64,000 nucleotides of DNA from positions 5,424-69,423 of the forward strand of contig JBAXPX010000001.1 of assembly GCA_037132055.1 (NCBI GenBank), in the 5' to 3' direction. How positions within the stretch are numbered: the first letter of the stretch is position 1; each line of letters opens with the position of its first letter. This stretch comes from a bacterium (GTDB lineage Bacteria > Patescibacteriota > Minisyncoccia > Phycocordibacterales > UBA9973). Shown piece by piece: positions 1 to 64,000 of the stretch. Made by a program: the position numbers and the translations under genes. Below the pieces are notes generated by a model, which was not told the origin of the DNA, did no database searches, and saw only the letters and a list, made by a program, of their open reading frames with translations.

Positions 1-668
1 AAACTATTGAGGAATGCTATAGAGTTTTAGGAATAGTTCATTCTATGTGGAGACCGTTATTGGGTAGAATTAAAGACTACATAGCATTACCAAAGCCAAA
101 TGGTTATCGTTCCATACATACTACGATATTTACAGGTTCTGGTGGAATTGCAGAAATCCAAATAAGAACAAAGGAAATGCATGACGAAGCTGCATATGGT
201 ATCGCAGCTCACTTTTCCTATAAAGAAAGTGAGAATAAGCCGACTCACCCAGACAAAACAAAATTTGAATGGATAGACGAATTAAAAAACTTAAAAGAAC
301 TTTCAGATAAACCAAATAGATTCATCGAGCATTTAAAAACAGATTTTTTTAATAATAGAATTTTCGTTTTTACACCTGATGGTGATATTATTGATCTTCC
401 AGAAGATTCAAGTCCAGTAGATTTTGCATATTCAATACATTCTGACATAGGCGATCATATATCTGGTACAAAAATAAACGGTAAAATGATGCCAATTAGT
501 GAAAAATTAAAGAATGGCGATATTGTAGAAATAATAAAAAAGAAAGATTCAAATCCTTCAAGTAAATGGCTTGATTATGTAAAAACTTCATACGCAAAAA
601 AACGTATAAAATCTTATCTAGAAAAACATAGCTTGCTAGCTAGGTTAAAATCTTTTGGTCGCAACTAG
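1..668 (+). CDS. C-terminal part of a RelA/SpoT-family (p)ppGpp synthetase/hydrolase (TGS domain present); 5' end lies outside the window
   Basis: The frame is open from base 3 (…ECYRVLGIVHSMW…). The RelA/SpoT synthetase tail YIALPKPNGYRSIHTTI is followed by a TGS-like segment RIFVFTPDGDIIDLPEDSSPVDFAYSIHSDIG. Confidence 0.7.
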   Translation, partial: TIEECYRVLGIVHSMWRPLLGRIKDYIALPKPNGYRSIHTTIFTGSGGIAEIQIRTKEMHDEAAYGIAAHFSYKESENKPTHPDKTKFEWIDELKNLKELSDKPNRFIEHLKTDFFNNRIFVFTPDGDIIDLPEDSSPVDFAYSIHSDIGDHISGTKINGKMMPISEKLKNGDIVEIIKKKDSNPSSKWLDYVKTSYAKKRIKSYLEKHSLLARLKSFGRN

Positions 669-1651
669 AGTGTAAAATTGGAAAGATCATATAATTTTGC
701 CTCATCATCTTTTTTCTCATCATTAGTTCTGTCGTCTATTGGAGCTTCATCTTCACTTGTCTTTTCTAGTTGATTTTCGTTATTTGCTATGTGTTTTTCC
801 AATAATTCAGTGGTTTTTTTAATTATATCTGATTTATTTATTTGATCTAAAATTGTACGTAAATCTTCAACTGAGAAAAAATCTATTTTTATCTGTCCAC
901 CACCATCTTTTCTATCTATATGCACGCGAGTACCTAATTTCTCTTGGAATTCTACTTCTAATTCGACTATTTCTGGATCTGGCATAAATTCTTTTTTGCG
1001 AACTCGGTCAAAGGCAATTTTTCTGGCTAGCTTTTCGGCTTCACGAACTGTAATTTTCTTATATACAATTTCTTTAAACAAAACCAACTGTTCCTCTGGA
1101 TGATCTGCGAGCATGAGTATCGGTCGTGTATGACCTTCAGTAATTTTACCTTCTGATAAACCATTCAAGATTTCTTCTGGGAGAGTCAAAATACGAATAG
1201 AATTTGATACATATTCCCTACTTCTACCCATTTTTTTGGCTACTTCGTTGTGAGTAAATTTAAATTCATTTACTAATTGAAAAAATGCCCGAGCACGATC
1301 AACAACATTTAAATCTTCCCGTTGTAGATTTTCAATAATCGCAAGTTCTAACTTCATCATTGAAGTGTCTCCTTCGCGTATTATTGCGGGAACCTGTGAT
1401 ACGCCTGCTAAAATTGCTGCTCGAAGTCTACGTTCTCCAGCGATTAATTCATATTCAGTCATAAAACCGCCGTCTGCCTTTTGTACTTCCATTCTGGACA
1501 CTGTCAATGGCTGTAAAACGCCATATTGTTTTATAGATTCAGCTAAATCACGCAAGCGGGCTTCGTCAAAATCACGCCTTGGTTGATATGGATTTGGTTT
1601 GATTTTATCGGTATCAATCCAGAAAATTGAATTGGAATATATATTAGACAT
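665..1651 (-). CDS. parB: Chromosome partitioning protein ParB
   Basis: ParB N-terminal box KIKPNPYQPRRDFD and the GERRLRAA motif are present, followed by an acidic C-terminal tail. Confidence 0.8.
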   Translation of the reverse strand: MSNIYSNSIFWIDTDKIKPNPYQPRRDFDEARLRDLAESIKQYGVLQPLTVSRMEVQKADGGFMTEYELIAGERRLRAAILAGVSQVPAIIREGDTSMMKLELAIIENLQREDLNVVDRARAFFQLVNEFKFTHNEVAKKMGRSREYVSNSIRILTLPEEILNGLSEGKITEGHTRPILMLADHPEEQLVLFKEIVYKKITVREAEKLARKIAFDRVRKKEFMPDPEIVELEVEFQEKLGTRVHIDRKDGGGQIKIDFFSVEDLRTILDQINKSDIIKKTTELLEKHIANNENQLEKTSEDEAPIDDRTNDEKKDDEAKLYDLSNFTL

Positions 1652-1732
1652 AAATTTATTTTAACATATTTTTAAAAAATAAAAAAACAGTCTCTTTTGA
1701 GATAAATGTTTATAATAAGTGCAAAAATTTTG

Positions 1733-1816
1733 TGCCCAGGGAGAGAATCGAACTCTCATGATGTTGCCATCAATAGATTTTGAGTCTATCGCGTCTACCA
1801 ATTCCGCCACCTGGGC
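1733..1816 (-). tRNA. tRNA-Leu (anticodon CAA), long variable arm
   Basis: The reverse complement folds as a cloverleaf with a GCCCAGG/CCTGGGC acceptor stem, anticodon loop CUCAAAA and a long extra arm. Confidence 0.8.
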
Positions 1817-1906
1817 ATAACTAGAATATTACTTTAATTATACTTAAAAATCAATTTATCCACAGGTTATATTTGCATTATATCATATATGAGATAATAT
1901 ATATGT

Positions 1907-3418
1907 ATGCAAAAAAATATACAACAAAAGCAAATTGGAGATTTTATTAAAAATTTAAGAGAACAACGAGGCATGACGCAAGATGATTTTGCCAAAGCTC
2001 TCGCTACGTCTCAAAGTGCAGTCGCTCGAATGGAAAAAGGAGAACAAAATTTTTCCACTGAAATTTTATCAAAAATAAGTAACGTCCTCGAACACAAACT
2101 TGTTTGTATAAATGATTCGATTGATTTTGAAGTAAAGGGTGGAAAAAAATTGAGTGGTACTATTAAAACAAATTTTTCTAAAAATGGCTCTGTCGGACTT
2201 TTGTGTGCTTCCCTACTTAATAAAGGAACAACTACTCTTCACGGTATTGCTCGGATAGAAGAAGTGAACCGAGTGATTGAAATTTTAGAAAGCATTGGAG
2301 TACAAATAAAGTGGATTGATAACAATACTGTAATAATTACTCCTCCAAAACAGTTTAAATTAGAAAATATAAACGTAGAATCTGCTGTTAAAACTCGTTC
2401 TATCGTTATGTTTATGGGTCCCCTTATTCATTTTCTTTCATCTTTTTCTTTACCCCATGCCCAAGGATGCAATTTGGGCAAGCGTTCTATTTCTGCTCAT
2501 ATATATGCCTTGGATGAGCTTGGTATAAAAATCAAAACTACCAATAAAAGTTACGAAATAAGCACTAAAAAACTAAAACCTGCTGAAATAGTAATGTATG
2601 AAACAGGCGAAACTGCTTGTGAAAACATTTTGACGGCTTCAGCACTAATTCCAGGTAAAACGATTATTTTTTTTGCTAGCGCAAATTATATGGTACAAGA
2701 AATTTGTTTCTTCCTTGAAACCCTAGGAGTAAAGATAGACGGCATTGGCACTTCTACCTTAATCGTTCACGGAGTAAAAGAAATTAATAAAAATATTGAA
2801 TATTGGAATAGTGAAGACCCAATCGAATCAATGATGTTTATTTCTGCTTGCATTGTTACAGATTCAAAACTTACTATTACTAGATGCCCGATAGATTTTC
2901 TTTCCCTAGAACTTGAAAAGTTAAAAAGGATGAACTTAAAATATAAAGTTTCTAAAATATATTATTCATATAATGGTCGCACAAAACTGGCTGATATAAT
3001 CATTTTTCCAAGTAAATTAAAAGCTTTACCTGATAAAATTCACGCCAATAAATATCCAGGGATAAATATGGATAATTTGCCATTTTTTGTACCAATTGCG
3101 ATAAAAGCCAAGGGTCAAACAATGATCCATGACTTCTTTTATGAAAATAGGGCTATATATTTCACTGAATTAAATCGTTTAGGGGCAGATATCACTCTTG
3201 CCGACCCCCATAGAGTCTATATTCAAGGTGGAACGCCTCTAAAACCTGCTCAAGTTGTCTGTCCACCCGCCCTAAGACCTTCGATGATAATCCTTGTTTC
3301 GATGTTGGGAGCCCCAGGAACCTCAATCCTGCGTAATGTATATATGATTAATCGTGGTTATGAAGAAATTGCAGAACGATTAAACTCCATCGGCGCAGAT
3401 ATAAAAATATTGAAATAA
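1907..3418 (+). CDS. murA: XRE-type helix-turn-helix domain fused N-terminally to a UDP-N-acetylglucosamine 1-carboxyvinyltransferase (MurA)-like enolpyruvyl transferase
   Basis: The first ~65 aa are an XRE/Cro-like HTH (LREQRGMTQDDFAKALATSQSAVARMEKGE). The remainder has MurA hallmarks: KLSGTIKTNFSKNGSVGLLCASLL at the N-terminus, an active-site-like loop HAQGCNLGKR and the C-terminus NRGYEEIAERLNSIGADI. Confidence 0.7.
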   Translation: MQKNIQQKQIGDFIKNLREQRGMTQDDFAKALATSQSAVARMEKGEQNFSTEILSKISNVLEHKLVCINDSIDFEVKGGKKLSGTIKTNFSKNGSVGLLCASLLNKGTTTLHGIARIEEVNRVIEILESIGVQIKWIDNNTVIITPPKQFKLENINVESAVKTRSIVMFMGPLIHFLSSFSLPHAQGCNLGKRSISAHIYALDELGIKIKTTNKSYEISTKKLKPAEIVMYETGETACENILTASALIPGKTIIFFASANYMVQEICFFLETLGVKIDGIGTSTLIVHGVKEINKNIEYWNSEDPIESMMFISACIVTDSKLTITRCPIDFLSLELEKLKRMNLKYKVSKIYYSYNGRTKLADIIIFPSKLKALPDKIHANKYPGINMDNLPFFVPIAIKAKGQTMIHDFFYENRAIYFTELNRLGADITLADPHRVYIQGGTPLKPAQVVCPPALRPSMIILVSMLGAPGTSILRNVYMINRGYEEIAERLNSIGADIKILK

Positions 3419-4341
3419 TGAAAAAAAAGTCAAAAGTTATCGTAATACTTGGTCAAACGGCTACTGGAAAAAGTGATTTGGCTGTTAAAATAGCCCTTCG
3501 ACTATGCTCAGGACAAGCTCAAAAATACGGCGGAGAAATTATATCTGCTGATTCTAGGCAAGTTTATAAAGACCTTGATATTGGTACGGGCAAAATTACT
3601 AAAAAAGAAATGCAAGGTATTCCGCACCACTTGCTTGATGTAACAAACCCAAAGAAAAAATTTACAGTTGTGGAATATCAGAAAAAAGCAATCTCTGCTA
3701 TGGCAGAGATAATTAAAAAAGGCAAAATCCCTATCATTTGTGGAGGTACAGGTTTTTATATTGATGCCATAACAAAAGGAATAATTTTTCCAGAAATTCC
3801 ACCCAGTAATAAACTTCGAAAAATTCTAGAGAAAAAAACTACCCTACAACTTTTTAAAATGCTCCAAAAATTAGATAAAGCTCGAGCAAAAGATATTAAA
3901 AACAAAAACGAACAGAATAATAGAGTACGACTTATTCGAGCGATTGAAATTGCTAAAACTCTCGGTAAAGTTCCTAAAATCATCAAGGACTCCCCTCCGT
4001 ATAAATTTATAAAAATCGGTCTTTTTGCCCCAGCTGATATTCTAAAAGAAAAAATAAACGAAAGACTTTTTGCAAGAATCAAAGTCGGGATGATTAAGGA
4101 AATAGAAAATTTACATAAAAATGGTTTACCGTGGAAAAGAATGGAAGAACTCGGTCTTGAATATAGATATGTTTCATTATATTTACAAAACAAATTAACA
4201 AAAAAAGAAATGACCGAAAAACTAAATTCTGAAATTTATAAGTATGCAAAACGTCAAATGACATGGTTTAAAAGAGATAAAGATATAATTTGGTTTGATG
4301 CATCAAAAAAGAACTTTAAAAATGTATTACCATATCTATAG
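3418..4341 (+). CDS. miaA: tRNA dimethylallyltransferase MiaA
   Basis: P-loop GQTATGKS, followed by IISADSRQVYKDLDIGTGK and GIPHHLLD. Confidence 0.8.
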   Translation: MKKKSKVIVILGQTATGKSDLAVKIALRLCSGQAQKYGGEIISADSRQVYKDLDIGTGKITKKEMQGIPHHLLDVTNPKKKFTVVEYQKKAISAMAEIIKKGKIPIICGGTGFYIDAITKGIIFPEIPPSNKLRKILEKKTTLQLFKMLQKLDKARAKDIKNKNEQNNRVRLIRAIEIAKTLGKVPKIIKDSPPYKFIKIGLFAPADILKEKINERLFARIKVGMIKEIENLHKNGLPWKRMEELGLEYRYVSLYLQNKLTKKEMTEKLNSEIYKYAKRQMTWFKRDKDIIWFDASKKNFKNVLPYL

Positions 4342-4361
4342 GAATAGATTAAATATAAAAA

Positions 4362-4386
4362 AACCCCAGTAAAAACTGGGGAGTGA
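4362..4386. terminator. Bidirectional rho-independent terminator hairpin (CCCCAG-taaaaa-CTGGGG) shared by convergent miaA and the purD-side transcript
   Basis: Perfect 6-bp GC stem with A/T runs on both sides. Confidence 0.55.
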
Positions 4387-4397
4387 GTTGAAAATAA

Positions 4398-4646
4398 TCA
4401 TTCAGGGGAAATAAAGTTCCCCCTTTTGACCGAGAGCTCTCTGTCCTCCTCGGTGGTCTCATCAGATATGGGAGACCCGAATGTAATCTCTTTGTTTTTT
4501 TCTCCATCTTCTGTGGGGATGTTGTACCCGAGATCCGGAAAGACCGGGATCCCGTCATTCGCTTTCTTTTTTGTCATATCTTTAAGATTAAAGGGTTTTT
4601 GTGCTTTTTTAAATAATACAAAACTTAAACAAAAAGTCAAATACAC
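4398..4646 (-). CDS. Hypothetical small ORF (59-82 aa) downstream of purD; alternatively a non-coding structured RNA (see findings)
   Basis: The ORF lies in a locally GC-rich segment (about 50% GC against a roughly 33% background) that contains several perfect hairpins. Coding status is uncertain. Confidence 0.2.
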   Translation of the reverse strand: MYLTFCLSFVLFKKAQKPFNLKDMTKKKANDGIPVFPDLGYNIPTEDGEKNKEITFGSPISDETTEEDRELSVKRGNFISPE

Positions 4647-4656
4647 ATAGAAAAAA

Positions 4657-5955
4657 TCATTTCCCTATATCTTTACGATATTTCATTCCATGAAACCCCA
4701 TCTTGCTTACAGCTTCATAGGTTTTATTGACAGCCTCTTCTTTGGTTTTACCTGCTGCACTTACTACTAATACTCTTCCTCCGTTTGTGACAAGATTGCC
4801 ATCTTTTAAAATGGTTCCTGCGTGAAATATCACTACCTCTTCATTTTTCTCAGCCAATTTTATCCCATCTATTATTTTCCACTTTTCATAATTTTTTGGA
4901 TATCCATCTGAAACCAAGACAACAACACAAGAAAACATTTTTTTCCAATTTATTTTTATTTGGCTCAGATTCCCATCGATACATGCATCAATTATGTCTA
5001 ATAAATCTGTATCTAAAAGTCTAACATATGCTTCTATGGCCGGGTCACCAAAAGAAGCATTGCATTCTAGTATTTTCATTCCACTATTTGTCCGTATAAG
5101 TTCTGGATAAATTATTCCTAAAAATGTGTTTCCATCACTGCTCATCCCTGACAACATTGGGGTAATTATTGTATCTTCTATTTTTTTAAAAAGCTCGATG
5201 TCAGCAAAAGGAAGCGAAATAATAGCTCCCATACCTTTCGTATTTGGTCCTTTATTATTTTCGTTCAGACGTTTAAAATCTTGCACTATTGGTAATATTG
5301 AATAATTTTTGCCATCAGTAAATGCATGTATAGAAACTTCAGAGCCAAGCAAAAGTTCCTCTATTATTGCTTCGTTTCCGGCTTCACCAAACTTTCTTTT
5401 AATTAAAATATCATCAAGGGCAAAAAGTGCTTCATCTAATTTTTCACATATAAAAACACCATTTCCTGGAGTTAATCCATTTACTTTGATAACTAACGGT
5501 AGTGGATGACTTCTGACATAATCTTCTGCCTTTTTATAGTCATTAAAAATTTCAAATTTTGCAGTAGGCAAATTACAACGTTCCATAAAATGCTTCGCAA
5601 AAGATTTTGAAGATTTTACTTGAGAAGCTTGCTTTGTCGGCCCAAATATTCTTAAACCGTCTTTTTTAAATTCATCAACTATCCCTAATGCAAGCGAACT
5701 CTCTGGTACAACAATGGTCAAATCAACCTTTTCTTTTTTAACAAATTCTTTAAGTTCCAATATGTCTATAGGCCTAATTTGCACATTTGTGCCTAAATCT
5801 TTAGTACCAGCATTCCCTGGTGCAAAATAAAGCTCCCCACACCTTGGTGATTGTGCTATTTTCCAACCCAAAGCATGTTCTCTAGCGCCACCTCCTATTA
5901 TTAAAATCCTTTGTTTCTTAATCATTTGCTTATATTGTAATATAATTTTTAACAA
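4657..5955 (-). CDS. purD: Phosphoribosylamine--glycine ligase PurD
   Basis: ILIIGGGAREHALGWKIAQSP, with ATP-grasp architecture throughout. Confidence 0.85.
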   Translation of the reverse strand: MLKIILQYKQMIKKQRILIIGGGAREHALGWKIAQSPRCGELYFAPGNAGTKDLGTNVQIRPIDILELKEFVKKEKVDLTIVVPESSLALGIVDEFKKDGLRIFGPTKQASQVKSSKSFAKHFMERCNLPTAKFEIFNDYKKAEDYVRSHPLPLVIKVNGLTPGNGVFICEKLDEALFALDDILIKRKFGEAGNEAIIEELLLGSEVSIHAFTDGKNYSILPIVQDFKRLNENNKGPNTKGMGAIISLPFADIELFKKIEDTIITPMLSGMSSDGNTFLGIIYPELIRTNSGMKILECNASFGDPAIEAYVRLLDTDLLDIIDACIDGNLSQIKINWKKMFSCVVVLVSDGYPKNYEKWKIIDGIKLAEKNEEVVIFHAGTILKDGNLVTNGGRVLVVSAAGKTKEEAVNKTYEAVSKMGFHGMKYRKDIGK

Positions 5956-6040
5956 AAAACATCTTTTTAGTTATAAGGTTAGGGCCAAAATTAGCCTTTT
6001 TTTATTTGCTTTTTCCTCTATTGTGTATTAAACTAACATT

Positions 6041-6199
6041 ATGTCACAAGATAGACTTATAAAACTCGCTTGCGGAACTTGTAAGAGGATCAATTATTGG
6101 TCTAGTAAAAACAAGAAGCTTGTCACGAAAAAAATAGAGCTTAAAAAGTACTGCAAATGGTGTCGTAAAAACACAAAACACAAAGAAATTAAAAAGTAA
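6041..6199 (+). CDS. rpmG: 50S ribosomal protein L33 (52 aa); absent from the supplied ORF track because it is under 60 aa
   Basis: Translation MSQDRLIKLACGTCKRINYWSSKNKKLVTKKIELKKYCKWCRKNTKHKEIKK fits the L33 zinc-ribbon signature (C..C…NKK…LELKKYC..C…H.HKE.K). A terminator hairpin follows at 6231-6252. Confidence 0.75.
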   Translation: MSQDRLIKLACGTCKRINYWSSKNKKLVTKKIELKKYCKWCRKNTKHKEIKK

Positions 6200-6394
6200 C
6201 TTTTTAATCTTTTCTAGTGTGATACAATAAATGTGCAGTAAGTGTTTACTGCATGTTCTTTATTTTGAATGGATCAGTTTTTAAAAACAAGATCCTAAGA
6301 AATGTATTAATATTTATATTTTTACATTTTTGTCCAGCTCCACTTTCTTGATTAGGTTAAAAAATAAACTTAATTAAAAAAGTGGAGCTTGGAT

Positions 6395-6465
6395 GGGCGA
6401 TTAGTTAAGTGGTATAACTACGGTCTCCAAAACCGTTGTCGGGAGTTCGATTCTCTCATCGCCCG
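6395..6465 (+). tRNA. tRNA-Trp (anticodon CCA)
   Basis: Acceptor GGGCGAT/ATCGCCC, anticodon stem ACGGU/ACCGU with loop CUCCAAA, and a T-loop TTCGATT. Confidence 0.8.
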
Positions 6466-6512
6466 CTGTATTTTATCTTAAAAGAGTTTTGAATATATGT
6501 TAGAATAAAAAC

Positions 6513-7010
6513 ATGATACTTACTACACATGCTGTAACCGGAGCAACATTGGCCACATTGTTTCCAACTCATCCGATCATTGGTTTTGCTGTCGGTTTTT
6601 CTAGCCATTTTCTTTTAGACGCTATCCCCCATTGGGATTATTCTCTTAGAAGCATGAAAGGTGACGACAAAAATCCCATGAATACAGACATGATCATAAA
6701 CAAGGATTTTTTAAAGGACTTGTTGAAAATCGGAGCTGATGGGGTTTTAGGATTATTGTTTTCTTGTGTTTTACTTGGCATTATCTTTCATAACTCTTTT
6801 TTTATAATTCTATTGGGTGCCATGGCTGGGATGATTCCAGATGCATTACAGTTTTTTTATTTTAAATGGAAACACGAACCGTTATTGAGTTTACAACGTT
6901 TTCATATATGGGTTCACCCAAAAATTAACCTACACGATAGACCGGTTGTTGGTGTTTTATCACAAGTAGTACTTATTTGTTTTGTTGTTTTTATCCTATT
7001 TGTTTCTTAA
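6513..7010 (+). CDS. Inner-membrane metal-dependent hydrolase-like protein (DUF457/YdjM-like)
   Basis: N-terminal MILTTHAVTGATL…HFLLDAIPHWDY pattern and several predicted TM helices. Confidence 0.4.
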   Translation: MILTTHAVTGATLATLFPTHPIIGFAVGFSSHFLLDAIPHWDYSLRSMKGDDKNPMNTDMIINKDFLKDLLKIGADGVLGLLFSCVLLGIIFHNSFFIILLGAMAGMIPDALQFFYFKWKHEPLLSLQRFHIWVHPKINLHDRPVVGVLSQVVLICFVVFILFVS

Positions 7011-7078
7011 AAAGAAATTTTATTTAAATGTTATAATTAATTATGTAATAATTAAAGTTTTCCAACGTCTTTATTTAT

Positions 7079-7810
7079 ATGAAAAAAATATTAATTTATA
7101 TTGTTTTAGTTACAGTTGTTTTAATTGGAATCATTGTTTATTTTGTGAATACTAAGAAGGAAGAAGTTGCTATAATTCCAACACCCAAAGAACCAATTGC
7201 TATGTGCTATCAATATCAAAAAGAAACGTCACGTGGTTTTGTTGACCGTGTATGGCTAGAAATGAATATCACAGGAGACAATGGCAATAAAGTAACAGGA
7301 GAATATCAAACTCTTTTAGCAGAAAAAGATAGCAAAGTAGGTACATTTACTGGGACAATTGGTCCGATGAACCCAGAAATTAGTGGCAGAATCGCTGATG
7401 TTTGGTGGGATTCATTAGGTGAAGGTATGCGGGTAACAGAACAATTGAGAATTTTATTTGGCGAAGGTAGTGCTACTGCCCTAGGTGGTGAAATGGTAGA
7501 TCGAGGAGATGGGACATATATTTACAAAGATATTACAAAATTAACACCTGGGATTCAAATGTCGCAGATTGATTGTGGAAGATTGCAAGACCAAAATCTA
7601 GTTGAAAAATATGTTCGTGAAAATATTAATACAATAGTGAAAGAAAAACCTGTTTTAGGAGGTTCATGGTATGCTACTGTTATAAATATAAATCCATTAA
7701 CAAAAAGTGGAACGATGCTGTTAACCTATGAAGATGGTCACATCCAAAGAAAATCAGAATTTAATTACACAATAAATGGCACGCAAATAATAGTCACTCC
7801 AAAAATATAA
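7079..7810 (+). CDS. Hypothetical protein with N-terminal signal-anchor
   Basis: ORF with a hydrophobic N-terminus and no recognisable motif. Confidence 0.4.
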   Translation: MKKILIYIVLVTVVLIGIIVYFVNTKKEEVAIIPTPKEPIAMCYQYQKETSRGFVDRVWLEMNITGDNGNKVTGEYQTLLAEKDSKVGTFTGTIGPMNPEISGRIADVWWDSLGEGMRVTEQLRILFGEGSATALGGEMVDRGDGTYIYKDITKLTPGIQMSQIDCGRLQDQNLVEKYVRENINTIVKEKPVLGGSWYATVININPLTKSGTMLLTYEDGHIQRKSEFNYTINGTQIIVTPKI

Positions 7811-7889
7811 CAAAAGAGCTATCTAAAATAATAAACAAAGTTTTTTATTTTCTATCAAAAAATACAAAATTATAGTAGAATAAGACCCA

Positions 7890-8561
7890 ATGCAAAAAAG
7901 TTATAAATATTTAGGAACTATTAGTGTTTTCTTTGTTTCAGTATTACTAATATCAAATGTAGCCTCGACAAAAATTGTCGATTTTAATTGGTTCACTTTT
8001 GACGGAGGAACTCTTCTTTTTCCACTTAGTTATATTTTTGGAGATATTCTTACTGAGGTTTATGGATATAAAAGAACACGACCTGTGATTTGGCTTGGCT
8101 TTTTTATGGCACTTTTAATGTCTATTATTTTTATAATAGTTGGCAAGTTGCCATCTGCTCCAGGATGGAACAACCAAATTGCATATGATGCAATACTAGG
8201 ATTGACCCCAAGAATTGTGGTTGCTAGTCTTGCTGCATATTTCTGTGGAGAATTTTCTAATTCATTTGTATTAGCAAAAATGAAAATATGGACAAGAGGC
8301 AAAATGCTTTGGATGAGGACAATAGGATCTACTATAATAGGAGAATTTGTAGATAGTATTATTTTTATCACAATAGCGTTTTGGGGGATTCTACCAAATT
8401 CATTATTAATAACACTAATAATCTCAAATTACATATTTAAAACTGGAATTGAGATATTATTTACTCCGGTTACATATAAAATAATCAATTTTCTTAAGAA
8501 AAAAGAAAACGAGGATTATTACGATATAAATACAAAATTTAATCCCTTTTCTATACAATAA
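7890..8561 (+). CDS. Queuosine-precursor transporter family protein (YhhQ/DUF165, VUT family)
   Basis: LLFPLSYIFGDILTEVYGYKRTRPVIWLGFF resembles the YhhQ core, and the protein is polytopic. Confidence 0.55.
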   Translation: MQKSYKYLGTISVFFVSVLLISNVASTKIVDFNWFTFDGGTLLFPLSYIFGDILTEVYGYKRTRPVIWLGFFMALLMSIIFIIVGKLPSAPGWNNQIAYDAILGLTPRIVVASLAAYFCGEFSNSFVLAKMKIWTRGKMLWMRTIGSTIIGEFVDSIIFITIAFWGILPNSLLITLIISNYIFKTGIEILFTPVTYKIINFLKKKENEDYYDINTKFNPFSIQ

Positions 8562-9684
8562 CTCTCGGCAAGAGTGGGTTCAAACGAGTTACAACTTCAT
8601 AATTTATAGTATCTATTTTTTTGGCGATATCTTCTGCTGTTATTTCTTTATCTCCTTGCTTACCTATAAGTACAACTTCATCTTCTATGGATATATCTTT
8701 CAAGTGAGTTACATCTACCACAAACATATTCATTGCTACTCGCCCTAAAATTTTACATTTTGTACCTTTTATTAAAATTTCTCCAATATTTGATAATCCT
8801 CTATCGTATCCATCGGCATAACCTATAGGCACCACAGCTATTTTAATGGGTTCATAAGTCATATAAGTCAAACCATAACCCACAGTATGCCCTGCTGGTA
8901 AATTTTTTACTTGAGCAACCTTCGTTTTAAAAGATAATACTGGTTTTAATTCAAGTTTTTCCTTATATAGATATTTTATATGCTCACTCGGCCACAAGCC
9001 ATATATCCCTATACCTAAACGGACAAAAGTATTTAAACTTTTGTTTTTTTCATAAACTAAAAGCCCGGAAGTGGCTGAAATATGGGTTTGTAAATTTTTA
9101 AAGCCAAATTTTTCTGCTAATTTTATTGCTTCTTCATATTTTTTTATTTGTTTTTGTGCATGGGTGAAATTGTTTGTGTCTTCTATGTTTGCAAAGTGCG
9201 CATATAAACCAGTAAGTTTTACATTTTTACAATTTTTTACTTCTTTGAAGAATTCTTCTAATTCTTCTTTCATAAATCCTTCTCTCCCTAAATACGCATC
9301 TACTGATGCATGAACTTCTTGTTTTATTTTTAATTTTTTAGCTAGCTCATTTATTTCTTTTAATTTTTCAATAGAAAAAACGGACAAAATACAATCGAGT
9401 TTTATGGCTTCAGACAAATCTTCTTTTTGAATATAACCCAAAACAAATGTCTTTTTCTTTGTTACTTTTCGCAATAATTTAAGCTCTGAAAAACTATTTA
9501 CTTGAAAATAATCAGAATGTGGTTCTAAAATTTTAGCGACTTCATTTTGCCCATGACCATACGCATTCCCTTTTATTACTGCAATAATCTTCGTATTTTT
9601 TGATACTGATTTTAGTGCTTTGAAATTGTGTATCAAATTTTTCTCAGATAACTCTATATAAGAAATAGGCAAGTTTTTTTGCAT
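8551..9684 (-). CDS. alr: Alanine racemase
   Basis: PLP-lysine motif AVIKGNAYGHG. Confidence 0.8.
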   Translation of the reverse strand: MQKNLPISYIELSEKNLIHNFKALKSVSKNTKIIAVIKGNAYGHGQNEVAKILEPHSDYFQVNSFSELKLLRKVTKKKTFVLGYIQKEDLSEAIKLDCILSVFSIEKLKEINELAKKLKIKQEVHASVDAYLGREGFMKEELEEFFKEVKNCKNVKLTGLYAHFANIEDTNNFTHAQKQIKKYEEAIKLAEKFGFKNLQTHISATSGLLVYEKNKSLNTFVRLGIGIYGLWPSEHIKYLYKEKLELKPVLSFKTKVAQVKNLPAGHTVGYGLTYMTYEPIKIAVVPIGYADGYDRGLSNIGEILIKGTKCKILGRVAMNMFVVDVTHLKDISIEDEVVLIGKQGDKEITAEDIAKKIDTINYEVVTRLNPLLPRVIV

Positions 9685-9688
9685 CTTA

Positions 9689-10777
9689 TTAAACAGTAGT
9701 TTTTAATTTTTGGTCTCTTTTAAATCGTGCTATAGCAAGGTCAATCAATTTATCTAAGAGTTTCGGTAAGGAAAGTCCAGATGCTTCCCACATTTTTGGA
9801 TACATACTTATCGCTGTAAAACCAGGTAATGTATTTATTTCATTCACGATAATTTTATTATTTTTTGTCACAAAAAAATCTACTCGTCCCATACCTTCAC
9901 AACTTAAAGTTTTAAAAACTTTTACAGCCATCATTTGTATTTCTTTTATTGTCTTTTTGGGTAATTCTGCGGGTATCTTGCATACTGATTTATCGTCTAT
10001 ATATTTTGAATTATAAGAATAAAAATCAGCATTTGAAATTATTTCTCCAGGCAGAGATGCCAAAGGATTTTCATTTCCCAAAACAGAGCATTCTATTTCC
10101 CTACCATTGATATTTTCTTCAATGACAACTTTATTATCATACTGAAATGCATCTTTTAACCCAGCATAAAATTCTTTTTCGTTTTTTACTTTATGAATAC
10201 CAACCGAAGATCCAAGATTGGCAGGTTTAATAAATAAAGGTAAACCTAATTTTTTTGAAATTTCTTTAAATGAAATCTTCGCTGTTTTTTCCACTGCTAT
10301 AAATTTACCAATCGGAATACCAGCTTCTCGAAAAAGTCTTTTCATCACGTCTTTATCCATTCCGACAGCCGAACCAAGCACGCTCGGACCAATAAAAGGT
10401 ATTCCAGCCAATTTTAAAAATCCCTGCATACTACCATCCTCACCAAATGGACCATGCAATACTGGGAAAATAACGTCTAGTTTTTCACAGTTTTTCAAAT
10501 CACGCATACTCACTAAAGCACCAGATCCCTCGGTAGTAAGAATTACTTCATTATTTGATTTATTGAGTTTGATTAGTTTTGGGTCATTATTATTTAATAA
10601 ATAATTTGAAATATTACCCAATAACCACTTGCCATTTTTATCTATACCAATCGGTATAATTTCATATTTCTTCTTATCTAAAAAATTAATAACATTTTTA
10701 GCAGACTGCAAAGAAACTTCGTGCTCTGCAGATTTACCACCGAAAAGTACGCCTATTTTTAGCTTCTTTTTTGCCAT
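9689..10777 (-). CDS. ddl: D-alanine--D-alanine ligase
   Basis: KIGVLFGGKSAEHEVSLQSA at the N-terminus and an ATP-grasp C-terminus. Confidence 0.85.
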   Translation of the reverse strand: MAKKKLKIGVLFGGKSAEHEVSLQSAKNVINFLDKKKYEIIPIGIDKNGKWLLGNISNYLLNNNDPKLIKLNKSNNEVILTTEGSGALVSMRDLKNCEKLDVIFPVLHGPFGEDGSMQGFLKLAGIPFIGPSVLGSAVGMDKDVMKRLFREAGIPIGKFIAVEKTAKISFKEISKKLGLPLFIKPANLGSSVGIHKVKNEKEFYAGLKDAFQYDNKVVIEENINGREIECSVLGNENPLASLPGEIISNADFYSYNSKYIDDKSVCKIPAELPKKTIKEIQMMAVKVFKTLSCEGMGRVDFFVTKNNKIIVNEINTLPGFTAISMYPKMWEASGLSLPKLLDKLIDLAIARFKRDQKLKTTV

Positions 10778-10860
10778 TTTTCCAGTATAACATTTCTGTT
10801 TAGAAATAAAAATATAGCTTAAATATCAACACTTTTGTCCGATCGTCTAAAAATGTTATT

Positions 10861-12582
10861 TTAATATACTTCTTGTTGGTAACATCTTTCACAATAAATA
10901 ATCTCTGGTCTATCTGGAGCGTAACTTGTTTCAAATTCATTGAAACATCCTTCTCTCATGCATTTTCGATGCCAGAGTTTTGGAGGTAATATTTTTGCAA
11001 ATCTTTCATAGTATCTGCAATTAGAACATTTGTTTGGAATTGGAATGTTGTGTTTTTTATAAAACTGAAACTCATCTTTGGTTAAACGAAAAGCTGTCAT
11101 ACATTGATGGTTGCACTTGCCTTCATCCAAGCAACCTAAAACTTCATCAAGAATTTCTTCTTTCACATCTTTGATATTATCTGGGATATCTTCGGCTTTA
11201 ATACTAATTGTATAATTTTTTGGCTCAGGGTCTTTCCATCTATATCCCATTTTTAATGCTTCTTCTTTGGTAAGTGGTAAAAAATCCTGCGCACAAGTTT
11301 CGTTATACGCGAACGCAGATAATTCTATGGGGAAAAATTCCCCATACTTATATACCCTCCCACCTTTATCAATATATGGCATTTCTTCCATGTGTTTTTT
11401 AATCTTTTTAATTAGTTCTTCATATTCTTTTTTCTTATATATTTTATTTAAAATCACATTTTCTTTATTTTTTATACTTATACACCCAAAAAGTTTTTTT
11501 GATGACATGCAATATTCTAGATACTCTCCATCTCGAACCTGATTCATTGCTGAGTATGAAAATTTAACATTATAATCATTCAAACATCCGGTAGTATACT
11601 CATATATTAGCTCTGACCATCCACCAAAAAATGTGTCCAAGGAATCTTTCATTCCAATAGAACGATAATTATATTTTAAATTTTCACTATTAGAACACTC
11701 AAAACAATCTTTGCAATTCTTCGCGTTTAACAAATTATTCCCTGTAGAATCAACTGATTTTGTGATATTAGCAAAACGATAGATAGCTTTTTTACAAAGA
11801 TCATCAAATTCTTTTATTAAAATTCCTCTAGATTTTCTACTTCCTAAATTTAACTTTTCAATCTCCTTAAAATAATCTTCCTTAGAATATTTCTTATTTC
11901 TAAAATAAAATTCTTTATTTCTTAAGTTAGAAGAGAGGACGCAATTACTACAATTTACGCAATCAATTAAAAAATACGAATCTAGACAGTTCCTCGAAAG
12001 AATAAGATTTTGAGAATTATAATTTTTTTCACACTCAATATTTTCATATAAACCGTTCGACTCTATTATGTTATAACTATCTAAGATATCATATGATTTA
12101 TCAACAATTCTTGAATAGAATATGTTTTCTGATCCTAAAACAACTGAAGTGGATAAATAAACATTTTTTGACTCACCTACCATATTTGAATAAGGAGAAT
12201 TCAAAGTACTTCTCTGCCAAAGACCAAGGCGAGGAACAACAAGAGAAAGATCTTTCCATTGCTCAAAAAAGTTTTTAGAAAAGTCATAATCACGCCCGTA
12301 GGAAGTCGCATCCCAATTATCAGAATACCAGCATTCTTTGCAATATACAGGGGAAATAGCATCTTTGGGATACATAGATATCATATCTTTTTGACATAAA
12401 TCACAAGCGCGTTTATATAAAGTCCGTTCATTCCGCCAAGTCATTCGTCTTTGGAATCTGCATTCTGGACAAAATGTCGGAGGAGGAACTTTTATGCGTT
12501 CATAAAATCCAAAATCATCACTAGTTATTTCAAAATTTGTTTTGCAATTCTGACATTCTTTATTCATAGACCATCTATCCAT
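10861..12582 (-). CDS. Large cysteine-rich zinc-ribbon repeat protein (intact copy), function unknown
   Basis: 573 aa with more than 40 Cys in CxxC and CxxCxxC arrays. N- and C-terminal modules share an internally duplicated zinc-ribbon motif (FxITxDDFxFYE..VPPPTFCPECR and FRLTKDEFQFYKKHNIPIPNKCSNCR). It is paralogous to the split copy at 12820-14568. Confidence 0.6.
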   Translation of the reverse strand: MDRWSMNKECQNCKTNFEITSDDFGFYERIKVPPPTFCPECRFQRRMTWRNERTLYKRACDLCQKDMISMYPKDAISPVYCKECWYSDNWDATSYGRDYDFSKNFFEQWKDLSLVVPRLGLWQRSTLNSPYSNMVGESKNVYLSTSVVLGSENIFYSRIVDKSYDILDSYNIIESNGLYENIECEKNYNSQNLILSRNCLDSYFLIDCVNCSNCVLSSNLRNKEFYFRNKKYSKEDYFKEIEKLNLGSRKSRGILIKEFDDLCKKAIYRFANITKSVDSTGNNLLNAKNCKDCFECSNSENLKYNYRSIGMKDSLDTFFGGWSELIYEYTTGCLNDYNVKFSYSAMNQVRDGEYLEYCMSSKKLFGCISIKNKENVILNKIYKKKEYEELIKKIKKHMEEMPYIDKGGRVYKYGEFFPIELSAFAYNETCAQDFLPLTKEEALKMGYRWKDPEPKNYTISIKAEDIPDNIKDVKEEILDEVLGCLDEGKCNHQCMTAFRLTKDEFQFYKKHNIPIPNKCSNCRYYERFAKILPPKLWHRKCMREGCFNEFETSYAPDRPEIIYCERCYQQEVY

Positions 12583-12803
12583 CTAAAAAATCTGGCTTCT
12601 AATTTTAGATATTTACCCTCCATCTTTTTAAACCACTTTGTTAATGATTTTATCTTTCCTTCATCTCTCAAGATTCCATACACAAAAACAGAAAAAGCTA
12701 TAAAAAGACCCAGTAATGCTAAAATAAACATAACTGTAAAATTAAAATAATACCATACCATTCCTGCCACAATTAATACCAATAAAACAGCTCTTAAATC
12801 CAT
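12564..12803 (-). CDS. Small two-helix membrane protein, unknown function
   Basis: 79 aa, strongly hydrophobic, lying between the two cysteine-rich paralogs and overlapping the start of the downstream gene. Confidence 0.4.
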   Translation of the reverse strand: MDLRAVLLVLIVAGMVWYYFNFTVMFILALLGLFIAFSVFVYGILRDEGKIKSLTKWFKKMEGKYLKLEARFFRWIDGL

Positions 12804-12819
12804 ATTTTTATATTATATA

Positions 12820-14568
12820 CTAATAAACTTCTTGTTGATAACAACGTTTGCAATAAACTATTTCTGGTCTTTCGGGATTATAACTTGTTTCAAACTCATT
12901 TTTACATTGACCTTCGTGTCCATGGTTTGATTCCTCACACACGCAAGCTCTATGCCAGAGTTTAAGTGGTTGACGTTTTAAAAGTCTTTCATAATTACGG
13001 CAATTAGGGCAAAGAGTTGGTAGTGGTATATTGTTTGCTCGATAAAAAGAAAGTTCATTTGGAATAATTTTAAAAGCAGTCGTACATTGTTGATTGCATT
13101 TTCCTTCATGCGCACAAGCAATCACTTCATTTAAAATATCATCGCTGACCAAATTAATGCTCCCTGGTAATTCATTAGATAATACTGTAGGAATATAATT
13201 TTTTGTATCTGGCTCTTTCCAATTATAACCAATAGCTAGAACTTCTTCTTTAGTTTTTGGGAAAAATTGTTGAGCTATTGTTTCATTATAAGCAAAAGGC
13301 AACATATCACATGGAAAATATTCTCCATAACGCAAGACTCTGCCTTTTTTGTCAGTAAATGGTAAAGAGTTCATTTGTTCTTTTATTTTTGGAACCAATT
13401 CTTCATATTCCTCCCTTGAATACTGTTTATTTAAAATACAATATTGTTTTTTATGAAGCCCAACACATCCAAATAAATTTGAAGAAGAACGGCAATTGAT
13501 GCAATATTCTGCTTTTATTAGTTGATCCCAAGATTCATTACAAAATAAAACTGACGAGCATTGTCTACCAATACTACAAGATTCATAAATGAGTTCACTT
13601 CCGAGTCCCCAATAGGTGTAATCCATAACGTCTTTTGCCTTAAAAATGCCATATAAATATTTTCCATCTTCAACTTCATCACAATTGAAAGACATTTTGA
13701 CTGTTTTTGAATTTTCAATCCAATTTCCTGAGGAATTTACTGAATGATGCTCTACCATACATGGAACAATATATTTCAAAGACTCTTGTGTCACTTTTTC
13801 TTTTATTCTTTCAAAATCGACTCTGTTATAAATTTTAAATTCAGAAATTTTTTGTAAATATTCTTCTCTTCCATACTATTTGTTAAAAATGCAATAGTTT
13901 TTATTTCTTAAGTTAGTACACCCAAAGCAATTCTGACAATTTCGACAATTTAACAAAAAGTATGAATCAATGCACTCATTACACTCTCTAGAGTATTTCA
14001 AGCCGTTACAATTATAGCAATCAATGCATTCATAACATTTTTCGCATTTGTGAATGTTGTAGCAATCCATACAATTTTTTGTATCCCAATACGAATCTCC
14101 ATACAAACAGTCTTCGTTTCTATTGCTAGCAAAAATAAGATAGCAGTTTTTCAAATCACTCACTCGATTGGCATACTCACTGTTTGTATTAAAACCTTGT
14201 CTTATTATTCCGAGCCGTGGCACATCTTTGAATAATTCTTCATATTGTTCAAAAAAGGTTTGGGAAAAGTTAAAATCTCTTCCATATTCTATTCCATCAA
14301 AATCATCAGAATGAAAACACTCGAAACAATAAACTTTATATTGACTGTCTTTTGGATAAATTAATATTTTTTCTTCGCCGCACGAATCACATTCTCGTTT
14401 ATAAAGAGCCCTTTCATTTCGCATTATTAAGCGTCGAATTAACCGACATTCCGGACAAAAAGTCGGTGGAGGAACTTTAATCTTTTCGTAGAAATTAAAA
14501 TCTTCAGGCTCTATAGTGAAAGAACCACGACAGTTTTGACATATTACATTTTGTGGTTCATGCTCCAT
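12820..14568 (-). pseudogene. Second copy of the cysteine-rich zinc-ribbon protein, interrupted by an in-frame TAG
   Basis: ORFs 13876-14568 (N-terminal part) and 12820-13794 (C-terminal part) are collinear with the intact paralog. The frame continues across the stop (…NLRNKNYCIFNK*YGREEYLQKISEFK…), and the TAG aligns with an AAG Lys codon in the paralog. Confidence 0.6.
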
Positions 14569-14866
14569 ATCTTTTTTGTCCCGATCCCGACTCTTTGAGT
14601 CGTGGATCGTGGATCCTCGATTCCTTAAAATTTATTAATTTCTCAATAGCTGCGCGCTTCTTCCAGCTTTTCACTTGATATTCTCTTTTTCTCGCTTCTG
14701 ATAATGTTTTATACTCTTCAGTATATACGATTTTCCAAGGTAAATGAACCTTCGTAGATTTTACTAAGCCTGAATTATGCTGATTAAATCTCTTGTTAAT
14801 ATCCGCGCAGCTACCTACATAATACCTCCCATCTTTTATTGAATTTAGTATGTAAAGGTAAAACAT
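14558..14866 (-). CDS. Small stand-alone GIY-YIG nuclease-family protein (YhbQ-like)
   Basis: YLYILNSIKDGRYYVGSCADINKRFNQHN…KREYQVKSWKKRAAIEKLI. The C-terminal ~20 residues are encoded by a degenerate copy of the intergenic repeat GAGTCGTGGATC. Confidence 0.7.
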   Translation of the reverse strand: MFYLYILNSIKDGRYYVGSCADINKRFNQHNSGLVKSTKVHLPWKIVYTEEYKTLSEARKREYQVKSWKKRAAIEKLINFKESRIHDPRLKESGSGQKRYGA

Positions 14867-14924
14867 ATAAATTTTAGGAATCGGGACAGTTCTGACAGGA
14901 TTTTATTTATGCCTCCATAAAAAA

Positions 14925-16064
14925 TTAAAATAGTTTAATTACATCATGATAAGTGACAAGAAGCATTAAAATAATTAAAATCGCAAAGCCAACCATATTG
15001 GCAGTGTTTGCAATTTTTGGATTTATGCGAGAACCTTTTATTTTTTCAATAAGTAAGAAAAGCAATCTCCCTCCATCGAGAGCAGGAAATGGAATTAAAT
15101 TTATTATTGCTAAATTTACCGATATCAGTGCCATAAATGACATTAAATACACGAAGCCAAATTTATATGCATCCCCCACAATACTCACCATCCCCACAGG
15201 CCCCGTAACTGAAGAAAAGCTTCCTTTTCCCTGTATACCACTCGCTATTAGCGTATAAAGGCCCACCACAGTGCCTTTTGTTACGTTCCAGTCTAACTTT
15301 AAACCTTCCCAAAAAGCTCTTAAAACAGGCAATTTTGCCGTTCCTATAAGATCCATAGCAATACCGATGCTCGGTTTGTCTCCTGCTGTAGCAGAAACAA
15401 GAATCACGTTTGTGGTATATATATTTTTATCTTTTCCGCGAGTATATCCAAATTCTATTTTTTCATTTGGATGAGATACGATAAAGGACTTTAATGTATC
15501 AGGATTTAAATCAACAAGAAGAGAGTCTTTACCGCTTTTTACTGAAACAATTTTATCACCTCCCTTTATGCCCGCATTTTCAGCTGGGGATTTTGGAAGT
15601 ACTGAAACAATAACTAAATTTACATTTTCAAGGGTATATCCTTTTGGCTGACTACTAACCGAAGTAGGAAGTCCAGAAATAAAACAAATAGAAAATAAGA
15701 ACCAAGCTAATAAAAAATTGGCAAAAATACCAGCAAATAATACGATAGCTTGTTTGTATTTTGGCTTACTTATCAAACTTCTTTCAAAATCAACCTTTTG
15801 GGGTGTTTCTTTTTTATCTAAAAATCCAACTTCTACTAGATCGGCTTCGTCTATGTTTTCACCAAAAATTTTCACAAATCCACCAAAAGGCAAGGCGTTT
15901 ATTGAATATTCAGTTTCTCCTCGTTTCCAACTAAATAATTTTGGTGGAAAACCAAAACCAAATTCATCAACCCTGATACCAAATCTTTTCGCAGTAAAAA
16001 AATGCCCAAATTCATGAACTAAAACCAAGACTAGTAGAATTATAACAAAAATTAAAATATTCAT
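14925..16064 (-). CDS. rseP: RseP-type site-2 zinc metalloprotease (M50) with PDZ domain
   Basis: HEFGHFFTAK HExxH motif in the first TM helix, with a C-terminal LDGG region. Confidence 0.8.
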   Translation of the reverse strand: MNILIFVIILLVLVLVHEFGHFFTAKRFGIRVDEFGFGFPPKLFSWKRGETEYSINALPFGGFVKIFGENIDEADLVEVGFLDKKETPQKVDFERSLISKPKYKQAIVLFAGIFANFLLAWFLFSICFISGLPTSVSSQPKGYTLENVNLVIVSVLPKSPAENAGIKGGDKIVSVKSGKDSLLVDLNPDTLKSFIVSHPNEKIEFGYTRGKDKNIYTTNVILVSATAGDKPSIGIAMDLIGTAKLPVLRAFWEGLKLDWNVTKGTVVGLYTLIASGIQGKGSFSSVTGPVGMVSIVGDAYKFGFVYLMSFMALISVNLAIINLIPFPALDGGRLLFLLIEKIKGSRINPKIANTANMVGFAILIILMLLVTYHDVIKLF

Positions 16065-16074
16065 ATTTTACTTA

Positions 16075-16626
16075 TTAACCTAAAACCTCTTTTTCTTTTT
16101 TTGAAAAAGTATTCTCCAAGTTTTTATTAGCTTCATCTACTATTTTTTGTAATTCGTCTTTCGCTCGGATTTTTTCGTCTTCTGTCATTTTCCCATCACG
16201 TTCTTGTTTTTGAATCTCTTCCCAGATTTGTCCTCGCTCCCTACGAAGAGTAATACGTGCTTCTTCTAATTTCTCTTTTATAACTTTTACGAGTTTTTGT
16301 CTTGTTTCTGTTGTAAGTTGAGGAAAAATAACACGTATACCAGAATCATCAGTAGCTACAGAAAGCCCCAAATCTGCTACTGTGATAGCTTTTTCAATTG
16401 GTTTTATGTGATTCTTGTCCCAAGGAGCAACTCGTAGTGTTTTTGTGTCTTCTATTGATATAGAGGCAACATTTTTGATTGGTTGCATCGCTCCATATGA
16501 CTCAACAGAAACACCATCCAACACCATAGGAGATGCACGTCCAGTGGAAAGCTGGCTGTATTCTTTGCCTAAAAAATCATCTATCTTTTTAAGACCTACT
16601 TTAAAGTTTGAAAAATTATATTGCAT
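16075..16626 (-). CDS. frr: Ribosome recycling factor
   Basis: Full-length RRF homology. The start was moved to the internal Met (MQYNFSNF…) to give the typical length of about 184 aa. Confidence 0.8.
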   Translation of the reverse strand: MQYNFSNFKVGLKKIDDFLGKEYSQLSTGRASPMVLDGVSVESYGAMQPIKNVASISIEDTKTLRVAPWDKNHIKPIEKAITVADLGLSVATDDSGIRVIFPQLTTETRQKLVKVIKEKLEEARITLRRERGQIWEEIQKQERDGKMTEDEKIRAKDELQKIVDEANKNLENTFSKKEKEVLG

Positions 16627-16645
16627 AGCTTTATTATAGCAAATA

Positions 16646-17386
16646 TTAAAAAGTTGGCACAGACAAGGCAACAGACTCCATTAGGCTCTTTTGCGATGAA
16701 CCCGGCTGATTAATAAAAACTCTTACTTTAAAAATCTGATAAAAATAATCAATTTCTCCAGTGAGAGCTTTAGGCTCTTTCTGAGGACCTAAGGCTTTCA
16801 CTAACTTTTGATGTAAAACCATTTCAAGTGCATTAAGAAATTTTAGGGCTTTTGATTTTGAAGTCTTTGTGTTTATGCCTAGATCTTTCTCATTATTTTC
16901 GTCAATCAATAAGTCTTTTATAAAAGAAATTCTATCTTTTAAATTCATTTTTATAAATTTTTCTACGTCTTTTATGTAATCATCTATATTTATCTTTGAT
17001 TTAATCAAATAAAATCTAGAAATGAAAGTTCCTAGGAGAGTGTTAGAATCCGGAACTATGACAAAAAAGTGGGTATTCTCTATTGGCTCTTCAAACATTT
17101 TAAGTAAAGTATTCTGTGCCTCCAATAAAAAACTATTTGCTGAAATTATATATATCTTTTTTCCTTTAGAAAACCCCTTCTCCAAACTTTTTGATTTTAA
17201 ATTTCTAGCATCTTCTATTTTAAAAGAATCAAATGTCATGTGACAAAAATCAGGATTGCTCGATGTTTCTAATCCGATCTCATTTAAAAATTTTAAAATT
17301 TGAGGAACTATTTCTTCATGTATACCCTCTATCAAGTATGCATGGTGTAAATTATTTTTATCTAAATTTTTATTAATTAAATTCAT
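16646..17386 (-). CDS. holB: DNA polymerase III delta' subunit-like protein
   Basis: HHAYLIEG near the N-terminus, NTLLKMFEEP and ISRF motifs; no intact P-loop, as is usual for delta'. Confidence 0.5.
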   Translation of the reverse strand: MNLINKNLDKNNLHHAYLIEGIHEEIVPQILKFLNEIGLETSSNPDFCHMTFDSFKIEDARNLKSKSLEKGFSKGKKIYIISANSFLLEAQNTLLKMFEEPIENTHFFVIVPDSNTLLGTFISRFYLIKSKINIDDYIKDVEKFIKMNLKDRISFIKDLLIDENNEKDLGINTKTSKSKALKFLNALEMVLHQKLVKALGPQKEPKALTGEIDYFYQIFKVRVFINQPGSSQKSLMESVALSVPTF

Positions 17387-17432
17387 ATTTTCTAGGTTCT
17401 AAAAGAGAATGATTGGCTACTAGCACCTAATT

Positions 17433-18446
17433 TTATCTCTTAGTTAAAACAGTTTTTTTATACACATCTAGGTGCTCGAGAGCTATGCCCGTACCCTTTG
17501 CCACACAAAACAATGCATCTTCTGCGATAGTAGCTTTCACTCCTGTTTTTCTGTAAACTAAATCAGCTAAATTCCTAAGTAATGATGAACCACCAGTCAT
17601 AATAATCCCATGATCGATAATGTCGGACGCAAGTTCTGGCGGAGTTTCTTGTAATACATCTTTTATCGCTTTTATAACTTGTTTTAATTCGTTGTCTATG
17701 GCTTTTACTATTTCATTGGTACCAACCTGAACAGAACGAGGTAATCCTTGTATAAAATCACGCCCTTTAATTGTCACACGAAGTTCTTCTTCTAAGTGCA
17801 CGGCTGCTCCAATTTTTATTTTTACTTCTTCTGCGGTTTTATCGCCTATTGCCAGATTAAAAGTTTTTTTAATATAATCTGCTATTGCTTGATCTATTTT
17901 ATTCCCAGCACATTTTACAGAAGTTGAAGCAACAATACCTCCGAGAGAAATAACTGCAACATCAGTAGTTCCACCTCCTATGTCGACTACCATATATCCT
18001 TTTGATTCATGAATTGGAATTCCAGCACCAATCGCCGCGAGAATGGGCTCTTTCACTACGTATGCATTTTTTGCACCTGCACGTATCGCTGCTTCAACGA
18101 CAGCTCTTCTTTCAGTAGAAGTAACTCCCGCTGGAACAGAAACCATAACATCTGGCTTAAAGAAATTAAACTTACCCATAGCTTTGTTTATAAAATATCT
18201 AAGCATAGCCTCGGTTACCCGATAGTCAGCAATAACTCCATCTTTCATTGGACAATATGTAATGATAGATTCTGGTGTTTTTCCTATCATGTCTTTTGCT
18301 TCAAATCCTATAGCTAAGATTTTATTATCCTGTTCGGAAACTGCAACAACTGAAGGCTCATTCAAAACTATTCCCTTGCCAGGTAAAAACACCAAGGTAT
18401 TTGCTGTTCCTAAATCTATCCCCAATTTTTTCGAAAAAATACTCAT
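17433..18446 (-). CDS. mreB: Rod-shape determining actin homologue MreB
   Basis: GIDLGTANTLVF phosphate-1 motif and actin-fold motifs throughout. Confidence 0.85.
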   Translation of the reverse strand: MSIFSKKLGIDLGTANTLVFLPGKGIVLNEPSVVAVSEQDNKILAIGFEAKDMIGKTPESIITYCPMKDGVIADYRVTEAMLRYFINKAMGKFNFFKPDVMVSVPAGVTSTERRAVVEAAIRAGAKNAYVVKEPILAAIGAGIPIHESKGYMVVDIGGGTTDVAVISLGGIVASTSVKCAGNKIDQAIADYIKKTFNLAIGDKTAEEVKIKIGAAVHLEEELRVTIKGRDFIQGLPRSVQVGTNEIVKAIDNELKQVIKAIKDVLQETPPELASDIIDHGIIMTGGSSLLRNLADLVYRKTGVKATIAEDALFCVAKGTGIALEHLDVYKKTVLTKR

Positions 18447-18534
18447 ATGGAGTTAAATATATCACAACTTATGCTAGAATAAAAATACTTATCCCATTGT
18501 AAATTAACGGCAAAATAGTGTTTAATATAAAACC

Positions 18535-20490
18535 ATGAATGAAGAAAATAGTAAAATTCCCAATGAAATGAAAATAGTAACAATCATTCCCCTCAAAAGA
18601 GGCGTTTTCAGGGAGAATCTAACTTATTTTACTAACAAAAACGTAGAAAATGGAAATATAGTAAATGTTTCAGTTCGTGAAAAAAAGGTTTTAGGATTGG
18701 TTGTTTCAGTAGAAGAAGTAAATAATATTAAGTATGATATAAAAAATCTACACTTCAATTTAAAAAAAATTATTGATATAAAAGAACAATCAATATTCAC
18801 AAAAGAGTTCATAGAATCTGTATTTTTGATAGGAAAATATTTTGTATCAAAAAACAATAATTCTATGACTTCGCTAATACCAGCCATAATGAGAGAGGAA
18901 TATGACAAAATATCAAAATTTAAAAAAGAAACAAAAAGAATTGATCCGATTTCTTTTAAAAACGTAAAAACAGAAAAATTACTATTTCAAGCACAATTCG
19001 AAGATAGAATTTCTTTTTACAAAACTCTGATTCGTGGATCTTTTGCTCAAAAAAAATCTATTTTTATAGTACTACCAACAGAAAAAGATATTGAAGAATT
19101 TTCTAAACTACTTGAAAAAGGAATAGAGAATTTTGTAATTCCTATTCACGGAGGGTTTAGTCCCAAAAAACAATTAAAAAAAATAGAACAGATTATCAGC
19201 TCTGTTCATCCAATACTCGTACTGGGAACAGCCCCATACTTGTCTGTGCCACGTCAAGATTTCGAAACAATCATAATAGAACATGAAAATTCAAGTGCCT
19301 ATAAAATGATCGCAAGACCTCATTTTGATTTACGAACATATGTAGAAGTTTTTGCTTCAAAAATGGGAGCTAAACTAATACTGGGAGATTTCCTTCTTAG
19401 ATATGAAACGATCGCAAGAGTTGGGTTAGATAATTTTAGTGAAATACGCACTTTGTCATATAGAACTAATTTTAAGGGAGAAATAAAAACATCTGGGAAA
19501 GAAGACAAGTTTAAAGTTTTAACGGATGTAATTATAAAAGAAATTCAAAATACTATTTCAAAAAAAGAAAATGTTTTTATTTTTTCTTTAAGAAAAGGGC
19601 TGGCTACCATGACGATATGTAGAGATTGCAATGAACCAATTATGTGTGAAAAATGTTCTGCTCCACTTGTGTTATACATATCTCGTTACAGCAAAAAAAG
19701 AATGTTTATATGTAATAGATGCAAAGAAGAAAAAAGTCCTGAAACTACATGCTCAAATTGCAGAAGTTGGAACTTGACTCCCCTTGGCATAGGTACAGAT
19801 ACAGTATATGAAGAATTAAAAAAATATTTTCCAACAACTAAAATATTCAAATTGGATAAAGAATCTGCCAAAACAAACATGGGAGCAGAAAAGATAATGC
19901 AAGATTTTGAAGAAAACCAAGGGGCTATATTAGTAGGCACAGAAATGACCTTTTTTTATTTAAAAAATAAAATCCCACTTTCTGTAATAGCTTCTTTTGA
20001 TTCACTATGGAGTATCCCAAATTTTAGAATGAGCGAAAGAATAATCCAACTAATGATATCGGTGGTAAACAAAACCGATAAAAAACTTATAATTCAAACA
20101 AAAAATGAAAAAGACAGAGCCATAACTTCTCTCATAAATGAAAACCTGCTTTCTTTTGTTCGAGAAGAATTGAGCGACAGGAAACAATTAGAGTACCCGC
20201 CATATATGCGTTTCATTAAAATTACTCACTTAGGAGACAAAGAAAAAACAACAAATGCAAAAGCTTTGCTTGGAGAGTTATTAAAAGAATATAATCCTGA
20301 AATTTTTAGTGGATTTATTGCAAAAGAAAAGGGTAAATATTCCACAAACGCACTAATAAAACTTGATCCTAAAAAGTGGTCACTGCCGGAACTGTCAACT
20401 GGTTCTACTATTGATCAAAACCTTTTAGAAAAACTTTCTTCTCTTCCACTATCATTTTCAGTAAACATAGATCCAGAAGATTTGTTATAA
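18535..20490 (+). CDS. priA: Primosomal protein N' (PriA)-like protein with degenerate helicase motifs
   Basis: The N-terminal 3'-DNA-binding domain pattern and the PriA zinc motif CRDC…CEKC…CNRC…CSNC are present, as is the C-terminal region. The Walker A position reads VLPTEKD and DEEH reads IEHE. Confidence 0.5.
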   Translation: MNEENSKIPNEMKIVTIIPLKRGVFRENLTYFTNKNVENGNIVNVSVREKKVLGLVVSVEEVNNIKYDIKNLHFNLKKIIDIKEQSIFTKEFIESVFLIGKYFVSKNNNSMTSLIPAIMREEYDKISKFKKETKRIDPISFKNVKTEKLLFQAQFEDRISFYKTLIRGSFAQKKSIFIVLPTEKDIEEFSKLLEKGIENFVIPIHGGFSPKKQLKKIEQIISSVHPILVLGTAPYLSVPRQDFETIIIEHENSSAYKMIARPHFDLRTYVEVFASKMGAKLILGDFLLRYETIARVGLDNFSEIRTLSYRTNFKGEIKTSGKEDKFKVLTDVIIKEIQNTISKKENVFIFSLRKGLATMTICRDCNEPIMCEKCSAPLVLYISRYSKKRMFICNRCKEEKSPETTCSNCRSWNLTPLGIGTDTVYEELKKYFPTTKIFKLDKESAKTNMGAEKIMQDFEENQGAILVGTEMTFFYLKNKIPLSVIASFDSLWSIPNFRMSERIIQLMISVVNKTDKKLIIQTKNEKDRAITSLINENLLSFVREELSDRKQLEYPPYMRFIKITHLGDKEKTTNAKALLGELLKEYNPEIFSGFIAKEKGKYSTNALIKLDPKKWSLPELSTGSTIDQNLLEKLSSLPLSFSVNIDPEDLL

Positions 20491-20773
20491 ACAATGTTTA
20501 TAATTCCATAACTATTTGCAAGAAAAAATTCTTATGATATACTTTTAAGGTAATGTTTACAAGCCAGCAAAAACCAAATAATTGCATATTTGCTATTATT
20601 ATCGGCTTTATTAAAAGCCCGGTTTTTGTTGATAAAGTTTAGTAGACATAAAAACTAAAACAACCAACAAAGACCGGCCTAAAAGCCGATTTTTTTTGTT
20701 TTAGATTAGTTATTTGAAAAATATAATAATAGTCACTAAATAAAAATAAGTATTAACCAAAAACTTCAATCTT

Positions 20774-21217
20774 ATGGAAACAAAGGTGTGTTTACTACTT
20801 CATTTTGAACCTTCTAAAGTAGAATGGTGCAAGAATATATTATCAGGCAAAAATATACAGATAGATTTCTGTAGAACTATGTCTGAACTTCACGAAAAGG
20901 CTCCGAAAAAACATGATTTAGCTATCATAATAGGAGAAAAATTCCATCATATGATAGGTTCAGAAAAATTTAGTTATGTAGGAGAAGTTACTGATCTTTT
21001 ACTTATAAATAAAGTTGACTTCTTAATTCTTCACAACGAAAAACCTGACTCCCGTAAAATTCTTGATTTTTTAGAAGAATTACGAGAAAAAGAAAAAAAA
21101 CTTAAAGAAAAAACTCCCTTATTTCATGACCAAAGTAATATCCCTTGGCCAGAAATTGAATCACAATACCATGCAAATGATTATGGTGGGTGGGGTGTTA
21201 ATCCAAAAGTTTTTTAA
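20774..21217 (+). CDS. Hypothetical protein
   Basis: ORF followed by a strong terminator; no recognisable motif. Confidence 0.4.
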   Translation: METKVCLLLHFEPSKVEWCKNILSGKNIQIDFCRTMSELHEKAPKKHDLAIIIGEKFHHMIGSEKFSYVGEVTDLLLINKVDFLILHNEKPDSRKILDFLEELREKEKKLKEKTPLFHDQSNIPWPEIESQYHANDYGGWGVNPKVF

Positions 21218-21220
21218 ACA

Positions 21221-21256
21221 AAAGCCTTCCTTTTCAGGGAAGGCTTTTTTATTTTA
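21221..21256. terminator. Bidirectional intrinsic terminator (AAAGCCTTCC-ttttcag-GGAAGGCTTT + T-run)
   Basis: 10-bp perfect stem flanked by T/A runs between convergent genes. Confidence 0.6.
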
Positions 21257-21946
21257 TGATACTAAAACCGTAAACTCCCCTTTTTGTTTTACTGGATTTT
21301 TTGTGAGATAGTCTAAAAGACTAGCTGGGCTATCTGTTTTAAACTCTTCATAAATTTTTGTTATCTCTCGAGCAATACAAACTTTTTTATCAGGGCAAAA
21401 TTTATTTAGAGATTCTAATGTTTTTAAAATCCTATGTGGCGATTCATAAAAAATCATCGTTCTCTTTGCCTCTGCTATTTCTTTAAATAAAGTTTCTCTG
21501 CCTTTTTTATGCGGTAAAAATCCTAAAAATGTAAATTCATGAGTTGTAAGACCTGAGGCAGAAAGTGCGGCTATTATAGCAGTCGCACCTGGAATCGGGA
21601 TAATATTAACTTCTTGTGAAGGACCGTCCTTCACAAGATATTTTTCTCGTATTTTTGAAATGAGAATCGCACCCGGATCGGAAATTGTCGGTGTTCCAGC
21701 ATCAGATACAAGTGCTAGATTTTTTCCTTCTTTTAGTAATTCAAAAATTTTATCTGTTTTAGATATTTTGGATTGTGCATGATAACTCATTGTCGGCTTA
21801 TTTATGGAATATTTATCAAGTAACCTTTTAGTTATTCTAGTGTCCTCACAAAGTATCAAATCCACACTTTTAAGCGTCTCCACTGCCCTATATGTAATAT
21901 CACCCATATTGCCTATCGGCGTCGCCACAACGTAAAATTTAGACAT
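21254..21946 (-). CDS. rsmI: 16S rRNA 2'-O-methyltransferase RsmI
   Basis: FYVVATPIGNMGDITYRAVETLKSVDLILCEDTR. The CDS carries a 25-bp in-frame palindromic insertion at 21613-21637. Confidence 0.8.
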   Translation of the reverse strand: MSKFYVVATPIGNMGDITYRAVETLKSVDLILCEDTRITKRLLDKYSINKPTMSYHAQSKISKTDKIFELLKEGKNLALVSDAGTPTISDPGAILISKIREKYLVKDGPSQEVNIIPIPGATAIIAALSASGLTTHEFTFLGFLPHKKGRETLFKEIAEAKRTMIFYESPHRILKTLESLNKFCPDKKVCIAREITKIYEEFKTDSPASLLDYLTKNPVKQKGEFTVLVS

Positions 21947-22030
21947 GTTTTTTAGTATATCAGAAATAGTTTACCTTGACAATTAAAATTAACATGATAC
22001 CACAACACTGAACATCTAAAACAAATAAAT

Positions 22031-22294
22031 ATGGAGAAAAAAACATTGGACATTGCGATAAAAACTATCGCAGATCAACATGTCGAGCGAATGCTCGAGA
22101 TGTATAAAGAGACCATGAATGATAAGGAAGAGTTACGACAGGAAATAATGTGGGGTGCAGAAAAAGTAGGCTGTTCATTTAATGAATACGCAGAATTTAT
22201 GCACCTTGTGATACAAGAAACAAAAAAAGAGCTGGTCAAAAGGATCGAAGACTTTGAAAAAAAAGTAGCAGGTCTTGGAATGATCAGTGTTTAA
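22031..22294 (+). CDS. Hypothetical protein (87 aa)
   Basis: ORF followed by a terminator hairpin (AGCCCG…CGGGCT + T8) at 22300-22335. Confidence 0.35.
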   Translation: MEKKTLDIAIKTIADQHVERMLEMYKETMNDKEELRQEIMWGAEKVGCSFNEYAEFMHLVIQETKKELVKRIEDFEKKVAGLGMISV

Positions 22295-22347
22295 AGTATC
22301 GTATCATGTAAATCATAAGCAGCCCGAGCACAAACGGGCTGTTTTTT

Positions 22348-22629
22348 TTATTCTTTTATTAAATCTGTCAGAATTACAACATGACTTTCAGGGCGAACTT
22401 CGAGAACTCCGCCGGAAACTTTAAATTTTTTACTTGTCCTGAGTGGATTCGAAGGATCTTCAATTCCAGTTTTTAAAACAAGTTCACCATCTGCGATAGC
22501 TGACACAAGTTGTGTATGATTCGGCAAAATTTCAACAATACCAGTTTTTGTCGGCACAAATACTGCCTCTGCTTCCCCTTCATAAGCAATCTTATCTTTG
22601 CCGATAATTGTAACCTTTAGTTTTGACAT
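22348..22629 (-). CDS. atpC: ATP synthase epsilon chain, short form (beta-sandwich domain only)
   Basis: MSKLKVTIIGKDKIAYEGEAEAVFVPTKTGIVEILPNHTQLVSAI. It is 93 aa against the usual ~135 aa and lacks the C-terminal helical hairpin. Confidence 0.8.
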   Translation of the reverse strand: MSKLKVTIIGKDKIAYEGEAEAVFVPTKTGIVEILPNHTQLVSAIADGELVLKTGIEDPSNPLRTSKKFKVSGGVLEVRPESHVVILTDLIKE

Positions 22630-22630
22630 T

Positions 22631-24025
<1,395 letters not shown>

Positions 24026-24038
24026 TTAATAATAATTT

Positions 24039-24980
24039 TTAATTTGTATTTAAAGCTTCTGCTCCGGCAACTATTTCGGAAAGCTCGCGTGTTATACCAT
24101 CTTGTCTTGCATGATTATAAGAGAGCATAAGTCCCTCTAATATCGTGGTAGCACTATCTCCTGCATTCTTCATTGCAAACATTCTGGCAGAATGCTCTGA
24201 CGCGAATGCTTCAGCAAGAGTCTGATAAACGACTACATCTACAAGTCCTGGCAAAATTCCATCCAATATTGTCTCTAAATCTGGTTCAAATTTATAATCG
24301 TGAAATTTATTATTTTCTTCTTTTATGTCTGCTTCTTCGCCAGAAACATCTATAACATTTTTAACTGTCATTGGACTTATCGGGAAAAGTTCTCTTATTA
24401 CTGGCTTGTAAGTCGTGGACTTCAAAAATTCAGTATATAAAATTTTTACACTAGCATAATCACCTTCTATATATTCTTTTGTAACTAAATTACTTAATTC
24501 TTTTGTTTGTTCTATGGTTGAATATTCAGAAAAAGTTATAAAACTTGCGAAAAGCGGTATGTCCAATTTTTTACAAATTTTCTCACCATATTTACCGATA
24601 GTCACCGCTTTCGTCTCTCTGCCTCTTGATTCTTCCTTTTTTAAATATAAAGACAATGCTCGAAAAAGGTTTGCATGATATCCACCACAGAGGCCTTTAT
24701 TGCTTGTAATTACAACAATCAATTCTTTGTTTGATTTTCCTGCCACCCCGCCGACGCCAAGGCTTTGGCGGGCACGCATCAAAGGATGTGAGATATCTTT
24801 TTGACTTGATAAATTGACTAAAAGCTCCAAAGCATATCTTGAATATGCTCGCGATGCAAGAGCTTTGTCCACTGCTCGGCGCATTTTGGAAATAGAAACC
24901 ATCTCCATCGTTTTGGTGATTTTCTTAATGTTTCCAACTGACTTTATTTTTTGTTTTATAGCTTTTGTTTGAAGCGGCAT
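24039..24980 (-). CDS. atpG: ATP synthase gamma chain
   Basis: Position within the operon, length, and the C-terminal ITRELSEIVAGAEAL. Confidence 0.85.
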   Translation of the reverse strand: MPLQTKAIKQKIKSVGNIKKITKTMEMVSISKMRRAVDKALASRAYSRYALELLVNLSSQKDISHPLMRARQSLGVGGVAGKSNKELIVVITSNKGLCGGYHANLFRALSLYLKKEESRGRETKAVTIGKYGEKICKKLDIPLFASFITFSEYSTIEQTKELSNLVTKEYIEGDYASVKILYTEFLKSTTYKPVIRELFPISPMTVKNVIDVSGEEADIKEENNKFHDYKFEPDLETILDGILPGLVDVVVYQTLAEAFASEHSARMFAMKNAGDSATTILEGLMLSYNHARQDGITRELSEIVAGAEALNTN

Positions 24981-25001
24981 TCTAATTTTTTATTTTTAAA
25001 A

Positions 25002-26489
25002 TTAATTCCCCATAAATTCCTTAATTGCGTTCTTTAATAAGTCCTCTATTTCTGGTGTCCAATCTTTTTCTATTTTCGCAAGCATATCTTTCTTTGATCT
25101 ATCTAAGAATGCATAGAAATTCTCTTCCCAAGCTTTGATTTCTGTAATCTCTAACTCATCCAAATATCCTTCGTTAACTGCATAAACAGAACAAACTTGT
25201 TTAGCTACCGGGATTGGAGAATATTGATTCTGTTTCAAAAGTTCTGTAACTCTTTTCCCTCTGTTAATAGCTTTTTTTGTTTCAGGATCAAGATCAGAAT
25301 CAAACTGGGCAAAAGATTCAAGTTCACGATATTGAGCCATTGCCAATTTCATTTTGCCGGCAACTTTTTTCATAGACTTAATTTGAGCTGAAGATCCTAC
25401 GCGAGATACAGAAAGTCCTACGTTAATAGCTGGACGAATTCCTTTGTTAAATAAACTTGTTTCCAAGAAAATTTGTCCATCGGTAATAGAAATAACGTTT
25501 GTAGGAATATAAGCCGACACATCACCAGCTTGAGTCTCAATAATAGGTAGTGCTGTAATCGAACCACCTCCATAATTTTTATTTAAACGACATGCACGCT
25601 CCAATAAACGAGAATGTAAATAGAAAACATCTCCAGGATAAGCTTCGCGACCTGGTGGACGGCGAAGTAGGAGAGAAATTTCTCGATATGCTACGGCATG
25701 TTTTGATAAATCATCATAAATAATTAAAACATCTTTCCCTTTATCTAGGAAATATTCTCCAAGTGCGCATCCAGAATACGGAGCAAGATATGAAAATGCG
25801 GGACCGTCAGACGATCCAGCTGAAACTATAATTGTGTAATCCATTGCTCCTGCTTCTTTTAGTTTTGAAACTATACGCGCGATTTTAGATTGCTTTTGTG
25901 AAATTGCTACATAAATACAAATAAGGTTTTGTCCTTTTTGATTTATTATAGTGTCGATAGCTATAGCTGTTTTACCAGTTTGTCTATCTCCGATAATAAG
26001 CTCACGCTGACCACGGCCAATCGGAATCATGGCATCAATTGATTTTAACCCAGTCTGCACAGGAGTTTTTACAGGTTCACGAGTCATGACACCAGATGCG
26101 ATTTTTTCAACAGGATAAATTGCATCTTCTTTTATAGCACCACGTTCATCAATAGGAGCACCAAGAGGATTTACAACCCGACCGATGAATTTCTCACCGA
26201 CAGGAATAGAAAGAATTTTATTTGTTCGCTTTACGGTTTCCCCTTCTTTGATCTTAGAAAAATCTCCGAGAACAATAGCTCCCACGGAGTCTTCTTCTAA
26301 GTTGAGCGCAAGACCAACTGCACCAGACTCAAACGAGATCATTTCGGATGACTGACATTTTGTTAACCCTGAAATCTTTGCGATTCCGTCTGAAATACTC
26401 ATCACAGTACCATATTCATACATTTGGGCCCCACCTTGGAAACCTGCAATTCTCTTTTTTAAATTTTCTATTGTTGTGTTTGCGCTCAT
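25002..26489 (-). CDS. atpA: ATP synthase alpha chain
   Basis: GDRQTGKT P-loop. Confidence 0.9.
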
Positions 26490-26501
26490 ATTTTTATAAT
26501 A

Positions 26502-26897
26502 TTATTTTATAATTAATTCTTCTAATTTTTTTAATCCTGTCATAACGCTAGAGTCATAAATAACTCCATTAAACTTTCCTCTGAATCCTCCTATTAATTC
26601 TTTTTTTATTTTTACTACTTCTGGTTTTCTTGAAACATCCGAGCCTGGTGAAATTTTTTCTAGAAAGCTTTTTATTTTATTCACAGTATCAGTAGATATC
26701 TCGTGGGCAACTTCTATTTGCACACCTTTCTTTTCAAGATCAAGTTGCACAATTCTTTCTAAGTGATAAAGAATAGATGGCATCTGTGCTTTTAAATTCC
26801 TTTTTTCTATAAAATCAAAAAATTTAGCATCAAGATTTTCAACCTTCTCGTTGGAAAGTTCAAATAATGCTTGTGCTAATTGTTTTGATTTAATCAT
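26502..26897 (-). CDS. atpH: ATP synthase delta (OSCP) subunit, short
   Basis: Operon position and an OSCP-like C-terminus; 131 aa. Confidence 0.65.
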   Translation of the reverse strand: MIKSKQLAQALFELSNEKVENLDAKFFDFIEKRNLKAQMPSILYHLERIVQLDLEKKGVQIEVAHEISTDTVNKIKSFLEKISPGSDVSRKPEVVKIKKELIGGFRGKFNGVIYDSSVMTGLKKLEELIIK

Positions 26898-27418
26898 TAT
26901 TTTACGGGTGAATTTAACATTGCTTTGATAATATCCTCTCCCTTACCTTTTTCTACGTAACCTTCGATAACCTTACGAACACCATCAGAAACTAAGACTG
27001 CAGCATCTTTGCGAACTTGTTCGTCTGCGTTCTTTTTTTCTTTTTCTGCATCAAGTTTTGCCTGCTTAATGATTTCTTCTTTTTCAGAAATAGCTTTATC
27101 TTTTGCTTCTTTTACTATCTCCTTGCCATCTGCTTGTGAAGTAGAAATTATTTGCTTTGCACTTTCTTTTCCTTCTCTGATGATTTCTTCTTTTTTGATG
27201 TTTGCATTTTGAACTTCGAGTTTTGCTTTTTCTGCATTATCTAGCCCATCAGTTATTTCCTTTGTTCTATCTTTCATTAATTTACTAAGTGGTTTTGCCG
27301 CCAACCAATAAATCAACGCAAAAACAAGCCCAAAGTTTACAATTTGTGCAATCATCAACTTCCAGTCTATATGAAATGTTGTTATTAATTCTTGCATGAT
27401 TTTTAATTCCAATTTCAT
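26897..27418 (-). CDS. atpF: ATP synthase b subunit
   Basis: A single N-terminal TM helix followed by a long charged helix. Confidence 0.75.
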   Translation of the reverse strand: MKLELKIMQELITTFHIDWKLMIAQIVNFGLVFALIYWLAAKPLSKLMKDRTKEITDGLDNAEKAKLEVQNANIKKEEIIREGKESAKQIISTSQADGKEIVKEAKDKAISEKEEIIKQAKLDAEKEKKNADEQVRKDAAVLVSDGVRKVIEGYVEKGKGEDIIKAMLNSPVK

Positions 27419-27419
27419 T

Positions 27420-27498
27420 TAAAATTAAAAATTTCAAGAGTCGTGGGTCCCCTTGTCCTTATGACTCCAAGGGCGAAGGCTCAGAAATTTTTGAATTT
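27420..27498. repeat. Copy 1 of a ~70-80 nt palindromic intergenic repeat (between atpF and atpE)
   Basis: Near-identical to 37212-37276 (core AAGAGTCGTGGRTCCCCTTGTCCTTATGACTCCAAGGGCGAAGGCTCAGAAATTTTTGA) and flanked by an AT-rich inverted repeat. Confidence 0.8.
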
Positions 27499-27509
27499 TA
27501 AAAGAAATA

Positions 27510-27815
<306 letters not shown>

Positions 27816-27846
27816 CTAATAATATTTCGACTAATTTTTAATAATT

Positions 27847-28734
27847 TTAAACACTTGCTAATACTTGATTCTCTTTATGTTCGTGCTCATCGTGTTCGGA
27901 ATGATCTTGTGATGCTATCGTAAAGTAAACCGTAGCGAGTAAAGAAAAAATCAAAGCTTGGATTAAGCCAACAAATATTTCTAAGAAAAGAAATGGTCCT
28001 GGCACAACGTATGCAAATATTGCCCCCATCGATACTAAAAGCACTTCCCCTGCAAATACATTGCCGAACAATCGAAAAGAGAGTGAAGCTATTTTTGCCA
28101 ATTCTCCTAAAAGCTCAAGAAGTCCGACAAAAAAAGTGATTGGCGCAACGATAAGCACGCTAGGGTCTTTTCTGATCTTAAATGGAATCTCTGCAAGTGC
28201 TTTCAAATTAACATATTTATTAAAGCTTTTCCATAAACCGACAACAATAATTCCAAATAGGTTTGACCCTATAACTACCATAATACTGAGTGCTAATGTA
28301 GTATTTATATCAGCTGTTCCAGAACGTAAAAATGGCACAAAGAAAGAATGCGCTCCTTCTGTCGCAACTAAACCTATTGACCCTAAAACAGGCAACAACC
28401 CAAGCCAATTATTTATTAAAATAAAAAGGAAAATAGAAAATATAAATGGAAAAATTTTCAAAGAAAGCTTTCTGTCATTCGTAACCTGATCACAAAGCGA
28501 TAATGCACCTTCCAAAACAACCTCAAACATATTTTGAAGTTTCCCTGGTATTTTTTTTAGTTTTAATCGTATTGCGAGAGCAAGTGCGAGTACTACAAGT
28601 ACTGCTAGCCAAGAAGTAAGAAGAGAGTTTGTTATTTGAAAATTACCTATATGAAAAATCGGCTCGGCATATATAGTCACTTCGTGACTAATTTCTTTTA
28701 CTACTGTGTTATTTTCTAAATTATTATTTGTCAT
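27847..28734 (-). CDS. atpB: ATP synthase a subunit
   Basis: Polytopic protein with the conserved region LSFRLFGNVFAGE. Confidence 0.85.
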   Translation of the reverse strand: MTNNNLENNTVVKEISHEVTIYAEPIFHIGNFQITNSLLTSWLAVLVVLALALAIRLKLKKIPGKLQNMFEVVLEGALSLCDQVTNDRKLSLKIFPFIFSIFLFILINNWLGLLPVLGSIGLVATEGAHSFFVPFLRSGTADINTTLALSIMVVIGSNLFGIIVVGLWKSFNKYVNLKALAEIPFKIRKDPSVLIVAPITFFVGLLELLGELAKIASLSFRLFGNVFAGEVLLVSMGAIFAYVVPGPFLFLEIFVGLIQALIFSLLATVYFTIASQDHSEHDEHEHKENQVLASV

Positions 28735-28984
28735 TTTTTTTTATTTTCAAATCCTTTTTATACTGATTTATTTCTCTGTAAATTCCAAAACAGGTTATCC
28801 CAAATCCGATCATTAAACAAATAAAAAATATAAATTGGCTTCCTATTGATTCACTAACATACTTTCCTAAAAAAACAGCTAAAATCAAAGGAATTATGAT
28901 CCAAGAGGTTGTTTTAACATAAAAAACAACCACGGGTTTCCATAAAGCCCAATTTTTATTTGAATTATTGCTATCTTGCTCCAT
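28724..28984 (-). CDS. Small membrane protein heading the atp operon (AtpI/AtpZ-like, putative)
   Basis: 86 aa with two TM helices, immediately upstream of atpB and overlapping its start. Confidence 0.35.
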   Translation of the reverse strand: MEQDSNNSNKNWALWKPVVVFYVKTTSWIIIPLILAVFLGKYVSESIGSQFIFFICLMIGFGITCFGIYREINQYKKDLKIKKNDK

Positions 28985-29046
28985 AAAAATAAAAGCCGTT
29001 CGGCTTTCACTTGCATTATATGATAAATATAATCAAGATGCAATTG

Positions 29047-29118
29047 TGAGCATGGAAGGAATCGGACCTTCGACCTCTGTCTTATCAGGACAGCGTTCTA
29101 CCACTGAACTACATGCTC
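29047..29118 (-). tRNA. tRNA-Ile (anticodon GAU)
   Basis: Reverse complement GAGCATGTAGTTCAGTGGTAGAACGCTGTCCTGATAAGACAGAGGTCGAAGGTTCGATTCCTTCCATGCTCA. Confidence 0.8.
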
Positions 29119-29260
29119 AAACTAAATGACAAGGAACCCTTTCTTAAAAGTCAGAACTTCTTTTTAAAAAATCGAAGCATAAAAAATATAACAAAAAAGA
29201 TACATTTAAGCAAACAAAAAATCGCCCTTAGGCGATTTTTTGTTTTAAAGTCTTTGAAAA

Positions 29261-29593
29261 TTAGTACTCTCGGCGACCACCGCGGTTTCCACCACCATAA
29301 CCACCATTTCCTCCTCCGAATCCACCAGTTCGTGGTGGACGAGCTTCCATTGGGCGAGCTTCATTTACTGTAAGCTTACGTCCTTCGAATTCTTGTCCAT
29401 TGAACATTGAGACAGCATTTTGTGCTTCTGCATCTGTTGACATTTCAACGAATCCAAAACCTTTTGAGCGACCGGACATTTTGTCCATGATAATCACAGC
29501 AGATGTAACGTTACCTGCTTGTGCGAAGTGCTCTTTTAAAGCATCCTCTTGAGTGCTGTAAGGGAGACCCCCTACGTATAGCTTTGTAGCCAT
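29261..29593 (-). CDS. RRM-type glycine-rich RNA-binding protein
   Basis: RNP1 KGFGFVEM, RNP2 LYVGGL, and a GGYGGGNRGG tail. Confidence 0.8.
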   Translation of the reverse strand: MATKLYVGGLPYSTQEDALKEHFAQAGNVTSAVIIMDKMSGRSKGFGFVEMSTDAEAQNAVSMFNGQEFEGRKLTVNEARPMEARPPRTGGFGGGNGGYGGGNRGGRREY

Positions 29594-29871
29594 TTTTAAT
29601 CTCTCCCGTTTTAATAAACGGGCAAAAACTATTTATAATGCGTAGGTGCTCTGACCGCTTACTTGGTTTCGTTGATGCCTGCCCTTCCGAAGCTTTACGC
29701 GAAGGAGGGCCAAACCATTCAAAACTCACAATTAAAACTTAAAAAGCTTATTGAGAAACTACCCTGCAATCGTAGCACAAATCTATAAAAATAGCAACAT
29801 CGTGTGTATAAATAAATATTAAATTATATAAAATAATAGCCCCGTTTGTGCTATGCACAAACGGGGCTTGT

Positions 29872-30147
29872 TTATTCTCTTTTTGATATTGCGTTTATCG
29901 CGCTAAAAATCAGCGCGAATATGAACACAGTGACCCCTGTGGTCACTAGGGTTGGGTTCACCAACTCCATTTTGGATATATTTACTCCTCCTCCAATAAG
30001 GAGGATAGAACACCCAAATGTGATCAAAATCCAGCCCCATGAGTGTTTTTGGGGATTGGGGTTTTTGTCATGTTTAAGGGCAATCAACACCCCTAAAATT
30101 AATAACCCTATCCCTAGGGCTACAACAACAGTACTCATGTTTATCAT
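29872..30147 (-). CDS. Small three-helix membrane protein
   Basis: Clean hydrophobic helices; the terminator hairpin at 29853-29879 follows its stop on the minus strand. Confidence 0.35.
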   Translation of the reverse strand: MINMSTVVVALGIGLLILGVLIALKHDKNPNPQKHSWGWILITFGCSILLIGGGVNISKMELVNPTLVTTGVTVFIFALIFSAINAISKRE

Positions 30148-30244
30148 ATTTTATTGTTTTTAAGGTTTCCGCAAAGAGTATATCACCTTTTACCTCATTT
30201 GTCAAGGTAGCCGTTATAATCTGAGCAAGGCAAGGCCTTGCTCA

Positions 30245-31231
30245 TTATTCTTCGTCCTCGTTCCCTGTTTCACCAGATTCCAATGAATCAATAATTTTTC
30301 CCATATTACCTTCCATGATAGTTGGAATATTTGACCAAGATTTTTTAATACGATGATCAGTAATCCGATCCTGAGGAAAATTATAAGTACGAATTTTTTC
30401 AGATCTATCACCAGTGCCAATCTGATCTTTTCTAACTCCTGCATATTTTTTTGCCTCTTCTTCTTCTTTTAATTGTTGAATCTTGGCAGTTAAAATCATT
30501 AGAGCTTTTTCACGATTTGCAAGTTGACTTCGCTCATTTGTGGAGCGCACATCAAGCCCTGTCGGTTTATGAATCAAGCGTACAGCTGTCTCAACTTTAT
30601 TTACATTCTGCCCTCCTTTCCCGCCAGAACGTGAATATTCCATTTCTAAATCAGCAGGATTGATCTCAAATAAAACTTTTTTCCTAATTGGCAGAATAGC
30701 CACAGAAGCAGTAGATGTATGCACTCGTCCATTCTTCTCGGTTGCGGGAACTCTCTGTACTCGATGCACACCCGTCTCATGCCGCATTTTTTTATAAACA
30801 TCCTTACCTTTTATTTCAAAACTCGCTTCTTTATAACCATTCAAATCACTTTTTGATTCATAGTTTGTTTTCCAACTCCATCCCTCTATTTCAGAATATT
30901 TTTCATACATATGCGCTAGCTCCCAAGCAAAAAGTGAAGCTTCATCTCCACCAGCACCCGCTCTAACTTCGAGTACTATTTCATTTGGTGATTCTTCTTC
31001 CTCTACATCTTTCTTTAGAATATCTTCTATTTGTTTTTCTGTATTTTCTCTTTGTTCTTGAATTGATTTTAATTCTCCATCAACCATTTCTTTCAAAGAA
31101 ACATCTTTGGTAAGAATTTCTCTAATTTCTTTTTCTTCTTTATCTAGACGCTCCAAAATACCAGCTAAGTAGCTTGTTTTGTGATTTTTCTTTAGTTCAT
31201 CGAGATTTAAAGTCATATTGTTATTATACAT
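30245..31231 (-). CDS. prfA: Peptide chain release factor 1
   Basis: GGQ motif [16 protein letters not shown] and the RF1-type tripeptide PAT ([14 protein letters not shown]). The start was placed at MYNNNMT, which has AGGAGG 9 nt upstream; the track's longer ORF would start inside the hairpin array. Confidence 0.75.
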
Positions 31232-31335
31232 TAAAACTCCCCTCCTTGATGAGGAGGGGCTGGGGGTGGTGATTCTTTTAATTACCACCTCGTCTTGATA
31301 AATCAAGACACTCCTCCTTGGTAAGGAGGAGAACC

Positions 31336-31554
31336 TTATTTCTTAGCTTTTACAGATGCAGCTCGACGTTTATTGAAACGTTCTACTCGTCCAGCAGTGT
31401 CCATTATTTTTTCATTACCAGTATAAAAAGGATGACATTGGCTGCAAATTTCCATTTTGATTTCTGACATTGTTGAACCAACTTCAAAAACTGCTCCACA
31501 AGCGCAAGTGGCTTTTGTTTTAGTGTTAAATTTTGGATGTATATCTTTTTTCAT
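31336..31554 (-). CDS. rpmE: 50S ribosomal protein L31
   Basis: MKKDIHPKF…[12 protein letters not shown]…[10 protein letters not shown]. Confidence 0.85.
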
Positions 31555-31577
31555 TGTTAAAAAACATTAACATAAAT

Positions 31578-32954
31578 TTAATATGAAAGCAAATCAATAT
31601 CTGCCTGAATTTTATTTTTTAAAGCAATAACACTTCTACTATAAGAACATGTAGACCCCCCAGAACCATAATACTTACAAGCTGCTCTTGATTGAGCACT
31701 GACGCTATTGCCGACAGCTCCTAGATCGGTCAAATACATAGAAGAAGCCATAAAGGCATCCTCTGGTTCCCATGGATTTGGATAATGACCTAAAATCGAT
31801 TGCAAGCGATCTATAAATATTTGCCAAGTCGAAGGAATAAATTGAGCAGGGCCCATAGCTCCCCCATAACCTTTTACTCCAGCGATTGGACAAGACACAG
31901 TGGTATCAAATGGATTGAAGTTTAATTTTTTAGTAATCTCCACAAAAGGATCTATGTCGCGTCCTGGTTTCATTAGATTTGTCCAAATTTTTTGTGTAGC
32001 ACGATTTATACCATATCCAGCTTTAGGCCCTACTATGTCAGTCAAATAACATTTACCAACATTGGAACCAAGGTTGCTTTCTTGGGTAAGAATAGCGAGC
32101 AGAAACGCTGGATCAATCCCGTTTTTACTCTTAGCTTCATTGGCATATAAAAGAGCTGTACCGAACGGAATACCTTTTGCCAAACCTGCGAGTGAGAATA
32201 ATGCGTTACGAATTTTATCTGCTCTTGCTTTTTTCTCAGCTAAGACTTTTTGGTAATCACTTTCTTTTTGTTTACTAATGGCTAGCAATTTTTTCTTTTC
32301 GGTTTCTGATTGGGTAACTTTTTTTTGTGCAAGTTCAAGCTCAGCCTTAGCGTCTGATTCAGCATCTTGTTTTTTTTGTAAATCAGCTTTTTGGGCTTCT
32401 GTTTCAGTCTTTATCCCAGTTATATCTTCGACTGATTTTTTGATCGCCTGCTTTATAGAAGCATAAGATTCTAGATCACTATAAAATCCAGATAGTGTCT
32501 CATCCGAAAAGATCAAGTGAATAAAATTTTGATTGTCAGCTTCATTTGTATTGCGAAGTAGTTGCCCCAATGATTGTTTTTCACTTTCAATTTTTTGAGA
32601 TAAATTTTTTATAGTTGTAGATTTTTCACTTATTGAAACCTTCAGTGTCGCTATGGCCAATGCCCTTGATTTTATTTTTGCTTTGAGCGCATTGATTTGA
32701 CTAGTTAAAAATTTAATATCACCTGTTATTGTACCTGTTTGTTTAGTTTGTTCTGCTAGTTGGCTCTCAAAAGCTGCCACTTGGGCAAGCAGTTGATTTA
32801 ATTCACTTTGACAAAACTGCTTTTGATCATTTGAAGAATTATTATTTAAATCAACAACACAATCAAAAGAAAAAGTCGTTCTTGGTATTCCAAAAGTAAT
32901 AAAAATAGCAAAAACAAAAAAAGCTATGACCATATTTCGCATCATAACTTTCAT
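31578..32954 (-). CDS. Secreted or membrane-anchored coiled-coil protein with a C-terminal lysozyme-like (lytic transglycosylase, SLT-type) domain
   Basis: N-terminal hydrophobic segment, a long Q/K/E-rich coiled coil, and a C-terminal LAILTQESNLG…GAMGPAQFIPSTW resembling the SLT catalytic core. Confidence 0.4.
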   Translation of the reverse strand: MKVMMRNMVIAFFVFAIFITFGIPRTTFSFDCVVDLNNNSSNDQKQFCQSELNQLLAQVAAFESQLAEQTKQTGTITGDIKFLTSQINALKAKIKSRALAIATLKVSISEKSTTIKNLSQKIESEKQSLGQLLRNTNEADNQNFIHLIFSDETLSGFYSDLESYASIKQAIKKSVEDITGIKTETEAQKADLQKKQDAESDAKAELELAQKKVTQSETEKKKLLAISKQKESDYQKVLAEKKARADKIRNALFSLAGLAKGIPFGTALLYANEAKSKNGIDPAFLLAILTQESNLGSNVGKCYLTDIVGPKAGYGINRATQKIWTNLMKPGRDIDPFVEITKKLNFNPFDTTVSCPIAGVKGYGGAMGPAQFIPSTWQIFIDRLQSILGHYPNPWEPEDAFMASSMYLTDLGAVGNSVSAQSRAACKYYGSGGSTCSYSRSVIALKNKIQADIDLLSY

Positions 32955-32975
32955 TATAACATATTTTAGGATTTT

Positions 32976-33641
32976 CTATTTACTTTTCTCTTCTTTAGGT
33001 GAAACTTCAGCTTCTGCCCCTTCTTCTTCTTTCTTACCTTTCTTTTCAACTTCTATTTTCGAAAGATCAACTGGTTCTACTACTTCTTCTTTTTCTTCTT
33101 TTTGTTCAGCGATAGAAGCCACAACTTCACTGCCTTTTGTAATCATTGTAACTCCAGTAGGAATTTTTATATCAGAAACCAAGATAAGGCTATCTAATGA
33201 AACCAAACTTGAAATATCAACAATAAAATTGTGAGGTAAATCTTTAGGCAATGCCTCAATTTCAACTTCATATAGAACTTTTACAAGTGTTCCCAAGCCA
33301 CTTTTTACAGCATCAGAAATTCCTGAAAATTCAAGTGGAATTTTAACTTTGATTTTCTTATCCATGTCTATCACCAAAAAGTCCACATGAATAGGCTCAT
33401 TCGTAACTGGATCTACCTGTACATCGTGAATAAGAGTATCAACTGAAATTTTTGGTCCAGTTATCTTGACAGTAGAAGATTCCCCAGCTTTTTCCCAAGC
33501 TTTTTTGAATTCTACAATTGATATAGAAATAGGCGTAGATTTATTGCCCATACCATAAAAGACGGCTGGCAATTCGCCTGATTTTCTTAAATTTTTGAGG
33601 TCTAAATTTAGATCTCGTGTTTTTGCAGTTAAAGATAACAT
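32976..33641 (-). CDS. rplY: Ribosomal protein L25 (Ctc-form, extended C-terminus)
   Basis: LSLTAKTRDLNLDLKNLRKSGELPAVFYG. Confidence 0.65.
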   Translation of the reverse strand: MLSLTAKTRDLNLDLKNLRKSGELPAVFYGMGNKSTPISISIVEFKKAWEKAGESSTVKITGPKISVDTLIHDVQVDPVTNEPIHVDFLVIDMDKKIKVKIPLEFSGISDAVKSGLGTLVKVLYEVEIEALPKDLPHNFIVDISSLVSLDSLILVSDIKIPTGVTMITKGSEVVASIAEQKEEKEEVVEPVDLSKIEVEKKGKKEEEGAEAEVSPKEEKSK

Positions 33642-33777
33642 GGACTAGATTATATATGAAAAATTTTAAAAAGCAAATTTTGTGGCGTTTTTTAGTGAAA
33701 TTGTCCTGGTTTTATAATGTGAGCTATCATGTAGTCCTTCATTTCGGCCTGATTTTTACCTAGAACAACTTTTATGT

Positions 33778-34644
33778 TCATTTAATTCCATTAAAAAGTT
33801 TCAAACGAGATTCAACGATTTGCTCTATGGCAAAAATGGCTGGATTTAAAATCTTTGAAGGAACAATCTCATCAGGATTCTCTTGTATAGATTTTTTAAC
33901 TGCTTCTTTAAATGCAAATCTTATTTCGGAATTTATATGTACAATTGAAATTCCTGAAGCTATAGCATTTGTAAAATCTTCATCACGCAACCCTGAACCA
34001 CCATGCAAGACAAGCGGAATACCGACAGTTTCTTTGATTTTTTTAACTAAGAGAGTATCTATGTGCGGTTTACCTGACTTTATTAATCCGTGAATACTAC
34101 CAACAGATGGAGCAAGCATGTCTATGCCAGTTTCATCAACAAATCTCTTTGCATCTTGTACTGTAGTTAAAACGCCGGCACCTTCTGGAATGTTATCCTT
34201 AATATCTGATCCAGTACCGATATACCCTATTTCAGATTCTACTAAAATATCTCTGCCAGTATTTTTCATAACTTCGTGTGCATATTCTACACATTGTTTA
34301 GTAACTTTTATGTTTTCCTCAAAACTAAATTTCGCTTGATCTATAATAACTGCATCAAAACCTGCATCGATAGCTCCCTTCACAGAATCAAAACTTGTAT
34401 GATGATCAGCATTTAAAAATATTGGGTAATTATCTTTCTCACGTATTGCACGTATTAGAGCTACTGCTTCTTCACGTCCTACGAATTTTTCTTCACCTTC
34501 TGAAAGTCCAATGATGACAGGAAGATTTAATTTCTTTGCTGCATTGTAAATTCCATGCAATGCTTCTAAGTTTGAAATATTAAAATGACCTATTGCAACT
34601 CCTCGCTCACTCGCATCTTTGATATATTCTCTTAGAGTTTTCAT
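33778..34644 (-). CDS. fba: Class II fructose-bisphosphate aldolase
   Basis: HFNISNLEAL…, DHHTSF, and LVLHGGSG. Confidence 0.75.
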   Translation of the reverse strand: MKTLREYIKDASERGVAIGHFNISNLEALHGIYNAAKKLNLPVIIGLSEGEEKFVGREEAVALIRAIREKDNYPIFLNADHHTSFDSVKGAIDAGFDAVIIDQAKFSFEENIKVTKQCVEYAHEVMKNTGRDILVESEIGYIGTGSDIKDNIPEGAGVLTTVQDAKRFVDETGIDMLAPSVGSIHGLIKSGKPHIDTLLVKKIKETVGIPLVLHGGSGLRDEDFTNAIASGISIVHINSEIRFAFKEAVKKSIQENPDEIVPSKILNPAIFAIEQIVESRLKLFNGIK

Positions 34645-34648
34645 TTTT

Positions 34649-36079
34649 TTATTTTAACATTTCCTTTAATAATTTAATAACTATTTGTGGATTAGCACTA
34701 CCACTGCTCTCTTTTATAACTTTTCCAACAATAGACATTATTGCATTTTCTTTCCCAGCTTTATAAGTAGCCACCACTTCAGGATTTTCTTTAATTGTTT
34801 TTTCTACAATCTCTCTTATCGTTCCTTCATCGTTTTTCTGTAATAAATTTTTTTCTGTGGCGATTTTAAATGGGGATTCATCATTTATCACTATCATTGC
34901 TAAAATATCTTTCGCTCCGCGAGAAGAAATTTTATTCTCAAAAAGTAAGTTTATGAGTTCTGCAAAATTTTCTGGCTTTGGCATTTTTGCATCTTTGTTG
35001 TTTTTCTTTAAACCAAGGAAATCTGACGTAATATAATTTGAAGCAATTTTTACTTTTTCAGTAGTTGATAATATCTTCGAAATATCTTCAAACCATTCTC
35101 CAAGCTCTAGGTCATTTATATAACTTTCTATGTCTTCATCTTTTATACAAAAATCTTTTTTATATCTTTCCCGCTTTGCCAAAGGAAGCTCTGGTAATTC
35201 TTTTTTCATCTTTTCTAAATCAAATGCTTCGTGAAGCTTCATCTTTGGTAAATCTGGATCCGGAAAATATCTATAATCATGACTGGATTCCTTCTTTCTT
35301 TGAGAAAATGTTTTTTGTTTTACTTCATCCCAACCACGAGTTTCTTGAACTATTTCATCACCCTTACCACTTTCCAACAACTCTATCATTCTGTCTACTT
35401 CATATTTAATAGCTTTTTCTACACTCCTAAAAGAATTAAGATTTTTTACTTCAACTTTTGTTCCCAATTTATTTTTATCTTCTGACACAGAAATATTTGC
35501 CTCTACTCGCATTTCTCCTTTTTCCATATTTACATCTGACACCCCTAAATACCAAAGAATCAGTTGAAGTTCTTTTGCAAAATTAGATGATCCTTTTGCT
35601 GCGGTAATATCATCTACAAAGGTATTAGGCTCTGTCACAAGCTCCATTAATGGCACTCCAGCTCGATTAAAGTCAATTAAGGAGAAGTCCCCCTTGTCGT
35701 GTTTATTATTTGCTGTATCTTCTTCTAAATGCACACGAGTTATATCAAAATCTACCAAACGTCCTCCTGAAACTATTGGATATTTATATTGAGAAATCTG
35801 ATATCCTTTCGGAATATCTGGATAAAAATAATTTTTTCGATCAAATTCTGTAAAATCAGCAATACTACCACCAACAGCCAGACCAACTTTTACAACACTT
35901 TCAATCGCTTTTTTGTTTGGTACGGGTAAAGTACCAGGATGTGCCATACAAACTGGACAAATATTTATATTTGGCATATCTACGTCAGGATCATTCCTAC
36001 AAGCACAAAACATTTTGGTTTGCGTTTTCAATTCTGCATGTATTTCAAGTCCAATTGTTGGATAATATTTTTTTGGCAT
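34649..36079 (-). CDS. gatB: Asp-tRNA(Asn)/Glu-tRNA(Gln) amidotransferase subunit B
   Basis: PTIGLEIHAELKTQTKMFCAC at the N-terminus and a YqeY-like C-terminus. Confidence 0.85.
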   Translation of the reverse strand: MPKKYYPTIGLEIHAELKTQTKMFCACRNDPDVDMPNINICPVCMAHPGTLPVPNKKAIESVVKVGLAVGGSIADFTEFDRKNYFYPDIPKGYQISQYKYPIVSGGRLVDFDITRVHLEEDTANNKHDKGDFSLIDFNRAGVPLMELVTEPNTFVDDITAAKGSSNFAKELQLILWYLGVSDVNMEKGEMRVEANISVSEDKNKLGTKVEVKNLNSFRSVEKAIKYEVDRMIELLESGKGDEIVQETRGWDEVKQKTFSQRKKESSHDYRYFPDPDLPKMKLHEAFDLEKMKKELPELPLAKRERYKKDFCIKDEDIESYINDLELGEWFEDISKILSTTEKVKIASNYITSDFLGLKKNNKDAKMPKPENFAELINLLFENKISSRGAKDILAMIVINDESPFKIATEKNLLQKNDEGTIREIVEKTIKENPEVVATYKAGKENAIMSIVGKVIKESSGSANPQIVIKLLKEMLK

Positions 36080-36127
36080 AAGTTAATTATAACATGGGAT
36101 TTTTCCTTTTTTCCCTCGACTATTGAC

Positions 36128-37126
36128 CTACGAGCGAAGTTTCAAAATTTTAACCAAACTATCTCTGAATTTTTTTGTTGACTTATCGTCATACAAAGAA
36201 ATAGAAAAAACATTTTTGTTAATTTTTTTAAATTTTTCAATTTCTTTGTCAATGAGTTTTTCATTTTCCATTACATCAGTTTTAGTCAAAATAATTATTT
36301 CATCTTTTTTTGAAAGACCATTTTCTCCTAAATTATTTTTCTTATCATACGCCTCAAGTTCTTTTCTAATTTCTTTATAAGCTTTTAATAAATTGCTATT
36401 TTCAAAAGAGATTAAATGCGCAATCATTTTTGTCCTTTTAATATGACGTAAAAATTTTACTCCCAAACCTTTTCCTTCTGATGCTCCTTCTATCACTCCT
36501 GGAATATCTGCAATAATATAACCATAAAAATCTCCTAAATTTGGATCAAGAGTAGTAAAAGCATAATCCCCGACTTTTGCATCGGCATTCGTAAGAACAT
36601 TCAACAACGAAGATTTTCCTGCATTTGGAAGACCTACTAAGCCAATATCCGCAAAAAGTTCAAGCTCAATTATAAAATTACCATTTTCTCCCTCTTGTCC
36701 TGAGCGACATTCTTGTGGAGTTGTATTTGTAGAACTCTTAAAATGTTCATTCCCAAAACCTCCGTATCCACCATGCAATAATAAAACTTTTTGCCCTTCT
36801 TCGAGTAATTGCCATTTTTCTTCAGTTTGAGGGTTTGTGATAATAGAACCTATTGGCAATTCTAAAATAAAATCTTCACCATTTTTACCGTGCAAACTTT
36901 TATTTCCACCATCTTCACCTCGACCTGCAATAAATTCTTTTTTGGCTTTATATTTTGCAAGCACACCCATGTCTCGAACAGCAAGTGCAAAAAAATCTCC
37001 ACCACGACCACCATCTCCACCAGCTGGTCCACCCTTTGGAATAAATTTTTCTTGACGCCAACGAACAACGCCGTCTCCACCGCGACCCGCTTCCGCATAT
37101 ATTTTTATTTCATCAACAAATGCCAT
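36128..37126 (-). CDS. obgE: GTPase Obg
   Basis: Glycine-rich Obg fold GRGGDGVVRWRQEKFIPKGGPAGGDGGRGGD, followed by a G-domain GLPNAGKSS. Confidence 0.85.
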   Translation of the reverse strand: MAFVDEIKIYAEAGRGGDGVVRWRQEKFIPKGGPAGGDGGRGGDFFALAVRDMGVLAKYKAKKEFIAGRGEDGGNKSLHGKNGEDFILELPIGSIITNPQTEEKWQLLEEGQKVLLLHGGYGGFGNEHFKSSTNTTPQECRSGQEGENGNFIIELELFADIGLVGLPNAGKSSLLNVLTNADAKVGDYAFTTLDPNLGDFYGYIIADIPGVIEGASEGKGLGVKFLRHIKRTKMIAHLISFENSNLLKAYKEIRKELEAYDKKNNLGENGLSKKDEIIILTKTDVMENEKLIDKEIEKFKKINKNVFSISLYDDKSTKKFRDSLVKILKLRS

Positions 37127-37191
37127 AATTATTATATATTAGCACGAATTTAAAAATTCTCTTAAAAACTTTATCCTCGGTTTTTTTATCT

Positions 37192-37287
37192 TAAAATAGG
37201 AAAATAAAAATTTTAAGAGTCGTGGATCCCCTTGTCCTTATGACTCCAAGGGCGAAGGCTCAGAAATTTTTGATTTTCCTATTTTTA
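37192..37287. repeat. Copy 2 of the palindromic intergenic repeat, with a 14-bp AT-rich terminal inverted repeat (TAAAATAGGAAAAT / ATTTTCCTATTTTA)
   Basis: The core is near-identical to 27432-27497. It supplies the last ~14 codons and the stop of the upstream gene. Confidence 0.8.
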
Positions 37288-38206
37288 ATGCTAACTTAGC
37301 TAGTTTTATCGCTCCTTCTTTTGATTTTGCCACAGTAAGAAAAAGACCTTTATGACAAAAAACAGCATCTTTCACTCCTGTAACTTTTTGTAATTCTTCA
37401 TCTCTAAGCCCTGCCCATTTTTTGGGAAAATCTTTCTTATTCTTGAAAGTTTTAGTATTTTCTCTTATTGCCCTTATTCCCCACAAATTATCACTCCCTC
37501 TTGGATAAATCACAAAGAAAGATTCTTTAAATTTATTCAAAATATCTTCATCGTGAAAATGTTCATTTAAAACTAAAATCCTTTTATCCTTTGTTTTTTT
37601 ATAAATTAAATTTACTTTTTTTTCAGAAATAACTGCGTCTTCAATATGAATTATTTCCCTTGATAATATTTCTTTTGCTATCCTTACGGACTCTAAAAAC
37701 ATTTCTTCATTATTTGCTTTTTTTTCTCGTAGGGCTGGACGCATGGCAAAGAAAAAATGTTCAATAAAATAAGGCGAAATTTTATGTTTATTTTCCACTA
37801 AATCAAAACCATTATCAAAAGCGTCAATGGGAGCTACAAGATGATCGTCGATTATTTCCATAACTTCTTTCGTATTGCAAAGTTCTTTCCCAAATTTTTT
37901 CCAAACTAAACCAAAAGAAGAATATTCTATACCGTTTTCTCTTATACCTCCTCCGCCTTTTTGATGATGGTCAAAACGGTTTTTCTTCGGATCATAGATG
38001 CCTCCGACGTCAAAAACATAATCACCCCTTTTTACAAGCTCTTCATCACGAGTGCGAATTACCTTAAACTTATTCCCTTTTTTCTCAAGCATTAGAGATA
38101 AAGTCGCACAAGCAAAAATATCATCTGCGTGAAATGACCCATTGTGAGTTACTAAAAGTTTTTTATTTTTATTTTGTTTCATCGTAAAATTCTTCAAAAA
38201 TTTCAT
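37238..38206 (-). CDS. MYG1/UPF0160-family metal-dependent hydrolase
   Basis: LLVTHNGSFHADDIFACATL at the N-terminus; the C-terminal tail is encoded by the repeat. Confidence 0.55.
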   Translation of the reverse strand: MKFLKNFTMKQNKNKKLLVTHNGSFHADDIFACATLSLMLEKKGNKFKVIRTRDEELVKRGDYVFDVGGIYDPKKNRFDHHQKGGGGIRENGIEYSSFGLVWKKFGKELCNTKEVMEIIDDHLVAPIDAFDNGFDLVENKHKISPYFIEHFFFAMRPALREKKANNEEMFLESVRIAKEILSREIIHIEDAVISEKKVNLIYKKTKDKRILVLNEHFHDEDILNKFKESFFVIYPRGSDNLWGIRAIRENTKTFKNKKDFPKKWAGLRDEELQKVTGVKDAVFCHKGLFLTVAKSKEGAIKLAKLALKIGKSKISEPSPLES

Positions 38207-38774
38207 AAATCCATCCGATTAATTTATCAAAAAGGAAAAATAAAATCATTAAAATTAATATGACAAGCGAAAACCTCCAAATCTCTTTACTAACATGTAA
38301 TGCTGTAAAACTAAAGAAATATCCAAGCGATAACAATAGCGGAGCCCAAATCAAAGTAGCACTAATTTCAGCTTTTAAATATTTTTTATAATTTACATTT
38401 TCATAGCCTGAAAATATTATTACCATAGAATTAACACCAAATATAAATTTGGAAATAAAAATTGACCAAAAAGGTTTTTGATTAAAATGTGGCATTATGT
38501 TCAATACTCTTTTTTCTATATACTTGAGAGCCCTAGTCTCATGCCATTTGTCGTGAATTATTTTGCCAATATGATAACCTAAAAGGGTTTTACTAAAACC
38601 TCCTATCAAAATAAAACACAATGCAAACCAAACATTTAAAGCACCAAGATGTGAAAGAATGCCAGTAGATATCAATACGACTTCTCCTTCAAAAATTAAT
38701 CCAAAAAATATAATAACATACACCAAAACTTGATGATGAATAACCAAAGTAGTTAAAAGTTTTACGGTATGCAT
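38169..38774 (-). CDS. DedA/TVP38-family membrane protein
   Basis: GLIFEGEVVLISTGIL…LIGGFSKTLLGYHIGK. Confidence 0.5.
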   Translation of the reverse strand: MHTVKLLTTLVIHHQVLVYVIIFFGLIFEGEVVLISTGILSHLGALNVWFALCFILIGGFSKTLLGYHIGKIIHDKWHETRALKYIEKRVLNIMPHFNQKPFWSIFISKFIFGVNSMVIIFSGYENVNYKKYLKAEISATLIWAPLLLSLGYFFSFTALHVSKEIWRFSLVILILMILFFLFDKLIGWIYEIFEEFYDETK

Positions 38775-38777
38775 ATA

Positions 38778-39227
38778 TTAAAATAAGACATCTACGGCCT
38801 CTTTTACAGTATTACCATCTGCTTTACCTTTTAAATCTTTCATCAAAGCTGACATTAATTTGCCTTTTTCTTTTGGATCATTTATTCCAAGCTCCTCTTT
38901 TTTTGCTTTCGCTATTTTCCCAACTTCTTCAAGATCCATCATCTTCGGTAAATATTTTTCTAAAATTATAAGTTGTGCTTCTTCTTCTTTTACTAAATCC
39001 ATCCTATTCCCTTTTTTGAATTGTTCTATGGAGTCTTTCCTTTGTTTGGCAAGACGAGTTATCACAGAAATTGCTTCTTCATCGGAAAGCATTTCGTTCG
39101 GCTTTTTGCCTTTTGCTACTAATTCGTTGGTAAAAGCAGAAACCATTCCGCGATAAGTATCAAGTGCTGTTTGGTCTTTAGCCATCATTGCTTCTTTTAT
39201 TTTTCCTTTTATTTGTTCGTGTAACAT
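38778..39227 (-). CDS. GatB/YqeY-domain protein
   Basis: Full-length YqeY-like helical domain. Confidence 0.7.
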   Translation of the reverse strand: MLHEQIKGKIKEAMMAKDQTALDTYRGMVSAFTNELVAKGKKPNEMLSDEEAISVITRLAKQRKDSIEQFKKGNRMDLVKEEEAQLIILEKYLPKMMDLEEVGKIAKAKKEELGINDPKEKGKLMSALMKDLKGKADGNTVKEAVDVLF

Positions 39228-39262
39228 AGATTTATTATAACAAATTATGTTAAAATAGCACT

Positions 39263-39982
39263 ATGCAAAAGATTATATTTTTTGATACTGAAACGACTGG
39301 TAATACAGAAAAAGATTTTTTATGCCAACTAGCATACAAAGTAGACACAGAATCATTTTGTGGACTTTATAAACCACCAATCAAAATTCCAGCTGAAGCC
39401 TCTGCCATACACCACATAACAAACAAAATGGTTGAAAGTAAATCCTCTTTTTCAGAAAGTTCTGATTATAAAAAAATAAAAAATACTTTTGAAGAAAAAG
39501 ACGCTGTTGTAGTTGCTCATAATGCTCTGTTTGATCTAATGATCATTAAAAAAGAAAACATAATTCCAAAGAATTTCATTTGTACATTGAGACTTGCGCG
39601 CCATCTTGATCCAGAGGCAAAAATCGGGAAATATAATTTGCAATATTTACGTTATTTACTTGACCTTGAAGTGGAAGCCACTGCTCACGATGCCCTTGGA
39701 GATGTGCTTGTTTTAGAAAAATTATATGAGCGATTAAAGAAAAAATTAATCGACACCGAAAATCTAACAGAAAAAGATGCGGTAAAAAGAATGATAGAGA
39801 TATCATCACATCCGTCAATTTTTAAATATATTAATTTTGGGAAACATAACGGAAAAGAATTAAAAGAAATTGCTCAAATTGATTCTAGATATTTAGAATG
39901 GCTTCTTGCTCAAAAACTTGAAAGTGATCAAATAGATGAAGACTGGATATATACTTTAAAACATTACTTAGGTAAATTATAA
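39263..39982 (+). CDS. DnaQ-like 3'-5' exonuclease (DEDDh) with a C-terminal extension
   Basis: Exo I IIFFDTETTG, exo II VVAHNALFD, exo III HDALGD. Confidence 0.7.
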   Translation: MQKIIFFDTETTGNTEKDFLCQLAYKVDTESFCGLYKPPIKIPAEASAIHHITNKMVESKSSFSESSDYKKIKNTFEEKDAVVVAHNALFDLMIIKKENIIPKNFICTLRLARHLDPEAKIGKYNLQYLRYLLDLEVEATAHDALGDVLVLEKLYERLKKKLIDTENLTEKDAVKRMIEISSHPSIFKYINFGKHNGKELKEIAQIDSRYLEWLLAQKLESDQIDEDWIYTLKHYLGKL

Positions 39983-39986
39983 AAAA

Positions 39987-41039
39987 ATGGAAAATATTTT
40001 ATGGATTATAATAGGAATTTTAGTTGGAGGAATCCTCGTTTATTTTGTATTTGGAAAAAAGAAAGAGGAAAAAGAAGAAAAAAATGATACTGGTTTACAA
40101 CTAATACTTGCCCAACTAAATGAACTCTCAAGAACCGTAGATAATAAAATCGGCGAATCACACAAACAAATGAACGATAGTTTGCAATTCCATTCGACAG
40201 AATCAAATAAAATAATCCGCGATGTAACAGAAAAACTAACCCGCCTTGACGAAACAAACAAGCAAGTTATCTCTTTTGCCGATCAATTGCAAAGCTTGCA
40301 AGATATTTTAAAAAATCCAAAACAACGTGGAATATTGGGTGAATACTATTTAGAGACAGTATTAAAAAATGTCCTACCTCCAGGGAGCTATCAGATGCAA
40401 TATGCTTTTCCAGATGGCAATATCGTCGATGCTGTGGTTTTTGTAAAAGACAAAATAATACCAATAGATTCAAAATTCTCACTAGAAAATTATAATAGAA
40501 TGATCGAAGAAAGAAATCCTGCCGAAAAGAAGAAATTAGAAACTATTTTTATCAATGATTTAAAAAATAGAATCACTGAAACTGCAAAATATATCCAACC
40601 AGCACAAAATACAACTGATTTTGCTTTTATGTTCATTCCTCACGAAGCAATATATTATGATCTTTTAATAAACAAAGTTGGTTCCCAGGATGAAAGCGCT
40701 GAAAATTTAATTCAACGAGCATCAGGGAAATACAAAGTCATTATCGTTTCCCCTACTTCTTTCCTTGCATATTTGCAAACAGTTCTTCAAGGATTGAAAG
40801 CAATGCAAATAGAAGAATCTGCTAAAGAAATAATAAAAAAAGTTGGTGACCTTGGAAAACATTTAAAATCTTACGACGAATATCATATGAAACTTGGCAG
40901 CGCCCTTGGCACAGTGGTAAACCATTACAACACCTCAAATAAAGAATTAAAAAAAATCGACAAAGACATTCTGCGTATTTCTGGATCTTCACCAGAACTC
41001 TCCCCCGTTGAAATAGACAAACCAAAAATTGAAGATTAA
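39987..41039 (+). CDS. rmuC: DNA recombination protein RmuC
   Basis: N-terminal TM helix and the RmuC core (QRGILGEYYLETVLKNVLP…FPDGNIVDAVVF). Confidence 0.7.
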   Translation: MENILWIIIGILVGGILVYFVFGKKKEEKEEKNDTGLQLILAQLNELSRTVDNKIGESHKQMNDSLQFHSTESNKIIRDVTEKLTRLDETNKQVISFADQLQSLQDILKNPKQRGILGEYYLETVLKNVLPPGSYQMQYAFPDGNIVDAVVFVKDKIIPIDSKFSLENYNRMIEERNPAEKKKLETIFINDLKNRITETAKYIQPAQNTTDFAFMFIPHEAIYYDLLINKVGSQDESAENLIQRASGKYKVIIVSPTSFLAYLQTVLQGLKAMQIEESAKEIIKKVGDLGKHLKSYDEYHMKLGSALGTVVNHYNTSNKELKKIDKDILRISGSSPELSPVEIDKPKIED

Positions 41040-41045
41040 TTTATT

Positions 41046-41074
41046 TTGACAAAAACTATTAAATTTCATATAAT
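41046..41074 (+). promoter_or_regulatory. Consensus sigma70-type promoter TTGACA-N17-TATAAT
   Basis: Exact hexamers at 41046-41051 and 41069-41074, with a 17-nt spacer. Confidence 0.55.
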
Positions 41075-41123
41075 AAAAATGACAAAAGTTGTTCACTTCT
41101 AACCTTTAAAAAAAGAAGACACT

Positions 41124-41309
41124 ATGAGAGAAGGTCTTTGTTCAAAAGGAACGCTGAGAGGGACTTACCCTAAAATGCAACTGAACGTAATGTCTGAAAG
41201 AAGTTTTGCAGACATTGGGAAAGAATTAAAAAAAGAAAGGTACGGTTTTTGCGACGTTTTCGTAGAAAGAAAGTTGCCTATAAGAAAACGAAACCGAAAA
41301 AGATTTTAA
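41124..41309 (+). CDS. Small basic ORF (61 aa) in a discrete promoter-terminator unit; could instead be a small RNA
   Basis: An ORF with a weak SD lies between the consensus promoter and the terminator AGGGCGCATTGC-ttttt-GCAATGCGCCCT (41311-41340). Confidence 0.25.
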   Translation: MREGLCSKGTLRGTYPKMQLNVMSERSFADIGKELKKERYGFCDVFVERKLPIRKRNRKRF

Positions 41310-41430
41310 GAAGGGCGCATTGCTTTTTGCAATGCGCCCTAATTCTTTAATTCTTTTTTTTGACAAAATCAATAAAAAGTGTATTATATAAGTAATCCAT
41401 TTTGTTATTCACAACCAAAAACTAAAAAGA

Positions 41431-41988
41431 ATGAAGAAGCAAAAAAAATCACTACAAAGCTCTGGTTTTCAGAGCTACCCCGAAAATTTTCTAACTCAAA
41501 ACGGACGCAAGTTCGTACACAAGTTGCTCAAATGTCTCTCTGATGAGCAGAGACAAATACGAACAAACAACAGAGAAGGCCACTCTGCAAAAGAGGCAAC
41601 CGATACTGAAAACTCCCACCGGAGTCAAGCCATCCTCATTGAGAGAAAAATCCTGGACTGTCAGGAAAAACTCAAACTTCCTGTGGTAGAAGTAAAAAGA
41701 CAGGCAAAGGTTTGCTTGCCGGGCAACGGAGTTAAATTAAAAATTAACGGTAAATCTATGTATGTAGTGATAGATGGAATATGCGTGTGCAAGCACATAC
41801 TGCCAGAAAATCACGCGATAATAGGGGCAAATTCACCCCTTGGAAAAGCCCTTCTCCACAAAAAAGTTGGAGAGATTGGTAAATACCAAAATGGAGACAA
41901 TCTACAAAACCACTTCATTGTGGAAAAAATCGACACCCCAGCGGAAGCAAAATGGGTATTCAAATGCCCAAGCGCTACAATAATTTAG
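41431..41988 (+). CDS. GreA/Rnk-family protein (GreA-type FKBP-like C-terminal domain, atypical N-terminus)
   Basis: IIGANSPLGKALLHKKVGEIGKYQNGDNLQNHFIVEKI matches the Gre C-terminal domain. A second promoter-like TTGACA…TATTAT lies upstream at 41365-41395. Confidence 0.5.
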   Translation: MKKQKKSLQSSGFQSYPENFLTQNGRKFVHKLLKCLSDEQRQIRTNNREGHSAKEATDTENSHRSQAILIERKILDCQEKLKLPVVEVKRQAKVCLPGNGVKLKINGKSMYVVIDGICVCKHILPENHAIIGANSPLGKALLHKKVGEIGKYQNGDNLQNHFIVEKIDTPAEAKWVFKCPSATII

Positions 41989-42134
41989 CTTTTTCGTTTT
42001 TATATTGTCGAAGCGTGTCCCACATATTTTGGTACACGCTTCTTTTTTTGATTTTAAGTAAAAAAATGATATATTTTCCTCAGGGCTAAACCGCATAAGC
42101 GGTCGCCCGAACAAATTTATCAAATTTGTTTTAG

Positions 42135-42206
42135 GGCCCTATCGTCTAACGGCTAGGACGGATCCTTCTCAAGGATTAAATTCGGGTTCGATTCCCGGTA
42201 GGGTCA
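42135..42206 (+). tRNA. tRNA-Glu (anticodon CUC)
   Basis: GGCCCTATCGTCTAACGGCTAGGACGGATCCTTCTCAAGGATT…TTCGATTCCCGGTAGGGTCA. Confidence 0.75.
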
Positions 42207-42371
42207 CAAACTAAATTCTATTTTGTTTTGTCTTTTTTGTTAAACCAAGTTTTTTTATTATTATTCTCAGGATGGTTTAAAATTTTTTTACTACATCAAA
42301 AAATTAAACACATAAAAAGTTCCATCCTCATAGATCTTTTTATTTACTTGAAATTTTGATATAATAAAAAA

Positions 42372-43004
42372 GTGAAAAAAAAATCCCAAAAAGGTTTTAC
42401 ACTTATTGAACTTTTGGTTGTAATTGCAATAATTGCTGTACTTTCTTCTATTGTCCTTGTTTCTTTAAATGCAGCTCGCATAAAAGGACAAACTGCAGCA
42501 ATAAAATCAAATCTTAAGAATGCAATTCCGAAAGCAGAATTAACATATCAGAACTCGAGTCCCCAAAGTTATGCTACTGCATGCGCCACATTAATTCCAA
42601 TAATTAACGCAATCAATAATTCTGGTGGTGTTGCTAAATGCGTGAGTAATAATACATCATGGGCAATTTCTGCAAAATTATCTTCTGACACCTCTTTAAA
42701 TTATTCTGCTAGTCCAGATGGAGTAGGAACTTGGGATGTTGCTGACGCATCGGTTTCTTCAATGAACTGGAGCACTGCGAATCTTACTTGTTCCGGTTTG
42801 GGTGGCCGTGTACCTTCAATAGAAGAAATTAATTCTCTTTATTTAGCACAAGGTAGCACTCATCCCGGTTTTCAAAATTGGCTATATATGAGTAACACCG
42901 GATATCCCGGATGGCCAGATAGTGTTTATTGCTTTGATATGAGAAATGGAACTCTCGGTCGTATTTATAAGACTAGTTCAGTATATGTCCGTTGCATTAA
43001 ATAA
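42372..43004 (+). CDS. Type IV pilin/pseudopilin-like protein
   Basis: Prepilin leader and N-methylation motif KGFTLIELLVVIAIIAVL. Confidence 0.7.
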   Translation: MKKKSQKGFTLIELLVVIAIIAVLSSIVLVSLNAARIKGQTAAIKSNLKNAIPKAELTYQNSSPQSYATACATLIPIINAINNSGGVAKCVSNNTSWAISAKLSSDTSLNYSASPDGVGTWDVADASVSSMNWSTANLTCSGLGGRVPSIEEINSLYLAQGSTHPGFQNWLYMSNTGYPGWPDSVYCFDMRNGTLGRIYKTSSVYVRCIK

Positions 43005-43349
43005 TTTAAATTAATCTAATTATTTTGAAACCTTACTTAGAAAATAAGGTTTTTAATTTGTTAAATCGTCTCATTTGACATAAAATCTAGTTGCCTGCCT
43101 GCGCAGGCATGCAACTGGCGACTACTTGGGTCACCGCGAAGAAAACCCAACTGCTTGGGGTTTTTTGTTACACGGTGAAGACGGAAGCATATTTTTTCAA
43201 CAGAAAAAATAGCTGAGTCCGGGGCTGGAAAATTTGCGAGTGACGACGAGCAAATTATTGTGGCTCACATAAATTCTGAATGCGAAGCATGTAAAATAAA
43301 AACAGCACACTTTTTTGCAAAGTGCGCTGTAATTGTAAAGGACAGATTG

Positions 43350-43928
43350 TTATCCACCCTTCTTTTTTTGAAGATAATTTTCATTATACGTTTTCAGTGG
43401 CTCAACTTGACTAAAGTGAGGCATACGGTCAGCTAATTCGGGCATAATTTTAAGGGCTAAGTTTCTTTTTTGTGCCCATTCTGTTTTGAATATCGGTACC
43501 ATAGAATCCCATGAATAATACACAGGAAATAAAGTACCATTATCGCTAGGATAAATGTACTTTTCAACTTTTTCACCACGATTCTCTTTTTCTTGATTAA
43601 CGCACGCATTAGCGGTTTTATAAGCTGATAGATTCACAATACGGACAATTTCATCCTGCGTTTCAATTTCATTAATCTTAAATAGCTCGACACCTAATAT
43701 ATTAGAAACCTCGCATGAGAGATTCTTAAGGTTCTGCTCTTTTTTTTGCTGTTCATAAAGAGCTTGTTCTTTTTTGTACAATTCTTCCCTTTTCTTTATT
43801 CTTTCTGGAAAGAAATAGTCTAAGATTTTGTCCCTATTATACACAATAACACCAAAAATGATCATTACTGCAACAGAACCAAAAAATACAGAACAAATGA
43901 CTACTACTAATTTTTCTAAATTTTCCAT
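43350..43928 (-). CDS. Hypothetical membrane-anchored protein
   Basis: N-terminal TM helix and a K/E-rich coiled segment. Confidence 0.4.
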   Translation of the reverse strand: MENLEKLVVVICSVFFGSVAVMIIFGVIVYNRDKILDYFFPERIKKREELYKKEQALYEQQKKEQNLKNLSCEVSNILGVELFKINEIETQDEIVRIVNLSAYKTANACVNQEKENRGEKVEKYIYPSDNGTLFPVYYSWDSMVPIFKTEWAQKRNLALKIMPELADRMPHFSQVEPLKTYNENYLQKKKGG

Positions 43929-44142
43929 AATATTTCTCCTTCTCGACGTTCATCGTCGAATATCTGGGCCAACGTTAGCACAGACCTGAAAACGTTCATC
44001 GTCGTCAGGCACAAAGAATTTAATCCTTGTGTCTGACGGCGATACAAAAATTATCAAAGAACTTAATATATATGAATTATATAATATTAATTTAATATGT
44101 CAATATCATCGACCACTTGATTCACAAAGAAAAAAGGCAGGA

Positions 44143-44619
44143 TTAACCCGCCTCTTTTGTTGCCAAATTCACTAATTTTTGATTAAACAATAAGGGATCT
44201 CGTTCTGTGATAATGGAAAAATATTCCACAATTTCTTTTAAAACTTCCTGACTTCTTTGCCAACTTATTACATCACACCGGATAAAAACATTTAAAAGTT
44301 CGTTGCCTTCTTTGGCGCTCGTAATAACAGAAGTCTTGCGTCCTTCAACTTCAATAAAACCCCTCTGTGCTCCATAATCATCTGAAATAAAGCATAAAGA
44401 TTTACTATGGTTACTCTCACATCTTAGCCGGTCATTGTTTAAAATTCTATCGAAAAAATCATAAAATTCCTCTTCAGAAATTTTTTTATTTTTTAGACAT
44501 TCAACAATAAGATCAAACCCTTGTATTTTTGAAAAGAACATTCTTCGTCTCCCTTCGGGGGGAAAAATAATCTGCCCAGATATTCCATCCGGATCAAATC
44601 TTAAAAATATTTTTTCCAT
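44143..44619 (-). CDS. Hypothetical protein
   Basis: ORF followed by the terminator AGGCGGGTTAATCCTGCCT + T-run. Confidence 0.4.
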   Translation of the reverse strand: MEKIFLRFDPDGISGQIIFPPEGRRRMFFSKIQGFDLIVECLKNKKISEEEFYDFFDRILNNDRLRCESNHSKSLCFISDDYGAQRGFIEVEGRKTSVITSAKEGNELLNVFIRCDVISWQRSQEVLKEIVEYFSIITERDPLLFNQKLVNLATKEAG

Positions 44620-44761
44620 TTATCTTCCGTTTTATGTTACTAATTTAATTTTCTATCTAAAGAGTAGTTAAAAATTTAACCTTTGTCAATTTTAATATCT
44701 TACAAATGTCACATTGACAAACGGGAAATAATATTCTAGTATAATAAACAAAAAATAAAAT

Positions 44762-45322
44762 ATGGAAAAAATTCTTAGAAAAGTTTTAGCAATATTTCTT
44801 CTCATTATCGCTTTTCCATTTTTAGTCCTTTTGACAATATTAATTAGAATGGAAAGTAAGGGTAACCCCATCTTCAAACAAAAGCGCGTCGGCAAAGGAG
44901 GTAAAATTTTTATTATTTATAAATTACGTACGATGAGACTAGGAAAGGAGCCTGAACACATAACTTCCTCAATTGAATTAAGGAAACATAGTTCCTACCG
45001 CGTAACGTGTATTGGTAAATATCTTCGTCAAACCCACACAGATGAGCTACCACAACTGTGGAATGTTCTTAAAAACGAAATGACCTTTGTTGGTCCCCGT
45101 CCCTTAACTATTCCAATTGCAACAAAGAAAGAATATTATGCACCAAGAGATGAGAACATTTGTCCTGGTATAACTGGGATTACACAAATTTCACTACTCG
45201 CGGAAACTAAGGGATATAATGTATCAAAATTAGATAAATTTTATTGTAAAAAAAGGTGTTTATTACTAGATTTACTAATAGTTATATCAACGCCGATCTT
45301 AATTGCGTTCAAGAAAATATAA
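44762..45322 (+). CDS. Bacterial sugar (undecaprenyl-phosphate hexose-1-phosphate) transferase, small PglC/WbaP-C-type
   Basis: KRVGKGGKIFIIYKLRTM…DELPQLWNVLKNEMTFVGPRP. Confidence 0.75.
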   Translation: MEKILRKVLAIFLLIIAFPFLVLLTILIRMESKGNPIFKQKRVGKGGKIFIIYKLRTMRLGKEPEHITSSIELRKHSSYRVTCIGKYLRQTHTDELPQLWNVLKNEMTFVGPRPLTIPIATKKEYYAPRDENICPGITGITQISLLAETKGYNVSKLDKFYCKKRCLLLDLLIVISTPILIAFKKI

Positions 45323-45353
45323 ATGCCTGTACAAAGAAATGTACAGGTATTTT

Positions 45354-46649
45354 TTATTTTTTATTAATCCATTCCTTGTCTTGTCTGACGAGAAGTTTTG
45401 ATTTATTTTCTTGATCTTTTAGTATTGATTCCACTGTACGTTCCATACGCATTCCTTGTGATCCTTTTACGAAAAGGATATCTCCCTTTTGTATAAATGT
45501 TTTTAAAAATTCTCCTGCATCACTTGAATTTGAAAATTCAAAAATATTTTGAACATCCATCCCTGCTTCTATCGCAGCAGACTTTGTATTTTGTGATCTA
45601 GGGCCCACCACAATAAGCACCTCAGCACTTTCTTTTACAATTTTACCTATATTTTCATGGGCTTCTTTTGTGTGCTTGCCTAATTCAAGCATGTCACCTA
45701 AAACTGCTATCTTTCTCCCTGTTAATTTAATCTCGTTAAGTGTCTTGAGCCCAGCTTCACAAGCAAATGGAGAAGAGTTGTAAGTGTCATCTATTATTAT
45801 GGAATCGTTGATACCTTTTAATAATCGCATTCTTCCCGGCGGTATTTCATAATTTTTTAACATATTAACAGCATTTATCATATTGAGTTTCAACCCTGAA
45901 GAAAATGCAAAAGTTGCTAGTGATGCATAAATATGATTTCTGCCAAATACTCCCTCGATGACAACTGGCAGACTGTTGCCATTTTCGTCTACCCTAAAAA
46001 TTATCCCCTGCGGTTCACCTTTATCATTATAAAAAATAGTATCACCAGAACCAACAATATTTGCCTCAGTATTAAAACCATAAGTTATAATTCTATTTTT
46101 CGTTTTTGATTTCATATTAAAAACAGTTTCATCGTCTCGATTTAAAACCAAAAGACCATCTTTTTTTAGTGTTTTAATCAATTCAGCTTTTTCTTCTACA
46201 AGATGTTTTTTTGAACTAAAAAATTCAATGTGAACTGGAGTTTCTCCTATGGCAGTCATTATAACAGCGTCAGTTTTAATCCAAGAAGCAGTTTTTTGCA
46301 TATCTCCTGGTTTTCCGATTCCAACTTCTAATACGAGCCATTTCGGATATTTATGTGGCCATATAAAAAGCCAAAGACCCTCTAGAATGTTTCGAAACCA
46401 TACAAATGGATTATTCCATCCATTTGGACACCCCAATACAGTAAGAGGTAATCCTATTTCACTGTTAAAACTTTTTTCACTTTTTCGTACATAAGTGACA
46501 CCGGAAAGCACAGCATACACTGCATCTTTCGTAGAGGTTTTACCGACAGATCCAGTAATAGCTACAATTTTTGGCTTGTATTTCCAAAGCACAAGCTTGG
46601 ATTCTATCTTTAAAATATGTGTAATAATTTTTCTAAAAGTTGTTTTCAT
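45354..46649 (-). CDS. murF: Mur ligase, most likely UDP-MurNAc-tripeptide--D-Ala-D-Ala ligase
   Basis: ITGSVGKTSTKD P-loop and a Mur-ligase C-terminal domain; adjacent to ftsI, which matches the usual gene order. Confidence 0.6.
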   Translation of the reverse strand: MKTTFRKIITHILKIESKLVLWKYKPKIVAITGSVGKTSTKDAVYAVLSGVTYVRKSEKSFNSEIGLPLTVLGCPNGWNNPFVWFRNILEGLWLFIWPHKYPKWLVLEVGIGKPGDMQKTASWIKTDAVIMTAIGETPVHIEFFSSKKHLVEEKAELIKTLKKDGLLVLNRDDETVFNMKSKTKNRIITYGFNTEANIVGSGDTIFYNDKGEPQGIIFRVDENGNSLPVVIEGVFGRNHIYASLATFAFSSGLKLNMINAVNMLKNYEIPPGRMRLLKGINDSIIIDDTYNSSPFACEAGLKTLNEIKLTGRKIAVLGDMLELGKHTKEAHENIGKIVKESAEVLIVVGPRSQNTKSAAIEAGMDVQNIFEFSNSSDAGEFLKTFIQKGDILFVKGSQGMRMERTVESILKDQENKSKLLVRQDKEWINKK

Positions 46650-46695
46650 TGTGATTCAATTTTACTCACCATACCTCTGAGTTTCCGTCGAAGGG

Positions 46696-48420
46696 TCATC
46701 TGTCGGGTGGAATTTCATAATAATTAATTAAAAACTTTGTTATTTCTAAAAAAGGATCAGCCCAAGTCTGTGAAGAATAAGGTACACCCTTTGGATTTTC
46801 TGCATAAAGAAAAACTATAAATTTAGGATCATAAGCTGGGAAATATCCAAAAAAAGAATGAGTATTCCTATCTTCATAATACCCTCCTGTATTTTTCTTG
46901 GCAACTTGAGCTGTACCGGTTTTTATGGCCACACTATAATGTTCAAATTTTGCAAGTCCCCCTTTTAATGATTTATCCATAACATTTACAAGCATACGAG
47001 TTATTTCTTCGCTTGTTGATTCTTTTATCTTTGTACGAACAGTGGGATAAGTTATATTTTTTTCGGTACCATTTTCATATTTTATTGTTTTAACAAGATG
47101 TGGTACTACTAAATTGCCTCCGTTTGACAATGAAGCCAATGCCCGAGCTATCCCAATAGGAGTCAGCGCTATGCCCTGCCCAAAAGAAGCATTAGCATAT
47201 TCTAATTCACGTGGACTATTTAAGTTTGATACAAGACCATGAGTTTCATTTGGTAAATCAATCCCAGTCTTTTCGTTGATTCCATAAGAAAATAAGTAAT
47301 CTCGCATATTTTCTTTACCCAAGTGTTGATACACAAAAACCATCCCTGTGTTTAATGATTGATTCAAAACTTCTTGCATCGAAGTCCCAGGACCTCTAGC
47401 CTTTTTATCAAAATTGGATATTTCTTTTTTTTCGATAGTGACTGAACCTTTATCGTTGTATGTAGTATCTGCAGTTAAGACTCCCATATCAAGTGCAGCT
47501 GCCATAACCAATGGTTTAACAACCGAACCAAATTCAAAAACACTTTCGACTAGTGGATCAGAAAAAACTGAAACATCATTTTTAGAAAAATTATTCGGAT
47601 CAAAATCCGGCTTTGTTCCCATAGCATAAATAGAACCATCAATAGGATTCATAATAATTCCGCCGATAGAGTCAGTCTGATATTTTTGACTCACTTCGTT
47701 TAATTTTGTTTCAAGGAATCCTTGCACTACTGGTTCTATAGTCGTTATAATATTTCCACTATTAGCGCCTTCTTTGAATAAGGAATCATTTATGTTTGAA
47801 AAAACTTCAGCAAAAAAATTTATATAAGGATTCTCTTTTCCCCTAGATAAAGTACTGTTATAGAATCTTTCTAAACCATATCTGCCAGCAAGCTCGTCTC
47901 CTTTGTAGCCGACGATTCCAAGCGCATGTGAAGCAAGATTTTCACCAGGATAAAAACGCCATTTTTCTTTAAAAATAGAAACTCCCGGTATTTTTAATGC
48001 CGATATATTGTCTGCTTGTTCTTTTGATAACTTATGAGCAATCTCGTCATATGAACTTGTTGTTTTTTGTGTCTTTAATAAAAAAGTGTCGTGATCAAGA
48101 GTAATTATGTTTGATAATTTTTTATAAGAATCGTCAGCGTCAATAATTTTACTAGGATTTATCGCTATCTTATAGCCAAGTGTTTGCACTGCAGCTGAAA
48201 CAAGATCTCCTCCCTTACTACTAAAGAATATAGATCCACGCTCAAAAATATCAGAAGAAGGAGTCGAATATTGGCGATCAGCCATTTCTGAATAAAAATT
48301 ACTATGCACGACTTGTACCAAAAAAAGCTTTGAAATTAAAATCAAAGCAAAAAAAATAATTAAAAAAGATACAATCTTAATCCTTGAAATTGAAAAAAAT
48401 TTAAAGGTCATTTTTCGCAA
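46696..48420 (-). CDS. ftsI: Peptidoglycan D,D-transpeptidase (PBP2/FtsI class)
   Basis: N-terminal TM helix, dimerisation domain, and transpeptidase motifs SVVK, SNT, KTGT. Confidence 0.7.
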   Translation of the reverse strand: MRKMTFKFFSISRIKIVSFLIIFFALILISKLFLVQVVHSNFYSEMADRQYSTPSSDIFERGSIFFSSKGGDLVSAAVQTLGYKIAINPSKIIDADDSYKKLSNIITLDHDTFLLKTQKTTSSYDEIAHKLSKEQADNISALKIPGVSIFKEKWRFYPGENLASHALGIVGYKGDELAGRYGLERFYNSTLSRGKENPYINFFAEVFSNINDSLFKEGANSGNIITTIEPVVQGFLETKLNEVSQKYQTDSIGGIIMNPIDGSIYAMGTKPDFDPNNFSKNDVSVFSDPLVESVFEFGSVVKPLVMAAALDMGVLTADTTYNDKGSVTIEKKEISNFDKKARGPGTSMQEVLNQSLNTGMVFVYQHLGKENMRDYLFSYGINEKTGIDLPNETHGLVSNLNSPRELEYANASFGQGIALTPIGIARALASLSNGGNLVVPHLVKTIKYENGTEKNITYPTVRTKIKESTSEEITRMLVNVMDKSLKGGLAKFEHYSVAIKTGTAQVAKKNTGGYYEDRNTHSFFGYFPAYDPKFIVFLYAENPKGVPYSSQTWADPFLEITKFLINYYEIPPDR

Positions 48421-48757
48421 GTTTTATACTGCCAAGAGATTTGCGAGTAGTATATTGTTTTGTTTGACTTTCTTTAAATCCTAAAGACGTAGCAAGAGAA
48501 ACATCGATTTTACTTGATGCTGATAAATATTGCAATTCTAATTCTCCGACTTCATTAGAAAGTATCCGTGATTCTTTAGAAAGTGACTGACGTTCTACAA
48601 TATTAAAAACTGTATTCCCTAAAAATATGACATAACACAAAACAAGAACTCCAAGCATGCCAAGCATAATATTGAAAACTCTCCTTTCTAGGTTGTAATT
48701 ATTCACTATGTTTACGCTCGTTTTGTATGTATTTACTTTTAATGATAATGCTTTCAT
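48401..48757 (-). CDS. ftsL: FtsL-like small division protein
   Basis: Single-TM, coiled-coil protein lying between rsmH and ftsI. Confidence 0.4.
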   Translation of the reverse strand: MKALSLKVNTYKTSVNIVNNYNLERRVFNIMLGMLGVLVLCYVIFLGNTVFNIVERQSLSKESRILSNEVGELELQYLSASSKIDVSLATSLGFKESQTKQYTTRKSLGSIKLAKNDL

Positions 48758-49650
48758 ATTTTTATTTTTTCTAAAATTCTTAATTTTGCACTTCGTGATC
48801 TGTTGTTCGATATTAATTCCTCCTTACTTGCTGTTATTGGTTTTTTATTTATTAATTTTATTTTTTCTTCTTTCTGCTTTAATTTAAAAAATCTTTTTGC
48901 TATTCGATCTTCTAGGCTATGGAAACTAATCACTGCCATTCTTCCCTCAATTTTTAAAAGTTTTAAACCTTGCTCTAACCCCTTCTCCAATACCCCCAAT
49001 TCATCATTCACAGCTATTCGCAATGCTTGAAAAGTTCTAGTGGCAAAATGTATCTTTCCTTTCTTGTAGCTTCCCGGTACTGCCTGTTCGATAATCTTTA
49101 CTAAATCAAACGTCGTTTCTATCTTTTTTTTCTTTCTATTTTCCACTATCTCTCTCGCTATTCTTCCTCTATATTTTTCTTCGCCATATCCGTAAATTAT
49201 GTCTGCTAAACTTTTTTCACTCCAAGTGTTTACGATATCTAAAGCCGTGATATCTTCTGGGGAAGGATTTTCTTTCATCGTCATCAACAGTGCTTCGTTT
49301 TTCATAAAAGAAAATCCTCTACCAGAATTATCTAATTGATCACTGCTCAAACCTAAATCAAAAATTATCCCGTCCACGTTCTCTAACCCCCCTAAATCAG
49401 CAAAATTTTTATTTATAAAATTGATCTCACAATCACAATTTTTAAATTTACTTTTCGCTTTCTCCCAAGCTCCCTTGTCCTGGTCAATGGCAACGATTTT
49501 CACTTTTTTATATCTTCTGCAAATCTCCACACTGTGTCCTCCGCCACCAAAAGTAGCGTCAACCACAGTTGCTCCATCTTTCAGGTTTAAGCCCTCTATT
49601 GTTTCATTTAAAAGAACACTCTTATGAACACTCTCCATCTTGTCTATCAT
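48754..49650 (-). CDS. rsmH: 16S rRNA m4C1402 methyltransferase RsmH (MraW)
   Basis: HKSVLLNETIEGL…VDATFGGGGHS. Confidence 0.8.
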   Translation of the reverse strand: MIDKMESVHKSVLLNETIEGLNLKDGATVVDATFGGGGHSVEICRRYKKVKIVAIDQDKGAWEKAKSKFKNCDCEINFINKNFADLGGLENVDGIIFDLGLSSDQLDNSGRGFSFMKNEALLMTMKENPSPEDITALDIVNTWSEKSLADIIYGYGEEKYRGRIAREIVENRKKKKIETTFDLVKIIEQAVPGSYKKGKIHFATRTFQALRIAVNDELGVLEKGLEQGLKLLKIEGRMAVISFHSLEDRIAKRFFKLKQKEEKIKLINKKPITASKEELISNNRSRSAKLRILEKIKI

Positions 49651-50093
49651 TTTGTCTTCTCATTACTAAGCTTTTCGGCCAATTCATCCGCTTTATTTTC
49701 TACTGTTTCCTTATACCCTTTCCATGTATTTTCATTCCAAATTTCAACCCTATCTTCAACTCCGATTATGGCTGCCTTGTCCCCTAGTTTTATTCTTTCT
49801 TTCAAGAAATCAGGAATCAAAATTCTTCCTATTGTATCTATGTCGACTTCGGCTGCACGTCCAAACATGAATCGATTGAAACTCCTTTTATCAGCTTTCA
49901 GGAAAGAAAGGTCGGAATCTGAATCAGAAAGTCTTTTTGAAACTTTTGCCCATTCTTTTAATGTAAAAAGAAACAAACATTGGTCCAGTCCTGGTGTAAT
50001 AATAATTTTCTTACCAAGCTCCTTACGAAACTTGACCGGCAATGAAACCCGATTTTTTTCATCTATTGTATGTATGTATTCACCTATAAGCAT
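49647..50093 (-). CDS. mraZ: Transcriptional regulator MraZ
   Basis: Duplicated DxxxR-type halves (IDEKNRVSLP…). Confidence 0.8.
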   Translation of the reverse strand: MLIGEYIHTIDEKNRVSLPVKFRKELGKKIIITPGLDQCLFLFTLKEWAKVSKRLSDSDSDLSFLKADKRSFNRFMFGRAAEVDIDTIGRILIPDFLKERIKLGDKAAIIGVEDRVEIWNENTWKGYKETVENKADELAEKLSNEKTK

Positions 50094-50276
50094 AAAATTA
50101 TTTATTCACAGCTTTCCCACCTTTTCCCACTTCATATACATTGTAAACCACTACCTTTATGTAAACAAATCAAAATGTGTGGATAACTTCAAAATCCTTA
50201 AATCTTGCATTTTTTAAAAAATATTGTATATTAAAGCTTAGAAAAACAGTTCTAAACCCTTAAAAAACACTGCTCT

Positions 50277-50771
50277 ATGAAAACATTGAATTATCCATTC
50301 TTGTTACTGTTGGCTTTGGTTATATTGGCCATACCGACAATATCGCATTCTTCATTAGGTGATGATTGCGATATAAAATATTTAGAAAAAAGGTTTAAAG
50401 AATTAAACAACCTACAAACTCTCAAAAAGGGAGACAGCACAGGTAAATATACCTACAACATCCTGGCTACTGAAAAAAAGATGGAAATAGTTTATGGAGA
50501 CACTTTAAAAATCTACCTAGATTATGACCATCTTAATGATGCCAAAATTATTAACGCCGAAAAAGATTTTCTCGAAGTAATATTTATTGGAAAAGAAGGA
50601 AAAGAAAAAAGGTCTTTTCTTTTTATCAAGGGAACAGAAATAAGAAAACTAGTTCCAAGTATAAATAAAGGCCAAAATTTTCGAATTAAACTTGACGAAG
50701 ATAATGTAATCTTTGACTTCGGGAATACCTTTTGTGTTTATAATGTAAAAACCAATAAATTCTGTCCATAA
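50277..50771 (+). CDS. Hypothetical secreted protein
   Basis: N-terminal signal peptide. Confidence 0.35.
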   Translation: MKTLNYPFLLLLALVILAIPTISHSSLGDDCDIKYLEKRFKELNNLQTLKKGDSTGKYTYNILATEKKMEIVYGDTLKIYLDYDHLNDAKIINAEKDFLEVIFIGKEGKEKRSFLFIKGTEIRKLVPSINKGQNFRIKLDEDNVIFDFGNTFCVYNVKTNKFCP

Positions 50772-50794
50772 CCAAACACTAAAAACTACAAGAT

Positions 50795-51016
50795 ATGGAG
50801 AAATTTAATCTTAGTCAAATCCCTGAAGACGTTTGGGGGTTAGGAATTCTTGCTCTGATTATAATCGCTATTTTCCTTACAATGTTTTTTATGTATCGGA
50901 ATACAAATAAAAAACCCAAAAAACAAACAGGGGGTAGTATATTAAACGAGAAAAAGATTCAGCAATACGAGGCGAAGAGATTCCATGATGATCACAATAG
51001 AGAATATTATTGTTGA
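50795..51016 (+). CDS. Hypothetical small membrane protein
   Basis: One TM helix; the terminator ATCCCTGCAAA…TTTGCAGGGAT follows. Confidence 0.3.
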   Translation: MEKFNLSQIPEDVWGLGILALIIIAIFLTMFFMYRNTNKKPKKQTGGSILNEKKIQQYEAKRFHDDHNREYYC

Positions 51017-51067
51017 CCATCAAAAATTCCAAAATCCCTGCAAATGTTTAATTTTGCAGGGATTTTT

Positions 51068-52531
51068 TTATTCGTTGTTTTTAGGTTTCATCAGTGGAAA
51101 GAGTTGCGTCTCACGAATTGGTTTATCTACTAAAAAGGCAAACAACATTTCTCCAAAACCAAATCCACAAGTTGGTGGCATTCCGTATTCCAACATTTCC
51201 ACAAACTCTGTATCTGGTACCATTGCTTCTTTGTCCCCCGCTTTCAAGAGTTCTTTCTGTGCTTCAAATCTCTCCGCTTGATCTATAGGATCATTTAACT
51301 CCGAAAAGCCATTTCCTACCTCAGCTCCTGCAATAATTATTTGGAATCTTTCCGTAAGCTCTGGATTTTTCTCCATTGATTTTGAAAGTGGTGAAACAAG
51401 TTTTGGATGCCCGGTTAAAAATACAGGACCCGCGATTTTCCTTCTACAATATTTCCAAAGCGTATCGACAAGTCGTTCCATCGTAGTGCCATCATAAACG
51501 ACATTTAATTCTTCAAGTTTATTTTTTATATCTTCCAGGGAAGCGTCGAGCACGTCAATCCCTGTTTCTTTTTTAATTATCTCCCGATAATCAATCTTTT
51601 CCCATTTTTTCCCTAAATCAAATTTATGTCCTCTTGTTTCAAATTCTGTTTTTCCAAAAACTTCAAGCGCAATTTTTTTGTAAAGTTCTTCAGCTAAACT
51701 CATCGCATCTTTATAGTTTGCATATGCCCAATAAAACTCTAAATTTGTAAACTCCTGTAAATGATTTGCATCTGTGCCTTCGTTCCTATAAGCTCTGCCT
51801 ATTTCAAAAGTTTTATTAAATCCTGCTGCCATAAGACGTTTCTGCCAAAGTTCTCCGATACATATCCGCAAATAAAGAGGTAATTTAAAGTCTTCATTAT
51901 AGGTTTTAAATGGGGCAGCATCTGCTCCACTTGCTGTCACTTCAAGCGACGGAGTTTCAACTTCCATAAATCCGTGTTCTTTCATAAAAGATCTAGCAGT
52001 ATCCCAAAACTTCACCTTTTTTTCAAAAAGATCTTTTATTTCAGGACTCATCAAAATATCTAGATATCTTTTTCTAAACCTTTCTTCCACGTCCTGAAGT
52101 CCATGCCATTTCTCTGGTAGTGGTCGTAAGCTTTTAGACAACATTCTCCAGTCTTTTGCTTCAATAGTTTTCTCTCCTCTTTTAGTAGTAAAGAAACTTC
52201 CTTGTAACTCTACAAAGTCCCCAATGTCCACAACTTCACTAAAAAAATTCAATTTTTCTTCACCAATAGAGTCTTTTTTAATTAATCCTTGGAACTGAGC
52301 TGTGCCATCATCGAGCGTAATAAAAACGATAGCTCCCTGCCCACGAATAGACATTATTCGTCCTGAAACCCACTTTGTTTCATTAGATTTTTCAAGGTTA
52401 TCAAATTTGCCTATAACCTCTTCTAAAGTGAGTTCTCTCTTTGATTCCGCTGGATAAGGATCAATACCTCTTTTTTTTAAGAGTTCTAATTTTTTGATTC
52501 TGGTGTCTCTTATTTCGTCAATTGATGACAT
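51068..52531 (-). CDS. lysS: Lysyl-tRNA synthetase (class II)
   Basis: OB-fold N-terminus and class-II motifs (FMEVETP, …GFGFG…). Confidence 0.8.
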   Translation of the reverse strand: MSSIDEIRDTRIKKLELLKKRGIDPYPAESKRELTLEEVIGKFDNLEKSNETKWVSGRIMSIRGQGAIVFITLDDGTAQFQGLIKKDSIGEEKLNFFSEVVDIGDFVELQGSFFTTKRGEKTIEAKDWRMLSKSLRPLPEKWHGLQDVEERFRKRYLDILMSPEIKDLFEKKVKFWDTARSFMKEHGFMEVETPSLEVTASGADAAPFKTYNEDFKLPLYLRICIGELWQKRLMAAGFNKTFEIGRAYRNEGTDANHLQEFTNLEFYWAYANYKDAMSLAEELYKKIALEVFGKTEFETRGHKFDLGKKWEKIDYREIIKKETGIDVLDASLEDIKNKLEELNVVYDGTTMERLVDTLWKYCRRKIAGPVFLTGHPKLVSPLSKSMEKNPELTERFQIIIAGAEVGNGFSELNDPIDQAERFEAQKELLKAGDKEAMVPDTEFVEMLEYGMPPTCGFGFGEMLFAFLVDKPIRETQLFPLMKPKNNE

Positions 52532-52539
52532 TTTAAAAA

Positions 52540-53007
52540 TTAAGATACGTCTATGATTTTATAATTAACTTCACCTTTTGGAGTTTGGAAAGAAATCGTC
52601 TCTCCTTTTTTTCTACCAAATAGTGCTGCACCAAATGGTGATCTGTTAGAAATTTTGCCAAGTGCCATATCGGCTTCTTCAGAACCTACTATCTGATAAG
52701 TTTTTTCTTCTTTAGTACCATCCTTTTTTACTACTACTTTTGAACCAACCTCAATCTCCTCTCCTCCTCCACCTGCAACAACTTGCGAAGACTGCAAAAT
52801 CTGTTCTATTCTTTTTATGCGCTCTTCGAGCTTGCCTTGATCTTCACGAGTTTGATGATATTCAGCATTTTCTGAAAGATCGCCGAGCGATTTAGCGTAC
52901 TCTAAAGCCGCTAAAATCTCTTTTCGTTTTGGTCCTTTTAGGTCTTTTAACTCAATCTCAAGTGCCTTTTTCTTTTCTTCAGTTATGTAATCTCCTCCTT
53001 GTTTCAT
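52540..53007 (-). CDS. greA: Transcription elongation factor GreA
   Basis: Coiled-coil N-terminus with GDLSENAEY, and the C-terminal ISNRSPFGAALFGRKKGE. Confidence 0.8.
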   Translation of the reverse strand: MKQGGDYITEEKKKALEIELKDLKGPKRKEILAALEYAKSLGDLSENAEYHQTREDQGKLEERIKRIEQILQSSQVVAGGGGEEIEVGSKVVVKKDGTKEEKTYQIVGSEEADMALGKISNRSPFGAALFGRKKGETISFQTPKGEVNYKIIDVS

Positions 53008-53151
53008 CTTTTTAAAAATTTATTTTTAATAAAAAACTCAAAGCCGTAATTTATCTTTACGAAACTTGTATAATAAAATACTAGCATTTTTAACAAAAAA
53101 GTAAATACAAGAACTTGCTAAATATTTTTTATATGATAATCTATAGCTTAT

Positions 53152-53379
53152 ATGGCAAAAACAGTAATCGAAGTAAAGAAAAACCCAAATGAAAACAACG
53201 CAAGCGTTTTGCGTCGTTTTTCTAGAAGAATTCAAGAGTCTGGAATAATTCAAAAAGTAAAAGGTTCTCGTTACAACGAAAGAAAAGAATCAAAACTAAA
53301 AGTAAAGAAAAGCGCATTGAAACGAATGAATCGAAGAAAAGAAATAGAAAAACTTCGAAAGTTAGGAAAGGTTAAATAA
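53152..53379 (+). CDS. rpsU: 30S ribosomal protein S21
   Basis: MAKTVIEVKKNPNENNASVLRRFSRRIQESGIIQKVKGSRYNERKESK… resembles S21. Confidence 0.65.
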   Translation: MAKTVIEVKKNPNENNASVLRRFSRRIQESGIIQKVKGSRYNERKESKLKVKKSALKRMNRRKEIEKLRKLGKVK

Positions 53380-53385
53380 AAAAAT

Positions 53386-53775
53386 ATGCAGAATAATTTT
53401 TCTGTTACAAACTCCACAAAAGACAAGCTTCCAAACTTGCATTTTGTAATTATAAAAAACGATATACTAGGCAAAGAATATTCTCTTTCTTTGGCTTTTA
53501 TTGATGAAAAAAAATCAAGAGAAATAAATAAAACGTATAGAAATAAAGATAAATCAACAAATGTTTTGTCTTTCCCTTTGTCTAAAAAGGATGGAGAAAT
53601 ACTTATCTGCCCAGCTGTAGTAAAAAAGGAAACAAAAAAATTCAACAAAAATTTCAAGGAATTGTTGGGATTTTTAGTTATCCACGGAATGCTTCATTTG
53701 AAAGGAATGGGACATAGTAGTAGAATGGAAGAAGAAGAAAAAAAATATGATCAGAAATATTTCAGTCGGCATTGA
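53386..53775 (+). CDS. ybeY: Endoribonuclease YbeY
   Basis: HGMLHLKGMGH zinc-binding motif. Confidence 0.7.
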   Translation: MQNNFSVTNSTKDKLPNLHFVIIKNDILGKEYSLSLAFIDEKKSREINKTYRNKDKSTNVLSFPLSKKDGEILICPAVVKKETKKFNKNFKELLGFLVIHGMLHLKGMGHSSRMEEEEKKYDQKYFSRH

Positions 53776-54910
53776 TATCGGAACTTCCACCACACGTGTT
53801 GTGGTCGGAGAATTTTTAAAAGGAGAAAAAAATCCTAAAATTATTGGCATAGGTGAAAGTGAAACAAAAGGAGTCAGACATGGTTATATCATCCATATTC
53901 CTGATACAGTGTCTTCTCTGAAAATCGCCATCTCTATGGCAGAGAAAAGTTCTGGTATAAAAATAAGGCGCGCCTTTGTTTCAATCGGTGGTACAACTCT
54001 ACGTTCGGAGATAGGAACTGGATCCGCTATTATTTCTAAGGCAGATAGTGAAGTAACTAGTCTAGACGTCAATAAAGCATTAGAAGAAAGCGAAGTTAAC
54101 CTGAGTCTAGGTAATAAAAAAATAGTATATGTCTCTCCTATTTCTTTTAGACTGGATGGAAAAGAAGTTCTGGGTAGACCTGAAGGTATGCATGGAAATA
54201 AGCTTGAAATAAAAGCTATTTTTATAACCAGTTCCACAAAACACTGGGAAGACCTTATAGAAACAGTGACTAATGCTGGAGTAGAACCGATAGACGTGAT
54301 TCCTTCTCCACTGGCTAGTAGCTATATTTCATTATCTAGTAGACAAAAAATAGTAGGGGCTGCTTTGATAGATATCGGAGCTGAGACGGTGTCTATGGGA
54401 GTATTTGAAAATGAGTCACTCATCTCGCTTCATACATTTTCTATTGGTTCAGCAGACATAACAAATGACATAGCGCTCGGATTAAAGATCCCACTTGAGA
54501 AAGCAGAGAGTTTTAAACTAGGAGATAATGACGAAGAGTACTCAAAGAAGAAATTAGAAGAAATAGTAGAAGCACGTCTTACAGATATTTTTGAATTGAT
54601 TGAAAACCATCTTAAAAAAATAAAAAGAAATGAACTTCTACCTGCTGGCGTAGTATTCGTAGGTGGAGGAGCAAATTCTTTTGGTCTTGAAGATTTATCA
54701 AAAACTGTCTTACGATTACCATCGAAAATAGGGACAACTGATTTTTTTGGCAACACAAAAACCAAATTACGTGACCCTTCTTGGTACACAGCTATCGGCC
54801 TTGTTATATACAATAAAAATATTAAAGGATATGTAGAAGGTTCTCTGCCAAATCTATTCAAAGATATAAAAAACTCTTTAAAATCAATGGTAAAACAGCT
54901 AATGCCATAA
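53747..54910 (+). CDS. ftsA: Cell division protein FtsA
   Basis: Actin-fold N-terminus VGIDIGTSTTRVVVGE and its genomic pairing with ftsZ. Confidence 0.75.
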   Translation: MIRNISVGIDIGTSTTRVVVGEFLKGEKNPKIIGIGESETKGVRHGYIIHIPDTVSSLKIAISMAEKSSGIKIRRAFVSIGGTTLRSEIGTGSAIISKADSEVTSLDVNKALEESEVNLSLGNKKIVYVSPISFRLDGKEVLGRPEGMHGNKLEIKAIFITSSTKHWEDLIETVTNAGVEPIDVIPSPLASSYISLSSRQKIVGAALIDIGAETVSMGVFENESLISLHTFSIGSADITNDIALGLKIPLEKAESFKLGDNDEEYSKKKLEEIVEARLTDIFELIENHLKKIKRNELLPAGVVFVGGGANSFGLEDLSKTVLRLPSKIGTTDFFGNTKTKLRDPSWYTAIGLVIYNKNIKGYVEGSLPNLFKDIKNSLKSMVKQLMP

Positions 54911-55019
54911 ACAGTTCCTGAAATATTTATGTCTAAAGTAAAGCAGCTTTGCTTTTTTTTATTTTCTGCTATTATAAACACATAATCATTAATTTATTAA
55001 TAAAAACAAGAAAAACCAT

Positions 55020-56225
55020 ATGCCAAAAGTAAACCAAGAAATAGAGACTTTCGCTCGTATCAAAGTCATCGGAATAGGGGGATCTGGGAAGAATGCAATC
55101 AACCACATGATCGCAACAAAAGTGAAAGGGGTAGAATTTATTTGTATGAATACTGATACTCAGGATCTGCATCATTCACAGGCTGAGAAAAAAATTCATA
55201 TTGGGAAAAATCTTACAAAAGGCCTAGGTGCTGGAATGAATCCAGAAATAGGAAGAAAGGCTGCTGAAGAAACTAAGGCTGAAATTCAAGATGTGATAAA
55301 AGGTTCAGAGATGGTCTTCATAGCTTGCGGAATGGGAGGTGGTACAGGTACAGGAGCCGCTCCGATAGTTGCTCGTGCAGCAAAAGAACAAGGAATACTA
55401 ACTGTAGCTGTTGTTACAAAACCATTTTTCTTTGAAGGAAGTCACAGAATGAAAATAGCAGATAAAGGACTAGAAGAACTAGCAAAAGAAGTAGATGCAA
55501 TAATAGTAATTCCAAACGACAAGCTTCTACAAATTTCCGATAAAAATACTAATTTCAAAAATGCTTTTGCAACTTGTGATGATGTTCTAAGACAAGCAGT
55601 GGAAGGCATATCTGACCTTATTACCACACCCGGTATCATAAACGTTGACTTTGCTGATATAAAAGCAGTGATGTCCGATGCTGGTTCTGCCCTTATGGGT
55701 ATAGGATCTGCTTCGGGTGAAAAAAGAGCTGAAAAAGCTGCATTAATGGCCATCAATTCCCCTCTTCTTGAAGTTTCAATAAATGGTGCAAAAGGAGTGT
55801 TGTTTGCAATCTCAGGCGGAGACGACATAACAATCCACGAAATTCAAGAAGCTGCAAAAATAATAACTGAATCAATAGACAAAGATGCAAAAGTTATTTT
55901 CGGAACCATTCACGACGAAAAAACTAAAAAGGGTGAAATAAAAGTCACCGTTATTGCTACCAGCTTCCCTACAGACATGCCACGCAAAAGTCTTTTCACT
56001 GGAACTTCTGTATTAAATACCCAACCAGTACTAAAAGAAGAAAACGCTCAAGCTGTAAAAAAAGAAATTCACAATAGCTTCATCAATATAAACAATAATA
56101 AAAGCAATGATGATTTTTTTAAGAAACCAGAAAAGAAACCAGAAATTGTAGAAGACATAATAATAGACGATGACGCCGACGATTGGTCCGCTGTACCTGC
56201 ATTTCTACGACGCAATAAGAAATAA
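55020..56225 (+). CDS. ftsZ: Cell division GTPase FtsZ
   Basis: GGGTGTGAAPIVA tubulin signature. Confidence 0.9.
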   Translation: MPKVNQEIETFARIKVIGIGGSGKNAINHMIATKVKGVEFICMNTDTQDLHHSQAEKKIHIGKNLTKGLGAGMNPEIGRKAAEETKAEIQDVIKGSEMVFIACGMGGGTGTGAAPIVARAAKEQGILTVAVVTKPFFFEGSHRMKIADKGLEELAKEVDAIIVIPNDKLLQISDKNTNFKNAFATCDDVLRQAVEGISDLITTPGIINVDFADIKAVMSDAGSALMGIGSASGEKRAEKAALMAINSPLLEVSINGAKGVLFAISGGDDITIHEIQEAAKIITESIDKDAKVIFGTIHDEKTKKGEIKVTVIATSFPTDMPRKSLFTGTSVLNTQPVLKEENAQAVKKEIHNSFININNNKSNDDFFKKPEKKPEIVEDIIIDDDADDWSAVPAFLRRNKK

Positions 56226-56228
56226 TTT

Positions 56229-56375
56229 GTAAAAAAACCAAAACAAGATTTTTTCGGTACGGATTTTTTGAAGCTTAAAAAATCTCATCGAGCCTGAGGC
56301 TCTCAGAGCCGAAGGCCTGAAATTTTCGGCTCGTCAGCCTCAAAACCCCTTCAAAATCTTGTTTTGGTTTTTTAC
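56229..56375. repeat. ~147-nt nested palindromic element between ftsZ and trxB (23-bp AT-rich outer stem; GC-rich inner hairpins)
   Basis: GTAAAAAAACCAAAACAAGATTTT…AAAATCTTGTTTTGGTTTTTTAC encloses GAGGCT-ctca-GAGCCGAA-[ggcctgaaatt]-TTCGGCTC-gtc-AGCCTC. The core CGAAGGCCTGAAATTTT resembles CGAAGGCTCAGAAATTTT of the 27.4 kb and 37.2 kb repeat. Confidence 0.6.
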
Positions 56376-56398
56376 TTTTTTTTGATATACTAACTCTT

Positions 56399-57382
56399 AT
56401 GATATATGACCTTATAATTATTGGCGGAGGGCCGGCTGGATCTGCTGCTGCTGTGTACGCCGCTCGCAAACGCTTAAATACTTTATTTATTACCGATGAA
56501 TTCGGAGGGCAATCTATCGTGTCTGAAAAAATATATAACTGGATTGGCACAACTGAAATCGCTGGGTCAAAACTTGCGGAAGATCTCAAAAATCATGTAC
56601 TAGCTAATAAAGGAGAAAAGCTTACTATAAAAGAAGGTTTAACCGTAGTAGCCATTGTGAAGATTGTGAAGGACGGTCCTTCACAAAATTCACAAAACTG
56701 TGAAGGACCGTCCTTCACAAGCACAGGTATTTTTTCAATAAAAACTGAGTCGGGAGAAGAGTTTGAAACAAAGACTGTTTTAATAACTACAGGAAGTAAG
56801 CGTAGAAAATTAGAAATAAAAAACGCTGACAAATTGGAACATAAAGGACTCACCTACTGTGCTACTTGTGATGGACCAATGTTTTCTGGCGCTGATGTTG
56901 TAGTTGTCGGCGGGGGCAACGCTGCTTTTGAAAGCGCTTCTCAACTTCTCGCATATTGTAATTCCGTAACAATTTTAAATAGAAGTGATTCATTTCGAGC
57001 TGATCAAATAACGATAGACAAACTTTCAAAAAATCCAAAACTCAAAATTATAAAAAATATTGAACTTCTGGAAGTTTTGGGTGATAAATTTGTAGAAGGA
57101 ATAAAATATAAAGATATAAATACAAACAAAGAAAACACTCTCAATATCACTGGGATTTTCGTAGAAATAGGCCAAATTCCAAATACTGAATTCGCAAAAG
57201 ACCTTATTTCCCTTGATAAAATAGGCAAAATTAAAATAGACCCATGGACTGGAAAAACAGAAACTTCAGGCATTTGGGCAGCTGGTGATTGTACTAATAT
57301 TCTCTATCATCAAAACAACATCGCCGCTGGCGATGCTGTAAAAGCTTTGGAGGATATTTATTTAACAATACACACTAAATAA
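56399..57382 (+). CDS. trxB: Thioredoxin reductase
   Basis: IIGGGPAGSAAAVYAARK and the redox CATCDG. It contains about 60 bp of in-frame palindromic insert (56664-56720). Confidence 0.8.
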   Translation: MIYDLIIIGGGPAGSAAAVYAARKRLNTLFITDEFGGQSIVSEKIYNWIGTTEIAGSKLAEDLKNHVLANKGEKLTIKEGLTVVAIVKIVKDGPSQNSQNCEGPSFTSTGIFSIKTESGEEFETKTVLITTGSKRRKLEIKNADKLEHKGLTYCATCDGPMFSGADVVVVGGGNAAFESASQLLAYCNSVTILNRSDSFRADQITIDKLSKNPKLKIIKNIELLEVLGDKFVEGIKYKDINTNKENTLNITGIFVEIGQIPNTEFAKDLISLDKIGKIKIDPWTGKTETSGIWAAGDCTNILYHQNNIAAGDAVKALEDIYLTIHTK

Positions 57383-57384
57383 GT

Positions 57385-57726
57385 TTATTCGCCATATCTA
57401 TTTTTCTTTCCATCGTTTGCGTGATATGAAATATCATCTTCAGTTTCTTTTATCCATTCAGATATAGAAAGACATTTCCCGAGACGCATTATACACCATT
57501 TGTCTTTCTGTCTAATTAAGTTCTCTTCTTTAAAATAAAGAGGGTACGAACCTTGTAAAAGCTCTATTGTTTCTTTCTTTTCTTGCTCAATCGCCAATTG
57601 CTCTTGTTCCGCTTTTTCAAAATCTATTTTGAGTTGTTCTTCATTTTTTTGTGGTAAATTTTCCATATTTATATTATGAATTATAGAGGATAAAGATAAT
57701 TTTGCAAATTTTAATTTATTTGCCAT
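57385..57726 (-). CDS. Hypothetical protein
   Basis: ORF only; no recognisable motif. Confidence 0.3.
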   Translation of the reverse strand: MANKLKFAKLSLSSIIHNINMENLPQKNEEQLKIDFEKAEQEQLAIEQEKKETIELLQGSYPLYFKEENLIRQKDKWCIMRLGKCLSISEWIKETEDDISYHANDGKKNRYGE

Positions 57727-57813
57727 TTTTTTATTTTCGTTGTAATATAAGCACGAAATAAAAAGACTGGAATAGTCCAGCTCTTAGACCGTTATTTAAC
57801 AAAAGGAGGTTTT

Positions 57814-58518
57814 ATGAACAAAAAAATTATTGTTGCTTTGGATGTAGACACACTCGAAAAGGCTAAACCCCTCATCGAAATGCTTGCACCACATGTAATG
57901 TGTTTCAAAGTAGGACTCGAACTTCTCACTGCAGAAGGAGCACCAAAGGTTGTCAACTGCATTCATTCAATGGGTGGCTCGGTCTTTTTTGACGGAAAAT
58001 TCAATGACATTCCAAACACAGTTGCCAATGCTGTAAAAGCCCTTGCAAAATTTGAAGTTGCAATGTTCAATATCCATGCGTCATCTGGCGTCGAGGCGAT
58101 GATGGCTGCAGTTGCGAACAGAGGGGTTTCCCTCGTTCTTGCTGTTACGGTTTTGACTTCGCTCGAAGAAAACAATGCTCACCTGATCTTTGGAGCACCG
58201 AGCAAAGCCAAGGTTTTGGAATTTGCAAGATATGCAAAAATTGCAGGTTGTGAAGGAATTATTTGCTCACCGCAAGAACTCGAGATTATCGGTAAACAAA
58301 AAGAGCTTAAAGGTCTCTTGAAAATCACTCCCGGCGTTCGTCCCCTGTGGGCTTCTGTTGGTGACCAAAAAAGAGTCATGACTCCAGGAGAAGCAATAAC
58401 AGCTGGAGCATACGCCATTGTAGTAGGCCGGCCCATCACAGACCCTTCGAAAGAAATCGGAACACCTGTGGATGCGATAAAAAGAATCCAGGAAGAAATC
58501 GATTCAGTACAACAATAA
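57814..58518 (+). CDS. pyrF: Orotidine 5'-phosphate decarboxylase
   Basis: IIVALDVDTLEKAKPLIEML…FKVGLEL, preceded by the strong SD AAAGGAGG. Confidence 0.65.
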   Translation: MNKKIIVALDVDTLEKAKPLIEMLAPHVMCFKVGLELLTAEGAPKVVNCIHSMGGSVFFDGKFNDIPNTVANAVKALAKFEVAMFNIHASSGVEAMMAAVANRGVSLVLAVTVLTSLEENNAHLIFGAPSKAKVLEFARYAKIAGCEGIICSPQELEIIGKQKELKGLLKITPGVRPLWASVGDQKRVMTPGEAITAGAYAIVVGRPITDPSKEIGTPVDAIKRIQEEIDSVQQ

Positions 58519-58533
58519 AAAGGAGGAAAAGTT

Positions 58534-59295
58534 ATGACAGAAAAAAATGTTTTGACCTTGATAAAAAAAGGTCTGATTTTCAACCTTCTTCCTGGTAACA
58601 TTCCACCGGACCGTTTTATGACGAAGGAGGAAATGATCGCAATTTTTGATTTCTTTGGAGCATTTTGGGAATACAAAGGAAATCCCTGCCCTGAAAAACC
58701 GCATGCTCTTTTGAAATCTGGCTTGCACAGTAATGGTTTTGTTGTTTGTAAAGACGTATTGCAACATCCACGCATGTGCACCCTCTTTGCAAATGAAATC
58801 GTAAAACGTATTCTTAAAGACATGTCTCCAAGAAAAATCGATGTTATAACAAGTTCTGCGTACTCAGCTATCGCATTGGGTTGGGAAGTAGCCAGAATTA
58901 TAGGTAACTTTCACAACCCAAAAGTGGAATATATTCCGGTAGAAAAAGATGTGGATGGCAACCCGACAATAATCCGTGGAGGAATTGATTCTTCTAAAAA
59001 CGTTCTGGTCATAAATGAACTGATGACAACCGGAACCGGAAGCACCTGGGAAACAAAACAGGCAGTTTTAAACTGTAATGGTGTAAATTCGCCACCGACA
59101 GTCATTGATCCTGCTTTTGTTTTGGTTCATCGTTCAAAAGATTACGAGCTCCCGGACAACTCGTCCGTACGCCCAATGTTCCATTTTGACATTCGAAGCT
59201 TTGAACCTGAAGAATGCCCGTACTGCAAAGTAGGTTCAGAGGCTATCAAACCAAAAATTGGCAACAACTGGAATCTTTTACACGAAAGAGTGTAA
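58534..59295 (+). CDS. pyrE: Type I phosphoribosyltransferase, probably orotate phosphoribosyltransferase
   Basis: PRPP-binding loop VLVINELMTTGTGS; lies immediately after pyrF and is preceded by the SD AAAGGAGG. Confidence 0.5.
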   Translation: MTEKNVLTLIKKGLIFNLLPGNIPPDRFMTKEEMIAIFDFFGAFWEYKGNPCPEKPHALLKSGLHSNGFVVCKDVLQHPRMCTLFANEIVKRILKDMSPRKIDVITSSAYSAIALGWEVARIIGNFHNPKVEYIPVEKDVDGNPTIIRGGIDSSKNVLVINELMTTGTGSTWETKQAVLNCNGVNSPPTVIDPAFVLVHRSKDYELPDNSSVRPMFHFDIRSFEPEECPYCKVGSEAIKPKIGNNWNLLHERV

Positions 59296-59367
59296 AGAAA
59301 AAAGTTGTATAACAACGAAAGAGTAGTTCTTTTTTACGAACTGCTCTTTTTTTATTTTTAATAAAAT

Positions 59368-60063
59368 TTAAAATTTGAGGAGTGTTTTGTTTATGTATTT
59401 TAAAACTATTTTCTCATATAAAATATAATAACCAAAAATTCCCATTGCTACTCCTCCTAAAAACCCCACAACAGTATGAAATTTTAATACGAATGTACCA
59501 ATCGCTCCAAAGAAAGCTAATGGCAAAAATACCCAGAATAGTGAACGCCAATGCTTATAGAGGAATATTCCCATGAAAACTAATGGTGCAACATGAAGGC
59601 TTGGAAAATCACCGAGAGGAGTACTTTGTGTATATAGACCTTGTAATGCTTGAAACATTCCTTCATTTATAAATAGATGCGAGTTGGGTCCATATGAAGT
59701 AAGCATAACTCCCGAAGCTGTGGTTGGAAAAATTATATAAATGACGTAAGTAATTAAATATACAAATACTACAGAGAAATAAAAAGATATAACCTGTATC
59801 GCAGTAATTCTTTTATTAAAAGCGTACAATATTCCTGAAAGAGGAACGTAAATAAGACAAGCCAAATACGGCCACATGATATAGATGTTCACAGGTGTCC
59901 ACGCGTCAATAAATGTTTTAAGAGAAACAGTATTCATCAGTCTTCCTCCCAATTCACAAATAGCTTGATACTGTATCATTACAAAGTACAAGAGAAAGTA
60001 AAGCGGAACAAATAATAAAAGCTTAAACCAAACACTATGATTAATTTTTTCCGAAATTTTCAT
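59368..60063 (-). CDS. Polytopic membrane protein (possibly PAP2-like)
   Basis: About 6 TM helices and a FPSLH motif. An extended -10 element TGATATAAT lies only a few nt upstream, suggesting a leaderless or near-leaderless transcript. Confidence 0.35.
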   Translation of the reverse strand: MKISEKINHSVWFKLLLFVPLYFLLYFVMIQYQAICELGGRLMNTVSLKTFIDAWTPVNIYIMWPYLACLIYVPLSGILYAFNKRITAIQVISFYFSVVFVYLITYVIYIIFPTTASGVMLTSYGPNSHLFINEGMFQALQGLYTQSTPLGDFPSLHVAPLVFMGIFLYKHWRSLFWVFLPLAFFGAIGTFVLKFHTVVGFLGGVAMGIFGYYILYEKIVLKYINKTLLKF

Positions 60064-60094
60064 TGTCCGTTAATTATATCAAAACTTATGTATT

Positions 60095-60155
60095 TTGCGG
60101 TGTGTATTGGACAAAGTTCGAATTTATTTCGAACTTTGTCCAATACACACCGCAA
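60095..60155. repeat. 61-bp perfect palindrome (28-bp arms, 5-nt centre) abutting the left inverted repeat of recombinase unit 1
   Basis: TTGCGGTGTGTATTGGACAAAGTTCGAA-tttat-TTCGAACTTTGTCCAATACACACCGCAA. Confidence 0.8.
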
Positions 60156-61790
60156 CATTTGGAAATTGGGTTCCCCGCGAAAAAATGCGTCGGGGCGAAG
60201 CACCGACGACTGGGCTGAATTCCCGCCAAACCCCGCCCCCGCAAGGATTTCCCACACGGCGGAGCGCTCTTCGTTACCAATACAAAATATATGAATCAAA
60301 CCAAAAAATTTTTTATATATACTCGCAAGTCGACGGACGACAAAGACCATCAGATTAGAAGTATTTCTGATCAGCTTTCCGAATTGAAAGAATTAGCGTT
60401 GAAAGAACGATTAGAAATAGTTGATATCTTTGTCGAGAAGCAGTCTGCCAAAATACCAGGCCGTCCGATATTTAACGAAATGCTAGAACGTATGGAGAAA
60501 GGCGAAGCATCTGGTATTTTGGCGTGGCATCCTGATAGACTTGCGAGAAACTCGGTAGATGGAGGAAAAGTCATCTACCTCGTTGATACCGAAGTTATAA
60601 AAGATTTAAAATTTTCGACTTTTTGGTTTGATCCGACACCGCAAGGCAAATTTATGCTTTCAATCGCTTTTTCCCAATCCAAATATTATGTGGATAATTT
60701 ATCAGAGAATATTAAACGCGGACAAAGAAACAAAGTGAAGGAAGGAATATGGCCTCAAAATGCTCCGCTTGGTTATGTAAATAAAGAAGGTGGTGGAATT
60801 GAGCCAAATATTATTCTTGCTCCACTTATTAAAAAAGCATTTGAGGCCTATGCAACAGGCAACTTCACTTTGCGACAAGTCCGCGATAAATTTAACGCAC
60901 TTGGTTTAACAGGAAAAAGCGATGGAGACCTTTCGGTGTCTAATTATCAAAAACTTTTAAGAAATCCGATTTTTACGGGAATGATGAGATATAACGGCGA
61001 AATTTACGAAGGCAAACACGAACCGATTATTTCAAAGAAACTTTTTGATTCCGTTGCCGAAGTGATGAGTAAAAAATCTAAATCGCATAGCAAAGGATTG
61101 AAGCCGTATATTTATCGGGGATTTTTCCGTTGTGACGAATGTGGCTGTTTTATCACTACCGAACAACAAAAAGGTCATAACTATTTACGATGTACGAAAC
61201 GGAAAAATCCTTGCAATCAGAAATATACACGAGAAGAACTCATCACTTCCCAAATACAAGAAGAAATCAAAAAAGTTTCTTTGCCACTCGATTGGTTAGA
61301 ATGGATGATTGGTGAAAATAAAAAAGACCAATCACCCGAAGTAGAATCGAGTACGCTTTTTGTTGATAATGTAAAATCCGACATTTCTCTTTTAGAATCT
61401 AAAATTGAGAAGCTGATGACGATGTATTTAGAAAATGCCCTAACACTCGACGAATATCGCGATATGAAAAATAAGCTGATGAACGAAAAACAGCTTCTCA
61501 AAGAGAAATTGTCGGATTTAGAACAAAAAGCGAATAATCGGTTCGAACTTACCGAAAAGTTTTTGAAATTCAATATGGAATTGGTAAACGATAGAACAAA
61601 TGAAGAAAATATTCATTTGTTCAAAAAAGTCGGTTCGAACTTTAGAATAAAAGATCGAACACTCCTTTTTGAGCGCTCCGCCGTGTGGGAAATCCTTGCG
61701 GGGGCGGGGTTTGGCGGGAATTCAGCCCAGTCGTCGGTGCTTCGCCCCGACGCATTTTTTCGCGGGGAACCCAATTTCCAAATGTTGCGG
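60150..61790 (+). mobile_element. Recombinase unit 1: a large serine recombinase gene bounded by 120-bp perfect inverted repeats (IR-L 60150-60269, IR-R 61671-61790). IR-R abuts the 3' end of tRNA-Ser.
   Basis: The two 120-bp segments are exact reverse complements of each other. The recombinase ORF starts 21 nt after IR-L and reads into IR-R. Confidence 0.6.
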
Positions 61791-61814
61791 AGGGTACAGG
61801 ATTTGAACCTGTGA
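60291..61814 (+). CDS. Large serine recombinase (resolvase N-terminal domain, recombinase domain, zinc ribbon); its C-terminal ~48 codons are encoded by IR-R
   Basis: YTRKSTDDKD (catalytic Ser), WHPDRLARN, the recombinase-domain stretch LLRNPIFTGMMRYNGEIYEGKHEPIIS, and the zinc ribbon CDECGCF…YLRCTKRK. Confidence 0.75.
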   Translation: MNQTKKFFIYTRKSTDDKDHQIRSISDQLSELKELALKERLEIVDIFVEKQSAKIPGRPIFNEMLERMEKGEASGILAWHPDRLARNSVDGGKVIYLVDTEVIKDLKFSTFWFDPTPQGKFMLSIAFSQSKYYVDNLSENIKRGQRNKVKEGIWPQNAPLGYVNKEGGGIEPNIILAPLIKKAFEAYATGNFTLRQVRDKFNALGLTGKSDGDLSVSNYQKLLRNPIFTGMMRYNGEIYEGKHEPIISKKLFDSVAEVMSKKSKSHSKGLKPYIYRGFFRCDECGCFITTEQQKGHNYLRCTKRKNPCNQKYTREELITSQIQEEIKKVSLPLDWLEWMIGENKKDQSPEVESSTLFVDNVKSDISLLESKIEKLMTMYLENALTLDEYRDMKNKLMNEKQLLKEKLSDLEQKANNRFELTEKFLKFNMELVNDRTNEENIHLFKKVGSNFRIKDRTLLFERSAVWEILAGAGFGGNSAQSSVLRPDAFFRGEPNFQMLRRVQDLNL

Positions 61815-61874
61815 TCCACTTTCGCGGATTCCGGTTTTCGAAACCGGCGCCTTCAACCTCTCAGCCAACCCTCC
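61788..61874 (-). tRNA. tRNA-Ser (anticodon CGA), long variable arm
   Basis: Reverse complement GGAGGGTTGGCTGAGAGGTTGAAGGCGCCGGTTTCGAAAACCGGAATCCGCGAAAGTGGATCACAGGTTCAAATCCTGTACCCTCCG. The D-arm matches the type-II Ser tRNA pattern. Confidence 0.75.
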
Positions 61875-61936
61875 CCTATAATAAAATCTAACATTTTTTG
61901 CGATTTTTTCAAAAATAATATAGTATTAGAAAATAT

Positions 61937-62008
61937 GGCCCTATCGTCTAACGGTTAGGACATCGGCTTTTCAAGCCGGTAATCCGGGTTCGATTCCCGG
62001 TAGGGTCA
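61937..62008 (+). tRNA. tRNA-Glu (anticodon UUC)
   Basis: GGCCCTATCGTCTAACGGTTAGGACATCGGCTTTTCAAGCCGGTAATCCGGGTTCGATTCCCGGTAGGGTCA. Confidence 0.75.
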
Positions 62009-63668
62009 CCTAAAGAGAGATTGTGGAAATTAGAAATATGGAGCGGGTTTTCAAAATGAAAACTCGCACTGGGTAGCCCGCTTCCGCCCTTTGCGGAAGC
62101 GACAAAATCCCAAATCTCGCCAGAATGCATATGAATTGTTTTGTCCTTGATTTCAGGGTTAGAGCCAATTTTTTGAAAAAATTGCTTCCATTCAATTTGA
62201 TTGTCAGTTTTTTCCAAATCAACGGCTTCTTTCAAGGACAAAACCAAAATCCGCAAGGGTTCGATCCAATACTTTCTCTGTTGTCCAAAATCTTTCAAAC
62301 TTTCCTCAATTCCAGCTTTTTGACGAAGTAAAATATCTTTTCGTTCCAAATATTGTGAGCGTTCAATATCTCCGTCTAAATATATAGAAACAAGTTTATC
62401 TAGTTTTTCTTTAATTTCGGAAAGTTCAGATTTTAGATTTTGGACAACATTTCCTTTTTCTGAAATTGATTCTTGTTCCCATTCGTCAATTTTCTTTTCC
62501 ATTTTTTCAATTTCAGAAAAAGGAATTGACGCTTTTTGAAGCGAAGTTTTGATTTGTTCGGAGAGTGTGGATTCTGAAAGATACGGCTGAGAGCAAAAAC
62601 CTTTCTTTTTTGTGCAACGATAATAAATATAACGAGTACCAAAACGATTGATAGAATATTGAGCCGTAATCATACTTCCACACTCGCCACATTTGGCAAA
62701 ACCGAGAAAATGAAATGGATGAGCGATTTTAGATTTTCTCGGTTTTTGCCGAGACTTCAAAACTTTCTGCACTGCTTCAAAAAGTGTCGGAGAAAGTATT
62801 GGTTCAAAGCTTCCATTGTGCCATTCGTTATGATGTTTGATAAATCCTAAATATGCACGATTGGTAAGTAATCGCACAATGCAAGCTTTGGCAAGTGGCT
62901 TTCCTATTTTTGTGACAAGTCCTAAATCCGCCAAATACTTCGCTAGTCCTTCAATAGTGTAAATATTTTTTGAATATTCTTCAAAAGCTCTTACTACAAT
63001 TTTTGAATATACAGGATGAGGTTCAATAGTTTTAGTTTTTAAGTTATTTATATATCCATACGGAGCTTTTGTCAGCCATTCCCCACGGCGAAGTTTTTGG
63101 CGGATTCCTCGTTTTACATTTTCAACCAAGTTGTCAGAAAAATATTTGGATTGTCCGAAAGCCACTTGCAACATGAATTTCCCTTGCGGAGTTGGTTCAA
63201 ACCAAAACTGCGGAAAGCGCAAAGAAACAATTTTGCCAGTATCAACAAGATAGATAACTTTTCCACCATCAACACTATTTCTCGCTAATCGGTCAGGATG
63301 CCATGCTAATATTCCATTTGCTTCACCTTTTTCTATCTTATCTATCATTCTGGCAAATTGTTTTCGTCCTGTGGTCTTTGCGCTTTTCGATTCGGTAAAA
63401 GTTTCTTTTACTGAAATATTTTCTCTGCGAGCATATTCTTTCAATTCAAAAAGTTGAGCTTCAATACTCATTACTTGTTTATCGTCATCTTCCGTTGATT
63501 TTCTCGCGTAGAGAAAATATTTGTTTTGATTTGAGGAATTCATATGCATTCTGGCGAGATTTGGGATTTTGTCGCTTCCGCAAAGGGCGGAAGCGGGCTA
63601 CCCAGTGCGAGTTTTCATTTTGAAAACCCGCTCCATATTTCTAATTTCCACAATCTCTCTTTAGGTGA
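62006..63668 (-). mobile_element. Recombinase unit 2: a paralogous large serine recombinase gene bounded by ~132-bp perfect inverted repeats (IR-L 62006-62137, IR-R 63537-63668). IR-L begins within the last 3 nt of tRNA-Glu(UUC).
   Basis: Exact reverse-complement identity over about 130 bp. The repeat covers the recombinase start codon (ATGCATATG) at one end and the tRNA 3' end (TCACC) at the other. Confidence 0.6.
62138..63549 (-). CDS. Large serine recombinase, paralog of the 60291-61814 gene. The track's ORF extends to 61948 across IR-L and the tRNA; the true stop is uncertain.
   Basis: YARKSTEDDDKQ (catalytic Ser), GILAWHPDRLARNSVDGGKVIYLVDT (identical to the stretch in unit 1), recombinase domain, and the zinc ribbon CGECGSMITAQ…YYRCTKKK. 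Confidence 0.7.
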
Positions 63669-63712
63669 ACTAATTATATCATTTGCACGAATTTTTTACG
63701 AGAAAAACAAAT

Positions 63713-63790
63713 AGCGTGCCTCGTGCGTGCTACGCACGCCTGTGTGATACACAGTTTTCTCCAAAGGAGAAAACGAGGCACGCAATACGC
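63713..63790 (+). other. Perfect four-way-junction (cruciform) sequence: an 11-bp outer stem enclosing three triloop hairpins
   Basis: GCGTGCCTCGT [GCGTGC-tac-GCACGC] c [CTGTGT-gat-ACACAG] [TTTTCTCC-aaa-GGAGAAAA] ACGAGGCACGC. Confidence 0.55.
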
Positions 63791-63860
63791 CCCAACGGCT
63801 CAAATACTGGGAAATGAGCCGTTCAAGAAAAAATGGACTCGGTTTTCGAAACAATTTTGC

Positions 63861-64000
63861 GGGAGGAAGGATTCGCAAAACCGAGACTAATGTTTTTGAA
63901 ATTCGACGGGATTTGGGTTTCCGCCCCGCAGGAGGGTGCGGGAGGAATGCGGGGCGAATTTAATTTAAGCCTTTTAAAATTAACATATTTTTGATATGAT
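63861..64000 (+). ncRNA. ssrA: Possible 5' portion of tmRNA (ssrA) running off the window end; tentative
   Basis: ATTCGACGGGATTTG (63901-63915) is identical to the conserved 5' P2a segment of canonical tmRNA (AUUCGACGGGAUUUG). A pseudoknot-like CCGCCCCGCA…TGCGGGGCG follows, and GGGAGGAAGGATTCG is a possible but atypical 5' end. No GGGG acceptor start or 3' end is visible. Confidence 0.3.

Follow-up and report, generated by a model that had tools for sequence, protein, structure and literature searches.

In-frame REP-like palindromes in trxB and rsmI of a Paceibacteria genome and a candidate cognate HUH/Y1 transposase in related contigs

Rickettsia palindromic elements (RPEs) were reportedly described by Ogata et al. 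in 2000. Classical REPs occur in tens to hundreds of copies per genome. To our knowledge, nearly all characterised REP/RAYT systems come from Proteobacteria, and such systems are regarded as extragenic. Intragenic REPs, which give rise to 'REP-decorated proteins', are already known (Di Nocera, De Gregorio and Rocco 2013, PMC3733652). They belong to the GTAG/CGTC REP super-families, whose short palindromes, often dimers, lie wholly within ORFs and encode about 8-30 aa; replication and repair genes (uvrA, uvrB, dnaE, recBCD) are over-represented among their hosts (PMC3733652). The same work places intergenic REPs less than 20 bp from 3' gene ends, names repeat-flanked RAYT genes 'REPtrons', and identifies the short RPE-4 and RPE-6 as REPs themselves (PMC3733652); RPE-1-type elements measure about 105-146 bp (PMC3184786). 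A search of literature specific to the Candidate Phyla Radiation (CPR) for in-frame palindromes or RAYTs found nothing relevant.

The locus described here lies in a 64-kb stretch of DNA, analysed as a whole and hereafter called the window. The host is a tiny groundwater or lake bacterium of the Paceibacteria/Nomurabacteria (CPR). The palindrome core GTGAAGGACSGTCCTTCAC is present three times in the window, once in rsmI and twice in a trxB-type gene (Table 1), and the motif scan combined with ORF mapping bears out an earlier claim that all three copies are coding. Its chance expectation in the window is 0.01, three copies were reached in 0 of 100 shuffles, and no further window copy was found at up to 3 mismatches. 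The trxB pair is oppositely oriented, as the earlier note had stated, with centre bases G then C; its spacer, then given as 13 nt, is actually 12 nt. All three copies are in-frame, again as claimed: the rsmI ORF reads ...EKYLVKDGPSQEVNIIPIPG across its palindrome, and the trxB ORF reads ...VKIVKDGPSQNSQNCEGPSFTSTG across the two others. The insert-spanning peptide stretches are IVKDGPSQNSQNCEGPSFTS and YLVKDGPSQEV. Written as a search pattern, the palindrome is TTGTGAAGGACSGTCCTTCACAA. Singlets measure 19-25 bp and doublets 36-57 bp.

Table 1. Coordinates of the genes, inserts and palindrome copies in the window
Feature	Position	Strand	Description
rsmI	21254-21946	minus	16S rRNA C1402 2'-O-methyltransferase, 230 aa; Pfam TP_methylase
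rsmI full palindrome, TCTTGTGAAGGACCGTCCTTCACAAGA	21612-21638		27 nt, perfect
Core copies, GTGAAGGACSGTCCTTCAC	21616-21634, 56666-56684, 56700-56718		Motif scan of the window
trxB-type gene	56399-57382	plus	TrxB/AhpF-type FAD-dependent pyridine-nucleotide disulfide reductase, 327 aa; Pfam Pyr_redox_2
trxB in-frame insert, IVKDGPSQNSQNCEGPSFT	56663-56719	plus	57 nt, codons 89-107, 19 aa; inverted doublet and 12-nt spacer
trxB hairpin copy A, TTGTGAAGGACGGTCCTTCACAA	56664-56686		Centre G; peptide V-K-D-G-P-S-Q
trxB spacer between copies A and B, AATTCACAAAAC	56687-56698		12 nt
trxB hairpin copy B, TGTGAAGGACCGTCCTTCACAA	56699-56720		Centre C, inverted relative to A; peptide C-E-G-P-S-F-T, one frame over
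Copy B, palindrome proper, TGTGAAGGACCGTCCTTCACA	56699-56719		

The TrxB-type reductase has the active site CATC, and its insert lies within the N-terminal FAD domain. The protein matches 1fl2/1hyu (E = 1e-56) and 5uth (E = 1e-49) in the PDB, and the alignment with 1hyu (AhpF/TrxR) is gapped precisely at the insert. Orthologues are 308 aa long, as against 327 aa for the window protein. The 57-nt insert was defined by DNA alignment with the empty site of L053, in which GTTTCAAAG directly abuts GAAGAAGG; the empty-site reference was P0004 (L053), and not the nearest orthologue, P0002. Because the preceding ATTGTGAAG (56654-56662) duplicates the first 9 nt of the insert, its boundary is uncertain by at most 9 nt. 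Such a 9-nt direct repeat is seen only at the trxB junction; no repeat of this kind is apparent at rsmI or beside the other copies. Folded as single-stranded DNA, the doublet forms one 22-bp hairpin (-26.8 kcal/mol, z = -9.8). In the AlphaFold2 model of TrxB, residues 94-108, flanked by strands 83-89 and 111-116, have pLDDT values below 50; the insert is thus predicted as a low-confidence loop at a beta-hairpin turn.

In RsmI, the hairpin is translated on the coding (minus) strand into L-V-K-D-G-P-S-Q, a gain of about 8 aa, within a loop bordered by the ISDPG...IREKY helix on one side and the IIPIPG strand on the other. The alignment with PDB 5hw4 (E = 8e-48) has a 9-column gap at the insert. 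A protein identical to the window RsmI (P0121) is likewise named as the rsmI product at NCBI. As single-stranded DNA, the rsmI palindrome folds at -12 kcal/mol (z = -7.6). The insert is missing from orthologues P0123-P0128 (223-224 aa versus 230 aa) and from L055 DNA, and the nearest TrxB and RsmI orthologues, at 80-87% identity, have neither insert. Absent from these closest relatives as well as from L053 and L055 DNA, the extra residues prove lineage-specific, as had been supposed. The copies within genes are genuine insertions, placed in loops of housekeeping proteins that are otherwise intact.

Library linkers can yield perfect palindromes, but an assembly or sequencing artefact, for example a palindromic adapter or linker, has a vanishingly small probability here. 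The identical 327-aa TrxB, insert included, is encoded in four independent assemblies from different centres (GCA_964565115.1 at NCBI, two ENA assemblies and JGI 3300021520), which refutes this explanation for practical purposes. In addition, the inserts keep the reading frame, other lineages have compensatory variants, and viral and plasmid collections contained no copy.

In public scans, the exact 19-mer was found at 12 loci in genomes and 35 in metagenomes, with 1-6 exact copies per representative MAG. Low-GC contigs of Paceibacteria type account for 36 distinct copies. Of these, 11 sit in-frame within host genes, 10 within a transposase gene or around it, and about 15 between genes, 6-35 nt past stop codons. 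Outside the window, the in-frame hosts are DnaE, TopA, UvrB, a SAM-methyltransferase and a PaaX-like regulator. By comparison with solved homologues, the insert measures 13 aa in UvrB, about 11-15 aa in TopA and 23 aa in DnaE, where it splits adjacent residues 883 and 884 of 2hpi. That related genomes carry the same palindrome in many further genes and at intergenic positions upholds the earlier reading of a mobile palindrome. The doublets have opposite centres or loops in 6 of the 6 cases examined (window, L005, L020, L052, L063, L064). In the flanks, T-Y-Y lies 5' of the core and R-R-A lies 3' of it, the two being mutually complementary. No GTAG, GTGG or CGTC tag stands at either end of the stem foot in the 36 copies, CGTC being seen only at the palindrome centre. 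In other lineages, different palindromes occupy the same TrxB and RsmI loops.

Several other origins were considered and set aside. The 19-mer also occurs in contigs of 55-73% GC (L010, L015, L017, L027, L033, L034, L037, L038, L042-L045) and at a locus of 44-49% GC (L031, L036, L039, L047), at intergenic or 5' positions, with unrelated flanks and no transposase homologue. Only about 5e5 different sequences can form a 9+1+9 palindrome, and we estimate about 4 chance matches in about 1e12 bases. Given these few possible sequences, the unrelated flanks and the lack of a transposase homologue, we take the high-GC copies as coincidence rather than horizontal spread, and the 44-49% GC locus likewise. 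A blastn search of a plasmid collection with the high-GC extended palindrome found nothing. A phage origin is unsupported, since viral contigs contained no palindrome copy and PHROGs gave no match to the transposase. A Rex (TTGTGAA-N4-TTCACAA) or CRP-type operator was rejected: the half-sites are similar to the consensus sequences, but the spacing is 9-11 nt. An uptake signal sequence was ruled out, as the copies are rare and correspond to added residues, not recoded codons.

The transposase gene encodes a protein of 228-240 aa and is accompanied by the palindrome in L002, L003/L046, L004, L011, L013, L023, L025 and L035. There, the palindrome lies about 14 nt 5' of the ATG, within the ORF and at the 3' end, so that this HUH/Y1 transposase gene is bracketed on both sides by the repeat in related contigs. 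The hairpin 5' of the ATG is downstream of a promoter-like TTGTCA-N17-TAATAT, assigned by eye. The palindrome is a dispersed repeat that both brackets and sits within a transposase gene, and its doublets are inverted as in REPINs. The transposase scores 31.6 bits against Pfam Y1_Tnp (cut-off 23), and its sole NCBIfam match, REP_Tyr_transpos, reaches 48 bits, under the 80-bit cut-off. Sequence matches in the PDB are weak (E = 0.03-0.07). Its AlphaFold2 model (pLDDT 88.9) has as best fold match 4er8 (E = 4.7e-7), the structure of E. coli TnpA_REP bound to a REP hairpin; the ISDra2 and IS608 TnpA structures match at E = 1.6e-4 or worse. The HUH motif (LMPNHFH) and the YIHLNP tyrosine are conserved, and the family comprises 5488 database proteins at E < 1e-10.

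The gene order dnaK - hypothetical gene - transposase - PaaX-like gene - grpE is found in L060, L013, L003/L046, L004 and L023, and the transposases of genomes sharing the dnaK-transposase neighbourhood are 58-82% identical. Judged by synteny, the gene would represent a single, vertically inherited and domesticated-like locus. No Y1 transposase was found in the 64-kb window by tblastn with the transposase or with the PaaX-like protein. Contigs that carry a matching transposase were recovered from the same JGI metagenome (Ga0194053; L035, L051). The tetranucleotide composition of L013, L025 and L035 correlates with that of the window at r = 0.99, a value that is not discriminating, as close relatives score as high.

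From 5' hairpin to 3' hairpin, the L025 unit spans about 715 bp with identical, directly oriented ends, an IS200-like size. The dispersed copies could accordingly be solo ends of an autonomous IS200/IS605-like element (hairpin - tnpA - hairpin), left after deletion between its identical ends. We consider this very improbable: the transposase gene is fixed beside dnaK across divergent genomes and not scattered, a 0.7-kb insertion in dnaE, uvrB, topA or trxB would kill an essential gene before rescue, and the inverted doublets are left unexplained.

Another reading takes the palindromes for host cis-regulatory or structural hairpins (terminators, attenuators, mRNA stabilisers or protein-binding sites) selected in place, with coding copies modulating host genes. 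It fits the intergenic copies, which lie shortly past stops, have extended GC-rich stems and sometimes T-runs (L007, L008, L032), as well as the copy before the transposase ATG, which lies downstream of the promoter-like sequence and resembles the IS200 5'UTR hairpin; in a simple scan, the coding strand of the rsmI copy was also flagged as resembling a terminator. The same sequence is, however, carried by unrelated genes, close orthologues manage without the insert, unrelated palindromes are found in the same loops of other lineages, and the terminator scan did not flag the trxB copies as sense-strand terminators. We therefore hold a host function to be distinctly improbable as the origin of the copies, and any such role would be secondary exaptation, as argued for REPs generally.

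Six transposase lineages each have their own palindrome variant, and in at least seven independent lineages a palindrome that changes with the lineage brackets the gene at the same relative positions. The transposase is bracketed by GTAAAGGAC.GTCCTTTAC in L060, by GTGAAGGTC.GACCTTCAC in L065/L066, by GTGGAAGAC.GTCTTCCAC in L057, by ACAAAGGTgaaACCTTTGT in L058, by CCAGAAGGaatgaCCTTCTGG in L059 and by ACTTGGAGGttcttCCTCCAAGT in L063. For L065/L066, the peptide VKVGPSQ allowed the variant to be predicted ahead of any reading of the DNA. Changes affect both sides in 6 of the 11 stem pairs, 97.8% of cells are paired, and the observed score was reached in 0 of 500 shuffles. In these sequence comparisons, the arm changes are compensatory, and hairpin and transposase lineage co-vary. 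In one MAG (JBAQUS01), the uvrB copy (L012) is of the window type and the transposase (L057) is bracketed by a different variant.

This mismatch is among the points that fit an RPE-type selfish palindrome spreading with no dedicated enzyme, by host recombination, gene conversion or replication template switching, the transposase sites being merely tolerated insertions. The in-frame, loop-located behaviour matches that of RPEs, the window is devoid of the transposase, and both the 9-nt repeat at the trxB junction (ATTGTGAAG followed by ATTGTGAAG) and the copy-specific complementary flanks are compatible with template switching or microhomology. Bracketing at the same positions by a palindrome that tracks the transposase lineage is nevertheless unexpected for random tolerated insertions, and the modelled fold of the protein is that of a hairpin-binding, single-stranded-DNA transposase. 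We regard such enzyme-free spread as unlikely.

On balance, we favour as fairly probable a REP-like Paceibacteria hairpin that is recognised, and most likely spread via single-stranded DNA, by a cognate RAYT-like HUH/Y1 transposase; it is the mobilisation by this enzyme that we infer. By analogy with IS608, ISDra2 and E. coli TnpA_REP, the transposase would cut and paste, or copy, the hairpin on single-stranded DNA. Insertions would land broadly, with selection retaining only a part of them. Intergenic survivors would be those directly past stop codons, and intragenic survivors those with a length that is a multiple of 3, in one of the two stop-free frames (the third has a TGA) and in a surface loop, where they would encode short Gly/Pro/Ser-rich peptides (VKDGPSQ, EGPSFT). 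The copy-specific complementary flanks could arise later, through quasi-palindrome template-switch correction. The inserts would bring the host no benefit.

A further, tentative proposal, to which we give a rather low probability, is that the RAYT-like family keeps a master hairpin in its own ORF at F-R-E-G-R-S-F-T-E, sheltered by protein-level selection and co-evolving with the flanking and dispersed copies. In this motif, E/F, G/S, G/T and K/L are reverse-complement codon pairs. A hairpin that evolved within an ORF would be translatable in four of six frames and would readily colonise coding loops, with those of TrxB, RsmI and the PaaX-like protein being repeatedly occupied or re-occupied by different palindrome families throughout the class. 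Under the same proposal, the different palindrome families in the same loops would point to site-directed insertion or REP-by-REP replacement.

If the favoured interpretation holds, a very large transposase family would follow the same logic in the CPR. About one third of the hairpin copies found (11/36) would be translated within essential proteins (DnaE, UvrB, TopA, TrxB, RsmI) of small, gene-dense genomes, and a concrete origin can thus be suggested for some short insertions that are lineage-specific in the CPR proteins examined here. The hairpin-transposase pairs with compensatory changes form a natural set for studying substrate reading by Y1 transposases. Annotators should avoid taking such inserts for assembly errors or functional motifs.

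Because the palindrome is tied to a dedicated REP-type transposase that it brackets, the nearest family is REP/RAYT with intragenic REPs. As in REP-decorated proteins, the hosts include UvrB, DnaE and TopA, whereas here each palindrome is perfect around a 1-nt asymmetric centre and bears no GTAG/CGTC tag, the host phylum is Patescibacteria (CPR), the copy number is low, the cognate hairpin lies in the transposase ORF, and the same loops are re-used by different palindrome families. With E. coli TnpA_REP and Pseudomonas REPIN/RAYT (Bertels and Rainey; PMC5581495), the system shares an HUH/Y1 fold best matching 4er8, one conserved chromosomal locus, a hairpin-flanked gene and an inverted doublet forming a single long hairpin. 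Unlike TnpA_REP and RAYTs, the transposase falls short of the NCBIfam equivalog cut-off (48 versus 80 bits), includes about 25 additional aa with the EGRSF motif and is extended at its C terminus; unlike in REPIN/RAYT systems, the repeats are also intragenic (3/3 window copies, 11/36 overall) and number tens at most, versus hundreds.

The likeness to RPEs drawn in the earlier note holds for the in-frame position in conserved ORFs with the host protein retained: both are selfish palindromic DNA that a reduced genome carries in conserved genes and tolerates at the protein surface. The units are, however, only 19-27 bp and the doublet insert 57 nt, far below the 105-146 bp or so of classical RPEs, and a cognate Y1 transposase exists here, in contrast to RPEs, which have no known transposase. 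As in IS200/IS605 elements (IS200, IS608, ISDra2), a Y1 HUH gene lies between two subterminal hairpins over about 0.7 kb, one of them between promoter and start codon, an arrangement also known from IS200. Here both ends bear the same perfect hairpin, whereas LE and RE of IS200/IS605 are distinct and imperfect, and the gene stays at a fixed syntenic locus while only the hairpins are dispersed. A MITE has terminal inverted repeats around an internal sequence and a target-site duplication; here one palindrome makes up the whole unit and leaves no internal sequence, and the 9-nt direct repeat is confined to the trxB junction. Overall, the system is a new branch of a known type of selfish DNA rather than a new type; what appears new is that it occurs in a CPR lineage, lacks a GTAG tag and has a cognate hairpin within the transposase ORF.

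The window contains exactly three copies of the 19-nt core GTGAAGGACSGTCCTTCAC, against an average of 0.01 matches in dinucleotide-preserving shuffles, and no additional copy with up to three mismatches was found there (window G+C 30-39%). The full palindromes measure 27, 23 and 21 nt. All three copies lie within long ORFs and keep the frame (Table), which confirms the earlier observation of a palindrome copied in-frame into conserved enzymes; the spacer between the trxB copies, previously given as 13 nt, measures 12 nt. Because the third frame contains a TGA, just two frames per strand are open. Folded as single-stranded DNA, the trxB doublet, two copies in opposite orientation, forms one 22-bp hairpin (-26.8 kcal/mol, z = -9.8), and the rsmI copy a 12-bp hairpin.

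Alignment with solved homologues of RsmI and TrxB leaves a gap precisely at the added residues at both sites. For each protein the 120 best database relatives were compared, and the nearest of them are without the extra residues, as the note had anticipated (TrxB, 80% identity, 308 aa; RsmI, 85-87% identity, 223-224 aa). Aligned with the empty site of locus L053, between GTTTCAAAG and GAAGAAGG, the trxB insert comprises 57 nt or 19 codons. The 9 nt ahead of it (ATTGTGAAG) are a copy of its first 9 nt, and the boundary is therefore ambiguous by 9 nt. An assembly artefact is excluded, since four independent assemblies encode the same 327-aa protein. Mapped onto an AlphaFold2 model, the insert sits at a beta-hairpin turn between strands 83-89 and 111-116, with pLDDT <50.

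This turn holds other short inserts in many Paceibacteria orthologues. At least 24 of the 120 carry at least 6 extra residues, from at least eight peptide families (RPSQSCEGRSF, AEGPELGEG, PKALSEDSALG, DVGRLESRRPTSV, EALLSQNGESKASA, RTVLKEVSPRTVLEN and others). The RsmI loop has at least 4 extra residues in 44 of 120 orthologues, with 38 distinct sequences. All of these inserts with available DNA prove to be palindromic doublets: CTCCGACCTTCGCAA-TCT-TGCGAAGGTCGGAG in L052, AAGAACGGTTCTT...AAGAACCGTTCTT in L063, and a 47-nt perfect palindrome including GAAGACGGTCTTC and GAAGACCGTCTTC in L064. Re-use of the loops may reflect structural tolerance, targeting or the swap of one REP for another. The loop ANKGEKL, around residue 71, is a second TrxB indel hot spot, with at least 4 extra residues in 34 of 120 orthologues; the L052 protein (P0005) has an insert there too.

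Positions of palindromes, host genes and neighbouring features
Feature	Sequence	Position	Strand	Details
rsmI ORF	window	21254-21946	minus	230 aa; palindrome read as LVKDGPSQ
Core in rsmI	window	21616-21634		
TrxB/AhpF-type reductase ORF	window	56399-57382	plus	327 aa; read as VKDGPSQ-NSQN-CEGPSFT
Cores in trxB	window	56666-56684, 56700-56718		
trxB insert	window	56663-56719		
ANKGEKL loop	window	~56609-56615		
CCCTCTCCTT-N3-AAGGAGAGGG	window	31311-31331		
CCCTCTCCTT-N3-AAGGAGAGGG	L060	3375-3399		
CCCTCTCCTT-N3-AAGGAGAGGG	L063	16343-16365		
CCCTCTCCTT-N3-AAGGAGAGGG	L064	2534-2558, 16154-16176		
CCCTCTCCTT-N3-AAGGAGAGGG	L025			PaaX-like gene
Recombinase region	window	60139-63668		
Serine recombinase 1	window	60291-61814	+	
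Inverted repeat 1	window	60139-60269 / 61671-61801		97% complementary
Serine recombinase 2	window	61948-63549	-	
Inverted repeat 2	window	62006-62137 / 63537-63668		100% complementary
Hairpin	window	60092-60158		31-nt arms, 97% complementary; 5-nt loop
Recombinase, HTH protein, RVT_1	L054	8762-12090		

The window also carries two adjoining large serine recombinase genes, each with an inverted repeat of 131-132 nt reaching across it; the arms are ~1400 nt apart, one over promoter and start, the other over the 3' coding part. The pair looks like invertible or self-contained recombinase elements. A hairpin just upstream of the first gene overlaps the beginning of its inverted repeat. In the close relative L054, a large serine recombinase, an HTH protein and a reverse transcriptase are encoded downstream of the trxB neighbourhood.

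The palindrome is dispersed among related bacteria. Scans for the exact core hit 12 representative-genome loci and 35 metagenome loci, and no viral contig; the named organisms are Parcubacteria, Nomurabacteria and Minisyncoccia MAGs. Dropping duplicates and high-G+C contigs left 36 distinct copies: 11 in-frame within host genes, 10 in or around a transposase gene and ~15 intergenic, typically 6-35 nt past a stop codon, with stem extensions specific to each copy. Hosts include DnaE (a doublet of 23 aa between residues adjacent in 2hpi), TopA (an in-frame doublet), UvrB (13 aa immediately ahead of helicase motif II), a SAM-methyltransferase and a PaaX-like regulator (in-frame copies). The core is flanked by T-Y-Y 5' and R-R-A 3', complementary within each of the 36 copies, and neither a GTAG nor a CGTC tag was found in these flanks. 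Template-switch correction of quasi-palindromes would be the simplest explanation of the complementarity.

The same 19-mer is present in unrelated soil contigs of 55-73% GC (L010, L015, L017, L027, L033, L034, L037, L038, L042-L045) and in loci of 44-49% GC (L031, L036, L039, L047). High-GC copies have their own extended arms, such as CGTTCTGGTT-core-AACCAGAACG, and in L044 the left arm is that of L043 and the right arm that of L017. Their sharing of the 19-mer is probably a coincidence among natural palindromes, but the high-GC set resembles a minor repeat family in its own right. A second widespread family, CCCTCTCCTT-N3-AAGGAGAGGG, recurs in several Paceibacteria loci; it reads like a Shine-Dalgarno paired with an anti-Shine-Dalgarno sequence.

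The transposase, of 228-240 aa (L002, L003/L046, L004, L011, L013, L023, L025, L035), is linked to the palindrome at three places per gene: ~14 nt 5' of the ATG, within the ORF and at the 3' end. The 5' hairpin lies downstream of a putative promoter, TTGTCA-N17-TAATAT, picked by eye, and translation often runs through the 3' hairpin, giving VKDGPSQ and then the stop codon. The protein matches Pfam Y1_Tnp (31.6 bits, above the cut-off of 23), and its sole NCBIfam match is the REP-associated tyrosine transposase model (48 bits, under the cut-off of 80). Sequence matches in the PDB are weak, with 4er8 best; the AlphaFold2 model (pLDDT 88.9) also has 4er8, the structure of TnpA_REP in complex with a REP hairpin, as top match (E = 4.7e-7), with the ISDra2 and IS608 transposases ranking next. 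Neither the HUH motif nor the YIHLNP tyrosine varies. The family numbers 5488 proteins at E <1e-10, named 'transposase' in Paceibacteria / Patescibacteria MAGs. The order dnaK, hypothetical gene, transposase, PaaX-like gene, grpE is kept, with transposases only 58-82% identical across genomes. By tblastn, no transposase gene was found in the 64-kb window.

Immediately 3' of the transposase, between dnaK and grpE, invariably comes the gene for the PaaX-like protein, which combines a winged helix with the PF20803 Cas2-like domain (L002, L003/L046, L004, L011, L023, L025, L035, L060-L062). Instead of being a transposase partner, this protein may be the heat-shock regulator in these bacteria. Its wHTH loop, too, is a hot spot for palindromes. 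In the PaaX-like gene, CCCTCTCCTT-N3-AAGGAGAGGG takes up the loop where other lineages carry the window-type palindrome.

The copy inside the transposase ORF encodes F-R-E-G-R-S-F-T-E. This motif is conserved over 120 aligned homologues (variants EGRTF, EGLSF, KGETF, KGETL, EGRAF), which rules out a lineage-specific insert, and its codons form reverse-complement pairs (E/F, G/S, G/T, K/L). In DNA sequence, the segment is identical or nearly identical to the flanking hairpin in L002, L003, L004, L011, L023, L025, L058, L060 and L008, shows partial decay in L059 and L065, and is missing or non-palindromic in L057, L063, L040 and L041. No description of such an internal copy was found in the literature.

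Reading of the DNA showed that more distant family members are each bracketed by their own palindrome variant: GTAAAGGACGGTCCTTTAC (L060), GTGAAGGTCGGACCTTCAC (L065/L066), GTGGAAGACGGTCTTCCAC (L057), ACAAAGGTGAAACCTTTGT (L058), CCAGAAGGAATGACCTTCTGG (L059), ACTTGGAGGTTCTTCCTCCAAGT (L063, with a doublet also within an RsmH-like gene) and AATTCGGCTAT-N3-ATAGCCGAAT (L008, upstream of and within the gene). The peptide VKVGPSQ allowed the L065/L066 variant to be predicted ahead of the DNA reading. The co-variation is compensatory: across 13 aligned hairpins, both members of 6 of the 11 stem pairs are altered and 97.8% of cells are paired, a score that no shuffle or slid register approaches. The MAG JBAQUS01 carries the window-type palindrome in uvrB (L012), but its transposase (L057) is bracketed by GTGGAAGACGGTCTTCCAC. 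An earlier specificity may have left the uvrB copy behind as a relic, or a second transposase may be present in the genome.

The sequence data demonstrate the dispersal of the palindrome, its in-frame insertion, its location in loops, the inverted orientation of doublets, the tie to the transposase and the compensatory co-variation. Going by how IS608, ISDra2 and TnpA_REP behave biochemically, the transposase would recognise the hairpin on single-stranded DNA and move or copy it, and selection would retain solely harmless copies. Weak points of this reading are the window without a transposase, the low copy numbers, the absent GTAG tag and the JBAQUS01 mismatch.

Intragenic REPs have been catalogued, often as dimers and often in uvrA, uvrB and dnaE, and the short Rickettsia RPE-4 and RPE-6 have been equated with REPs (Di Nocera et al. 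2013, PMC3733652); PMC3184786 is a broader review of repeats inserted in-frame. No report of this kind specific to the Candidate Phyla Radiation was found in the literature. Since intragenic REPs are already known and such a report was not found, the palindrome is filed within the REP/RAYT kind, and the evidence supports a variant not previously described. The Paceibacteria transposase has in common with RAYTs the fixed-neighbourhood, housekeeping-like behaviour described for them (PMC5581495). The earlier likening to Rickettsia palindromic elements is supported by in-frame, lineage-specific and dispersed copies, with the family refined to REP/RAYT: the effect on proteins is alike, but the window element falls outside the RPE family.

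Follow-up and report, generated by a model that had tools for sequence, protein, structure and literature searches.

The A118/LI, Bxb1 and phiC31 integrases are built from the same domain set as the large serine recombinases (LSR) described here, and their elements likewise have a short shared core and hybrid attL and attR ends. Phage-type LSR integrases also target tRNA and tmRNA 3′ ends and, in the LI model, have a distal motif lying 5–6 bp further out in the P arms. The present family, in contrast, is only remotely similar to them in sequence and keeps an extra inverted attP-like site. In the yeast 2-micron plasmid, Flp/FRT lies inside 599-bp inverted repeats. The free form that we deduce for our family would resemble it, with two unique segments and two long inverted repeats (IR), each with the site of its own recombinase, and the layout of one locus (L117) is compatible with such a double-IR circle; the family differs in having a serine instead of a tyrosine recombinase, no replication genes and chromosomal integration, and its circle is a deduced one. 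Multiple-inversion systems include the R64 shufflon (Rci/sfx) and the Hin/Gin/Cin/Pin segments, among them the P1 C segment with its long IR; in the shufflon, inversion driven by the tyrosine recombinase Rci switches alternative 3′ ends of a host gene. These systems share with our loci alternating sites, segments bracketed by inverted sites, long IR inside the crossovers and a reading frame across the site. Here, however, the recombinase is a 500-aa LSR encoded within the segment, whereas theirs is a small invertase or a tyrosine recombinase placed outside; no switching between alternative gene ends takes place, and the array is mobile and tRNA-anchored. TnpX/TndX of Tn4451/Tn5397 are large serine transposases that move a small element via a circular intermediate; no RDF is known for them, and their elements are not known to have long IR, an internal att site or tRNA 3′-end targeting. 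A deduced circular intermediate and the lack of a known RDF bring the family close to them, while those three features set it apart. Engineered cassette exchange with two inverted attP sites, as outlined in a preprint (bioRxiv 10.1101/2020.11.25.398784), has the same serine-integrase cassette flanking, whereas here the arrangement is natural and the integrase is encoded by the cassette itself.

The window, i.e., the whole 64,000-nt stretch of DNA that was analysed, holds two units of this kind. We read both as integrated copies of small LSR-moved elements, seated in the last 4–6 nt of tRNA (in other loci tmRNA) genes, that would leave as a circle and re-integrate, and we give this reading a probability of about 55%. 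Unit 1, on the tRNA-Ser side, comprises the following features:

60095–61790 (approximate): span of unit 1, palindrome counted in
60095–60155: palindrome of 61 bp
60095..60122, minus strand: attR-type outer site, P arm TTCGAACTTTGTCCAATACACA followed by core CCGCAA; P arm and core recur here as an exact duplicate
60123..60127, no strand: 5-nt spacer TTTAT between two inverted P arms, at the cargo-cassette position, here emptied
60128..60155, plus strand: left half of the internal complete attP-like site, P arm plus core CCGCAA
60150..60269, plus strand: IR arm x, with core, P′ half-site and LSR1 leader; perfect complement of 61671–61790
60291..61814, plus strand: LSR1 ORF, 507 aa, its last ~48 codons in the 3′ arm and antisense tRNA-Ser
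61671..61790, minus strand: IR arm x′, with C-terminal tail coding, P′ half-site and core; attL together with the tRNA
61787..61874, minus strand: tRNA-Ser(cga), the B-arm target of unit 1, converging on LSR1

The P arm at 60095..60122 forms the left half of the palindrome, and to the left of this outer site lies host DNA with a promoter and the start of a membrane-protein gene. The P arm is the conserved 5′ flank across the unit-1 family; in relatives, the equivalent P arm leads into ~200-nt ‘a’ arms around 1.5–2 kb. The palindrome is a cargo cassette collapsed to its ends, without cargo; it belongs to unit 1 and therefore sets the extent of the span given above. The core CCGCAA occurs at both 60095–60100 and 61785–61790, the IR is perfect over 120 nt (97% over 131 nt when extended), and arm x′ overlaps tRNA-Ser by 4 nt. 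A TTCGA motif lies 22–24 nt from the core in the P arm, versus 18 nt in the tRNA T-loop.

Unit 2, on the tRNA-Glu side, and an empty target used for comparison are laid out as follows:

61937..62010, plus strand: tRNA-Glu(ttc), the B-arm target of unit 2, converging on LSR2
61948..63549, minus strand: LSR2 ORF, 533 aa, continuing through the arm and across the whole of antisense tRNA-Glu
62006..62137, plus strand: tRNA-side IR arm, with core TCACC, P′ half-site, two hairpins and tail coding; attL with the tRNA
63537..63668, minus strand: IR arm at the LSR2 5′ side, with leader and start codon
63664..63691, minus strand: attP-like site, internal, with P arm TTCGTGCAAATGATATAATTAGT and core TCACC
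63669..63960, minus strand: ‘a’ arm of a second IR pair, structured and GC-rich, its partner arm and cargo past the window end
42135..42207, plus strand: unoccupied comparison target tRNA-Glu(ctc), TCAC followed directly by host DNA

The arms at 62006–62137 and 63537–63668 are 100% complementary over 132 nt, and the P arm holds a conserved TAnnAT (−10-like) box. The segment 63669..63960 is 77–93% identical to both arms of the 297–324 nt cargo-enclosing IR in two relatives (L001 and L007), and in a 99% identical contig (L083) an ORF begins 7 nt beyond the point where the window ends; because of this ‘a’ arm and this continuation, we assign cargo to unit 2. A search of the rest of the window found no comparable repeats besides those of units 1 and 2.

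The first-pass annotation had named the LSR genes, repeats, tRNA genes and palindrome, and all are real; the LSR2 start codon does lie within its arm, and neither ORF meets a stop codon in the arms, both staying open into antisense tRNA. It had each pair stop within 3 nt of a tRNA end, but the arms overlap the last 4–6 nt (CCGCAA, TCACC), and it had called the two pairs unrelated, but they have a common architecture and protein similarity extends into both. Its description of units of 1.65 kb with no cargo stands for unit 1 as far as the missing cargo goes and fails for unit 2, whose cargo starts just past the window end. Repeat–LSR–repeat without cargo is likewise not the normal state of the family, since a further, cargo-bearing cassette bounded by IR is present in most members.

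Both LSR1 and LSR2 contain Resolvase, Recombinase and Zn_ribbon_recom domains: PF00239, the N-terminal resolvase catalytic domain, matches with E values of 2.6e-20 and 5.5e-24 in the two proteins, and PF07508 and PF13408 are above cut-off in both. All 13 sequences compared preserve the YxRxS nucleophile motif (Y14, R16, S18) and DRLAR unchanged. In LSR, a coiled-coil insertion in the zinc-ribbon domain governs directionality; in the present proteins the segment after the zinc ribbon is E/K-rich. Judged by their catalytic, Recombinase and zinc-ribbon domains, the two are members of the large serine recombinase family. The catalytic domains, earlier put at about 70% identity, are 61% identical, with 74% reached only in the catalytic core; the full-length proteins are 39% identical. 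The LSR ORF is the one reading frame that crosses a site, and its tail past the att core amounts to just 15–19 unconserved residues. Relatives of LSR1 at 65–88% identity occur in 80 metagenome contigs; CcrB and XisF models score far under their cut-offs, and PDB matches cover the catalytic domain only. The IS607 family was rejected, as the catalytic domain alone aligns (45.9 bits versus a cut-off of 110) and proteins of 507 and 533 aa with LSR C-terminal domains contrast with a small recombinase with an N-terminal HTH. Small serine invertases (Hin/Gin/Cin/Pin, Mpi) have ~190 aa, a C-terminal HTH and ~26-bp inverted sites plus an enhancer; this class was rejected too, the Mpi model giving 19.8 bits against a cut-off of 272 and the domain architecture being different.

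The long IR that the annotation proposed to look for in homologues are present: repeats of 80–300 nt surround the LSR in 92 of the 98 related loci whose flanks are long enough (49/53 from genomes, 43/45 from metagenomes), and 42 of the 92 pairs are 100% identical. The 3′ arm overlaps a convergent tRNA end by 3–6 nt in 73 loci, and the tRNA is convergent with the LSR in 73/73 clear cases; the only exceptions to this arrangement are L028, L177 and also L006, which has tRNA-Leu genes on both sides. Across the family, 12 different tRNAs are targets, plus tmRNA in 5 further loci. Elements measure 1.7–5 kb, with perfect arm duplications of 110–430 bp, and viral contigs gave almost no matches to this LSR family. 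We conclude that the family consists of small mobile elements at tRNA 3′ ends, widespread in the ultra-small CPR/Patescibacteria and apparently undescribed. Our literature search for this element architecture found no prior description, in line with the early suggestion of a new class of compact tRNA-targeting LSR elements.

Each element has three junction types. The first is attL, composed of tRNA (B), core and P′x; the second is an inverted, roughly symmetric complete attP-like site at the LSR 5′ end (aP, core, P′x); the third, further out, is attR (aP, core and B′ with the native tRNA terminator). Three-way alignments of these junctions at 14 loci (10 with all three complete, the others shortened by contig ends) gave a shared core of 4–9 nt and terminator hairpins in B′. 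attL and attR stand in direct orientation around the inverted internal site; neighbouring sites face opposite ways, and the exchange of half-sites between partners falls exactly at the core. Both arms vary at their outer ends in step with the tRNA 3′ end, and the complete inverted P/core/P′ site persists beside the LSR in nearly all loci. Since three sites have one shared core, the long IR are, as read from these alignments, inverted duplications of the attachment-site arms next to the core, the x arms bracketing the LSR and the ‘a’ arms the cargo. The repeats had been taken for element termini; instead, one arm ends at attL and the other at the internal complete attP-like site, with attR further out. 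A canonical single-attP element was rejected in view of the complete inverted attP-like site retained in the integrated form.

Conservation of the P arm extends across hosts, and its GTTCG lies 23–24 nt from the boundary in 33/44 loci; in the tRNA T-loop, GTTCG lies 18 nt from the boundary in 42/44, and the difference between the two distances is 5–6 in 34/44. In attP, relative to attB, the motif of the zinc-ribbon domain is described as shifted 5 bp outward in the account given in PMC3783163. By sequence the GTTCG offset matches this shift, and the motif may be bound by the zinc-ribbon domain. The putative P-arm promoter consists of the conserved TAnnAT box only; a sigma-70 scan made no call there.

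A second IR pair with 1.1–3.2 kb of diverse cargo, in which an HTH_3 gene recurs, is common. The LSR cassette is always the tRNA-adjacent one, and the cargo is always distal and divergent from the LSR. Empty sites, which the annotation had suggested seeking in relatives, exist: tRNA-Ser(cga) is empty in L001 and in L083, the contig sharing unit 2 at 99% identity while its neighbouring DNA is only 80% identical. There is polymorphism in the other direction too, as the tRNA-Glu(ctc) locus, empty in the window, holds an LSR2-like element (90% aa) in L081/L082. LSR that are 95% identical sit at different tRNA-Ser isoacceptors. L125 and L177 are 100% identical over 1251 nt from the core inward, yet a P arm adjoins this stretch in one and a tRNA in the other, and in L120 and L124 one and the same cassette faces opposite ways relative to a shared ‘a’ arm. 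L117 has four sites, with two LSR and two cargo cassettes alternating and hybrid junctions, as expected for the fusion of two two-cassette circles; L001 and L029 are chains of abutting IR pairs. Recombination is ongoing, as presence/absence, tRNA relocation and the varied junction partners show. Among the sequences examined we saw neither an excised circle nor a circular contig.

We hypothesize that LSR-mediated attL × attR recombination would produce a two-cassette circle with two inverted att sites in between. Either site could recombine with a tRNA attB to integrate the circle; B would always join P′, placing the LSR cassette beside the tRNA. The retained internal site would supply the LSR promoter and leader, probably with autoregulation. 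It could let the cassette invert, via the LSR or via homologous recombination in the arms, and could also allow element fusion and cassette swaps, while gene conversion between arms would maintain their identity. We deduce the double-att circle solely from how attL and attR are oriented. Given its two identical att sites, such a circle is expected to integrate either way, and the 73/73 convergent cases count against the model, which would therefore need selection or a locking flip. Moreover, RecA inversion within the arms would mimic junction polymorphisms made by the LSR. As far as the account in PMC3783163 goes, canonical LSR perform no attP × attP or attL × attP recombination and require an RDF for attL × attR; no RDF is evident in the cargo-less unit 1. 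Tentatively, and with clearly less confidence than in the main reading, we consider that the elements may form an LSR-driven cassette system of CPR, whose integrases would also pair P × P and L × P and so give RDF-independent double-att circles, inversion, fusion and exchange between elements.

Of the alternatives, a resident self-inverting switch survives best, and we regard it as improbable yet worth weighing. Recombination by the LSR or through the arms would turn the LSR gene itself round, so that it alternates between running with the tRNA and a locked state convergent with it; inversion would be the main activity and mobility rare or historical. The sites flanking the LSR are indeed inverted with identical inner arms, the 5′ neighbour of an identical cassette is a P arm in one case and a tRNA in the other (L125/L177), a cassette occurs both ways round relative to an ‘a’ arm (L120/L124), and the strong bias in orientation is compatible with a flip into a locked end state. 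The switch suggested at first reading thus finds some support in these alternative junctions, but inversion alone explains too little: it leaves presence/absence, 12 tRNA targets plus tmRNA, and an attR with displaced terminator unaccounted for. In addition, the alternative state appears in only 3 of ~125 loci, and flipping alters nothing outside the cassette, so no regulated host phenotype is apparent.

Less probable still is that the repeats act at the RNA level, with the complementary 5′ leader and 3′ end, and the arm after the tRNA, serving as terminators, stabilisers or dsRNA control, and whatever part the inner site plays in DNA recombination being incidental. Two GC hairpins in x covary family-wide, with G-U pairs on the leader/tRNA-trailer strand, the fold z-scores of unit 2 range from −3.5 to −4.1 (−4.1 for the tRNA-side arm), and conservation in the arms often exceeds that of the LSR body. 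The unit 1 arms, however, are not significantly structured (z of +0.6 and +1.4), the identity boundary falls exactly at the att core, where hybrid junctions show DNA exchange, and the geometry of ‘a’ arm and attR is unexplained.

We rate slightly lower an IS-like cut-and-paste mode, in which each IR-bounded cassette would be an independent transposon with LSR half-sites in its long terminal IR, excised as a circle with abutted ends and inserted at cores beside tRNAs or other cassettes. A P-type half-site does occur at every cassette end, cassettes are chained in L117 and L029, and the unit 1 palindrome resembles a cassette made only of its ends. Against this, the shared core of several lineages (Glu TCAC, Ala CCAC) has no palindromic dinucleotide, so that a pair of inverted sites permits inversion but no excision; the cassette order is fixed (LSR by the tRNA, cargo distal and divergent) instead of random, and no target-site (direct) duplication flanks the arms. 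An IS or transposon with terminal IR was also rejected on structure, one arm ending internally with conserved element DNA (P, ‘a’ arms, cargo) following it.

An assembly artefact (a collapsed or chimeric duplication), the objection that the annotation itself raised, has a negligible probability: many contigs do end close to these repeats, but such ends fall inside the longer ‘a’ arms, where a k-mer-limited assembly would be expected to stop, and the same layout recurs with precise junctions in ~90 independent assemblies from different pipelines, with arm identity from 78 to 100% and arms diverged by 3–22% in a quarter of cases.

If the model of integrated, mobile elements is true, it describes a new serine-integrase architecture, an integrated element with a complete inverted att site and long identical arms. 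It raises questions of directionality control, because the enzymes may pair sites that canonical LSR refuse. On tRNA and tmRNA ends the data supply natural attP/attB pairs by the hundred, which could serve genome engineering, and the family explains recurrent contig breaks beside tRNA genes in CPR metagenome assemblies. The cassette system, if true, would be the serine-recombinase counterpart of integrons and shufflons, shuttling accessory genes between tRNA loci. The family is a widespread accessory-gene vehicle in CPR/Patescibacteria, whose mobile elements are poorly known.

Every sequence feature that the first-pass annotation had listed at the adjacent tRNA-Ser and tRNA-Glu genes was found in the window. 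Two units, each a large serine recombinase (LSR) gene between the arms of an inverted repeat (IR), are laid out as follows.

Features of the two units, window coordinates (P, element half-site; core, short shared sequence)
60095-60122, minus strand, and 60128-60155, plus strand: unit 1, two copies of P arm plus core (TTCGAACTTTGTCCAATACACA-CCGCAA), with TTTAT between
60150-60269 and 61671-61790: unit 1, IR arms, 120 nt, perfect (131 nt at 97% when extended)
60291-61814, plus strand: LSR1 reading frame, 507 aa
61787-61874, minus strand: tRNA-Ser(cga)
61937-62010, plus strand: tRNA-Glu(ttc)
63549-61948, minus strand: LSR2 reading frame, 533 aa
62006-62137 and 63537-63668: unit 2, IR arms, 132 nt, perfect
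63664-63691: unit 2, P arm plus core

Resolvase, Recombinase and zinc-ribbon domains are present in both proteins. Some details changed on closer measurement: the arms do not end short of the tRNAs but instead contain their last 4-6 nt; LSR1 and LSR2 share 61% identity over the catalytic domain, not about 70%, and 39% overall; and the two repeat pairs, described as unrelated, encode protein tails into which the LSR1/LSR2 similarity extends (VWEILAGAGFGG vs IWDFVASAKGGS). No second comparable repeat lies elsewhere in the 64-kb window. In Rfam the arms had no match at E<=1, the palindrome of unit 1 had spurious miRNA matches alone, and the whole window matched tRNAs and nothing else. Elsewhere, a 77-nt direct repeat (27422-27498 and 37201-37277; 95% identical, 9.8 kb apart) has a GC-rich centre and AT-rich ends and matches no Rfam family at threshold.

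Exact-protein look-ups with LSR1 and LSR2 returned no identical record, and context was taken from near relatives. Homologues of LSR2 number more than 7000, chiefly in CPR/Patescibacteria, many on contigs of 1.7-2.6 kb. We sampled 80 genome loci and 80 metagenome loci of LSR1 relatives (locus numbers prefixed L below). Where enough flank was available, the LSR has an IR pair of 80 nt or more around it in 49/53 genome and 43/45 metagenome loci, so that the proposed check on homologues, whether they too are flanked by long IRs, came out positively (92 of 98). Median arm length is 131 nt in genome and 120 nt in metagenome loci, with a spacer of about 1.4 kb; arms are 100% identical in 42 of 92 pairs and as low as 78% in the others. 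Because the layout recurs and the arms have partly diverged, an assembly artefact is excluded. The 3′ arm stops at most a few nt from a tRNA 3′ end, and mostly overlaps it, in 73 loci; the tRNA is convergent with the LSR in 73/73 clear cases, being otherwise placed only in L028, L177 and L006. The targets are tRNAs for Glu, Leu, Ala, Ser, Pro, Lys, Gly, Arg, Ile, Gln, Val and Trp; in the CPR genome locus L043 (1832-1905) the target received the anticodon call tta (“tRNA-Stop”) and may be a suppressor tRNA or a recoding one. In five further loci the tmRNA gene (ssrA) takes this place, convergent and overlapping as with tRNAs.

tmRNA targets, locus coordinates
L010: 1810-2209
L012: 5512-5953
L034: 1822-2223
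L055: 5514-5905
L080: 5523-5918

Since viral contigs gave just 16 matches, all distant or partial, the family, as judged from such comparisons, is not a typical phage integrase family.

The junctions follow a regular grammar. Both arms covary at their outermost bases with the 3′ terminus of the targeted tRNA (Glu TCACC; Ser CCGCA; Ala CCACC; Leu GCACC; Pro CGACC). The flank just outside the LSR-5′ arm is conserved across hosts and is not host DNA; its consensus is CTCGAAAAAGGTTCGNGCAAAGGnTAnnAT, with 4-5 nt separating this from the core. In 16/41 genome loci and 8 metagenome loci this flank runs on into a second IR pair, whose “a” arms (150-435 nt) bracket a cargo cassette, the partner arm lying 1.1-3.2 kb further out; the arms that bracket the LSR are called x. 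An alignment of 14 loci, with all three junctions complete in 10 and the rest ended by contig ends, gave the types tRNA|core|P′x, aP|core|P′x and aP|core|B′, with cores of 4-9 nt, where P and P′ are element half-sites, B is the tRNA body and B′ the host side. A terminator hairpin, the displaced native tRNA terminator, often opens B′. In the vocabulary of serine integrases, we read the first and last of these junctions as attL and attR, and the middle one as a complete attP-like site that points the opposite way to both. A GTTCG motif stands 23-24 nt from the boundary in P arms, against 18 nt for its T-loop counterpart in the tRNA, and the two distances differ by 5-6 nt in 34/44 loci; this shift supports our reading because it matches the rule, given in PMC3783163, that the zinc-ribbon-domain motif lies 5 bp nearer the centre in attB than in attP. 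The same reading is supported by the rough symmetry of the internal site, as the P′ arm has a mirror motif about equally far out. We hold this structural interpretation with considerable confidence.

The 61-bp palindrome of unit 1 was indeed present but had been placed outside the unit. It lies inside: with the P arm and core present twice and TTTAT between, it is attR and the internal site back to back, that is, a cargo cassette shrunk to its two ends. In relatives, an identical P arm runs on into “a” arms of about 200 nt enclosing 1.5-2 kb. Unit 1 thus extends over about 60095-61790 and is genuinely cargo-less, as first described, a state not typical of this family. The 4.4 kb from TrxB up to tRNA-Ser had been suspected as its cargo, given that TrxB adjoins an empty tRNA-Ser in L001; this was rejected because the second P arm and core put the element end at 60095, and the interval holds pyrF, pyrE-like and membrane-protein genes, assigned to the host. 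The description as cargo-less failed for unit 2. Its flank at 63669-63960 is 77-93% identical to both arms of the cargo-enclosing IRs in L001 and L007 (297 and 324 nt), and in L083, a contig 99% identical, a reading frame divergent from LSR2 begins 7 nt past the window end; unit 2 therefore carries cargo.

Within this “a” arm, 40-110 nt from the att core, a cloverleaf-like four-way fold of about 70 nt (63712-63780) is seen by single-sequence folding and inspection by eye (z-score -3.7, both strands). It recurs in the “a” arms of L001 (3735-3815), L004, L081 and L007, with closing stem GCGTGCCTCG/CGAGGCACGC and three hairpins whose sequence varies between loci while pairing is kept; it has no Rfam match, and RNAalifold gave no structure for the “a” arms, which are heterogeneous. 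Two more long hairpins (CTCGGTTTT..AAAACCGAG; CGCCCCGCA..TGCGGGGCG) occupy 63820-63960 and are 92% conserved with L001 and L007, above the LSR gene itself. Transcription of the cargo points away from the LSR in almost every case. In 8/21 cargos the gene beside the internal site is a small one of HTH_3 (XRE-type); other cargo genes encode PemK toxin, aromatic amino-acid lyase, APH-type kinase, TPM domain and cytochrome D1 domain proteins, and unknowns. L171 has a LOOT RNA (RF03000, 77 bits; 1364-1498) on the cargo side of an LSR1-type element.

The x arm comprises the P′ half-site (GAAAC-TT), two GC hairpins and a conserved stretch encoding WGELWDF. The hairpins vary in sequence by lineage and keep their pairing, with G-U pairs on the leader/tRNA-trailer strand. 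The LSR frame is open across the whole 3′ arm in 52/57 loci (other five frames, 14-34/57). Of the 60 loci with a locatable stop codon, 53 have it past the arm; in six more the frame leaves the contig. A purely coding arm was rejected despite the open frame: the bias at third codon positions is weak, 41% vs 55% for the gene body, and the hairpin part lacks conservation at the protein level. Given these results, the paired hairpins and the arms being often more conserved than the LSR gene, the arm appears to be under mixed constraint from coding, structure and protein binding.

Comparisons among loci revealed movement and reassortment. L083, which comes from metagenome ERZ27300137, is 99% identical to window 61933-64000, its adjoining tRNA-Ser region only 80%, and its tRNA-Ser(cga) site is free of insert, the empty site that the first annotation had proposed to look for; it was the only candidate found for an isogenic empty site of unit 1, with a flank just 80% identical. 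L083 begins with Nextera adapter sequence (1-33). A degenerate tRNA-Glu 5′-half fragment lies between its tRNA-Glu and tRNA-Ser (2245-2305), and so the intact tRNA-Glu beside the element may have arrived with it. With the shared tRNA-Ser/spacer as reference, the whole block of tRNA-Glu and element lies one way round in L001 (1495-1528) and the other way round in the window (61885-61918); a similar promoter-like TTGC[GA]A..CAAAAAT is present at each end of the block. The RmuC-linked tRNA-Glu(ctc), empty in the window (42135-42207), is occupied by an LSR2-like element (90% aa) in a Nomurabacteria relative, and LSRs 95% identical occupy different tRNA-Ser isoacceptors. L125 and L177, which trace to the Ga0209541/Ga0209542 samples, are 100% identical over 1251 nt from exactly the core onward; upstream is a P arm in one and a co-directional tRNA-Ser in the other. 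The cassette shared by L120 and L124 (97.8%) faces opposite ways in the two loci with respect to the same “a”/P arm. In L117 two different LSR cassettes alternate with two cargo cassettes through hybrid junctions, as would be expected for two two-cassette circles fused at att cores. The contig (1-6775; LSRs at 2396-3775 and from 5629) begins inside the 3′ end of an LSR frame, after which comes an inverted copy of the arm at 5513-5592; it is possibly a free circular cointegrate. In L006, two convergent tRNA-Leu genes flank an LSR cassette whose arms are decaying (93.6%), the arrangement to be expected if the internal site had recombined with a second attB. The tRNA-Leu(caa) adjoining the 5′ side of this cassette (3792-3876) is 99% identical to window 1732-1816, but its orientation with respect to the same upstream gene is reversed between the two.

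We hypothesize that, because attL and attR are in direct orientation, their recombination would release a circle in which two inverted att sites split the LSR cassette from the cargo cassette, and which could then insert at a tRNA again. The internal site that is retained, with a conserved TAnnAT 4-5 nt before the core, would probably supply the LSR promoter/leader and autoregulation (a sigma-70 scan did not call a P-arm promoter), and would also allow inversion, fusion and cassette exchange. Arm identity would be kept by gene conversion or by recent movement. We give this composite explanation as a whole a probability of roughly 0.55; the double-att circle specifically is tentative, somewhat short of an even chance. 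No excised circle was observed, and the convergent-orientation bias is not predicted by a simple circle model. According to PMC3783163, canonical LSRs refuse the site pairings needed for inversion or for excision without an RDF, the factor they need for attL x attR. Homologous recombination within the arms would yield the same isomers as LSR action. Two further models, a single-stranded substrate folded into a hairpin attP and a replicon with hairpin telomeres, were rejected, as integration would break the chromosome or need two LSR copies.

By domain content, the proteins are LSRs remote from characterised ones: LSR1 and LSR2 score far below the cut-offs of the CcrB and XisF models, and PDB matches cover the catalytic domain only. 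LSR integrative elements at tRNA genes share the working logic of this element; however, they are expected to have no complete attP once integrated, and this defining expectation failed because one persists here. Definitions of the IS/TIR transposon, IS607, the small invertase system and the shufflon do not apply, and the deduced circle, with two segments and two inverted sites, would resemble the yeast 2-micron plasmid. In full-text literature searches of incomplete coverage, no account came up of LSRs bounded by long inverted duplications of att arms, nor of elements of this kind in CPR bacteria, which is absence of evidence only. Taken together, these elements have a three-site (or multi-site) grammar of alternating orientation, in which B always joins P′ and P always B′; they target tRNA/tmRNA 3′ ends and are polymorphic in presence, position and junction partners, which is of relevance to site-specific recombination and to CPR genomes.

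Follow-up and report, generated by a model that had tools for sequence, protein, structure and literature searches.

What is the GC-rich, highly structured segment that lies beside a large serine recombinase (LSR) gene at the end of the window, that is, of the whole stretch of 64,000 nucleotides analyzed here? The earlier note had seen in it a four-way junction followed by a tmRNA-like 5′ region. As judged by comparison with related loci, the segment from 63669 to ~63960 is the recombinase-proximal arm (“B”) of an inverted repeat of ~0.3 kb; in relatives, a pair of such arms brackets the variable accessory-gene cassette of a tRNA-targeting LSR integrative element, a kind of element that, on the same evidence, is common in Patescibacteria. 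In those relatives, the whole segment is duplicated in inverted orientation on both sides of 1.1–6 kb of variable cargo immediately upstream of the LSR gene, which is itself enclosed by a second inverted repeat of ~130 nt and adjoins a tRNA gene. By analogy, the second arm that goes with the copy in the window would be placed beyond position 64000. Taken whole, that is, with the att-site logic and the roles as a barrier and in exchange set out below, we give this explanation a probability of about 0.55.

63669–63712, minus strand: attP-type half-site “b” with the putative promoter of recombinase 2 (conserved b and −10-like hexamer, 19 loci)
63713 to ~63960: structured part of the cassette arm
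63713–63785, either strand: cloverleaf, a perfect four-way junction of an outer stem and three triloop hairpins (MFE with RNA and DNA parameters)
63794–63823: optional hairpin AACGGCTC/GAGCCGTT (DNA-fold z = −5.0)
63838–63885: long hairpin CTCGGTTTT(C)G...CGCAAAACCGAG, given also as CTCGGTTTT...AAAACCGAG, with the G-rich internal loop GCGGGAGGAAGGA
63898–63921, plus strand: G/T-rich conserved linker GAAATTCGRCGGGATTYGGGTTTCC, which holds a 15-mer (63901–63915)
63922–63956: hairpin with the G-rich loop GGAGGGTGCGGGAGGAA and the stem CGCCCCGCA (63922–63930)/TGCGGGGCG (63948–63956)
63957–64000, plus strand: inner edge of the arm or start of the cassette (conservation stop and promoter scan)

The half-site is followed by the cloverleaf, the optional hairpin, and two hairpins with G-rich loops, which make up ~250 nt of GC-rich, self-complementary sequence. 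At the gathering scores of Rfam 15, no match was found in the window or in arms from seven relatives, and the matches obtained on 63400–64000 at E ≤ 10 (IsrM, ar14, Lacto-phage-1, and snoRNAs) were rejected as chance-level, being far under their gathering scores. Small ORFs do cross the arm, and a coding role was rejected on account of indels of 1–2 nt between homologues; an exact-protein look-up of recombinase 2 and of two spurious ORFs of the segment returned no match.

The tmRNA-Like Stretch

The reading of the segment as the 5′ portion of a tmRNA (ssrA) gene, perhaps a permuted one, that serves as an integration site started from the 15-mer ATTCGACGGGATTTG, which is present once, at 63901–63915, and is identical to what we take to be the 5′ region of Escherichia coli ssrA; G/C-rich alternative pairings follow it, and serine-recombinase islands specific to ssrA are known in Dehalococcoides. 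The match is present in the window but is not conserved: nearly all homologues carry ATTCGGCGGGATTCG or ATTCGGCGGGATTTG at this site, that is, they read ATTCGGCGGGATT(C/T)G, and the A at 63907 is found among the aligned arms in the window only, homologues having a G there, plus a C or a T at 63914. The G/C pairing that had been noted after the 15-mer is indeed there, as the hairpin joining 63922–63930 to 63948–63956, while the pseudoknots and the tag reading frame of a tmRNA are lacking.

The earlier note had itself tied the idea that a tmRNA gene is the hotspot for integration to a covariance-model score, and none was obtained: Rfam gives no tmRNA match at gathering thresholds, nor any at E ≤ 10 when both strands of 63400–64000 are searched with truncated matches allowed. 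Likewise, ARAGORN, which also detects permuted tmRNAs, finds six tRNAs and no tmRNA in the window, and the acceptor stem, T-arm, and tag frame that go with the tmRNA family (Rfam clan CL00001) were not detected, so that the likeness to this family comes down to the 15-nt identity in the 5′ region. Nor does a tmRNA seem to run off the window, as had been supposed. Indeed, in the alignment of 30 or more homologous arms, conservation ends at ~63957–63961, ~45 nt past the 15-mer, and the last ~40 nt are AT-rich and carry a promoter-like site, TTTAAA-16-TGATATGAT, found by promoter scan at 63973–64000 and pointing rightward (in the relative L011, the repeat extends ~40 nt beyond the last hairpin). 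What follows in relatives is ordinary cargo genes and then an inverted second copy of the segment, present twice per element, and the att cores described below correspond to tRNA 3′ ends. Altogether, we consider the tmRNA reading to be very nearly dismissed.

Putative Attachment Sites of the Two Recombinase Units

The earlier note had also allowed that the cruciform might be a separate regulatory or recombination-site structure, and this proved to be the better lead: the structure is tied to recombination units, and the segment begins with an att-type half-site. The relevant features on the recombinase side are as follows.

61937–62010, plus strand: tRNA-Glu(UUC) (ARAGORN, Rfam)
61948–63549, minus strand: large serine recombinase 2 (Pfam and ORF list)
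63537–63668, minus strand: repeat arm A, made of the 5′ UTR and the first 13 nt of the recombinase-2 gene; perfect inverted copy of 62006–62137 (arm A′)
63664–63668, minus strand: presumed crossover core TCACC of the internal attP-like site M, at the outer end of arm A, whose identity with A′ starts exactly here
60291–61814: recombinase 1
60139–60269 and 61671–61801: repeat arms of unit 1, adjoining tRNA-Ser
60092–60158: “empty” b′/b palindrome of unit 1, with 31-nt arms and a 5-nt spacer

Both recombinases of the window pass the Pfam cut-offs for PF00239 (Resolvase), PF07508 (Recombinase), and PF13408 (Zn_ribbon_recom), and recombinase 2 shares ~25% identity with phage serine integrases. Arms A and A′, 132 nt long, 100% complementary, and separated by 1,399 nt, enclose the gene, the last ~60 codons of which fall within A′ and antisense of tRNA-Glu. 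More than 580 genome loci were found to encode this recombinase family, and nearly all those inspected share the self-enclosing inverted repeat; among the 80 loci kept for comparison, ~70 repeat the A-arm architecture. The loci obtained all come from strains other than that of the window.

In 19 related loci, three sites have a common core of 4–9 nt (TCAC(C), CCAC, GCAC, CCGC, and other variants): an internal b|core|a, a tRNA|core|a, and a b|core|x, where x often bears a hairpin and a T-run and may be the original terminator of the tRNA, now at the far end of the cassette. The same pattern is recognizable in the window, where TCACC is also the end of tRNA-Glu (62006–62010), whose 3′ end forms with arm A′ (62006–62137) an attL-like tRNA|core|a junction; sites M and R of unit 2 are thus visible, and site L would lie beyond the window. 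This three-site pattern is the signature of attP × attB integration, with one more attP, inverted and intact, inside the element. The element thus looks like the product of attP × attB recombination of a circle carrying a second, inverted attP. The flanks of the inverted attP are duplicated at the ends of the element, over ~130 nt for a and over 150–430 nt for b together with the modules.

Half-site b is the most conserved portion across distant loci, where it occurs as inverted pairs, and its motif GTTCGNGCAAA resembles a tRNA T-arm. It also holds the minus-strand extended −10 TGATATAAT that had been reported at 63672–63680; the element is present, one base away, at 63673–63681, and is directed leftward into arm A. 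That it drives recombinase 2, as had been claimed, is plausible, since most of the 19 junctions keep a TAnnAT hexamer at a distance of 4–5 nt from the core, which is consistent with a promoter, and its activity is to be taken as predicted.

Unit 1 offers a cargo-free counterpart in which all three sites are visible within the window. Site L reads TTCGAACTTTGTCCAATACACA|CCGCAA|AATACATAAG, site M has the same b as L, followed by |CCGCAACAT|TTGGAAATT, and site R is formed by tRNA-Ser (...CCTGTACCCT|CCGCAACAT|TTGG). The palindrome beside recombinase 1 is devoid of both cargo and structured modules. tRNA-Glu and tRNA-Ser are the integration targets in the window. In relatives, successive elements accumulate as tandem arrays at one target, and such arrays contain decayed tRNA 3′ ends. 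When x sequences lying beside a tRNA were searched across 185 loci for an empty site, the search returned only another occupied site. In the contigs L110, L143, and L155, the 3′ end of the LSR gene faces an arm and the contig ends inside arm A, a configuration compatible with a tandem array, a flipped recombinase, or a circle junction. Finally, IMG/VR, searched for circular copies and for phage surroundings, yielded one distant match, at a contig end.

Cassettes between Inverted Arms in Relatives

The arrangement of a segment between inverted repeats with a recombinase beside it, one repeat of which is off-window here, can be followed in relatives. Homologues of the arm come in pairs, inverted relative to each other, on the two sides of cargo that adjoins an LSR gene (L011, L018, L016, L051, and others), with one arm facing the 5′ end of the LSR gene and the other facing host DNA. 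Metagenomes scanned for TTCGACGGGATTTGGGTTTCC yielded no match, and the motif of the G-rich loop was found in 95 metagenome stretches, many of them holding +/− pairs 1.5–4 kb apart. The cargo varies, with restriction-modification and toxin genes among its contents. Cargo genes are directed away from the LSR gene into the distal arm in 18 of 25 cassettes, and this orientation bias of 18:1 argues that inversion is rare. Two pairs of contigs (L150/L153 and L128/L185) do show one cargo in both orientations against the same flank, which may reflect an ambiguity of the assembler over repeats longer than reads.

Within an element, the arms are 96–100% identical, versus 74–92% between elements. Arms built of the same modules begin with b sequences of three or more classes, and close arms carry unrelated cargo. 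An XRE-like gene is often the first of the cassette, and it was this observation that prompted the idea of the palindromes being operators for a dimeric HTH protein; we rejected it as a main reading, since the three different palindromes and the nested outer stem covary as a junction.

Probable Selection on the Structure of the Arm

The 11-bp outer stem with three perfect triloop hairpins that had been described at the start of the structured part was recovered at 63714–63784, with an outer stem of 10–11 bp and the hairpins GCGTGC/TAC/GCACGC, CTGTGT/GAT/ACACAG, and TTT(T)CTCC/AAA/GGAGAAA(A). Folding of the whole region with RNA parameters places this cloverleaf in the MFE structure (z = −5.7 on the plus strand and −8.0 on the minus strand), and with DNA parameters it is the MFE structure on both strands (z = −9.1 and −9.9, with 0 of 200 shuffles reaching an equal value). 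Its homologues, folded individually, each take the same shape, and their alignment presents compensatory changes in 17 of 24 pairs, with 94.7% of cells paired versus 32–63% in slid controls. A covariance model built on it (R1) finds the cloverleaf at 83 places, in 54 distinct sequences, and of the ~1,570 cells of this set, 1,489 are Watson–Crick, 38 G-T, and 25 A-C. The lack of a G-U excess implies that the cloverleaf folds equally on both strands; stems so nearly purely Watson–Crick are unusual for an RNA element and point to selection at the DNA level or acting symmetrically on the strands.

The two further long hairpins that had been noticed are also real, at 63794–63823 and 63838–63885. 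The former is the optional module, present or absent as a clean indel of ~35 nt among otherwise collinear arms. The latter is kept in the window and in L011, L016, L018, L019, L021, and L051, and its stem is fully compensated in L161 (CGAGCAAAAGCA/TGCTTTTGCTCG) and L148 (CGAAG/CTTCG); runs of T/A lie 4–7 nt outside the stem at either end, which makes it a putative terminator for both directions. The G-loop module at 63922–63956 combines a conserved loop of 17–21 nt (GGAGGG..GGGAGGAAT) with a stem that covaries freely, in at least eight sequences; it is found in reversed orientation in some arms, is followed in most arms by a T-rich run on the plus strand, and is confined to such arms, being absent elsewhere in the window and in 1 Mb of related loci. 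A terminator consensus scan made only two weak calls, both within the cloverleaf, and left uncalled the hairpins near T-runs, which are atypical for intrinsic terminators in having an offset of 4–7 nt or a 17-nt loop, the usual form being a GC-rich stem of at least five pairs with a short loop and a U-tract that begins 0–2 nt behind it.

Taken together, the compensatory substitutions in the cloverleaf and in the other hairpins suggest that the structure of the arm is kept under selection. This has to be weighed against the view that the arm has no function of its own and is a passive by-product of duplication, its copies homogenized by gene conversion and its palindromes kept by hairpin-templated repair. 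Such an account would fit the homogenization of arms within elements, the decaying hairpins of some cloverleaf copies (L176, L142, L123, and L158), the existence of an optional module, and the module-free unit 1. It fares less well with an architecture that is held across arms at least 25% divergent through many independent double changes, and that is also kept in cassettes whose arms are not identical, as in L161, L108, L131, and L159, where the two arms are unlike in sequence and the order of modules is the same. Moreover, loop motifs stay constant over at least eight stem variants, and GC-rich blocks of 250 nt persist in the AT-rich, streamlined genomes of Patescibacteria, which are ~1 Mb in size. 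We thus find it quite unlikely that the arm is functionless.

If the structure is selected, the question becomes at which level. The arm could encode a structured RNA, be it a cis-acting leader, a 3′ UTR, or a small RNA, in which the Shine–Dalgarno-like GGAGG loops (or, on the opposite strand, the CCUCC loops) would control cassette or recombinase expression by binding to ribosomes, to mRNAs, or to a protein. The helices conserved by compensatory change and the constancy of loops over variable stems would be expected of such an RNA, transcription of the cassette operon probably extends into the distal copy as its last part, and the plus strand is the more stable one in 30 of 31 arms, with 249 G-U pairs versus 62 and 73 distinct internal G-U events versus 26. 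However, this excess can be traced to the composition of the G/T-rich flanks: in the cloverleaf, G-T is not above A-C, both being equally rare, and we dropped the assignment of a strand by G-U counts on this ground. No promoter into the arm was found, the conserved one at its outer end is directed outward, several arms have the G-loop module in flipped orientation, one module is dispensable, unit 1 functions without any, and Rfam holds no match. A role as RNA is in our view unlikely.

A third possibility, which we also hold to be improbable, would make the whole element a single-stranded DNA device: the ends A′ and B′ would pair with the internal site (B.core.A), which would act as a splint to form a dumbbell. 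Linear single-stranded DNA taken up by competence would thereby be circularized in the absence of a directionality factor, attP and the recombinase promoter would be restored in the duplex stem, and the hairpins and cloverleaf would be single-strand initiation (priming) signals, inverted duplication keeping a functional copy on either strand. This would account for an internal inverted attP with long arms that terminate precisely at the core, for a minimal element (unit 1) that encodes an LSR alone, with neither directionality nor transfer genes, and for the near-perfect identity of arms, as heteroduplex repair in a folded stem would give. The cloverleaf, with its Watson–Crick pairs only, its loops of 3–4 nt, and its DNA-parameter folds equal on both strands, goes in the same direction, as do the mini-hairpins of GCGAAGC type, exceptionally stable in DNA, that many arms contain; a free orientation of modules would matter little, each strand holding both versions. 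Yet the substrate of LSRs is double-stranded DNA, a dumbbell recombining with attB would leave the chromosome with hairpin-capped ends if the complementary strand had not been synthesized beforehand, and local hairpins would compete with the long-range pairing of arms. A double-stranded circle with two attP sites is a simpler account of the same layout. Patescibacteria are in general known to depend on competence, a dependence that is presumed for the host organism here. The further idea that the layout is a transfer device for bacteria exchanging DNA only by natural transformation, with a recombinase-independent circularization and an integron-like cassette platform proper to the Candidate Phyla Radiation, appears to us rather doubtful.

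Proposed Role of the Arm

Coming back to the repeat arm of an LSR integrative element as the preferred reading, the first ~45 nt of the arm would act as an LSR half-site and as a recombinase promoter firing away from the arm. The modules, once folded, would form a barrier that separates the divergent promoters of recombinase and cassette, and the distal copy may serve as a 3′ terminator or stabilizer of the cassette operon. As for the near-identity of the arms, it could provide homology for occasional inversion and for the exchange of cassettes between elements. Three observations speak for the barrier or terminator: the arm sits between the conserved leftward −10 and the rightward promoter-like site, the G-loop hairpin has a T-rich run behind it on the plus strand in most arms while such runs flank the long hairpin on both strands, and cargo genes mostly read into the distal arm. 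A role as terminator leaves the conserved G-rich loops and the four-way junction unexplained, and we count the occurrence of the G-loop module in either orientation against this explanation.

Relation to Known Systems

By their Resolvase, Recombinase, and zinc-ribbon domains and their ~25% identity, the recombinases resemble those of large serine integrase elements (phiC31, Bxb1, TP901-1, and A118 type). The present elements differ from these in the intact inverted attP-like site that they hold inside, with its flanks of 130 nt and 150–430 nt duplicated, in a recombinase gene wholly inside one inverted repeat, so that its 3′ end repeats its 5′ UTR in reverse complement, and in having no evident directionality factor and a minimal size of ~1.7 kb. 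Known serine integrases need sites of 40–50 bp only, hence structured arms are not expected. Hybrid sites with a short core at a tRNA 3′ end, accretion in tandem, and variable cargo are shared with islands that target tRNA or tmRNA genes.

A serine recombinase that adjoins a stretch flanked by inverted repeats (B unit) or is contained in one (A unit) also recalls the Hin/Gin/Cin/Pin segments and in particular the C segment of P1, which has inverted repeats of 0.6 kb with cix sites at their outer ends; here too, the repeats are long, the crossover presumably lies at their outer ends, and there are hints of both orientations. However, the enzyme is a large serine recombinase rather than a small Fis-dependent invertase, the sites follow an attP/attB/attL/attR logic, the cargo is strongly biased, and the arms contain nested hairpin modules. 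With the yeast 2-micron plasmid (FLP/FRT), the predicted circle would have in common two inverted repeats of ~0.4 kb with a central recombination site and two unique segments, whereas the plasmid uses a tyrosine recombinase and the predicted circle has no known replication origin. Lastly, structure prevailing over sequence, nested palindromes or multi-way junctions in repeats, and variable cassettes are also features of integron attC sites, the attP of CTX phage, parvovirus ITRs, and single-strand initiation signals of G4 type, a resemblance only, since these depend on tyrosine recombinases, Rep nickases, or primases, none of which is linked to the arms here.

Patescibacteria (Candidate Phyla Radiation) represent a large share of bacterial diversity, and their gene exchange is little understood. 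In this regard, the self-enclosing inverted repeat is a major and apparently undescribed design of mobile element in this group; a full-text search returned no description of the arrangement in the literature collection searched. If the site logic is right, each locus would offer an attP/attB pair ready for use with a compact, ~480-residue serine integrase, a matter of interest to genome engineering, and the arms add a family of structure-conserved, Watson–Crick-only modules that is lacking in Rfam; were the single-stranded DNA reading true, they would be a new class of structure-conserved DNA elements. The repeats cause short-read assemblies to break at these loci, and the contigs carrying a neighboring protein of 253 aa all end at repeat arms.

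Structured segment beside the second recombinase unit

The window carries two recombinase units, each with its gene inside its own inverted repeat (arms A and A'):

60291-61814, plus strand: large serine recombinase 1 (Pfam Resolvase, Recombinase and Zn_ribbon_recom)
61948-63549, minus strand: large serine recombinase 2 (Pfam Resolvase, Recombinase and Zn_ribbon_recom)
60139-60269/61671-61801: inverted repeat of unit 1, 131 nt, 97% identical
62006-62137/63537-63668: inverted repeat of unit 2, 132 nt, 100% identical

In each unit, one arm forms the recombinase 5' UTR and start codon and the other the gene's 3' end. A tRNA gene (tRNA-Glu, 61937-62010, or tRNA-Ser, 61787-61874) reads into this second arm and meets it with its 3' end. 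The recombinase is a distant relative of phage serine integrases (~25% identity), and its matches to solved structures are confined to the N-terminal domains. As a side observation, both open reading frames extend through arm A' into the antisense of the adjoining tRNA gene (61948-62137 and 61671-61814), so that each gene ends in ~40-60 codons that reverse-complement its own 5' UTR plus the tRNA; since tblastn identity among relatives mostly ends near residue 484-496, the true C-terminus is uncertain.

The structured segment starts directly outside arm A of unit 2 and holds the following:

63714-63784: cloverleaf, an outer stem around three perfect triloop hairpins
63794-63823: hairpin AACGGCTC/GAGCCGTT, found in the sequence
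63838-63885: hairpin 3, CTCGGTTTT/AAAACCGAG, found in the sequence
63901-63915: ATTCGACGGGATTTG, single occurrence
63922-63956: GC hairpin with a 17-nt G-rich loop (G-loop hairpin)

The cloverleaf is the minimum free energy fold of both strands under RNA and DNA parameters (DNA-parameter z-scores of -9.1 and -9.9 for the two strands). Conservation among homologues stops at ~63957-63961, beyond which lie an AT-rich stretch and, at the window's extreme end (63973-64000), a promoter-like TTTAAA, 16 nt, TG-n-TATGAT directed rightward into the unseen cassette. Folding and a sequence check thus bear out the four-way junction, the two further hairpins and the ATTCGACGGGATTTG motif described in the earlier note. 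Its identification of a tmRNA 5' region is refuted: ARAGORN found six tRNAs and zero tmRNA in the window, and the covariance-model check which that note had itself proposed, run with Rfam on both strands, gave no tmRNA match at gathering thresholds, nor at E<=10 on 63400-64000. Moreover, the 15-nt motif taken for tmRNA reads ATTCGGCGGGATT(C/T)G at the same position in more than 30 homologous segments, and conservation already ends at ~63957-63961.

A repeat arm that brackets cargo in relatives

A recombinase-family scan over one genome per species returned more than 583 loci, all in Patescibacteria-type MAGs, of which 80 were retained. Self-comparison revealed a repeat of ~115-155 nt flanking the recombinase gene in ~70 of these 80 and, in the ~24 loci with sufficient upstream DNA, a second one, 150-430 nt long and 96-100% identical, that shares a few bases with the first and encloses 1.1-6.1 kb. 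The blastn matches of 63669-64000 are precisely these second repeats, in every case as inverted pairs. In locus L011 (recombinase 78% identical), tRNA-Ser is followed by two cargo genes set between 297-nt arms, then by the recombinase set between 130-nt arms, and last by tRNA-Glu. Likewise, a metagenome scan for the G-loop motif yielded 95 stretches, many with a plus/minus motif pair 1.5-4 kb apart; in ~20 of them one arm lies toward the recombinase 5' end, and arms with a long outer flank and no recombinase lie toward host DNA. Because the homologues are inverted pairs beside a recombinase, sequence comparison indicates that 63669-~63960 is the recombinase-proximal arm ("B") of a cassette-bracketing repeat, whose partner, by analogy, would lie past position 64000.

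Relative to tRNA-Ser, the whole block of tRNA-Glu, recombinase unit and cassette is inverted in L011 (7327-11596) compared with the window (61787-62010), which suggests a large inversion or a tRNA-Glu carried by the element. The far cassette end of L011, with its terminator, abuts a spacer that in the window has a promoter-like TTGCGA-N-TATAGT before tRNA-Glu. Short-read contigs from the same species (L001-L010), and many among L091-L185, end within repeat arms: L001 ends ~210 nt beyond a PAP2-like gene, L003 within arm A', and many of the metagenome contigs consist exactly of cargo between two partial arms. Repeat arms are therefore a systematic source of assembly breaks in such genomes. Rfam matches near the relatives' units comprise LOOT RNA and RNase P RNA (L019, 1423-1535 and 12966-13307), a group I intron (L018, 10975-11257) and, within a cassette, a DUF805b motif (L016, 8696-8730).

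Attachment-like sites

An alignment of three junctions across 19 loci revealed a common core of 4-9 nt (TCAC(C), CCAC, GCAC, CCGC and others) corresponding to the tRNA discriminator and trailer, arranged as follows (a and b, attP-like halves; x, host flank):

Site M, internal: b|core|a
Site R, recombinase 3' end: tRNA|core|a
Site L, far cassette end: b|core|x

This is the pattern expected if attP (b|core|a) had recombined with attB (tRNA|core|x), except that, unlike in plain attP x attB integration, an intact inverted attP-like copy stays internal and both flanks are duplicated at the ends. The x flank frequently bears a hairpin and T-run, which we read as the native terminator of the tRNA. 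The b half (~22 nt, GGTTCGNGCAAAGG...) resembles a tRNA T-arm and, in most of the 19 loci, contains a TAnnAT hexamer 4-5 nt off the core; the leftward recombinase promoter proposed earlier, TGATATAAT (63673-63681), matches this conserved position, which makes the call plausible.

Repeated integration is indicated by tandem arrays that include decayed tRNA 3' ends (L051) and by hybrid junctions of the form b2|core|a1 (L043). Recombinase gene fragments (residues ~369-467 only) also lie between successive cassettes in L094 (2480-3681) and L145 (~3328-3624), which suggests arrays containing decayed older recombinase genes. Unit 1 of the window has the same three sites, with inverted b arms of just 31 nt separated by 5 nt (60092-60158). 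This "empty" site, which may stand ready for docking or represent the element's minimal form, has neither cargo nor structured modules, hence modules accompany cargo and are dispensable for the minimal unit. No account of Patescibacteria serine-recombinase elements with such repeats turned up in the literature searched; we class this one as a serine-integrase element that targets tRNA genes, keeps an inverted attP internally and has structured arms around its cassette.

Conservation of the structured modules

The arms are module mosaics. Every cloverleaf homologue, folded alone, gives the same junction. In an alignment made without structure, pairing holds in 94.7% of cells versus 32-63% with partners slid; 17 of 24 pairs show double changes, and 0 of 500 shuffles matched the observed score. 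A cloverleaf covariance model recovered 83 places (54 distinct sequences), whose pairs, in an alignment fitted to the structure, comprise 1489 Watson-Crick, 38 G-T, 25 A-C and 18 other. The near-absence of wobble, the lack of G-T excess over A-C, loops of 3-4 nt and equal stability of the strands point to strand-symmetric selection, which suggests a DNA-level structure or use of both strands. Such Watson-Crick-only stems, like the geometry, also agree with a rival role in single-stranded DNA, in which DNA acquired by competence would be splinted by the internal site and primed from the hairpins. A structured RNA transcribed from the arm would account for the conserved loops but is left without a promoter in the promoter scan and without a consistent strand in the G-U pair counts.

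The stems of hairpin 3 are fully compensated in L161 and L148, and the G-loop hairpin, flipped in some arms, retains GGAGG(G)G..GGGGAGGAAT within at least eight differing stems. The AACGGCTC hairpin, a module of ~35 nt, is optional; optional or decaying modules agree with the arm being a passive by-product, a reading at odds with the breadth of compensation. The modules are absent elsewhere in the window and across 1 Mb of related loci, and those of the window and of relatives' arms match no Rfam family. Within a cassette, the arms diverge from each other in sequence and keep module order in L161, L108, L131 and L159, which argues that modules are selected in their own right and not merely homogenised.

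In that same element (L161, 860-1200 versus 3380-3680), the arms are only ~70-75% alike, with type-2 versus type-1 cloverleaves, differing hairpin-3 stems and one arm truncated within the G-loop hairpin, which resembles the replacement of an arm by recombination inside the conserved linker. Many of the hairpins (arms of L016, L021, L103, L110, L113 and others; also L012, L015 and L051) terminate in GCGAAGC or C(TTCG)G, exceptionally stable mini-hairpin motifs of DNA and RNA, respectively.

Possible roles of the arms

We favour arms that would act as a transcription barrier or terminator and double as homology arms. The former role is suggested by the position of the proximal arm between the predicted leftward recombinase promoter and the rightward promoter-like site, by the orientation of cargo genes, which in 18 of 25 cassettes run away from the recombinase into the distal arm, and by T-rich runs after the G-loop hairpin (inward strand) and on both sides of hairpin 3 (both strands). 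The terminator scan found an atypical geometry, and a barrier or terminator would leave the conserved G-rich loops and four-way junction unaccounted for. The homology-arm role draws on arm identity (96-100% within an element versus 74-92% between elements), on the same modules being coupled to at least three b classes and on cargo that is unrelated even between close arms.

By our own reading rather than database annotation, this cargo would include restriction-modification systems, a PemK-like toxin, XRE regulators, an ABC transporter and a pilin. Its orientation bias of 18:1 speaks against frequent flipping; two contig pairs carry a single cargo in both orientations, assemblers being unable to orient segments between long repeats. 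The first gene beside the proximal arm often encodes ~70-90 aa (cassettes of L015, L033, L038, L050, L051, L059, L066 and L071) and looks like an XRE-family helix-turn-helix regulator, which makes it a candidate for the unit's regulator or directionality factor.
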